DNA of 64,000 nt from Gracilinanus agilis (lineage: Eukaryota), in the NCBI RefSeq assembly GCF_016433145.1, contig NC_058132.1, forward strand, positions 200,895,413-200,959,412, written 5' to 3'. The position numbers and the translations under genes are program-made. This document shows positions 1-64,000 of the stretch, in pieces (the stretch's first letter is position 1; each line of letters begins with the position of its first letter). The notes beneath the pieces are model-generated. The model was given only the letters and a program-made list of their open reading frames with translations. It was not told the origin of the DNA and made no database searches.

Positions 1-600
1 TATCTAGCTCAAAAGTCCATAAGCCTAATAATTGACATAGCCCTTAAAGACTTTTAACATGCTTTTTGTCTCATTGGTTGGTATTTATGGCCCTCCACAA
101 TCTGGTTCCAACCTATCTCTCCTGCCTTGTTCTGTACTTCTCTTTCTCACATACTCTTTGTCTCATGTAAACTGGATTACCAGCTGTTTCCCAAACTCAA
201 CATGCCACCTCCCACCTTCATACCACCTCTTATAGTTAATAGATATCTTTGTAGTCTCTAGTGGAGTCCTCTAGGAATTTATTCTTGGCCCTGTTCTCAT
301 CATTCACGTCAGTTTCCCTGACTGGGGGTAGTTTCCAACGTTCTCCCCTAGGCCTTCTCTTCCCCTTTATATACTTTCACTTTTGGTAACCTCATTAACT
401 ACTATGGGTTAATCTGGATTAATATGGGCTTAATTTTCTTAGGTACTTTCCCCATTGTTAGAACACACGGCTTCCTTATCTCTTCATTTCAGAATCCTTG
501 TTTTCCTTCAAAGTTCAATTCAGATGGCATCTCCATGAAGCCTTTCCAAATTCCTCCAGCTAAAAAGAATTGTTCTTTACCTTCTTAAATTTTCTTCTTT
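1..600 (+). mobile_element. Degenerate L2 LINE fragments, including a short CR1-like piece at about 255-305
   Basis: L2 3'-region and RT-derived motifs (…cccctttatatactttcacttttggtaacctcatt…). Confidence 0.55.
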
Positions 601-601
601 C

Positions 602-796
602 TTTTTTTTAAAAACCCTTTACCTTCTGCCTTAGAATCAATACTAAGGATTGGTTCCAAAGCAGAAGAACAGTAAAGGCCAGGCAATCAGGATAAGTGAC
701 TTGCCCAGGATCACACAGCTAGGAATTATCTGAGATCCAATTTGAACCCAGGATCTACCATCTCTAGATCTGTCTCTCTAACCACCTAGCTGCCCC
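602..796 (-). mobile_element. Opossum tRNA-derived SINE (SINE1_Mdo-like)
   Basis: Antisense SINE signature: ttttaaacccttaccttc…gtgacttgcccag…tttgaacccagg…ctagctgcccc. Confidence 0.85.
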
Positions 797-1249
797 TTAA
801 ATTTTCTTTACACACTTTAGATCTTTCCTTTATTCCCATTACAACAAGTACAAGTCTTATGCTTATCTGTGTACATTTAGCATGTGCCACAATCATTTAT
901 TAAGCACATGCTATGTGCCAAACATTTGCACAGAAGATTATTAACTCTGTAAAGGCAGGGACTGTCAAATGTTATTTTGTATTCCCAGCCCCTAGTACAT
1001 CTTACACATATGTAGTTAAAAGATGTCCTTCATTCTCCTTGCTCTCTCACCTCGTTTTCTCTCAGTAAAGAGATTTATTATAGGTTTATTTATCAGGGTA
1101 GATGGAATACTAACAGACAATATGAAGAAAAGGCAAAAGTTCTCCATTTTTCTTGTGTCTGGTAACCCTGTCTGGTTACGAACAATCCTTGACCTCGGAA
1201 TGATAGATCATAAATGATTAACAGGGATTTGATACCCAAGATAACTGAG

Positions 1250-2030
1250 GAGATAACAAGAGACAAATTAGTTGTCCTCTCTGATTTGGAGCCAACAGAT
1301 CAGAAAGAACTTTGGTCCCAGGGTAGATATTAGTAAAGAATTTCTGTAAATGATCTTTTGAATAATCCTAGAAACAATGGAGCTTCAAAGAATGAAGACA
1401 GGCAAATGTTTTTCCGATTTTCAAAAAAGGGAAGAAGTCAAACTATTGACAAATAGTTTAACTTCCATTCCTGGCAAAATTCTAGAACAAATTATTAAAG
1501 AGATAGTTTGTGAGCATATAAAAAGGTAAATGTTGATTGCTCACAAGGACTGCAAGGTTTTATTAAGAAAAGATCATGCCAAACTAATTTCCTTTTTGAC
1601 AGGTCACTAGACAGATTAGAGGAGTTCCCTAGACCTAGTATAATTGAATTTTAGCAAAGTATTTGGCAAAATCATGTTACCCTTGTGGTCAAGATTGGAA
1701 ATACACTATAGTAAGATGGAAAAAGACACTGGGTTTAAAGTTAAAGGCCTTGGGTTCAAATTCTACCTTGGTCACTTAATATTTGTGCAACTATGGGCAA
1801 GTCAGCTTTCTTGGTTATTGGTTTCCTCATCTATAAAATCAGGACTAGATATAACACCTCTTCTAGCACCAAATCTATGATCTTATGGAGAGATGCTAAC
1901 AAATGTTAGATGGATTCAGAATTGGCTGAATGACCCAAACTCATCATTAATGATGACTTAGAACTAGTTTCCACTGGAGTCCTTCAGGAACTTGCTCCTG
2001 ACCCTGTGCTGCTCATCATTCATATTAAAT
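1250..2030 (+). mobile_element. CR1/L3 LINE reverse-transcriptase fragment interrupted by a MIR
   Basis: Degenerate PIFKKG…SIPGKILEQII…LISFFD…FSKxF…RWIQNWL…GVxQ motifs. Confidence 0.75.
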
Positions 2031-2660
2031 CCCCTAACTGTGGCTGTTCCCCAAGATTCTATCCAGATTTCTTCTCCCTCTATACTTTCACTCTTAGTAA
2101 TTTCATTAGTCACCATGAGTTTAATGATCATCTCTATGCAAATGACTTCCAAATCTTTCTATCAAGTTTCAATCTCTACCCTGAGCTTCATTCCCACATC
2201 ACCAATTACATATTGGATATTTCAAACAAGATAATTCAGAAACACCTCAAACTCAAAATGTCCCAAACCGAATTCATTATCTTCCCCTTAATAATGTCCC
2301 CTCTTCCAAATTTTAGTATTTCTGCCAATGTCACCACCATCCTTCTAGTGTCTCAGTTTGTAATCTTGACATTTTCCTCAACCCATCACTCTCTCTCACC
2401 CCCATAAGTCACCAAATCTTGTCATTACTATTTCAACAGTATCTCTTGCATCTAACCCCATTTCTCTTCTCACCCAGATACCATCTTAGTTCAGGCCTTC
2501 ATTTCCTCTCTTCTAGATGACTGAAATAGTTTAGTCTCCCTGTCTTGACTTTCTTCCTACATCAGACCAATCCTAAATAATGCTGCTGAAGTAATATTTC
2601 TTAAGGACAAATCTGACCATGTGACTCCCCTAGTTAATCAACTGCAGTGACTTCCCAGTG
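2030..2660 (+). mobile_element. L2 LINE ORF2 fragment
   Basis: ORF 2006-2407 gives FSLYT…HEFNDHLYANDFQIF…HLKLKMSQTEFIIFP, matching the L2 RT HLYADD region. Confidence 0.85.
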
Positions 2661-2667
2661 CCTCTAA

Positions 2668-2850
2668 GTATGGTAGTATCAAATTCAAATTTAAAAAGGC
2701 CCTCTTCAAGTTGCATATTGACTTAGAAAATCACAAATTAACATTATTTTATTAACCACTTTCCAATTATATTTAATCTGTTTCCAAGGCACGGAGTAAT
2801 TTTTCTGGATACATGTAGTCCACTGGGCCACAAGTTTGACTCTTCTGCTC
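2668..2850. mobile_element. hAT/Charlie-type non-autonomous DNA transposon remnant
   Basis: Resembles MER58-like MITEs (…tcaaattcaaa…gcatattgacttagaaaatcac…gggccacaagtttgac…). Confidence 0.5.
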
Positions 2851-3071
2851 TAAGATACAATATAAACTTCTCTGTTAAGCTATTCTCTACTGAACCTAGC
2901 CTTAACCTATCTAGCCTCTCTGGACATTACTCTCCAGCTCTATGATCCAAGTAAACTGACTTAACACCCACCAGCAACACTCTAGCCCCCATCTCCATGC
3001 ATTTGCTTTGGACCAGATATGCATACCCTTTTTACCTCTGCCTCATAGAGTCTCTTAAGATGCAACTCAAG

Positions 3072-3497
3072 GAAATTCCATGTGAACTGGAATGACCTAG
3101 AAGAATTGATGCAGATTGAAAGGAGCAGAACCAGGAGAACATTGTACACAGAGACTGATACACTGTGGTAAAATCAAATGTAATGGACTTCTGTACTAGC
3201 AGCAATGCAGTGATCCAGGACAATTCCTAGGGGCTTATGAGAAAGAACTGTGGGAGCAGAAACACAGAAGAAAAGCAACTGCTTGAACACATGGTTCAAT
3301 GGGGACATGATTGGGGATGTAGACTCTAAAACGATCACCCTAATGCAAATATTAATGATATGGAAATAGGTCTTGATCAATGACACATGTAAAACCCAGT
3401 GGAATTGCACGTTGGCTATGGAAGGGTGGAAAGAGAAGGGGAAGGAAGAAACATGAATCATGTAACCATGGGAAAATTTTCACAATCAATAAAAAAA
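3072..3497 (+). mobile_element. 5'-truncated L1 (marsupial) 3' end with 15-bp TSD
   Basis: L1 3'-UTR sequence with A tail; TSD aagatgcaactcaag at 3057-3071 and 3498-3512. Confidence 0.9.
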
Positions 3498-5898
3498 AAG
3501 ATGCAACTCAAGCAGCATATTCTGTATGAAATACAGTCTTTCCTGATCCTCCAACTACTAGGACTCTCCCTCCCAAACTACCTTGCATTCAACTATTTTG
3601 TATTACATAACTTTTTGGGGTAATAACTATTTACATTTGTATTTTATACACACACATATATATAAATAAATTTGTGATCCTAGGAGTAAGAAGGGATAAG
3701 CAGAAAAGAGGGGAGATAGTGATGATTTCAGTACATTCATATATTAACAAAACTTAAAACAAAAAATAAATTCATAAGGATATATATGTTCATAAATATG
3801 CATGTGTTTATGTGTGTATCATTTTCCCTAATAGAGCAGAAGGTCATTTTGAGGAGAGATTTTTTTTCATTCTTTGGTCTTATATTCTTAGTTGTAATGT
3901 GCCTGGCACACATGCATATATAATAAATGCATGTGGAATGAATTAGAAACTGAAAAGAAGTTAAGACTTGCCTATGGTTCACAGATAGTGAACAGGCAGT
4001 GAAGTAAGATTCAAACCCCAGGTCTTCTTGACATCAAATCCATTAACTGACCCACTTCTTATACCTTGCTGCCTCTCAATAACAAATAACATCTCCCTTT
4101 TGTACTCCCTTGGGCCAATTTTTTTTTTAATCCCTACTCCCCACCCTAAGTGGGTGCTACCAAAAGTGGCTAAACCCAGATTCTTTGGAGTGAGGTTTAA
4201 TGTGGAGGGATGGTCAACAAGTTTTTTTTGTGGGAGCCAAAACCCATAGATATTGATACATGAAGGAACTTAGTCTGAAATAAAGAAACCAGACATGAAA
4301 CCTCCCAAAATGTACAAAAATGAGTCTTAGGGCCAAATATCAACCACTTTATCTTCTAGGGCAGTCCATCAAAAATGATCAGTAAAATGTTTTTAAATAT
4401 TTTGCTTAACTTTTTTTGTTTGGTCATTTCAGTTCTACCTGACTCTTTGTGATTCTATTCTGGTTTTTTAGTAGGCCAATTAGCTTAATATACCTAACTA
4501 TACCTACTATAGTAACCAAGTGCCACCAGGTGGCATACTAGCAGGCTTGGATCAATGAATAATTAGGTAAATATAGAACAGTTCCCACTCTGCATCAGTA
4601 GAGGGAATCTCTTGCCTAGCAGACCTTAGACCAATGAAATCCCAGGTCTGGCTCAAGAATAAAAATAAGTTATCCTGTGTCCCAAACACATGGATTTTTA
4701 TATTGCAGAATATTAAAAAAACTTGGATACTATTTTTCTGGGGAAGAGGGAGCTGGGACTGGTTTCTTCTGTCTTTGCTTCACTCCACGATTGTAATTAC
4801 TTTCAATTTGGACCGTAAGGACCACAATAATGGTCCTGAGTGGAAGCTGGGAGCAAGTAAGGGGAACATTTGAAGAGTGAGATTTGATAGGACACAAGGT
4901 TCTAATCAGAGTTATTCCATATTAACTGACTAGCTGGCTGACATTAAGCACTTTCCTTTTGTGAACTTCTGTTTTCTCATCTATATAATGAGGATATGGG
5001 AACAGATGAAGGATGGTCTCCAACTATCTTTCTCTTCTAATCTCTAGTTCTGTGGCACATAAGAATCTAAGGATGTTTAGAGGGGAACACAACGAATAGG
5101 GAGATGGAAGAGGATGCAGTCAGGGAGGGTATAGGGAGACTGATGTTGATGTAGGAAGCAAAGATGGATGATGCTGCTTTCATTCAATAGTCCTTGAATT
5201 GATGATCCAGAAAAAGAGGACAGATTCCCTTGAAATGCTGTTGATTTGATTGATATAATGTGATATCAATTCTTAGCACAATGCCTGGGGGTATAGTAAG
5301 CACCTAATAAAGGCTTTTAAAAAAATCTCTGCTAAGATTTTGTTGCAAGTAACCACAATGAACAGCAGAAAGTCAGCAGATGACCAGTCAAGACCAAAGA
5401 CCCTAGATCGTCCAGATGGGATTTTTTTTTTCCAGGCTATGACAGACCACTCTGATGCAGAAGGGATTCTGGGGAGGCAGGAAAGGCATTGTGGTATTAT
5501 AGGAAGAACACTCACTTTGGGTTCAGAATCCTTGCTCTACCACTTATTAGCTGTATATTGCCAAAACTAGTCACAATTCTTTAGGACTCAATTGCTTTAT
5601 CTGTAAAATGAGGGAGTTAGATTGTTATTTCTAAATTTTTCCACACTAAATTTGTGATCCTAGGAGTAAGAGGGGATGAATAAAGAAGAAGAGAGACAGT
5701 AATGATTTCAATGTATTTATATATTAACAAAACTCACAGCATGAAAAAAAAAACAAGCTCACATCATAAGGATATATTTCCTTGCAGTGGAACCTGAATA
5801 GGGTATACAGTCTGTAACCCAAAAGATCCCAGGTGGCCTGACAGAGGCTCAGTGACAGAACAGAAGTCCAGCTTCAGATGTCTTTGAAATATCCAGGG

Positions 5899-5951
5899 CA
5901 CTTTTATGTACAGAAACAAGAACCCTGCTGATCAGCTTCTAGCCCAGCAGG

Positions 5952-5993
<42 letters not shown>

Positions 5994-6050
5994 CACTTTT
6001 ATGTTCAGAAACAAGAACCCTGCTGATCAGCTTCTAGCCCAGCAGGACAC
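5899..6050. repeat. 57-bp direct tandem duplication separated by a (CA)n tract
   Basis: cacttttatgt(a/t)cagaaacaagaaccctgctgatcagcttctagcccagcaggacac at 5899 and 5994. Confidence 0.95.
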
Positions 6051-6113
6051 GGACACCACACACTCATACTCTTCTCCCTACAACTTCAATTTTCATTAAA
6101 GACATCAAGTTAG

Positions 6114-6330
6114 GAGACAGTTACATGACTCAGTGGATTGAGAACCAGACTTAGAGATGGAAGGTCCTGGGTTCATATCTGGTCCCAGATATTTCCTAGG
6201 AAAGTCATTTAACCCCCACTGCCTAGCCCTTACCATTCTTCTGTCTTGGAACCAATACACAGTATTGATTCAGATCAATGGATCTGAATTCAGATCAAGA
6301 TGGAAAGTAAGGATTTAAAAAAAAAAAAAA
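6114..6330 (+). mobile_element. SINE1_Mdo-like SINE with TSD, downstream of the APOA5 stop
   Basis: tRNA-like head, A tail; flanking aaagacatcaa repeats. Confidence 0.85.
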
Positions 6331-6708
6331 AGACATCAAATCAGCCCCATGGACTAGTAGTGGCTAGAAGCTGGCTGGCTAGAAGCAAGCACCCTGATCC
6401 AAGACAATCCCACTTAACTAGGGACTTAGCAAGTTGGCTTGCAGCTAGGCAGAAATTTTCAAAGTGGCCTTTGTGACTCTGGTCCCTTGGCTGAGACATC
6501 ATTCTTGATTCATGAGCAGGAAGATGGAAAACATGGATTTTCAAAGCCTGGCAATTAAAATATATCTGGACAAGAGAACTGATGAAAGGATGTTGGTCTC
6601 ACAGCTGAGGATAACCTGCTAGGCTGAGGCCATGGCCTCAGCCATTGGGATACGTCCGAGTCTTGCTTAGAGTCAGCCAATTTTGGTCTTGGGGCCTGAG
6701 AAAGGTCT

Positions 6709-7660
6709 TCAGGGAGCACCAGACAGACCAGGCCCCTGATCTTGGAGATTATAGTGAATGTCTTCCCAAAGAGCATCTAGGCGAGATCTTAGGTCTCCCA
6801 GCACCTTCCTGTCCCTATTCCCCCCAAGCAGCTCTGGAGAGAAGGCGTTGGGAGGTGGAGCCAGCTGCTGTTGCAGTTCCTCTGTTTCACGGGCAATGGC
6901 TCTAGTGAAATCAGCAATCTCCTGGAAGGTATCCAGACGAAAGGCCTCCAGCCTCAGTTGTATCTCCTTTGTCAGCACCTCGGAGTCCAGCCCAGAATTT
7001 TCCCCTGACCCTACCATATCCTTGTCCTCCCTGGCCCCAGCATAAGCACTGAGTTCATCTCGTAGCTGGTCCAGATTGTGCTGGATATGGGTGTGCAGGG
7101 CCTGGGCTTTAAGGGTCAGTTTATTTGACAGATCCTGGATATAACGGCTGAGGCGAACTGGGCTAGTAGCAGCATGTGGGGCCACATTGCGGTGCAGTTC
7201 CCGAACATGCTGTCCAATTCCTGTTACCAGCTTCTCAGCATAGGGGTGGAACAGTTCTTTTACCCGCCCCGTATGATGAGCCACTTGTTCCTGAAATTCC
7301 TGAAACAGGTCCCGGGCCTCGTTCATACCCCCTAGCAATTGGTTCTTGGTATCCTCCCCAACCATCCTTAGCTGTTCTTGCAGCTGCTGGACACCTACAG
7401 CTAATTGTTCCATCAGCTCCACCGTATAGGGTTTGAGTTGTCTTCTTAACCCTTCTAGATTCCAACCCACACGCTGATGGACCTCCTGGGTATAAGGGGC
7501 CAGCCTGCTCCTCACCTCTTCCAGCTCCTTGTGCAGTTGGTCCTGCAGCTCTTTTGAATCCAGAAAAGGCAGAGAGTCTTTTTGACCTGCCAAGGGCCCT
7601 AGCTTCTCCAAGAAACTGTCCATATTACTGAGGTCTTGTTCAATGTTGGCTTTCAGGTTC
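6709..7660 (-). CDS. APOA5: Apolipoprotein A-V, last coding exon (exon 4)
   Basis: ORF translates as [10 protein letters not shown]...[16 protein letters not shown]...[15 protein letters not shown]...RLDALWED, hallmark ApoA-V motifs. Acceptor ttctccctag| at 7661; TGA at 6709-6711. Joined CDS 49+112+952=1113 nt (370 aa). Confidence 0.97.
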
Positions 7661-8429
7661 CTAGGGAGAAGGAATGCAAACATGTACTGGCCCAGACTGT
7701 TTGTTTTCTGGACTTTCCTAACATATATTCATATCCCTGACCTACACCTCCCAGGATTTAATTCCACTTTCCTCCCAGAGAAACCAAGATATTGAGCAGG
7801 AAAGAAAGTTGCCTCCAGTATCAGTCTAACTCTAGTCAGACTCTCTAGTCCAATGTATTTTGGAGAGCACATACAGACATGGATACATATAAATACATGC
7901 CAAAACCCTTTGAGATTGCCCTTTTTTCTTTCTTCTCACTGTCATAGTTGCTGATGATCTGGGACAGAGAGGTGGTTGTTCAACTCCTTGAACCATGGAG
8001 AACAACCCTATGATACTAGACCTCATGGGGAAGGGAAGGCTGTATGGTAGGGGTTGAATAAGACTTAAGCCACAAAGAACTGAATCTTTACTTACTACCT
8101 TTAATGTGACTGACCCAAGTCTAGGCATTTGAGCAGAATAGGGCTAGAAGGCCCAGAACGAGAGAGGAATGACAGAAAAAAACTTGGTCATTAGCCAGGT
8201 TTGGATTTGGGAGGGGGAGGAGATTTGTTTTGACATAAGGGATTGGCTCAAAAGTGGAGAACGTAATAGATTAACAATCAACCATCGGTGAAAGGATGGG
8301 CAGGATGGGAAATAATAGTCATACCATTGGGGGAAATCTTCCATGTGGCTACCAGGGGTTTCCTTTCCTCCTCCCCATCCTCTGCCATCTGACCCTAACT
8401 TCTTAGAGCAACTAGCTCTGGTCACTCAC

Positions 8430-8541
8430 GGAAACTCCTTGCTGAGCTTCTGCTGTTCCATCTGTTGTATCTGGCCCTTCTCCTGACCACTCTTGATGAA
8501 GTATTTCCAGAAACCTTTGTGCCCCTGAGACGCTGTTGACC
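8430..8541 (-). CDS. APOA5: Apolipoprotein A-V exon 3 (112 bp)
   Basis: Acceptor tttctccacag|, donor |GTGAGT. Encodes STASQGHKGFWKYFIKSGQEKGQIQQMEQQKLSKEFP, matching human ATQARKGFWDYF; phases fit the neighbouring exons. Confidence 0.95.
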
Positions 8542-9006
8542 CTGTGGAGAAATTGGAATTGAGGCTAGGCTGAGGAGAAAGGGACATTTCATGAATACCT
8601 TAATCTCGTCCCTTCTTCCATAGAGGTCTATCCTCCCTTGAAGTCCAAGAAAGAAGAGAGTTTCCAGGACAGGAAGAATACCCCAAAAGAAAGAGACTAG
8701 AAGAGAACTCAAAGGTCTGGCTCAACCCTCTAATTTTGAAGAGGAGGAAACTAAGGTTTAGATTAGGAGAAGTGACTTGCTCAAAGTCATAGAACTAATA
8801 AATGGCAGAGCCAGGATTTGAAGCCAGATCTTCTCATTCTTGACCAATGTTCATTCTAGGCCTACGAGCCAAAAATTCACACCTTGGCTCTCTTCTTACA
8901 TCCTGACTTTTACATGGTGAAAGATTTGATTCAAATCATTTCTGCTCAGGTGTCTACTATGTTTCCCCTGCCCTCAAGGAGCATACATTCTAATAGAGGA
9001 GCTAAG

Positions 9007-9007
<1 letters not shown>

Positions 9008-9060
<53 letters not shown>
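9008..9060. repeat. (CA)n microsatellite in APOA5 intron 2
   Basis: Perfect CA run. Confidence 0.95.
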
Positions 9061-9062
<2 letters not shown>

Positions 9063-9701
9063 AATAAAGACAAGGCTATTACAAAGCACTGGGAGAGGTT
9101 CATTAACAAATGCCTAAATTCAAACTAATAGGGATTAAAAACCAAGTTGTATAGTTAGCTGACCTGAGCTCACTTCCAAATAATTTGGATCCACAGAAGC
9201 TCCAAAGTGAAGCTCTGACATGAAAATTCTTAAACCTTGCCCCTTAAGCCAGGCTCTAGGGCACTTGGAAATTGACCCAGTCATACAGAATCAGTCAATC
9301 AATCAATAAACATTTTTTAAGCTAGTATGTGTCAGCATTGTGCTAAGCACTAGGGATACAAAAAGAGGAAAAAGATAGCTTCTGCCTTCAAGGAGCTCAC
9401 AATCTTACATATCAACCGACCAATATGCATTTATTAAATACTCCCTATGGATGAAGCATTATGCTTAGTCTAGAGGATAAGAAGACAGAAATGAGAGTCC
9501 TTACCCTCAAGGAGTTTACATTCTAACAGGAGAAACATGTACATGTGAGAATATACAGAATCTATACAAAGTGAATAGAAGGTAGTTCTGGGAGGAGATA
9601 CCCTAGCAGCTAATGGGCGGGGGACAGAGGAAGAAAGAAGGCATTTGAACCTACTACCCCGATCTTATTCTACCATTATAGCCAGGGAAGAGAGCACCCA
9701 C

Positions 9702-9750
9702 CTGAGAGGAGGGCCAGAACCAAGGCCAAGACTGTTGTTATCACTGCCAT
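9702..9750 (-). CDS. APOA5: Apolipoprotein A-V exon 2 coding part (signal peptide MAVITTVLALVLALLS); whole exon 9702-9758
   Basis: Acceptor cctctttctcag|GGTGGATC-ATG; 49 coding nt; donor TCAG|GTGGGT; hydrophobic signal peptide. Confidence 0.93.
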
Positions 9751-10304
9751 GATCCACCCTGAGAAAGAGGAAAAGTAAATGGAGTCAGAAGATTTGGGGG
9801 AAGGGAACTAAAAGTCAATGAATGTCAGAGCTGAGAGAGATCCTCAAGATCACCTAGCCCTAGCCATTCTTCTGCAGAGCTCTCTGTAACCATTCCCAGG
9901 AGGACAGGATGTAGAATTTCCTTCAAATTCTGATTCCAGAGCTAAGGTTCTGAGAGGAGAACATCATGGGCAGATGATGGAAAGGAAGAGGGCTTTTCCC
10001 AAAGATGAAGATGTCCCTATGTCTCACTCACACAGAAAAGATTCACTTTATAAATTATCCTACCACAGGCGAGAGCCCCAAGAAAAGAAATAGGTCTAGA
10101 TGGAAAGTTGGGCTTCTGCTTGTGCCATTTAGTCATCTGTCCTCTCACTTCAGCCTCCCATTTCACAGATGGAAAAGTTGAGGCAAGGGAAGAAAGTACT
10201 CGTGGCCCAGTTTCCTAGTTCTTGCCCACCCCCATTTCTTTACCATAACCTCCTCCCTTGATCTTTCTCTCCTAAGAGGCTAGGACACTATCCTTCCCTC
10301 TCAC

Positions 10305-10325
10305 CTGCCCAGAATACCAGTTCTA
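10305..10325 (-). other. APOA5: APOA5 short non-coding exon 1 (TSS approximate)
   Basis: Donor CAG|GTGAG at 10305/10304, about 45 nt downstream of the TATA box. Confidence 0.7.
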
Positions 10326-10348
10326 GTCATAAGGAGCAAGCATTCAGC

Positions 10349-10672
10349 TTTATATCCCAGTGACCTGTGCCTTTGGCAAAGGCTACTTCGGGCAAACACC
10401 ACGTGGAGGTCTAAAGAAGAATGACCTCAACTACTATACAGCACTCACCTACCACCAATGGAAAGTGCCAGTTAACTCTTCACTGCCCAAGAATGAGCTA
10501 ATGCTTGTTGAGTGGCCCAATTCCATAATACAAGCTCTTTTGAGATTAATTGACACCAACCTTTATTCTTTCCAGGATGCTGATGCTAAGGAAGCGACAC
10601 ATCATGGAAATTTTCAGTAAGGACAAAGACAGCTTCCTATCTGGTTCCTCTAAAACCTAGGACCTTTAACCT
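10349..10672 (-). promoter_or_regulatory. APOA5: APOA5 proximal promoter: TATA (10349-55), DR1-like site (10361-74), FOXA-like TGTTTGC (10392-98), E-box CACGTG (10400-05), inverted half-sites (10407-27), DR1/PPRE AGGTTA-A-AGGTCC (10660-72)
   Basis: Motifs read directly; their order matches the human APOA5 promoter as I recall it. Confidence 0.8.
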
Positions 10673-11897
10673 TTTCTAATGACATCCTACTCAACCATAC
10701 ATGCTGTACCCAGGCCCCAGTCTTACTCAACAGACTAGAAGGTTACGTGTCCCTATAACAAACAAGTGACAAATTATCCCCACCCCCTCTCCCAAAATCC
10801 AACAAGCAGGGCAAGCAAGGCTAAGAATTTAGAGTTAAAAGTCCTCCTTCTTTCTTTATGAAATGATCCCAGGACTAGCATTGGAAGGTGAGGGCCAGGT
10901 GACAGACTCTAATGAGAAGATAGTTCAGTATTTGAGAAGGGAATGTTGACCCTAAGGAGCTAGAGCAGAAACAAAATCCAAGGCTCCTAGAAATGAAAGC
11001 CAAACTCCATCCACGTAGCATCTAAAGGGAAGACACCATGGCCAGGGGCCCTTCAATCCCATCCTCTTAGATGTCATAATAACCTTATATTTCTCTAAAT
11101 CCCTGAAGACTTTCTCCTAGACTTTCTCATTCTCACATTTCACAGATGAGAAAACTCAAATAGGAATGGGCATCTCCAGAGATATGTGACAATCAGAGAA
11201 ATTTAGCCACCTGCTTAAAGTGCCAGCCAAATAAGGGACAAATAGGCTCCCCAAAGCTCCACCAGAATATTGGCTACTGGACTGCAGAGGAAAGCTTAAC
11301 TTGTCTTGGGACCAATTATGTAAATTGTTGCCATATGTTACCATCTAAATGCCCTGCAGTCAGGTAGGTTTCCTTTGTCTGCCTATGAGTCGTGTTGACA
11401 TATATGAGGCAGCATGGGATGCTGGAAAGAGCCCTGGATGTAGTCAGACAACCTGGGTCCAATACCTAGTTTGCCACTTTCAGCATACGTAACACTGAGC
11501 AAGTCATCTCTCTTCTCAGACTTTTCTTCCTCTGTAAATACTTTAGGATGACCCAAGACGTCCATTCCAGGATCTGTGATCTCATCATGTGTGGGTATAT
11601 AGAGTTAGGAAATGAAGCTGTTTGTTAAGGGTTAAGTGTATTTGGGTAAACCAAGAGCTGTCTCTGGATGATCTCAAATCAGGTCCCTGGGGAAAAAGAA
11701 ATAGATCAAAGACATTCCAGTAAGAGAGGAAGGACAAGGGGCAGCTAAGTTAGCACAGTGGACTGAGAGCCAGGCCTGGAGATGGGAGGACCTGCAGGTG
11801 TGTGACCCTGGGCAAGTGGCTTAGGTTTGCCTAGGCTTTGCCCTTCTGTCTTAGAGTTGTTACTAGACAGAAAGTAAGTGGGGACGGGGGGGGGGGG

Positions 11898-11966
11898 NNN
11901 NNNNNNNNNNNNNNNNNNNNNNNNNNNNNNNNNNNNNNNNNNNNNNNNNNNNNNNNNNNNNNNNNN
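11898..11966. other. Assembly gap (N)
   Basis: 69 N flanked by G runs. Confidence 1.
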
Positions 11967-13829
11967 GGTGGGGGGAGAGAGAGAGAAGACAGAAAAGATA
12001 AGAAATGTAGGTACTTCTGTAGGCTGGGCTCCACAGAGAGGAGGAAGGCAACACTACACAGTGAAGGAGAGAATCTGAGCTTCTGGTCCAGAAGAATGAT
12101 TAACTAATGGCAAATTAATAGTCAATCTAAATCATAGCTTGGGCTCTCAGCAGCTGTATGATCTTGGTAAATCATTCACCTGTCAGCTCTTCAGACCCTC
12201 CAGTTTGGTTGAATTCAGTGTTCATCTGAATTGGGCACCTAATGAGCTTCTCCCATCACTTAGTATTGAACTCATCTTTCTGGGGCTTGTATTAAAGTCC
12301 TTTCTGTCTCATGTCTAGACTATAAGTTCAGCAACCAGCACAAGGCCCTGAATAGAGCAGATACTTGAATTGAACTGAATTATCCACTGTGTAGGTGGTA
12401 GGATTCAAGAAGGGATCCAGATCTGAGTTGTTTGTCCCTTGATCTGGAAAGAATACTAATTCTGACATCAAGAGATCTGGCTTCAAATCTTGGATCTGCC
12501 CAATGACATTGAGTTAGATACCTCAGTTCTCTAGGGCTTAATTTATTCATCTGTAGAATAAAGTAGTTGAACTAGAAGACCTATAATGTCACTTCCAACT
12601 CTAAAATCTTATAGACCTGCTGCTTTGAGAGCTAGGGAAATCTGGATCATTAGAAGCATGTGGAAACCAGGAATCAGCTTTGCTTGGCAAAGCTCAACTC
12701 ATAAACTTTTGTGTCCATAGCAAATACTAAAAACAACATACTGAGCACTATCATTTGAAAGTGCTGTTGTGCTTAGAGAATCACTTTGGGATAGGAAGAT
12801 GTAGATGTTGGGACTGTGATGCGAAGTAGCTCCTGGGGAAGCCTCTCCTCAGGAGTTGAGGGAGAATGGGGAAGGAGCTCATCTCGACCTGCTACCTGGT
12901 AGCTTCCTATTTTAACTAATTGTCCTTGATAACCAGGTCCTCTGTTTTTTAAAATACAGCTGAAGAGATGCTAATGCTTTCAGCACCCATTAAACGGGGG
13001 ACTCTGTAAATTTGACAATGAGGCAAAAATTCCCTGTGGTTCTGCTCTCTGAGCAGCCAAGAGAACATGTAGTCTTCATGATGAGTAAGGAAGAATATAA
13101 AGTTCTCAGTGTCATCGAAAAGGAGCCATGACGATAGAGTAATAGGAAGAAGTATTACTTGGTTCCCCGGACACAATCCATCTACAACAATCTAGAAAAT
13201 ACACCAGACTAAATACTGATGGGGTAATACGGGGGGAGGGGGGGGGAACCATAGTCATTTTTCTAGCCCAGGTTGGCATAAAGGCATAGGCAGAGAGGTC
13301 TTTGGAGACTGGTTACAGGGTCTAGCCAGAAGCACAGGGCCAAGCAAACTGCTCCAGCATTCAGGAACTGAAAGAGGACCAAAGCTATGTACCAAGACAG
13401 GAAACACCAGAGCAAGAAGTGGCCCAAGGAGCTACCCAAACTAATGTAGGGTTTGGGAATGGATGCCAACTAGCATCTCTGTTGCTCACTAACCAGTTCT
13501 GAATCACAGATCCAGAGCACACTAATGAGGGGAACTGTGCCTGGGTGGTATGCTAGGTCCCTAGTATATGTATGGAACAAGGTGCTATATGTCTCTGACC
13601 CTGAAAGGAGAGCAAGGACTCTGTTTTAACCTTTAGCCCAGTTTGAAATCTGTTGTAGAATAACCAGAGCAGGAACCTCGGAGCGTTCTCAGGAATCTAC
13701 AGAATCTATAGATAAGTTACTCTAAAGTTACTACCAAGTTTCCCATCGGCTGACAGTGGCTGAGTCAAGTAGTAGTCTACTGGAACTTCCATCCAGGGAC
13801 AAGCCCAAAGGCATGTTGCTCAAACTTGC

Positions 13830-14510
13830 AGAGTTCGGATCAAGATGGCAGTGAACAGACTTTGCCCTGAATCAGATCACTCTAGGAACCATTGAAAGCT
13901 CTCAGGTTCTTAGCCTCAGTTATCCCAGAGATACCCTGGAATTGCACAATACTCAATATTCTAGGAAAGCAGCAGACGAACCCCAAAGAACAGAAACTCA
14001 GCTCAGACATTCTCTGTAGAAGTGTACAATGCCTGGCTCTAACATGAACTCCAAAGTCAAGAAGTGGGTTGGAAAAATGAATAAACAAAAAAGAAATCCC
14101 ACCATAGAGAGATATTATGGGTGACAGAGAAACTCAAAATGCAAACCCAAAAGAAGAAAATTACTCCAAACCATCCATAAGCCCAACAAGAATTCCTGGA
14201 AGAAATAAAAGAAGGTTTTTTTTAAGGGCTAAAAAGTTATTTTTAAAAATAAATGAGAGTACTAGAGTAAAAAATGGCGGGGGCGGGGGGTGAGTGAGAG
14301 TTATAGAAAAAAAAATTGAAAAGGAGCAAGAGGTACAAAATCATACCCAGGGGAAAAACTCTCTGAAAATCAGAATTAACCAAATGGACAATAATAAGTC
14401 CATGAAATATTAATAAATATTAAAACAAAGTAAAAAAATAAAACAATAGAAGAAAATATAAAATATCCCATAACAAAAACAGCAGAACTGAAAAATAAAT
14501 TCAGAGAATA
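13830..14510 (+). mobile_element. L1 5'-UTR/ORF1 fragment
   Basis: Degenerate ORF1 start MNKQKRNPTIERYYG followed by A-rich coiled-coil-like sequence. Confidence 0.65.
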
Positions 14511-15232
14511 GAAATTACTTGCCCAATGCCATACTGGGTGGCAAAGCTGGGACATAAACACAGGTCTTCTGACCTCAAGTCCAGTGTTATTTCTGTACCA
14601 CAGCAACAGATAGTATCCAAGCCGTACTGCGTGCTGGACCAGATGTATCCAAAGTTAAAAAGGACTCAGAGTTCTAATTTTGACTGAATCCTGAGCCCTA
14701 ACTAGCCCAAGATTGCCAGGCTTTTCTAGGGCTTTTCTATTTGAATCCTCAGCACTCAGGACAGTGCTTTGTACATAATAAGCATTTATATGATTTTTCA
14801 TCCATTCATTTATTTGTGCCACTAATGAGTCCTGGCTTGGGAGTTAGAAAACCTGGGTTTCAAACCAAACTCTGTTGATTACAAATTGCGCACTACCAGG
14901 AGCATCTGGCTAGAGTAACAGGCCTGGAGATGGGAGGTCCTGGGTTTAAATGTGGCCTTAGAGACTTTCTAGCTGTGTGATCCTGGGCAAGTCACTTAGC
15001 CCCATTTGCCTAGCCCTTGGCTTTCTGTCTTAGAGTTATTATTAAGATGGTTTTTAAAAAAATTTTTGTGCTTCCTTCCAGTGCCTTACCTCTTCCTCAG
15101 ATCTAGTTCCCTGGCCCCTGGATTAATACCCTCCTGGGATATCATCAGTTCAGTGCCTCTCTGGATACCTCTTCTCTCGATCCAGGAGTCAGGGTCATTA
15201 AGGGCTCTATGAAGTTCAAGCCACCCCCAGGT

Positions 15233-15458
15233 CAGGATTTTTACCTGGGGTCCACTGAATCTCAAGGAGTCCATGATAGATTTCAGGAAACCCATGAATT
15301 TAAATATGAAAAAAATTCATCTTCATTTATAATTGGTATTATCCTTTGAATTCCCATATACTTTATTGTATTTATTAAAAAACATTCAGAGAAAGGGTCC
15401 ATAGACTTCACCAGAATGCTTAGGGGATCCATGACACAAAATAGATTAAGTACCCCTG
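15233..15458. mobile_element. hAT/Charlie-type MITE
   Basis: Inverted termini cagg…tttacctggggtcca / ggatccatgacac…ttaagtacccctg. Confidence 0.6.
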
Positions 15459-15615
15459 CCCTGGAGGGATGAAGAAGCTAGACTCTCCTTCATGCCACTG
15501 TGGAGTCTCCCTGTTTTCTGCCTCCCTCCCACCTGAATTCATCCCAAGCATAGTTACAGAATGTGTAGTTTCATAGAGTCTCTCACAAATATTAAAGAAC
15601 TCTCTCATGCTCTTA

Positions 15616-15646
<31 letters not shown>

Positions 15647-17869
15647 GGGGTATGCTTCAAGTGGATTTATTACCAGGACAGGCCCTGGAATAAGGGAGGG
15701 CTACATTCTTCAAGCAATAACTGCCAGAAAGAGGTCCCTGTAGGGTTAGAAGGAGGAACACTTGGGAGGGAGCCCTTTCTGTAACCACACCTGAGCCATC
15801 TCTGATGGTCAGCACAGGACTGGCTCCCTCTTCTCTCCACTCTGTATTTGTGAAGCTGCCTGTGTAGTGGATTCTGGGAAGGCCAGGTGACTGTATCCAT
15901 GACCCCAAGAACAATATCCTGAAGAGAAAAGGGCAGCCAAGCCTAGAGAGAGCTGTCAATACACCCCTCCACACACGCCCTGGAGTAGAGTCCAAACCAC
16001 CTCCCCTCATCACCCCAATAAACTCCACCTATTCAGTCTGGCTTCCATAAGCTTCCCTGACCTATCCTCTGCATCCTCTGGGTCACGTCCAATCCTTCTG
16101 GCCTTGAGCTCTTGGTGCCCCAAGATATACCCTTTGGGGCTCTGGCTTCTCTCCTGGAGTTATGACCACGTTTCCACATGGTGCCACTCTTTTCTCCTCT
16201 GATAAGTGAAAGCAAATAAGCCCAACCACCCACTCCACCAATGCTTAGGATGGGAAATAGTTGCTGGTGGCCTAGAAAGTAAGACGAGGAGTAAGAACAC
16301 AGAGCTTATTGTGTTTGCAAGACCTGCATTTGAATTTAGCTTCTTCATTTACTAGGGACAAGTCATTCAGAAAGATGCATTACTATATGTTTTGTGGATG
16401 CTCTCCATCGACCCACATGCCCTTTCCATCAGATTTGCAGCTGAAGCCATTATTTTCTCCCTTTTTTAGAATGAGAGCCCCTCAAGAACAAGAACTATCT
16501 TATTTTTCTATCATGTATTTTCAGTGTTTAGCAAAGTGATTTGTACAAAATAAGAACATAAAGTATGTTTTCTCATTTATTCACTCACTCATTCGTTCAT
16601 TCAAGTCCTAGATTGGAATCAGTAGACCTAGATTTGACTCTACCATCTACAAATTCATATGGTGATGAGCAAATCAACTTCACATCTTTGGAATTGTGGT
16701 TTCTACATTATATTGATATTTGAGAAGTAATATTTCATAATGGTGGAGGAAGAACTAGTCTTCGAGTAAGGAAGATCTGGGTTTGAGTCCCAGAGGACGC
16801 ATACACTACATTGGGTGTATGACGACACTGAGCAAGTCACGTAGAGACCCAGACAGTTCTCTAAAAGGCTAAATTTCAGAAGGGTTGATGGTCTCAATTA
16901 AGGGAGGGAGTTTCCTCACTGAGAGCTCCTTATACCAATAAAAACACAAGTCCAAACCAAAAGAAAATATTGACTCTGTTACCTCACCAAATGGGTATGA
17001 GGCAAATGCTCTGTAAACCTGAATAGGTCAATACATCAAGGACTTGGGATTTCATCAACCAGGCAGCTTCCTTTATCCACCTGCAAAGTTTATTATTTTA
17101 GTTGCCTGAGGCTCAAAGACTTTATGACCTGAATAAGGTATTTTTGTTTAGTCAACTAGTGGTGACTCTTTATAGTCCCATTTGGGATTTTCTTGGCAAA
17201 GATACCAGAGTAGTTTGCTATTTCCTTTTTCAGCCCATTTTACAGATGAGGAAACTAAGGCAAACAGGGTTAAGCCACTTGCCCAGGTTCATAAAGCTGA
17301 TAAGTGTCCAGGACCAGAGTTGAACTCAAAGTTGAGACTTGGGTTTCTACCCTATCCCTACCCCCTGATACCTAATGGGTGGCCATAGGCAAGTTACTTA
17401 ATGTCTCTAAGGCTCACTTTATTGGGGGACAGTAATACCCAGAGTATCTGCCTCCCAGGGCTGTGGTGAGGATCAGGTGAGATGATATTTGTAAAGCTTT
17501 TGGCAAACCAGGAAAACCAATGTATAAATGTGGCTTGAGGAAGCCATGGCTCTGGTGGTGGCCTCTGTCCTCATTTCCCGTGGCAGTGACTCAGGGCATA
17601 TCACGGTCACCCTCTACACTCAGACTCCTGAGAGCAGTCGGGTTCTCCATGCCTCATTACATCATGTCATCACAGGCCACGAATTCCTTTGATAAGCTTC
17701 TTGCTTGTTTCTCTTCCTGGGGTTGGTCGTTGTGGGGATCCTCCCCTCCCTTGGAAGCACAGTACACCCAGAGATAGACAAGAGGACACCCAGTTCCAAG
17801 CTCTGGGCAAAGGTATCTAGAAAAATCCAGGTCTCAAAGTCAGATGACTTGGGCTTAAAACCCTTTTTT

Positions 17870-18335
17870 TAAAAAACAATTTAATTGTATTTATTTTTAA
17901 AAGCAAGTAGATATTATTTAATATTGTACTTGAAATGCTAGCTGTAGCAATTAGAGAAGAAAAAGAAATGGAAGGAATCAAAGTAGGCAATGAGGAAACT
18001 AAACTGTTATTCTTTGTAGATGATATGATGGTATACTTAGAGAATCAACTAAAAAGCTAATAGAAATAATCAATAACTTTATTTATTTGTTTGTTTGTTT
18101 GTTTGTTTATTTTTAACCCTTACCTTCCATCTTGGAGTCAATACTGTGTATTGGCTCCAAGGCAGAAGAGTGGTAAGGGTAGGCAATGGGGGTCAAGTGA
18201 CTTGCCCAAGGTCACACAGCTGAGAAGTGGCTGAGGACAGATTTGAACCTAGGACCTCCCGTCTTTAGGCCTGACTCTCATTCCACTGAGCTACCCAGCT
18301 GCCCCCTAATCAATAATTTTAGCAAAGCTGCAAGA
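17870..18335 (+). mobile_element. L1 ORF2 (RT) fragment with a nested young antisense SINE (about 18090-18306)
   Basis: [14 protein letters not shown] (FADD motif); SINE flanked by taatcaataa repeats. Confidence 0.8.
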
Positions 18336-18649
18336 TACAAAACAATGCTGGGGCAATGGCAGGCATGCCCACAGACAGGGCTCTCAGTGACCCCTCTGGC
18401 GTATTTACCATAGGTTCACTACCCTGGCTCTACCTCTCTGTCTCCCTTCTCCCCTCAAGGCAAGCAATTTTATATAAATCATACAGGAGGCAGCTAGGTA
18501 GTAGATAGAGGGATGGGCCTGTAGTATGGAGGTCCTGGGTTCAAATGTGACCTCAGATACTTCCTAGCTGTGTGACTCTGGGCATCACTTAACTCCAATT
18601 GCCTAGGCCTGCTGCCCTGCTATTTAGGCAGAAGGGAAGGATAAAAAAA

Positions 18650-20110
18650 AAAAAACATACATGTGAACTCGTACAAAACACATTTCCATATTAGCTATGT
18701 TGCAAAAGAAATACAGATCAAAAAAACCTCCAAGAATAATCAAGTTTTAAAAGTGTGCTTCAATCTGCATTCAGACTCTATCAGTTCTTTCTTTGGAAGT
18801 GAAGAACATTTTTCGTCATTAAGTCCTTCAGAATTGTCATAGAGTATTATTATCTCTGAGAATAGCTAAAATGCACAGCTGATCTTTGTGCTAGACTGCT
18901 CTTAGCTGTGTACAGTGTTCTCCTGATTCTGCTCACTTCACTTTTCATCAGTTCATTAAGTCCAGGTTTTTCTGAAACTATCCTGCTTCTCATTTCTTAT
19001 AGCACAATAGTATTCCGTCACAATCATATACCACAAGTCCTGAGTCCATTTACCAACTGATGGGTATCCCCTCAGTTTCCAATTCTTTGCTGCCACAAAA
19101 AAAGTTGCTATAAATATTTTTGTACTTTTAGGTCCCTTTCCTTTTTCTTTGATTTCTTTGGCAGTGGTATTGCTGGGTCAAAAGGGTACGCATGGCTTTA
19201 TAGCTTTGGGGGCATAGTTCCAAATTGTTCTCCAGAATGGTTAGATCAGTTTATAACTCCACCAACAGTGCATTAGTGTCTCAGTTTTTCCATATCACCT
19301 CCAATATTTGTCATTTTCCTTTTCTGTCACATTAGCCTATCTGATAGGTGTGATGTGGTACCTCAGAATTGTTTTAATTTGCATTTCCCTAATTAATAGT
19401 AATTTAGAGCATTTTTTCATCTGAGTATAGAGAATTTTGATTTCTTCTAAAAACTACTTGTTCATATCCTTTGAACACTTATCAATTGGGAAATGATTCA
19501 TATTCTTATGACACAGATTTCTCTATATTTGAGAAATGTGGCTTTTATTGGAGAAATCTACAGTAAAAAAAATTTTTTTGCCAGTCCTAATCTTGGCTGC
19601 ACAAAACTTTTTAAATTTGATGTAATCAAAAATTTCCGTTTTGTATCCCATAATATTATCTATCTCTTGTTTTGTTATTTATCCATAAATGCTACAGGTA
19701 AGATATTCTACACTCTCCTAATTTGTTCATAAAAGGTAGCACCTTTTATGTCAAAATCACTTACACATTTTGACTTTATCTTGGAGTTCAGGATATGATG
19801 TTGTTTTATACTAGGTTCTGACAAACTGCTTTCCAGATGTCTCAGCAATTTTTGTCAAATAATTGACTTCTCTCCTAAAATCTTGGATCCTTGGTTTTGC
19901 TAAACCCTAGATTACTATGGTTATGTACTATTGTGTATTTCATATCTAATCTACTCCACTGATCCACCATTCTATTTCTTAGCCAGTACTACATTGTTTT
20001 GGTGATTACTGCTTTGTAATAGATTTTGAAATCTGATCCTGCTAGGTCACCTCATTCACTTTTTTTTTCCATCTATTCCCTTGACATTCTTTGGGTTTGA
20101 ATCTTAACTC
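18650..20110 (-). mobile_element. Old L1 3' half (ORF2 C-terminus and 3' UTR), antisense
   Basis: Typical antisense L1 text (…ggtattgctgggtcaaa…caccaacagtgcattagtg…cattgttttggtgattactgctttgta…). Confidence 0.85.
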
Positions 20111-20329
20111 TGCTGTTACCTGTATGATTTTTTTGTCTGTTTTTTTCTTCTTAAGGGTTTTATTTTCCTCTTTGGAAAATTGAGCTAAATTGGATCTAGG
20201 ATCTAGCCCTATGACCCTTGGCCCTTGACTGTTGCTTGTCCCTCTCCAGCAACAAGAAACTATAGCCAAAGAGGAAAGTCTGCCCCACCTCCCATTCTTT
20301 ATGAAGGTTCTTTCTCACAGCAAACAGCT

Positions 20330-20640
20330 TCTGGGTGAGTAGCACCCTACATCTGGCCAGTTCACAGAATTGTAGAATTTCAGAGTTAGAAGGGGCTTGG
20401 ATGATCATCAGATTCAGCCCATCACAAAAACACCTTGATGACCACCTTCTGAGGCCATTCATTACACTCTGGAACAGCTAATGTAATTATTTTGTTTATA
20501 CTGACCCAGAATCTGCCTCTGCCATGCCCTCTGGGGCCACCCAGAAAGAACAAGACAAATGTCTCTTCCAAATGATAGCCTTCAGACACTTGAAGACAGC
20601 TATCATGTCTCCTCCAACTCTTCTCTTCTCCAAATGTCCC
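20330..20640 (-). mobile_element. CR1/L3 3' fragment
   Basis: …cttcagacacttgaagacagctatcatgtc… antisense CR1 motif. Confidence 0.6.
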
Positions 20641-20674
20641 ATTATCTATAACTGAGAGATGGAGAGACAGAGGA

Positions 20675-20711
<37 letters not shown>

Positions 20712-21699
20712 TAGATAGATTGATAGATAGATAGGCAAGCAGACAGATACAGGTAGGTGGGTAGGCATGTAGGCAGACAGATAGATAAAACATTTGTCAC
20801 TTGCTATGATCTGAGCACTACATCAATGGCAGGGAATAAAGATGCAAACAAGAAAGGCAGTCCCTTCCTTCAAGGATTTTATATTTGAATGGGAGAAGCC
20901 TACATTGAAAGGGGAGCTAAAAGCACCGATATTTATTATAGGAACAGTTATCTAGGCTTAATTAAGTAAATTAGTCAATAAGCATTTATTAAGTGTCTAC
21001 TATGTGCTAGGCACTGTGCTAAGTACTAAGGACATAAAGACAAAAGACAGTCCCTGCCTTCAAGGAGCTCACAATTTAATGCAATAATAATAATAATAAT
21101 AATAATAAAAGGTACAAACTATGTACAGAATAAATAGGAATTAATTAACAGAGGGAAGGCACTAGAATTAAGAAGAATGGGGAAAGTCTTCCTGATTGTA
21201 GAAGGTAGAATTTTAGTTGAGACTTGAAAGGAAGGAACCAGGAGGCAGAGGAGAGAGAACATTCTTGGCACAGGGTACAACTAGAGAAGATTTCTGGAGC
21301 TGAAAGACATGAAGGGTCTTGTTTGTGAAGCAATGTCATTGGATCAGAGAGCAAATAGCGTACAGGGAGATGGGTGCAAGGAATTAAGAAGACTGGCAAT
21401 ATAAAGTATAAAACTTTACTAGGTGTAGAAGGGCTTTGAACATTAAACAAAGGAATTTTATATTTGATCTTGGAAGTGCTTGGGAGACACTAGAGTTTAT
21501 TGAGTTTGGAGGGAATATGGTTAAGAGTTCTGCTTTAGGAAAATCACTTTGGCAGGTGAATGGACCCCCTGTCGTGGATCTGTGAAGTGGATTCTTTTAA
21601 CACTTTGTAGACCAGGCCTGACTCAGGTTGTTCTGGTAGTTGAAGGCTGAGACAGGAACAAAGTGATGTGTTTGTCATCCACCTAACAGTTAACAAAAA

Positions 21700-22340
21700 G
21701 AACTTTTCTTAGATATTGTCTCGAAAGGATACTCAGTAAGCACAGAGCTTTGTCATTAGAAGTTTTTACACTAAGATCAAATGTGAAACATAGAAGATCA
21801 TTATCGCCATTTCTATTGTTTGTATTAGAAATGTTAGCTATAGCAATTAGACCCCCCAAAACTGAGGAATAAACAAGGGCAATAAGGAAACAAAGCTATT
21901 CTTTTTTTGTAGATGATATGATGTTTACTTAGAGTACCCTAGAGAACCAACTAAAAATTAATTAAAACAATTAACAACTTTAGCAAAGTTGCAGAATATA
22001 AAATCAGCATTTCTATATTCTATATTCCCACAAAGCCCAGCAGGAGGAGATAAAAAGAGAAATTCCATTTAAAATAACTACAGACAATATAAGATACTTG
22101 AGAGTCTATCTGCCAAGGCATACATAGAAACTATATGAACATCATTATAAAATGTTCTTCATACAAATAAAGGCAGATCAGAGTAGATGAAGATAAAGTA
22201 TTTGCTCAAGGGTAGACTGAGCCAACATAAGCCAATATAAGCCAATATTTTTTCATTTTTGCACCAATAATTTACTTATTCAGTGCCAGTGTCAATATCG
22301 AAGAATTATTTTATAAAGCTAGAAAAAAAGTCATAACAAA
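21700..22340 (+). mobile_element. L1 ORF2 (RT) fragment
   Basis: …LEMLAIAIR…FVDDMMF…INNFSKVAEYK degenerate translation. Confidence 0.8.
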
Positions 22341-22349
22341 GCATTAGCT

Positions 22350-23090
22350 ATCTTTTTAGAAATTTGCATCCTCTGCAAATTTATTAAGTGTGCTATCTAT
22401 ACTTTTATATATCATTGTTTGAAAGAAAAAAAAAGGTCTGAAGCTGGACAGGAACAAACACAAATGCCTGTGGCATTCCATTTTCTATAGTATTATATTC
22501 TTAGCAATAGGAAGGATCTTAGAGGTCATCAGTCCAAATTCCTCATTTTACAGTTGTGGAAATGAGGTCCAGAGCAGTAAAAAGAGACACTTGACTAAGT
22601 TTACACAGTTAGAAAGTGTCAATGACAAGATTTAAACCCAGATGATTGGGCACCCTTTCCATTGCATTATCCTGCAATCTCACATTGGCATTGAACCATT
22701 AATGACTCCTTTTAGGGCCCAGTATTCATCTTGATCCAAATTTACCTAATTTTTCTATCTGGCCCATCCTCTCACATATTTTCAGAGGAGTAGCATGAAA
22801 GACTCTGTCATGTTTTGCTAAAATCCAAGAACATGATAATTACAGTATTCCCATGATCCATCAATAGAGCATGTTCGCACTCAAGAAAGGAAGTGATGTA
22901 AATCTGGTTTGACCAGTTCTTGATGTAGTTGTTCTGACTGTGGCAATTGCTTCCTCTTCTAAGATATTCATGATCTATCCTTTTAATAATACATTTTAGA
23001 ACTTACCAGAAATCAAAGTCACTGGCCTACAGTATTCAGAAAATCAAAATATTTACCCTAATCTAGTCTTTGGAGCCTTCTCCTGCTCTC
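22350..23090 (-). mobile_element. CR1/L3 ORF2 fragments (with MIR insertion)
   Basis: Antisense CR1 motifs (catcctctgcaaattt…, tttgctaaaatcca…). Confidence 0.55.
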
Positions 23091-26000
23091 TACATTCATA
23101 TCAAGACCATTGGATGTGGTGCACAGAATCTCAGAGTTGAACGTGAACTCAGAAGTGAAGTGGATTCCTGGCCACCAAGATGGCCACTGACTCTGACATT
23201 CTAAGAATGTGGTACAGTGAAAAGAGCTCCTAAATCTCTATTCAGAAGTCCTAGGATCAAATTCCACTTATGATAATTACTATTGATATGGCTCCTGCAT
23301 GTCCTGCTCTTCCTCTGTAAAATGAGGCAGGAGGAGGACTAACTGGCATCTGAGGCGCCCTCCAGCTTGAGATCTAGCATCCTATGACTCATCTATCATC
23401 CATTCTCAGCCTTCTTGCTGCCCTTCATTCTTCAAGCTCTTCTGTGAGCCTCTTGGTGAAAATGAACTTTTCTCCCCAGTCAGGCTGGATCAGTGATGAC
23501 CTAGAAACTGGCAATGACAACACCCATACCAACTCAATTTAATCAGCAACCATTTAAGTGATATTTAAGAGAGTAATTATTAGCTTTAGATTCTAAAGAG
23601 GGTTGGAAGCTGGTGGAAGATAGTTGGAAGTCTCAGGAGTAAAAGAGTTAGAATTGGCTGTAGAGGACAAAAACCATTAGATTTTAAGTTGGAAGACTTG
23701 CTGGATTCCAATCCTGCCTCTACTTCCTCAGTGAATTTGGGCAGGTCCTTCATCTCTGAGGGATTAGTCTTGTTCCACTTGGCCTATGGCATAGAACTGA
23801 GAGCAATGGATGGAGGTTGCATAGAGGCAGATTTTAGCTAAACTTCCTAACACTTTAAAAAGCTATCCAAAAATAGAACAGGATGCCTTGGGAAATAAAA
23901 AGCTCCTCATCACTGTAGATGTTCAAGCAAAGGCTAGATGACCATTTGTCAGATACCTTGTAGTAGTGATTATTGACTCATGATAATAGCTAGCATTTAT
24001 ATAATGTTTTACAAATATCATCACATTTGATCTTCATGACAATCCTGGGAGGTTGGTGGTATTATTATCCCCATTTTACAGATGAGAAAACTTAGAGGTT
24101 AGAGGACTTCCTCTGACAGGTCACACAGCTAAGTGTTTGAGGCAGAATTTGAGCTCAAGTTGTCCTGATTCCAAGCTTTGGGCTCCATCTCCTGCGACAC
24201 CCAGCTGCCTCGATGACGCCTTCCAACTCTGAGATTATGTGATCATGTTATGCATGTTTAAAGTACCCTGGTGTTATAAAACTGTTAGAGAGGATTTTGA
24301 GAGGAAATCCCCACTGAGGCCATTTGAGGTCAAAAGTCATCAGAAAATATCAAAATGAGCATTGTGGTATAGTGGAAATAATTCTAGATTTGGAATAACA
24401 GGATCTGGGTTCATAATCAGTCCAACCATTTACTGGCTATAATATAACCTTATGCTTTAGTTCTCTCGGACTCAGTTTCTAAGGAGCTAGAAGATGTGAT
24501 TTCTAAAATACTTCCCAATGCTAACATTCTATGATTCTATGAACTAGTGGTTCAGTTCTATTTTTTTTAAAACCCTTACTTTCCTTCTTAGAATCAATAC
24601 TGTGTATTGTCTCCAAGACAGAAGAGTGGTAAGGGCTAGGCAATGGGGGTTAAGTGACTTGCCCAGGGGCACACAGCTAGGAAGTGACTGAGGCCAGCTT
24701 TGAACCCAGGACCTCCCATCTCTAAGCCTGACTCTCAATCTACTGAGTCATCCAGCTGCTCCCATGGTTTAGTTCTATTCACTAGCTGCCTGGCTATATA
24801 ACCTTTAATAAACAGGGAGAGTCGTTCATTTAGGATCAAAGGATTTTAAAGCAGAAAGGACTTTATAGATCACCTAGTCCAACCTCCCTCATTTTACAGA
24901 TGAGTAAACTGAGATCCATAGAGAGAAGGGAAATGATACGCCCAAGATTAGATATCTAGGCAGGGTAGGGACTAAAATATGGGTGTCCTGACTGATACTC
25001 AACCCAGGTCTCTTTCTCTTCCTTTAATTATCCTGGGAGAGAATGAGGATCCTATCAATCCTGGTAAATAATATCAATCCAGATGGACCCTAGGATGAAT
25101 TTCCAAGTCTCCTTGTTTAAAATCCAGGCCTTCAGAAGCCCGCGGGTCCCTAGGATCTTTCCTCTGGCCTCATTTAGTCAAAGGTAATGATTGCTTCCAC
25201 CTCTGGTTATCTGAATTTACTTGTAAAATTCCCCTCTTAATCTTCCAAGACTCTTTTGGGTTCCTCAGAGGGGGGGAAAAAAGCAGGCTTTCCTCACACC
25301 TGAGAGATTGGTACCTCCCTCATGGCTGGGTCTGGATGTTATAGTATGGCTAGTAGTCTGAGCTATAATAGTATGTGTAGTAATAATCTGACTATTAAGT
25401 ACCCACCATATGAAGGTAGCACTGTGGCAATCCCATGAGATGTAGAGAGAGTTGATGGAGCTGGGAAGAGAAAGGTGGATGCCAGAGAAAGGATTGCTGT
25501 CCATGCGGTAGCAAATGTCAATCTAGATGAAACATTATCCAAAGCACATCCCGGAGGTGCAGACAGGAGGACTGAAATCTGAAGGAATGACTCTGGTGAG
25601 GGAATCAAGGAAGGCCCATCTGCACCAACCATTATTTTTAAGGCTGGTACTTCTCAGTCCTGGGGCATTGGCAGGAGTCTAACTCAGCACTCTGCCAGCC
25701 TACAGAGCTGAGTGTCCACAGAGAGGTTCCCCAGAAAGGAGCTGAGCATGTTCCCAGTGGTATTGAGGAAAGCTGAGCAGGTTTTCTGGAAGAGGAAAGA
25801 ACAGCTACAGTACCCAGACTGATAACCTGGTCTCCAAAGAATGCCCTCAGCCAGCTGGAGGCAGACTAACCCAGATTATGGATGACTAAAAAGGAAATGG
25901 GTCTAGGTTAGAGGCTCTCAGTCATGGGAACAGGGTGTCCAGGGGTGACAAGATTATCACCATAGTGAGGAGGGGAGCCAGCCTTGGCCTCTGCCACTTA

Positions 26001-26415
26001 TGGCCATCATGTGTTTTCTTCTTTCACCCCTTTCTTTGCACTTCCATTAAAGTCGTCAGAACTTCCCGAAGCAAACCAGGCTTACCTCCTTGGTGCCGAG
26101 CCTCTGGCCAAGCAGCCTAGGGTTCAAGCCACAACTTCTCATCCCCACTCTTGAAAATACTTCAATTCCACAAACATCAATGAAGTGTTTGTGACATGCA
26201 TTAGGAAGGGGACAAAATAAGCTGGTTCTTTCATGAATCTCAGGGCAAAAATCCAAGCTCTCCAGGGGATTCCCTCCTCCACAATCTCCAGATCCTTCTT
26301 ACTCAGATAGATTCTGTTCAACAGTAGAAAAATGACAAACACACCCACAGGAGAGAACAACAGAATTTCTGGGTCCTTTCTCCCCCACCTCAATTAAGGT
26401 ACACATATATCTCTT

Positions 26416-26454
<39 letters not shown>

Positions 26455-26844
26455 NNNNNNNNNNNNNNNNNNNNNNNNNNNNNNNNNNNNNNNNNNNNNN
26501 NNNNNNNNNNNNNNNNNNNNNNNNNNNNNNNNNNNNNNNNNNNNNNNNNNNNNNNNNNNNNNNNNNNNNNNNNNNNNNNNNNNNNNNNNNNNNNNNNNNN
26601 NNNNNNNNNNNNNNNNNNNNNNNNNNNNNNNNNNNNNNNNNNNNNNNNNNNNNNNNNNNNNNNNNNNNNNNNNNNNNNNNNNNNNNNNNNNNNNNNNNNN
26701 NNNNNNNNNNNNNNNNNNNNNNNNNNNNNNNNNNNNNNNNNNNNNNNNNNNNNNNNNNNNNNNNNNNNNNNNNNNNNNNNNNNNNNNNNNNNNNNNNNNN
26801 NNNNNNNNNNNNNNNNNNNNNNNNNNNNNNNNNNNNNNNNNNNN
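26455..26844. other. Assembly gap (N)
   Basis: 390 N between (CT)n and (AT)n tracts. Confidence 1.
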
Positions 26845-26883
<39 letters not shown>

Positions 26884-27066
26884 TATACACACACACACTG
26901 TAATGTGCTCCAATATGCCATAAAAATCACTTTGAAAATCTTCAATTAAAGCACTACTTAAATTCCAGGTGTTGTTTTTCTACAAAGAATTTTAAGAGAA
27001 AGAAAAGAATTCAATAAAACTGATCAATACACTTAGATTTTGCTTTTTGGGGTTTTTTAAATCAGT

Positions 27067-27072
27067 TTTATT
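27067..27072 (-). terminator. APOA4: APOA4 poly(A) signal AATAAA
   Basis: tttatt on + strand, about 170 nt after the stop, followed on the - strand by a U/GU-containing region. Confidence 0.8.
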
Positions 27073-27240
27073 TATCAAGGACCATGAATACTACTTTTTC
27101 CCACAGCAACAATCCCATGCCTCCACCTAGAGATGTTTTGGCTTACTGGAGGATGGACAAAGAATTGTGGTTTGGGGTCCAAACCAGGAGGCAAAAGTGC
27201 TCTACAGAGAGCTGAGAAAGGCTGCTCAGACTTTGAAGAC

Positions 27241-28180
27241 CTAGGGCTGGGGATCAGCAGGCATCTCCTCCTGGCTCTCCTGGAGGCTACTGAAGAAGGA
27301 GTTTACTTTGTCCCTCAGGCCCTTCTCCAAAAGGCCCAGGTGGTCCTCTATCTCACCAGACTGGGACCCTAGTTTCTTCTTGAGGTCTTCTAGCTGCTGC
27401 ACCAAGGCCCTGTTGAAGGCCTCTCCTTGGGGCCCGATATTCCTGTGGAACTCTTCAATGTGCTGGTTCATCTGTCCCCTCACCTTGGCCAGGGACTGGT
27501 ACAGCTCCTCTGAATTTCCTGGAATCTTTCCCTGGATGTCCTTAGCAAAAGGTGTCAGTTTTTGCCTCAGGTCTTCTGTGTTCTCAGAGATCTTGGTCCT
27601 CAACTGTTCTACATTCTTCTTCATCTGGAAAGCCAGGCTTTCAAGCTGACGGTTGAGTTGATCCTGGGCACCAGTGGCAAAAGGTGTGAGGGTCTTGCGA
27701 AGCTCTTCTATGTGCTCGTCAATCTTGCCTTGGAGCCCATCAGCGTAAGGGATGAGCTTGTCTTTTATACTGTCCACTTGCTGGTTGACCTTGTCCTTGA
27801 ACTGGTTGGCCAAGGGGACTATGTCAGTCTGCAAGCTCTTTATGTTCTCCTTCATGGCTGCATCCAGCTGCTGAACAAAGGGGGCCAGCTGCTGTTGGAG
27901 TTGCTCCACATTCTCACTGAGGTGGGTTTGGATCTTACCCGTGTAGGGCACCACGTACTGCTTCAGGTTCTGAACATTGTCACTCATCTTCTGGTTGACC
28001 TGTTCTGCAAAGGGCTGCATCTGGACTCGCAGCTCCTCCAGATCCCTCTGGATCTGCATCTTCAGTCTTTCTGAGTCCTGGACCAGACGGGTGGGTAATT
28101 CCATGGCAAAAGGCAGTATCTTCTTCGTCAGGTCATTGGTGTGTGTGCTAACTTCCCCCAACTTGTCCTGCAAAAGGGTG
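27241..28180 (-). CDS. APOA4: Apolipoprotein A-IV last coding exon
   Basis: TLLQDKLGEV...22-mer Pro-punctuated repeats...LRDKVNSFFS. Acceptor ctttcccctgggtag| at 28181; TAG at 27241-43. Joined CDS 49+127+940=1116 nt (371 aa). Confidence 0.97.
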
Positions 28181-28679
28181 CTACCCAGGGGAAAGAGAAA
28201 AAGAAGGTGGTTGCTATTACAGTCTAGACTCTATTACCGAAACATCCTTCACTAAAGTATACTGACCCCTTATCATGGTCTGGGGTGACCCCTTGGTTCT
28301 CCCAAGCAGAGCACAAACTCTGGCAAGTCCTACAAGACTAGAAATGTTTCAAGGATGGGGCTGGTGATACGTATGTGTATGAAGGCTAGAGGGGCTGGTG
28401 AAGGGGGACTTAGAAGCCTACAGTGTATTAGCGGCCCAGGCAACATGGTTGTTGCTTTCTTAGAGCTTTATCCCCAGAGATCCAGCTCTAAATATTTGCT
28501 CAGGAGACCCTTAACATCCCTTAAACTTAAAACTCAGATAGGAATCTGCTCAAAACAAAAAGATCCAGACTCGTCAAGGAACGACTCCCATTATGATATG
28601 TCTTCTGGGATGGCTTCCTGTAAGAAGGCCCCCAGCCTCTACCTATCACCCCTCCCTCCCCATTAGGGTCTCCTCTCAC

Positions 28680-28806
28680 TTGAACTGCTGGTTCAACTCG
28701 GAATTCTGTAGCTGTTCCATGGCGTCCTTGGCATTGGCGCTCAGCTTGTTGAAATAATCCCATACTATTTGGGATATCTGGTCAGGTTGCATCTCAGCCT
28801 GGACAC
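28680..28806 (-). CDS. APOA4: Apolipoprotein A-IV middle coding exon (127 bp)
   Basis: Acceptor cttcctccttcag|, donor AA|GTGAGA. Encodes VQAEMQPDQISQIVWDYFNKLSANAKDAMEQLQNSELNQQF. Confidence 0.96.
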
Positions 28807-29140
28807 CTGAAGGAGGAAGAAGAAGGGCAGAAGTTAGGCATCAAGGTTCAGAAAGAGGCTGCCCACCGTTGCACCAGTTACATGGTCCTAGCTAAATTTA
28901 ATGGAGCCCAACCTAACCAACTGTTTTTCCAGGCAGGGCTTTGTCCCTTCTGATGTAGGGAGCGGGGGGAGGGAATTAGAGGGAAGAGTTTATCCTGGAC
29001 AAGGAAGAAATAGAGCCCTATTTCCCTAGTTTTAACATGAATTGAATAATTAATAGCATGTAAATTGCATATATATCAAATATAAATGATCCTACTATTG
29101 AGACTACAGCCCATGTTAGCATAGCACTAGAACAGAAATA

Positions 29141-29640
29141 CAGTTATCCCTTCCACATGGTGACTTTCCCCATCACAGTTTCAATATATGGTGGGTCACC
29201 ATAAAAAATTAGATAGGAATTTGGGAGGAGTTTTGCAGAAGCCACAGACAATACATGAGATCAGCAGAGGATCCAGGAAAAACATTGAAAAATTAGAAAG
29301 GCTTAAAAAAGTATAGTATTATATCATGTCAGCATATTTTATCTTTTAATACCATCAATATGCACAATTTCTTTTTAAAGTTAAACTAAGAAATAAGTTA
29401 AAGCTTGCAAAAAGAATGTGAAAACCAGCAGACGACATACAAAAGCTAAAAATGTTAACATTGTCCTACATACAGCCTATGATCAAATACTTAACCCCAA
29501 ATTTGCTATAAGGTACTGTAAACACTCCCTTAAAGAAAAAGAAAAACTTTTTCTGGCATGGCCAGAATTTTGAACTCAGATTTTCCAGATTTGGGGGTAT
29601 TGTGATAACCTTAAACCTCACAATGTGGAAGGGGTAATCG
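29141..29640. mobile_element. 500-bp Tc1/mariner-pogo (Tigger-like) MITE in an APOA4 intron
   Basis: 20-bp TIRs cagttatcccttccacatgg / caatgtggaaggggtaatcg (16/20 complementary), flanked by TA and TG (decayed TA TSD). Confidence 0.75.
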
Positions 29641-29813
29641 TGCTTATACCTGTTTCTCAACCCTTCCAACATTCCTGGCAACCACAGGGACCCCATTCCA
29701 ATCAAGTAGGGGTAAAGGATTCCCAACCCTCCCTTGTCATCTTAGAAACCTTCCCTTTCCATTCCACACTCAACCCAGAACTCATGGCCCCATCTGAGGT
29801 TGCATTCACTTAC

Positions 29814-29862
29814 TGGCGATAGCCACAAAGGCCAGAGAGAGTATCATAGCTTTGAGAAACAT
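29814..29862 (-). CDS. APOA4: Apolipoprotein A-IV first coding exon (signal peptide MFLKAMILSLAFVAIA); whole exon probably 29814-29909
   Basis: ATG in AAGATG context; 49 coding nt; donor A|GTAAGT; strong acceptor cctttatctctctcctcacag| at 29910. Confidence 0.95.
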
Positions 29863-30117
29863 CTTGGCTTCTGCTCTGAGCTGGGCCTGAGCCCCACCGT
29901 ACCGGGATCCTGTGAGGAGAGAGATAAAGGATGAGCACGTTCCACCTTGGTCCCTTCCTGTCTTCTAAGGACTCCAGCTCCTACATCCTCCATTCATGCC
30001 AGGCTCCCTGGTTCCTGAGTCTCTCCCTCAACTCCAGTGGAATATTCCAGCAGCCAAAGTTCAAGGGGGTAGAGGAGAGTGAGGACCCCCTAGCAGAGGC
30101 ACAGATGAAGGGCTTAC

Positions 30118-30138
30118 CTGTCCTGCCTCCCAATCTGT
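30118..30138 (-). other. APOA4: Predicted APOA4 non-coding exon 1 (TSS approximate)
   Basis: TATAAA at 30162-30167 and a consensus donor CAG|GTAAG at 30118/30117. Confidence 0.75.
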
Positions 30139-30161
30139 CCCAGGAGTGAGCTAGCTAGCTC

Positions 30162-30264
30162 TTTATACCTGACTCCAGGATCCCCTCCCCTCCCCTGCCC
30201 TCCCTGGGAGCTCCACGCTGGAAGGTGACACATTCCTGGGAAACTGCTTGGACTTTGGTGACCC
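30162..30264 (-). promoter_or_regulatory. APOA4: APOA4 promoter: TATA box and proximal HNF4-type hormone response element (GGGTCACCAAAGTCCAA, 30248-30264)
   Basis: Contains the HNF4-specific CAAAGTCCA motif about 110-125 nt upstream of the predicted TSS. Confidence 0.75.
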
Positions 30265-30884
30265 CACAACGTGGAAGCTGCCAATCCCGTGGCTTGGAGG
30301 GAAGTCTGGATAAGCTCTTATCCTCCCAAAGGTCCAAGAAGGAAGAATAGAAGGAACAAGGTGGGCGGAGAGTTAGACTCAGAGCCTCAGGAAGCCCCTA
30401 AATTCTGTGGAGAGAGATCATTAGAGCCCCACCTCTAGGTAGCCTTGGGGCCCAGCCACAAGTATCAAGGACAGAGTCCATTCCCTCAGCCCCGAGTGTA
30501 CAAAAAGAAGACCCCCAAAGACCTCCGCCCTCTGGTCTCTGACCCTCAGCCTATCTCCTCAACTTTTAGAATTGGGTAGGGACCATAAACAACCTCCTAT
30601 CAGCCCTCAGGATTAGCAGTCAGAAAGACTGGCTCCTGGCCCCAGGTAGAGTTTGACTTGAAGGACTGGGGAAAAGGAGAGAGACACGAAGGCCTTTTCA
30701 TTAAAATGGGCACAGAAGGAGACACCAGGAAGTAAGGCGGGACGAGATGGGGATCATTAAAGAGTTCATTTTGTCTAGGACAGAGCTGGTCATATACCCT
30801 GCTAGGCTGCCCCTCTTTGGAAAGGGAAATATCAGCTTTGTCTTCCCCTACCCTGCCATGTTGCCTCTCCTCCACCCTTTTTCT

Positions 30885-30911
30885 TTTCTTTCTTTCTTTC
30901 TTTCTTTCTTT

Positions 30912-30971
<60 letters not shown>

Positions 30972-30972
30972 T
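30885..30972. repeat. (TTTC)n microsatellite upstream of APOA4
   Basis: Direct reading. Confidence 0.95.
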
Positions 30973-31689
30973 AACCCATACTTTCTGTCTTATTAACAAT
31001 TCTAAGGTAGAAGGGCAAGAGCTAGGCAGTAGGAGTTAAATGACTTGCCTAGGATCACATAGCTAGGAAGTATCTGAATTCAGATTTGAACCCAGGACCT
31101 CCTATCTCCAGGCTTGACTCTGTAGCCACTGTGCTATCTAGAAACTCCTCTTCCACCTTCTTCAAGGTTAAATGAGGTCCAGAGAGCCGTGCTGCCAGCG
31201 TGTGTCAGAAGTAGAACTTGAATCCAGTTCTTTCTGGCTTTGAGCCCAGCTCTCTATACATTACTTCCTCCTGCCTCTATAGACACCATATAATCATCAT
31301 CATAATCACGGACATTTTCATAGTGCTTTAAGGTTTATAAAGCACTTTACTTACTTTATCTAATTGGATGCTCACAACTCTCTGTGATGGAGGTGCTGTT
31401 ATTAAACCCATTTTACAAATGGGGAAACTGAGGCCCAGAGAGGTTAAGAGCAATTTGTGTGGCAAGTCACACAACTAGTAAATGTTCTTCCTGACTTTTT
31501 TTCTAAGCTCAATTCTCCATCCACTTCTGCTTCTCATCTCTCATCCTTCCCCACCCCCCCCCAGTTAAGGGGGAAGCCCTGCCTGAATCTGCTACCAGTA
31601 CAAAGAAGAGGAGCGCCTCTCGTATCCTTGTGTGGCCCATATGGGGTGCTCAGGGAGGACCAGTACCTCCAGGGTGAGATTTGCTGAGC

Positions 31690-32185
31690 CCTTTCCAGGG
31701 CTGCTCATCTTCCTTTGGTGTCTACCTGTCACTCAGCTCTCACTTGTGGCTCCAAGAAGCTAGAGCATACCCAGCAGCAGTAAGACCATCTTCACAGATG
31801 GGCTAAACCAGGTTGAGGATAACCGACAGTCCTCCAACCCTTTGATGAGTTAGGGGGATGTCTCCCTCAAGCCAGTGAAGACTTCTGGCAGAATGGGAGG
31901 ATAAGAATGAGCTATTCCAATGGCCTTGAAGGCAGAGGAAGCAGGCACGATGGAGGCTTAGACCTTGGCCAGACATGGAAGATGCCAAGGTTATCCACTG
32001 CATCAGAAGCCATCACCAGGTGTTCTGACTTTTGCCTTGCCACTGGACTTTGGTGACTCTGGGAGAGCATGACTGATGACTCTGTGCAACTTTGCCTCGT
32101 TTAAATCCAATTCATGAGTGAGTCAAGACATTGATTGCCCTGTGATGTCACTGTCCTTCTTCAAAATGAAGAATGAACAATATCC
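31690..32185 (+). mobile_element. RTE-derived non-autonomous element
   Basis: Reverse-complement homology to 34660-35150; ends in an RTE-type 3' tail. Confidence 0.7.
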
Positions 32186-32989
32186 ATGGGTGAATCATGT
32201 AAAGAAAGGCTGCTCAGCATCAGCACCCTGATGTAGGGCAGCATTGGGGCGGCAAGATGGTCTTTTCTTTGAGAAAAGAAAAAGATTTTACTTCCCATGC
32301 TCCTCCAACCCTCCAAACAGCCTACCCAAGGCCACGGAGCTGAGTTTCCTCATTCTCTGTGCCTCCCCTAGAGAAGACTAACAGAGCACGGAGCCTGGTA
32401 GGAAGTCTCAGCAGTCTCCCATCTTGATCCTCCTGTTTCAGCTCCAGCTCCTGCCTTTCTTCACTCTAGAAAGGTTGCTTCTAGAGAAAGAGGCTTTCCC
32501 TTCCCTGGAGGTGTACATGGGGAAATGAAATGAAATCTTGTCTAGTATGTAGTTAAGGAACAGGTTAGACTAGATGGCCTCGAGGTGTCTTAAACCTTTA
32601 AGATTCTGTGATTTGGACCTCTTAGACTCCACTGAAGGTATGGCATGGAATGGTGGAAGGACACAAAATGTGGACCCAGGTTAAAATTCCACCTCTGATA
32701 TTGAGTATCTGTGTGACCTTGGTCAAATGATTTCTCTAGGCCTCAGTTTCCTTATATGTTAAACGAGGGAATTTATTCAGACATCAGATTGGTATAATGG
32801 ATAGAGCATTGGTCTTAGAGTCAGGAAGATCTGAGTTCTAATTTGGCTTCAACCACTTACTAACTGAATAGTCCTAATAAGTCACTTAACATCTGTCTGC
32901 TTCATTTTCCTTCATTTTAAAGTGAGGATGATAATAATATCACCTACCCTACATGCTTTTATCTTTTTTTAAGTGTAAAGATGGACACA

Positions 32990-33520
32990 TGCATGCATCT
33001 TTTTGTTTTGAAATTTAATTTCTCCCCAATGACGTAAAAATGGTTTCCAACATTTTTAAAAGAATTTTGAGTTTCAGATTCTATCCCTCCACCCCCTTTC
33101 CCTCCCCTTGACTGACAGTGTAAGCAATCTCATACAGATTTTTTTTAAACTCTTACCTTCCATCTTAGAATCAATACTGTGTATTGGTTCCAAGGCGGAA
33201 GAGCAGTAAGGCCTAGGCAATGGGGGTTAAATGGAAGTGAGTGAGATTACATTTGAATCCAGGATTTCCCATCTCTGGACCTGGCTCTCAATCCACTGAG
33301 CTGCCCAGCTGCCCCCTCATATAGATTTTAATGTGCAACCATATGAAACATTTTTTCCATATTAATCCTTTTGTGGAAGGAAACTCGAACAAAAACAATT
33401 AAGAAAGAAAGTGAAAAAAGTTTACTTTGGTCTGACTTCAGATTCCATCAGTTCTTTCTCAGGAAGCAGCTGGCATTTTTTATCAGGAGTCTCTTGGGAT
33501 TGTTTTATGTGCTTTTTTTC
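32990..33520 (-). mobile_element. Old L1 3' end with a nested antisense SINE (about 33139-33315)
   Basis: SINE flanked by ctcata(c/t)agatttt TSD inside L1 3'-UTR-like sequence. Confidence 0.7.
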
Positions 33521-33893
33521 AAAGATTGGATGAGATAATATATCAGGTATATATTACATATATTATACGTATAATATATGTTATAAAGTATATTTATAAC
33601 ATGTTATATGTAATATATTATGTGTATAATGTATGCTATATGGTATATTTATAATATATATAGATTACATATAAGTGCCAGGTCAGATAGGTAACCCAGT
33701 GGATAGAGTGCCAAGCCTAGAGTCAGGAAGATTTGTCTGCCTGAATTCAAATCTGGCTTCAGATACTTACTAGCTATGTGATCCTGGGCAAGTCACTTAA
33801 CCCCATATGCCTCAGTTTCCCTATCTGTAAAATGAGCTGGAGAAGGAAATGGCAAACCATTCTAGTATCTCTGTCAAGAAAACCCCAATGAGG

Positions 33894-34120
33894 ACATGAT
33901 TAGGGATGTAGACACTAAATGATCACCCTAGTGCAAATATCAATAATATGGAAATAGGTCTGGATCAATGACACATGTAAAACCCAGTGGAATTGTGCAT
34001 TGGCTATGGGAGGGGAATGGGAGGTGGGGAGGGAAAGAACATGAATCATGTAACCATGGAAAAATATTCTAAATTAATCAATAAAATAATAATAATAATA
34101 ATAATAACAACAACAACAAC
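33894..34120 (+). mobile_element. L1 3' end inserted into a Mar1/MIR-type SINE, 17-bp TSD
   Basis: TSD agaaaaccccaatgagg at 33877-33893 and 34121-34137; (AAT)n(AAC)n tail. Confidence 0.88.
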
Positions 34121-34301
34121 AGAAAACCCCAATGAGGTTACAAAGAGTCAGATATGACTAAAGAATGACAACATCTGAACAAGAAGTATAAATGCTGGAG
34201 ATTATTATAACTTTCAGGGGAAGTGGGTGGGCATTCTGCTCATGAGGTATTGGCAGGAGGGACAAAAACCCCTTCTGGGCCCACCTTGTTCCCCTGGTAC
34301 C

Positions 34302-34304
<3 letters not shown>

Positions 34305-34352
<48 letters not shown>
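34305..34352. repeat. (TG)n microsatellite
   Basis: Direct reading. Confidence 0.95.
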
Positions 34353-34354
<2 letters not shown>

Positions 34355-34369
34355 CGGGTGATGGTGGTG

Positions 34370-35150
34370 GTTGTCCTTCATATTCAAAAAGGATTAAAAT
34401 GACATCACTATGTTAGGGTCGATGTACAGAGTATGCAGCTGTGGCTGATTAGACCAATATGAGCTCAGAAGGCTCTTTCCCAGGTTGGGCCCTTATGAAC
34501 ATGTCTCTAGATTTCATCCTCTCGTGTTTCTTTTGAGCTACCACAATTCTGCTTTGCTCCCAGGGCACAACACCTTCTTTGATGTGGGCACACCATGCGG
34601 GATGATTCTGTTCCAGTGTCTCCCACATAGTGAAATAGTAAAATATAAAATGATAAAATGATGTGGCGATGTCTTTTGACTCACATAAATTGCATTTAAA
34701 TGAGACAGAGATGTTCAGTCATTGGCCTCACTCTCTCTTCCAGAGTCACCCAAGTCCAATGGCAAGACAAAATTCAAGATGACTGGCAATGACTCAAGAT
34801 GCAGTGGATGACTTTGGTGTCTTCCATATCTGACCAAGCTTTAGAGACTCCATAGTGCCTGATTCAGTTGATTAGAACAAATTCTTCTCATCCACCATTA
34901 TTCTGGGAGAAGTCTTGGCATGCCTATGGTAGACACCCCCAACTCATCAACAGATGTGAGTCCTGTCGGTTACCTTTAACTTGGTTTAGCTTATCTGTGG
35001 AGACTGTTCTATTGGGATGTGGCCCCTGCCCAAGCTACAGCTTCTTGGAGCCACTGGTGAAAGCTGGGTGGAGGAAGACACCAAATATGGATGAGTAACC
35101 CTGAAAAGGAGCCCAGCAAGCCATCCACCAGAGGCGCTAGTCTTTTCTGA
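34370..35150 (-). mobile_element. Marsupial RTE LINE-derived element
   Basis: Antisense of the RTE ORF2 C-terminus (WETLxQ..W..I.EG.V…SRI) joined to RTE 5' sequence. Confidence 0.75.
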
Positions 35151-35247
35151 ATACCCTGTGCACCCCCTTTAACTGCTGATGAATGGAAGAAGCACATTGG
35201 TGGGAGCTCGGTCTCCACAAGGGTCTCCCTGCTTCAAGTATTCTCCA

Positions 35248-35366
35248 TTCTATCCCATGCCACCTGGAATGTGCCCAATCTCCTCTGAACCCAGAAACTG
35301 AGCAGGGTCAGGCCTGATTAATACTCAGATGGGAGACCACCTGGGAATACTGGGTGCTGCAGGCTA
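35248..35366 (+). pseudogene. Full-length 5S rRNA pseudogene
   Basis: Hand alignment to vertebrate 5S rRNA gives about 95/120 identities, with many changes at CpG sites (e.g. GATGGGAGACCACCTGGGAATACTGGGTGCTG). Confidence 0.9.
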
Positions 35367-36078
35367 TGTGTAGGGGATAGGGAAATTTTACAACAAGAGT
35401 TAAATTCAGAGCCCCGTGCTTGAGAGGCAGGTGGCTGGTGAGTCAATACCTCAAAGGCACTTTGGCCCCTTGGACTTACCAAAGAACAGTAGATAATAAC
35501 CTGTGGATGAGAGTATGGATGTGTTTGTGTATCTCGATCTATCTACAACTTAATGTCCTCATCACATATGTCAATATGTCTGCCTTCTTGTCTGTAGGAG
35601 CTGCCTAAATGCCTAAACAAAGAACTATGGGTAGGTATGTGTTTATGTTTATGTATAGGTCTAGATGCTTGTATACTGTGTACTTATCTGTAAATATGGG
35701 TCTATATCCCTGCCTGCCTCAGAGCACACATGTATACCTCAGAACTAGAGTGAGAAGGGGGTGGGTGAGTGCAAAGACGGGGGTCTTTCTCAGAAGCACC
35801 ATACGGCTCTGGTAGATACCCTCTCCCTCCTGTGAAAGGTCATCATAATGAAAGCTAATGTCTCTACAATGCATTTAAGTTTACAAAGTGCTTAACGTAA
35901 CATGCATTATCTCATTTGCTTCTTACAACAACCCAGAGAAGCCACTCCTATTATTATCCCCATTTTACAGATAAGAAACTGAGACTGAGAAGGTTTAAGT
36001 GATATGTCCTAGGTGACGCAGCTGATAAATAGCTGAGTTGAGACTTGAATTCTTCCTGAATCCAGATCTGGAGTTCTA

Positions 36079-36396
36079 CTGTGGGAGTAGAAACACAAAA
36101 GAAAACCATGATCTATCGCTTGTTTATATGGGGATAGGATATGGAGTTTGGGTTTTAAAAGATCACTCTATTACATATATGAATAATATGGAAATAGGTA
36201 TTGAGTGATAACATATGTATAACCCAGTGGAATTGCTTGTCAACATGGGAAGGGGGAAGGGAAGAAGGGAAGGAGACAACATGAATCAGGTAACCATGGA
36301 AACATCTTTAAAATTTTAATTTTAAATTAATTAATTAAAATCTAATTAATTAAAATTTAAATATTTTTAAATTATTTTTTTTAAGAGAGAGAAGAA
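36079..36396 (+). mobile_element. L1 3' end with TSD atctggagttcta
   Basis: TSD at 36066-36078 and 36397-36409; AT-rich degenerate tail. Confidence 0.8.
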
Positions 36397-36439
36397 ATCT
36401 GGAGTTCTAGACTCAATACAATGCTGCCTCCAAAGATGA

Positions 36440-36660
36440 CAGTCTTAGCTATCAGGAACCCCAGATATGGCTACTGCATCCTGGGCCATCACCAGGCATC
36501 CTGACTTTGGTCTTGCCACTGGATTTTGATGCCCCTGGAAGAGAGAGATTGAGAACTTTGTAGCTGTGCCTCACTTAAATCCAAGTCATACACAAGTCAA
36601 GACATCACTATCACAAGACCCCCCCCCCCATGATGTTATTGGTTCTCTTTGAAAACAAAG
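36440..36660 (+). mobile_element. RTE-derived SINE fragment
   Basis: Same family text as 31985-32185. Confidence 0.6.
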
Positions 36661-37759
36661 GATAAAAAACAACTTGTAAACAAGAAGGAAAAATATTCTT
36701 TTTGGTCTTTAAGTTCCATACTCTTCTTCCTCCAAAGTATGCTACACAAGGACTCAGAGTGCAGAAGATATTTATATATATATAATTTATTTATTTACTT
36801 AATATTTAATACATATATATTTAAACACCTTCTGTCTTAGAATCAGTACTGTGTATTGGTTCCAAGGCAGAAGAGTGGTAAGGGCTAGGCAATGGGGGTT
36901 AAGTGACTTGCCCAGGGTCACACAGCTAGGAAGTGTCTGAGTTCAGATTTGAACTCAGGACTTCTGATCTCCAGGCCTGGCTCTCTATCCACTGATCCAT
37001 CCATCTGCCCCTAGGGATGAGCCCTTTTAATATCAGCTGGTGAAGGTAACTTCTCCCCTACTTGCTGCCTCCCTGGCATGCTGCAGTCCATGTTTTAGCA
37101 ATCAGAAATACAACATATTAATATACCAACATTCCGCTTAGAAAGAAGTTTTGGCTTACAGAATCCCTAATTCAGGGAACATTCTGGTTCAAACAATTTC
37201 CAATTTACATTTTCTAGTGATCACAAAACAAAAAATAAAGAAATTCAGGCAGTGATTTAAGCAAAGGTACAAAGTTTAGGATCAGGATTTTTGGTTTACC
37301 AAGTAGAACAATAGTAATGTTATTGTTGACACAGTCCCCAGGGAGAGATCTGTTTTCCATTGGGAGGCTGATGGCAAACAAAAGGAAGACAAAAGAGTTG
37401 CCTCTTTGGATCATGGTAAATTAAGAAAATCTTGACTCTCTGGACTTTGATCCCATGAGTCAGCTGCCTTCTCACATGGGAACTACCCTCAGTGCCTCAC
37501 CCTAGAATGTCCCTTTGCCATGCCAGCCTCCTTCTCCACTGGGGAATTTCCTCCAGTACCTCCATGATGGGAATGGGTCCAGGCTATGCTTTGCTCTCCT
37601 CCCACCTGAGCTTCTTGACTTTTTGGACTCTGACACTGTTCCCCACTCCACAAGTATCCCCCACTCCCTTCTCCCTTGAACACTCTGTCCACTTGATCTC
37701 TCCTTTATCAGTTCCCTTTTATGGATGTCTTCTCTCATTAGAATGTAAGCTCCTCTGAC

Positions 37760-38075
37760 CATAATGCAAAAAAAAAAAAATCACATTCAACAAAGGGCAG
37801 CAGAAAGACTAAAAATTAATTGGAAAATAAAAAATCTTCTCCAAAAGAATGAATGGGTTAAGAACCAATCATAGGAACAATCAATCATTTCATTAAGATG
37901 AATAACAAGGAAACCACATACCAAAATTGATGTGATACAGCCAAGCTGTTCTTAGGGGAAAATTTATATCTCTGAATGTTTACATCAATAAAACAGAGAA
38001 AAAACAGACCAATGAATTGGATGGACATGAAACTAAAAAATCTAGAAAAAGAACAGTTAAAGATCCTCAATTAAA
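37760..38075 (+). mobile_element. L1 ORF2 endonuclease-region fragment
   Basis: Degenerate NKETTYQNxCDTAKxVLRGKFISLNVYINK. Confidence 0.75.
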
Positions 38076-39133
38076 CACAGACTGTTAGCCCTAAAAGGGC
38101 AAGAACTGTCTTTTTCTGGTCTTGTATTTGCATCCCTGGAACTTAATGCAGTGCCTGGCACATAGTAAAAGTTTAATAAATGTTTGCCTGCTTGCCTCTT
38201 TCATTTTGGTTAATAAAAAAGATTTTCCTCTATCTAAGTGCCAGTTCTAACTTCTTTGGGAAATTAAATCATATTTATCTTGATAGAATCTCAGATTCTG
38301 GAGGGGTTAGGATGACCAAGCTGAGCACACAGTTTCATTGTTGTTGTTATTGTTTTTAAACTTTATCTTCAGTCTTAAAATCAATGCTCTGAATTGGTTT
38401 CAAGACAGAAGAGCAGGAAGGGCTTAGGCAATAGGGGTTAAGTGACTTGCCCAGGGTCACACAGCTAGGAAGTATCTGAGGCCAGATTTGAACCCAGGAC
38501 CTGTTGGCCTGGCTTTCAACCCACTGATCCACCTAGCTGCCTCCTGAGGACGCAGTTAAAACCTTAATTCTTAATCTTTACAATACAAAGGAATTTTTAT
38601 TGCTATTGGTGTCCTATACACATCTGCAAAGAGGACAGGGGAGTGGAGAGGAGGGGAGGAATAAAGTACATTGTCCAGAACCTGAGAGCTGGTATTAGAG
38701 GTCTCCTAGCCTGACCAGTATCTGAGCAGGGATCCTCTACCTTGGTGCATTTTCCCATCCCAAGTAATCTTCCCACCTACCAAACATTAGGAACACTTCT
38801 GGTAGGTGGGGAACAAGAGTTAGGGAATAGGAAGGATGGGCAACAAGTGAATATCAGGGAATGTCTTCTACCCAAATCCTGGAGAGTGTAGGGATTCTCC
38901 AGTATGAAGGTTACAGGAGAAGAACTAATGTGGACAGGACAAGATGAAAGTATTTGAAGAGGCTTTTTGTTTACTTGAAAGAGGGATTAGACAGACACTT
39001 CCTGGCTGTGTGACCTTGGGCAAGTCACTTAACTGCAATTGTCAAACTCTTAAAGCTCTTCTGCCTTGGAATGGCAGAAGTCACTTAGTATTGATTCTAA
39101 AATGGAAAGTAAAGGTTTAAAAGAAATGAGATA

Positions 39134-39338
39134 GGGGGCAGCTAGGTGGCTCAGTGGATTGAGAGCCAGGCCCAGAGATGGGAGATCCTGGGTTCAAATC
39201 TGGCCTCAGATACTTCCTAGCTGTGTGACCCTGGGCAAGTCACTTAATCCTCATTGCCTAGCTCTTACTGCTCTTCTGTCTTGGAACCAATACACAGTAT
39301 TGATTCTAAGATGGAAGATAAGGGTTTAAAAAAAAAAG
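39134..39338 (+). mobile_element. SINE1_Mdo-like SINE
   Basis: Full-length sense copy gggggcagctaggtggctcagtggattgagag…aagggtttaaaaaa. Confidence 0.9.
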
Positions 39339-40320
39339 AAGTAGGCATTTGACTTTGGTAGCCCTGGCTGACCTCCTTGCTACTCAAGAGCACCTCCTCT
39401 ATAACTCCCAAAGCTCCCTAGTGACTTCTTGCCCTTTCTTCTCCCCTCTTCCAAACATATTCTCATGAAAGCATTAGATAGACCCATTTGCACCAAGGGA
39501 TGAGCAAGTAATGATACTTTGGGCCTGTAGATTTAGAGCTGATCAGGACCTGAAAGGCTATTATATAGTTTAGTCTCGTCAGATGAGGAAACTGAGTCCA
39601 AGGGAGCTTATGTGACTTGCCTAATATCACAAAGTTCATCAGACGCCTGATGGAATGCTCCTTCCTCTAAGCCACACTGCCTACTATCTAAACAGTTATT
39701 CCTTCTTAGAGGATTTGTATTTGTAGCCTGGAGAAAACCTCTCACTAAAGGAGGGGAAGTCTAAATGTTGAATTGAGGCAGCTGCTTGTGTGGGGAAGGA
39801 CATTTCTAGCGGGGAGGGAAGTTGGAAACCCCTCCTGAAGTGACTCCTTGTGGATAGTTGTTTTCTCTGCCCTTTTTTTTTTTGACGTTGAGCAAATCAT
39901 TCGTGGCTTATTGGCCCTCACTGGGGAAGGAGCCATGTATCCTGTGGCCCTTGTGGTGGCCAGCCTAGGGCACTCAAGACATTGGTGAAAAGGAGGATGA
40001 CCCCCAGGCCTTCTTCAGGACCACCATTGGCCTCTACGGAAGCCCTGACTCTTCTCTGCTCTGGTCAAGGAATATAAAAACGTTTGGTTCAATCAAGGTA
40101 TTGACTGTTCTGGAACTCCAGATACTTTCCAAGGTTGTTTCCAAGTAGACCTTTTACAAGTCTGATAATCTAAGAATGAGGTGACTGAGGCACAGAGGGG
40201 AGCAGGGGGCCCCAGCTTCTTTTGTCCCCTGAAGAGTGACGGGCAGGAATCTGGAATCGTGATTTCCAGCTTGGCGGAGATTTTCCTTTGCCAAGAGTTA
40301 GACTCCTGCCAGGAAGTGCC

Positions 40321-40560
40321 TTATCGCTCAGTCCAGAGGGCAAGGTGAGAATGATCAATTGTTTGTGATGGCAAAGAGGAAGAGGGAACGGAGGGTGGTA
40401 AGCAAGGACTCGGGTTATCTCTCAGGCTGGCCTCCTCCAACTCCCACCCCCATCTCACTTGGATTCAGCTAGTAAAGGCTTCTGGGTAAGAGGTACCACT
40501 CCAAGAAAGCGATGAGGAGGGGGGCCCATGAGAGCGTGGGGGAGGGGGGGAAGGTGGAGA
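40321..40560 (+). promoter_or_regulatory. APOC3: APOC3 enhancer orthologue: DR1 AGTCCA-G-AGGGCA (40330-42) plus G-rich Sp1-type boxes (40515-40560)
   Basis: TTATC..GTCCAGAGGGCAA matches my recollection of the human enhancer HRE (TTATCAGTGGGTCCAGAGGGCAA), followed by G-tracts in the same order. Confidence 0.7.
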
Positions 40561-41184
40561 GGTGAGTTTGTGCCTAGATCTCTGCTCCTCCTCGGCCACA
40601 GGAATATGGGGTGACTGGCCTGGAGTTGGAACTGTTTGCCCTGAAGTTTCCTCTCTGGACTCACTGGTCTCCTTCTGTCCCAGCCTTGTGAGATGGAAGG
40701 AAAAGGAAGGAAAGGAGCAGCTCCTGATCTTCCGATGTGATGGGTCCAGAATGAGTCCAGTGTCCCTGAGAGAGCTGCTAGAGCCCAAACCAGTCGCTGA
40801 AGGCAGTCCCTCCCACCATCTTTGCTCCCTCAGAAGCTGAGAATGCTAGGGACAATATTCCAGAGAGACCCCAAAACAACCTCTCCCTCCATCACCAGCA
40901 AGTTTGGCCTGAAACTTGACCATGCCTTCTGCCCAGAAGGGATGCTCTTCTGCCCCATCCTTAAGAGATGTCTCTCTAGGGCATGGGAGAGGGTTAAAGC
41001 AGCCTTAAAAGGCTCCATCGTGCTCCTGGCGCTGAGCCCAGATAATAAGGAGCCACAGGGAGGGGGAGGAAGGCAGAGAGCCTCTGTCTTTGCTTCACCT
41101 GGGATTTCCTAATTTAGCTGGCTTCCTTTGGAAGCTTCCACCCATAGCTGCCTGCGTGGCCCACTATTCTAACCCTATCTGGAC

Positions 41185-41253
41185 AGGTCAGCAGGTGACC
41201 TTTGCCCAGCTGCCTGGGCCTCCAGTGCCCGCTGCCCAGGGGACAATATAAAA
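41185..41253 (+). promoter_or_regulatory. APOC3: APOC3 proximal promoter: HNF4 site TGACCTTTGCCCA (41196-41208) and TATAAAA (41247-53)
   Basis: GGTCAGCAGGTGACCTTTGCCCAGC is the classical C3P element. Confidence 0.9.
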
Positions 41254-41277
41254 CAGGCCACAGTGGGCCTTCCTAAT

Positions 41278-41311
41278 CCCAATCCGCGCGACCCAGGAAG
41301 CAGCTTTCCAG
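41278..41311 (+). other. APOC3: APOC3 non-coding exon 1 (TSS approximate)
   Basis: Ends GCAGCTTTCCAG|GT, similar to the human exon 1 end; starts about 30 nt after the TATA box. Confidence 0.75.
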
Positions 41312-42002
41312 GTGAAGCTCCCAGGGATGGAGGGGGGTGGGCAGAGGAAATGAGGAAAATTTTACCCACTTTGGGAGGGCAGGGCCTAGACGTATAAACT
41401 TTGAGCTCTGAGTGCCTTTTGGGGTTATGGGGTAAGGAGAGAGGGGAATGCTTATAGGGAGAGCACAGCATGGAACCCTAAATTTCCCTGTTACCTCTGC
41501 TGGACAGTATCCCTAATCCTTAATATGTCAGAGCAAATATATGTTCTTCTTTTTAAAACAAACCCTTACCTTCTGTCATAGAATCACTACCATACACTGG
41601 TTCCAAGACAGAAGAGCGGTAAGGACTAAGCAATGGGGCTTAAATGACTTGCCCAGGATCACACAGCTAGGCAGTGTCTGAGGCCAGATTTGAACCCATA
41701 ACCTCCTGTATCTAGGCCTGACTTTCCATCCACTGATTCACCTAGCTGCCCCACAAGTATATATTCTTTGTAGCAAACTATCATTATCCCATCCACTTTG
41801 GGAATTGGCATATCAGGAGTCAGGGTGCCTAGGTCCTGGCGTCTTCTGTACTTTTTGGCTTTGGATCCTCCATCAGTCTTTCCAGAGAACATGGCTTGCC
41901 TGGGTTAGAACGGGGAACTTTTAATGCAGGGAGGTGAAAAGACCACACAGAATTTGGAGTCTCCACTCACCTCAGTCATTTTTTCTTAGACACAGAGTGA
42001 CC

Positions 42003-42057
42003 ATGCAGCCCCGAGTTTTCCTTGTTGCTGTGTTCCTGACCCTACTGGTCTATGCTA
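42003..42057 (+). CDS. APOC3: Apolipoprotein C-III exon 2 coding part (MQPRVFLVAVFLTLLVYA); whole exon 41990-42057
   Basis: Acceptor ttttcttag|; 55 coding nt; donor A|GTAAGA; MQPRV start is diagnostic. Confidence 0.95.
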
Positions 42058-42093
42058 GTAAGACCCTGTGGCTCGTGGGTGGGAGTGGGATGT

Positions 42094-42224
42094 NNNNNNN
42101 NNNNNNNNNNNNNNNNNNNNNNNNNNNNNNNNNNNNNNNNNNNNNNNNNNNNNNNNNNNNNNNNNNNNNNNNNNNNNNNNNNNNNNNNNNNNNNNNNNNN
42201 NNNNNNNNNNNNNNNNNNNNNNNN
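42094..42224. other. Assembly gap (N) in APOC3 intron 2
   Basis: 131 N; no coding exon is missing, since the frame joins across it. Confidence 1.
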
Positions 42225-42875
42225 TCCTTTTTTCCTTGGCTCTATCCTAACTCATTTCAAGATAAATGATGCTCACTCAACAAAGCTGTAACAAGAGACT
42301 ATTTGCAGTCAAGGCAGGTACCACAATGGAGGACAAAGGACACACTGTCCCATTATGGCAGTGGGACACTACTGTCCTTGGACAACAGTGAGAGGCCACT
42401 TCTGAAGGACAGCTGGGAATGGGGGTAGGGTGGGATAAAGATAACCCCAGCATTTTAATGAACTAGTCTTTCTAAGTACCTGCTAAGCTCTGTTGTTTCT
42501 AGGGGATTGTCAATGTCCTCCAAATTCCAAACCCTAGCACATAGTGGCCTCACCTTAAGTATGGCTCTGAGGATCGGGTTTAGCTGGGGAAAACAGGCCC
42601 TCTCCCCAAGGAGAGGCCTCCTGCCTGGGTCTTACTCCTGTCTTACTCCCTGGTTCCAGCCAGAACTATCCTGAGGGTCTTCTCTACCCTGGTTTTGATA
42701 TGAGATGCCCTGAAAGAGCTAGAGAACAGCAGAGAAAATGTCCAGGAGGACTGATTCTCAGCACCTTGTTTCTGTCCATCTTGGGGATGCCAGCCCAAGG
42801 GAAGGCTTCTTTCTCTCCCCGTAGCCTGATTTCCAGACTGATGGCACCTCCTCTCTTCTATTTCCTTCCATGCAG

Positions 42876-42996
42876 ATGCCCAGGAGACAGAGGAAACACT
42901 CTTGAACCGGGTCCAAGACTACATGCAGCAGGCAGCCCGACAAGCCCAGCAAGCTTTGAACAATGTGCAGGAATCTCAGGTGGCCAAGCAGGCCAA
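42876..42996 (+). CDS. APOC3: Apolipoprotein C-III exon 3 (121 bp)
   Basis: Acceptor tttccttccatgcag|, donor AA|GTATGC. Encodes AQETEETLLNRVQDYMQQAARQAQQALNNVQESQVAKQA. Confidence 0.95.
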
Positions 42997-43711
42997 GTAT
43001 GCTCAGGCTTCCTCAGCTCTCACACACTTCCAGCTCCTGCTCTTCTTGTCTCATTTGCCCTTCTTTTTTCCCTTTTCTCCCATCCCTTCTTTTTCTTCCT
43101 TTCTTCACTTCTCACTCTTTCCTTCTCCTCCACATCTGCTTCTCTTTTCTGTATCCTTTATCTTCATTCTCTTTCATCTCTATAACTCTCTTCTATCCCC
43201 TGTCTCTTTCCCTCTTTTATTCCTACCATTCCCCACTCGTTTTTTTATCCTCCCCCATCCCTATCTCTTTCTCTTTTCTTTCCACTGTTCCTCCCTCATA
43301 TCTTTTTTAATTTTAAATTCTTACCTTCAGTCTTAGTGTCAACACTGTGTATTAGTTCCAAGGCAGAAGGGCAATAAGGGCTAGGCAATTGGGGTTGAGT
43401 GATTCGTTCAGGGTCACACAAAGAGGAAGAGTCTGAGGCCAGATCTGAACCCAGGACCTCCTATCTCTAGACTTGACTCTCAATCCACTGAGCCACCCAG
43501 TTGTCCCCATCCCTCATATCTTAATTTCCTTCTTCTTTTCCCCTCTGTTTCTTCTCCCTCATCCCATTTCTCCCTAATCTTTTTTCCCTTCTCTATCTTC
43601 TCCCATTCCTGGCTCCTCTCCTCCAGCTTTCTTCCTCCTTCTCTGCCTTTTCTCCCTTCTCACTTTAACCCTGTCTTCTCAGAAGTTTGGAACAGAATCT
43701 AGGTCATTATT

Positions 43712-43892
43712 TTTTTTAAACCCTTAACTTCTGTGTATTGGCTCATAGGTGGAAGAGTGGTAAGGGTGGGCAATGGGAGTCAAGTGACTTGCCCAGGGTC
43801 ACACAGCTGGGAAGTGTCTGAGGCTGGATTTGAACCTAGGACCTCCCGTCTCTAGGCCTGACTCTCAATCCACTGAGCTACCCAGATGCCCC
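43712..43892 (-). mobile_element. Very young SINE1_Mdo-type insertion in APOC3 intron 3 with a perfect 16-bp TSD
   Basis: TSD aatctaggtcattatt at 43696-43711 and 43893-43908; short-tail subfamily text (ttaacttctgtgtattggctcataggtggaag). Confidence 0.92.
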
Positions 43893-45218
43893 AATCTAGG
43901 TCATTATTAAGCAAGATCCTAGATCATGGAAATAATTTGGGGGGTGGGATGGATACCTTTAAATGCTGATTCTAATTTGGGCGGGAAAACCCATTCTCCC
44001 TCTCTCTTTGTCCTCATCTCTATTTAAAAAAAAACAAAACTTAATTGATTGATTTTGTCAGTTACATGTAGAAATACCATTTTTCTTTTTTATATTTTTC
44101 TTTTTACCAATTATAGAAACAATTTTTGATGATTATTTTCTGACATTTTAGGATTCAGATTTTCTCCCTCTTCCCAACCCTCCCTAAGGTGGTAAATAGG
44201 CTGATATAGGTTAGACGAGTGCTTTCATGCTATCTGTATTTCCATACTGCTCATTCCGTGACAGAAAACACACAAAAGACATATAATAAAAAAACTCATG
44301 AAGGGCCTCATCTCTTTTTCCTGGTCCTTTCCTGGCCTTCTCTTCCCTTATCCTGGTCTTTTTTTGTCTTCATCTGCCATCTTACTTCTCCTCTTCTACT
44401 TGCCTTTTCCCTCTTTCTAGGACCCTCAGGAAACCTTCTCAGTTCCTACTACTTAGGAGCCACTTAAGAATAAAATTGCTTCAACTATTGACTTTAAACA
44501 CGCTACATGTCTTTACTGCACATATAGATACGCAAGTACATGCACACACACAGAGACACACCACATAGAATGGCATCTATCAAAGAACGTGGGAACTAGA
44601 AGGTACCTTAGAGTCCCATCTACCCATTTTGCAGATGCCCAGAAAATGATTGTTCAAAGTCACATAGCTAGTTAGTTGGTTATTTCTATAAGGAACTGCC
44701 AGTTAAGCAAAAACTCATCCCTTCCATTCCCTCTAGTTTTCCTCAGCCCTTCCCACTTTAGGGGAGCCTGACTCAACAAGGAAAAATGGTAGCCCTCTTT
44801 GAGTTCAAATCCACATTTCTCTGAGCTCCTCCCTTTCCCACCCCTATACATGTAGCTTCTGCTCTGAGTGGTCTGGGAAAGTGGCTCAGGAGACCTCCCA
44901 GCCCCTTTCCCTTTGCTCTGTCTGCTCCACCATAAATTCCTTTTAACTCCTAGAGCCTACAAGTCTAAGTCTTTGGTTTAGGGATAAGCTCGAGGCAATC
45001 ACAGGAAGACTAGAGAATTGGATGAGACACAACCCCAGTTCCTGCCTCCCATTTCACTGCCATTTACCCTCCTCCAAATGTTTCTAACCATGACACAAAC
45101 ATAGACTTTGAGGAAACCGTTGAGGTATGATAGGTCTGAAAGAAGGATAGGGGGAGAGTCAAGGTGGATTTTCTACCCCCATCCCCAAAGGTTTTCCCTT
45201 TTCTATTTAACCCTTTAG

Positions 45219-45345
45219 GGACTGGGTGACTGATGGCATCTCTTCCCTGCATGATTACTGGAGTACTTGGACAGGCAAATTCTCTGGCCTATGGGAAAAG
45301 GCTGAGGAGCCAGTGGCAGACGGTCCTCCAAAAGTCACACCTTGA
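45219..45345 (+). CDS. APOC3: Apolipoprotein C-III exon 4 coding part
   Basis: Acceptor ccctttag|. Encodes [41 protein letters not shown]. Joined CDS 55+121+127=303 nt (100 aa). Confidence 0.95.
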
Positions 45346-45481
45346 AGACTCATCTCCATCATTTTGAGTGTCCATCTGTCCCTCTCCCTGCCTCCCTGGA
45401 TTCTCCTGTCGCCAGGGCTTCCTGGACTCTTCTATGATGTGTCAGGAAAGCATATGTCCCCAAGTCAAGCACTGCCCTTGA

Positions 45482-45487
45482 AATAAA
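45482..45487 (+). terminator. APOC3: APOC3 poly(A) signal AATAAA
   Basis: AATAAA 137 nt after the stop, followed by a GU-containing region. Confidence 0.85.
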
Positions 45488-45924
45488 GCTGGATAAGAAA
45501 CCCTTATGGTGTCATGTATACCACATGGGCTACTTTCATTTGGGGGATGGGGGAGGGCTGGGGTGGAGAACTTCTAATCCACTTAATATTGCCCAAGGAA
45601 AGAGAAATTGGTACTCCCTTGGAGGGGATGGGACTAGCTAGACTAATTGTCCTTCTTAGGGCTCAGTGATGGTTGAATAGAAGGTGACAAAATAAATAGG
45701 GCCCCACTTTCTTAGTTTGGGGTACTAAGGAGTCCAAAAACTAGGGCTCTAGTCCTAGTTCTGTGGACCTTTTGGCAAGTTATTTCCCCTTCCTGGCCCT
45801 CAATTCCCTTATCTTTAAAAGAAAAGGTTTGGACTAAATTATCTTTATAGCCAATTTCCAGCTATAATATTCTGAGCCCTGACCTCTCTACTTCTGTCTG
45901 CCTTGGCCAGATTTTTGTTGTTGT

Positions 45925-46360
45925 TTTTAAAAAACCCTTACTTTCTGTCTTAGAATCAGTACTGTGTATTAGTTCCAAGGCAGAAGAGCAGTAAGGGCTG
46001 GGTAATGGGGGTTAAGTGACTCACCCAGAGTCGTATAGCTAGGAAGTGTCTGAGGTCAAATTTGAAGCCAGGACCTCCTGTCTCTGGGCCTGGCTCTCAA
46101 CCCACTAAGTCACCTAGCTGCCCCATTGGCCAGTTTTTATAGGGACTTTCTTCTTTACATTACCCTCCTTTAAAAAAACAAACAAGCAACCCTTACCTTC
46201 TGTCTTAGTATCATTTCCAAGGCAGAAGATTGGTAAGAGCTAAGCAAATGGGGGTAAGTGGCTTGCCCAGGGTCACATAGCTAGGAAGTATCTGAGGCCA
46301 GATTTAAACCCAGGCCCTCCTCACTACAGGCCTGATGCTTTATCCATTATGATACCTAAC
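45925..46360 (-). mobile_element. Two tandem antisense SINE1_Mdo-like copies between APOC3 and APOA1
   Basis: Two consecutive aacccttac…gtgacttgccc…tttgaa/aaccc blocks (about 45925-46125 and 46170-46360). Confidence 0.8.

Positions 46361-64000: not shown

What the first reader, a model, noticed from the sequence alone, without database searches (positions are those of the whole stretch)
29910..30167. Marsupial APOA4 appears to retain the ancestral 5'-UTR intron (four exons, not three)
Seen in the sequence: TATAAA (30162-67), a ~20-nt exon ending in consensus CAG|GTAAG (30118), a 208-bp intron with a branch-like CTCAT and an 18-nt pyrimidine tract plus CAG (29910), then 47 nt of UTR before the ATG. 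Established: human and rodent APOA4 are the exception among exchangeable apolipoprotein genes in lacking the 5'-UTR intron. From memory, the human 5' UTR contains CAG|GTGAG…TGATTGTAG|GGAGGATCC, which would be the shrunken relic of this intron, and the opossum exon 2 starts GATCC. If so, the loss is eutherian-specific and occurred by collapse and retention rather than precise deletion.
Basis: partly seen in the sequence, partly recalled or inferred. Interest (0 to 1): 0.75.

Follow-up and report, generated by a model that had tools for sequence, protein, structure and literature searches.

The report
Opossum APOA4 keeps 5'-UTR intron
In this opossum genome the fat-transport gene APOA4 very probably still has the small non-coding first exon and 5'-leader intron that its sister genes have and that human and rodent APOA4 lack. 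This dates the loss to after marsupials and placentals split, but it is a modest point of gene structure.

Summary
- TATAAA at 30167-30162
- CAG|GTAAG, with the last exon base at 30118
- a 208-bp intron, 30117-29910
- CTCAT branch-like site and an 18-nt pyrimidine tract
- exon 2 starting GATCC at 29909
- 47 nt of UTR before the ATG at 29862

The signals exceed chance. The donor ranks 7th of 5,935 GT sites in the window and the acceptor 23rd of 9,893 AG sites.

RNA contigs from a related species (two studies) confirm both coding introns. They stop following the genome exactly at the predicted acceptor. One contig carries 7 further 5' letters that do not lie there, and no RNA covers the intron. 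The exon 1-exon 2 junction itself was not seen, because exon 1 is too short to be laid.

Synteny (APOA5-APOA4-APOC3-APOA1) and the same 5' layout in all three paralogues support retention of the family's ancestral intron.

I put about 0.78 on the four-exon model. The second claim, that the human 5' UTR holds a collapsed relic of this intron, could not be tested. Human sequence was off limits and no eutherian APOA4 DNA was reachable.

The finding is real but modest. It contradicts a published scheme that places the loss at the origin of APOA4.

The parts
30209..30414 (-). Proximal promoter block. It includes an HNF4-type core, CAAAGTCCA, at 30257-30249.
   Evidence: A DNA contig of relative B (X17 record 14) differs at only 6 of 206 bases here, against about 5-10% in the exons and introns of the gene. 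The motif was read, and its assignment to HNF4 is from my own knowledge.
30162..30167 (-). TATAAA box
   Evidence: It is the only TATAAA on this strand with a strong donor 50 nt downstream.
30118..30137 (-). Putative non-coding exon 1, about 20 nt. The start is inferred as 30 nt after the TATA box. The end is fixed by CAG|GTAAGC.
   Evidence: It contains no ATG. The transcription start was not measured.
29910..30117 (-). Intron 1 in the 5' UTR, 208 bp, GT...AG. CTCAT branch-like site at 29935-29931 and pyrimidine tract at 29931-29914.
   Evidence: Runs X1 and X8 (organism A), identified as RNA by their spliced contigs, show no depth over 29948-30215, while exon 2 has depth 248 and 41. The intron holds three ATGs.
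29814..29909 (-). Exon 2: 47 nt of UTR (29909-29863), then the ATG at 29862 and 16 1/3 codons of signal peptide (MFLKAMILSLAFVAIA).
   Evidence: RNA contigs X1 record 7 and X8 record 24 cover 29813-29913. The 4 extra bases, ACAG, are identical in the end of exon 1 and the end of the intron.
28807..29813 (-). Intron 2 (phase 1), holding a high-copy repeat at about 29140-29546.
   Evidence: A spliced joint is seen in X1 and X8. Depth rises to about 23,000 over the repeat, against about 26 for single-copy sequence, in DNA run X24.
28680..28806 (-). Exon 3
   Evidence: Joints 28804>29813 and 28180>28680 in RNA contigs.
28181..28679 (-). Intron 3
   Evidence: Joint that skips 499 bases, ends CT..AC on the + strand, in X1 and X8.
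27050..28180 (-). Exon 4: amphipathic repeats, stop codon at 27243-27241, AATAAA at 27072-27067.
   Evidence: Pfam PF01442, E = 2.8e-61. RNA contigs run to 27053. Sequence read.

Best explanation
The window holds the APOA5-APOA4-APOC3-APOA1 cluster of a didelphid opossum. Its APOA4 gene has the family's ancestral four-exon layout.
- Transcription starts about 30 nt after the TATAAA box, near 30137. This is inferred.
- A non-coding exon 1 of about 20 nt ends at 30118.
- A 208-bp GT-AG intron (30117-29910) is removed.
- Exon 2 (29909-29814) supplies 47 nt of leader, the ATG and most of the signal peptide.

Splicing gives a 67-nt leader with no upstream ATG. The intron holds three ATGs, one of which opens a 49-codon frame that overlaps the real start, so removing it keeps translation of this abundant secreted protein efficient.

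Shown here: the sequence signals, both coding introns, and that RNA of a close relative leaves the genome exactly at the predicted acceptor.

Inferred: that the sequence joined there is the TATA-proximal exon, the exact transcription start, and that the species of the window splices like its relative.

The evolutionary reading follows by parsimony from the paralogues. The 5'-UTR intron was still present in the common ancestor of marsupials and placentals, and was lost later on the lineage to human and rodents.
For: RNA evidence:
- Runs X1 and X8 (organism A, about 8% diverged, two studies) are RNA. Their contigs carry joints 28180>28680 and 28804>29813.
- X8 record 24 (1,382 nt) maps its letters 8-108 to 29913-29813. 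Its first 7 letters do not lie on the adjacent genome.
- X1 record 7 begins exactly at 29913.
- Bases 29913-29910 (ACAG) equal the last 4 bases of exon 1. This is therefore exactly where a spliced transcript must stop matching.
- RNA depth is 0 over 29948-30215, against 248 and 41 on exon 2.
- The promoter block 30209-30414 differs from relative B at only 6 of 206 bases.

Sequence signals:
- The donor ranks 7 of 5,935 and the acceptor 23 of 9,893.
- CAGGTAAG occurs 4 times in the window, two of them at the exon-1 donors of APOA4 and APOA1.
- This is the best donor in the 11 kb upstream of the ATG and the only one paired with a TATAAA box.
- There are three ATGs in the intron and none in the spliced leader.

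Paralogues in the same window. All three have an acceptor just before the ATG:
- APOA5, 8 nt before.
- APOC3, 13 nt before, with TATAAA followed by GTAAGG.
- APOA1, 22 nt before, with ATAAATA followed by CAG|GTAAGG.

Gene identity and synteny: PF01442 on three minus-strand genes and Apo-CIII on the plus strand between them.

The three-exon human gene is documented in PMC6523623 and PMC6854765.
Against: - No contig or read across 30118|29909 was displayed. The 7 unmatched letters of the X8 contig were not printed, so their identity with exon 1 is unverified.
- Exon 1 is too short to be laid on its own.
- The RNA comes from a relative, not from the species of the window. No RNA run of that species was found.
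- X1 has low-depth unspliced contigs for introns 2 and 3 but none for intron 1.
- The contigs of relative B do not align across 30143-30208, which includes the TATA box, so conservation of the TATA box is not shown.
- The splice matrix uses frequencies from memory.
Confidence: 0.78

Rival explanations
1. The gene has three exons, as in eutherians. Transcription starts without a TATA box inside or just after the pyrimidine tract, at about 29913-29920. On this reading the TATA box, donor and acceptor are non-functional relics or coincidence.
For: - Both RNA contigs end at or within 7 nt of 29913, as they would at a transcript 5' end.
- No junction was seen.
- No RNA was laid on exon 1.
Against: - There is no TATA box or good initiator 25-35 nt upstream of 29913-29920.
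- The X8 contig's 7 extra letters fail to follow the genome, although the pyrimidine tract lies right there. At about 10% divergence, my estimate of the chance of three or more mismatches in 7 letters is about 2-3%.
- X1, the deeper run, stops at exactly the base where spliced and unspliced forms would diverge.
- The conserved promoter block sits 300-500 nt upstream of 29913 but 40-250 nt upstream of the TATA box.
- The joint chance of signals this good is about 1e-4.
Confidence: 0.12
2. The acceptor at 29910 is used, but the exon joined to it is a different, more distant 5' exon from an alternative promoter, not the TATA-proximal exon at 30137-30118.
For: The 7 letters upstream of the break in the X8 contig were not shown, so their origin is open.
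Against: - The donor at 30117 is the strongest on this strand in the 11 kb up to APOC3, and the only one 50 nt after a TATAAA box.
- The best-conserved block lies directly upstream of that TATA box.
- APOA1 and APOC3 use the same layout of a TATA box followed by a short exon.
Confidence: 0.07
3. Transcription starts at the TATA box, but the 208 bp are not removed, so the gene has a long unspliced leader and is functionally three-exon.
For: None from the data, apart from the precedent of the eutherian gene having no intron in its leader.
Against: - RNA depth is zero over 29948-30215 in both RNA runs, while exon 2 is at 248 and 41.
- Three upstream ATGs would be retained.
Confidence: 0.02

Closest known systems
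Four-exon architecture of the exchangeable apolipoprotein genes (APOA1, APOC3, APOA5, APOE, APOA2 and others)
   Same: - A short non-coding exon 1 after a TATA box, ending in CAG|GTAAG.
- A 5'-UTR intron of about 200-560 bp (208 in APOA4, about 300 in APOA1, about 560 in APOC3) that ends a few tens of nt before the ATG.
- A phase-1 intron in the signal peptide.
- A third intron before the long repeat exon.
APOA1, APOC3 and APOA5 in this very window show the same layout.
   Different: Nothing structural. The UTR part of exon 2 is somewhat longer (47 nt, against 8-22 nt in the paralogues here).
Human and rodent APOA4 (three exons, two introns)
   Same: - Orthologous position between APOA5 and APOC3, on the opposite strand to APOC3.
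- The two coding introns are at the same places.
- MFLKA... signal peptide.
- PF01442 repeats (PMC6523623).
   Different: The eutherian gene is described without an intron in the 5' leader (PMC6523623, PMC6854765). Here the leader appears to be split by a 208-bp intron.
Published evolutionary scheme of the family (PMC6854765)
   Same: It treats the first intron as ancestral to the family and lost in APOA4.
   Different: It places the loss at the origin of the APOA4 lineage in early vertebrates. It also derives the four-exon APOA5 from APOA4, which already fits that scheme poorly. A marsupial APOA4 that keeps the intron would move the loss to after the marsupial-placental split.

Membership tests
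APOA4 orthologue (APOA1/C3/A4/A5 cluster) | Position and orientation: between APOA5 and APOC3, same strand as APOA5 and APOA1, opposite to APOC3. | tested here: met
   PF01442 ORFs on the minus strand at 6.7-7.7 kb, 27.2-28.2 kb and 47.7-48.2 kb. Apo-CIII (PF05778, E = 7.9e-11) on the plus strand at 42.9 kb.
APOA4 orthologue (APOA1/C3/A4/A5 cluster) | Long last exon of 22-mer amphipathic repeats (Apolipoprotein A1/A4/E domain) and an MFLKA-type signal peptide. | tested here: met
   PF01442, 207 bits, two stretches. Signal peptide read. The resemblance to human APOA4 is from my own knowledge. No mammalian APOA4 was available in the protein database.
Four-exon exchangeable-apolipoprotein gene architecture | Intron inside the 5' UTR, ending shortly before the ATG, with GT-AG ends. 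| tested here: met
   The signals are present and rank near the top of the window. RNA of a relative departs from the genome at the acceptor, and nothing covers the intron. The junction itself was not displayed, so this rests on indirect RNA evidence.
Four-exon exchangeable-apolipoprotein gene architecture | Short non-coding exon 1 directly downstream of a TATA-type promoter. | tested here: inconclusive
   TATAAA lies 50 nt before the donor, with a conserved block upstream. The transcription start was not measured, and exon 1 is too short to be laid by the reads tool.
Four-exon exchangeable-apolipoprotein gene architecture | Phase-1 intron in the signal peptide, and a further intron before the repeat exon. 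| tested here: met
   Spliced joints 29814|28806 and 28680|28180 in RNA contigs from two studies.
   Human sequence was not to be fetched or compared. No eutherian APOA4 protein or locus was reachable. The 1986 gene paper is not held.

The most novel reading that the evidence does not exclude
The leader of eutherian APOA4 may be the marsupial exon 1 + intron + exon 2 with the intron shrunk below a size that can be spliced and therefore permanently retained. That would be intron loss by collapse and exonisation, rather than by the usual precise excision through a reverse-transcribed copy. It would date to the placental stem lineage, after the split from marsupials.
Probability: 0.3. Interest if true: 0.6.

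Novelty: new member of a known kind. Interest (0 to 1): 0.35.

Why it matters
APOA4 is the textbook exception in its gene family because it lacks the 5'-UTR intron. One published scheme puts that loss at the birth of the gene. A marsupial APOA4 that keeps the intron does three things:
- It dates the loss to the placental lineage.
- It removes the inconsistency that the four-exon APOA5 is derived from a supposedly three-exon APOA4.
- It gives a concrete "before" state against which the eutherian leader can be aligned, to ask how an intron is lost.

It is a point of gene-structure evolution and annotation. It is not a new mechanism, and automated RNA-based gene models of opossums may already show the extra exon.

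Tried and rejected
- RNA of the same species: none was found. The only strong holder (X24, 0.90 of words) is DNA of the same species.
- Fetching APOA4 of other marsupials, eutherians, monotremes or birds through the protein tools failed. The word search returned only two frog proteins.
- One frog chromosome file was too large to read. The other frog locus (L001) gives a range that covers only the coding sequence. It has an acceptor-like site 13 nt before the ATG (score 8.7), which is suggestive only. Its orthology is uncertain and there is no RNA.
- The large representative-protein search was not run.
- Literature: no paper in the held library describes the exon structure of marsupial, bird or fish APOA4. 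The 1986 PNAS gene paper is not held.
- Homology of exon 1 between APOA4 and APOA1: a shared GGACAGAT at the presumed start. Once the common donor consensus is removed, p is only about 0.04-0.05, so I treat it as chance level.
- Unspliced read-through was rejected on zero RNA depth.
- The N runs (about 26.4-26.8 kb, 42.1 kb and 55.4-56.1 kb) were left as they are.

Full report
**What is in the sequence.** On the minus strand the region reads as follows.
- TATAAA at 30167-30162.
- Then 20 nt that include an (AGCT)3 run.
- GGGACAGATTGGGAGGCAGGACAG|GTAAGCCC, with the last exon base at 30118.
- A 208-bp interval (30117-29910) that ends gtgCTCATcctttatctctctcctcacAG.
- GATCC... from 29909, 47 nt to the ATG at 29862, then MFLKAMILSLAFVAIA and a CCA|GTAAGT donor after 29814.

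**Is it more than chance?** I scored all GT and AG sites with a simple donor/acceptor matrix (frequencies from memory, background from the window).
- The donor scores 11.4 bits and ranks 7th of 5,935 GT sites on both strands.
- The acceptor scores 12.6 bits and ranks 23rd of 9,893 AG sites.
- Both score higher than the RNA-confirmed donors of exons 2 and 3, and the acceptor scores higher than that of intron 3.
- CAGGTAAG occurs 4 times in 64 kb. Two of these are the exon-1 donors of APOA4 and APOA1.
- Between the APOA4 ATG and APOC3, 11 kb away, this is the best minus-strand donor and the only one with TATAAA 50 nt upstream.
- The joint chance of such a donor within 40 nt of a TATA box and such an acceptor within 250 nt before the ATG is about 1e-4 (my arithmetic on the frequencies).

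**Gene identity and context.**
- The last exon (28180-27244) matches Pfam Apolipoprotein A1/A4/E at E = 2.8e-61.
- Two more PF01442 genes lie on the same strand, at 6.7-7.7 kb and 47.7-48.2 kb.
- An Apo-CIII match lies on the opposite strand at 42.9 kb.
- This is the APOA5-APOA4-APOC3-APOA1 order and orientation described for human (PMC6523623).
- Earlier notes of this scan call the genome the agile gracile opossum. I did not verify that.

**RNA evidence (one call allowed).** No RNA run of the same species was found.
- X24 is DNA of the same species: 4 differences in 2,170 bases.
- X17 is DNA of a relative, organism B.
- X1 and X8 (organism A, two studies, about 8% diverged) are RNA.
  - Their contigs carry joints 28180>28680 and 28804>29813.
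  - These confirm exons 29909-29814, 28806-28680 and 28180-about 27050.
- At the 5' end, X8 record 24 (1,382 nt) aligns its letters 8-108 to 29913-29813. Seven more 5' letters do not lie on the adjacent genome.
- X1 record 7 (101 nt, depth 263) begins exactly at 29913.
- Bases 29913-29910 are ACAG. These are the last four bases of the intron and also of exon 1 (...GGACAG|GT). A transcript spliced 30118|29909 must therefore stop matching the genome at exactly 29913.
- Depth in both RNA runs is zero over 29948-30215, against 248 and 41 on exon 2. This excludes an unspliced leader in that species.
- The deeper run breaks at the very base where spliced and unspliced paths would diverge in a k-mer graph. 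The shallower run continues for 7 letters. This fits a branch point better than a transcript end, but that is my inference.

**Promoter placement.**
- Relative B differs at only 6 of 206 bases in 30209-30414.
- It differs at about 5-8% in coding exons and about 10% in the putative intron (25 of 237, 29906-30142).
- The best-conserved block of the locus therefore sits immediately upstream of the TATA box, not upstream of 29913.
- It contains CAAAGTCCA (30257-30249), the core of the HNF4 motif (from my own knowledge).
- Caveat: B's contigs do not align across 30143-30208, so conservation of the TATA box itself is not shown.

**Functional sense.**
- The intron holds three ATGs. One opens a 49-codon frame that overlaps the true start.
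- The spliced 67-nt leader has no ATG.

**Family comparison within the window.**

| Gene | 5' layout |
|---|---|
| APOA1 | ATAAATA (50529), about 30-nt exon ending TTCAG\|GTAAGG (50468), about 300-bp intron, acceptor 22 nt before the ATG |
| APOC3 | TATAAA (41393-98), GTAAGG donor at 41432, acceptor 13 nt before the ATG |
| APOA5 | strong acceptor 8 nt before its ATG at 9750 |

APOA4 here has the same plan.
- The paralogues share this intron position, so retention is more parsimonious than regain in marsupials.
- A frog APOA4-like gene also has an acceptor-like site 13 nt before its ATG. Without RNA or firm orthology this adds little.

**Comparison with the literature.**
- Human APOA4 has three exons (PMC6523623).
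- PMC6854765 lists APOA4 and APOC4 as the three-exon members, so APOA4 is not the sole exception.
- The same paper places the loss of the first intron at the origin of the APOA4 lineage, while deriving the four-exon APOA5 from it.
- The present evidence argues that the loss came later, after marsupials and placentals diverged.
- I found no paper in the held library on the exon structure of marsupial APOA4.

**What could not be tested.**
- The proposed relic in the human 5' UTR, and hence "collapse and retention" and strict eutherian specificity, remain untested. The letters are from memory, human DNA was not to be used, and no eutherian APOA4 was reachable.
- My own recollection of the human leader is not independent evidence, and I did not use it.
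- By the operators' rule I did not search with a joined (spliced) protein or with the joined exon 1-exon 2 sequence.

**Verdict.**
- The four-exon reading is probable (about 0.78) but lacks a displayed junction.
- The mechanism-of-loss claim is open.
- Interest is modest. The finding refines the timing of a known intron loss and would become more interesting only if the eutherian relic is real.

Noticed in passing
window 29140-29546 (APOA4 intron 2): High-copy interspersed repeat. Summed contig depth reaches about 23,000, against about 26 for flanking single-copy DNA, in the same-species DNA run. It is also high in relative B. Many variant joints occur within it.
   Followed up: no
window 30209-30414: The block upstream of the APOA4 TATA box is the best-conserved part of the locus against relative B (6 of 206 differences). 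That is better than the coding exons. It contains CAAAGTCCA (30257-30249), an HNF4-type core.
   Followed up: partly
window 30140-30133 and 50495-50488 (minus strand): APOA4 and APOA1 share GGACAGAT at their presumed transcription starts. Without the common donor consensus, p is about 0.04-0.05, so this may be chance.
   Followed up: yes
window 41393-41433 and 41988-42003 (plus strand): In APOC3, the TATAAA box lies only 39 nt before a GTAAGG donor, which implies a first exon of about 10 nt. The acceptor before its ATG is weak (5.8 bits). The real start site or donor may differ.
   Followed up: no
window 9702-9760 (minus strand): APOA5 exon 2 has its ATG at 9750 (MAVITTVLALVLALLS), a very strong acceptor 8 nt upstream, and a CAG|GTGGGT donor after 9702.
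   Followed up: partly
window 30143-30208: The (AGCT)3 run and the GGGGA repeats around the TATA box are where the contigs of relative B stop aligning and where the reads tool reports cut reads. This is probably length variation.
   Followed up: no
L001 4975-5050: A frog (Rhinoderma darwinii) APOA4-like gene has ...cactccacAG|G 13 nt before the ATG and a phase-1 GTTAGT donor after 16 1/3 codons. This is the same exon-2 plan as the mammalian family.
   Followed up: partly
window 28805 (exon 3, second base): RNA of the relative has G where the window has T. The codon that spans intron 2 therefore reads AGG (Arg) instead of AGT (Ser), near the signal-peptide cleavage region.
   Followed up: no
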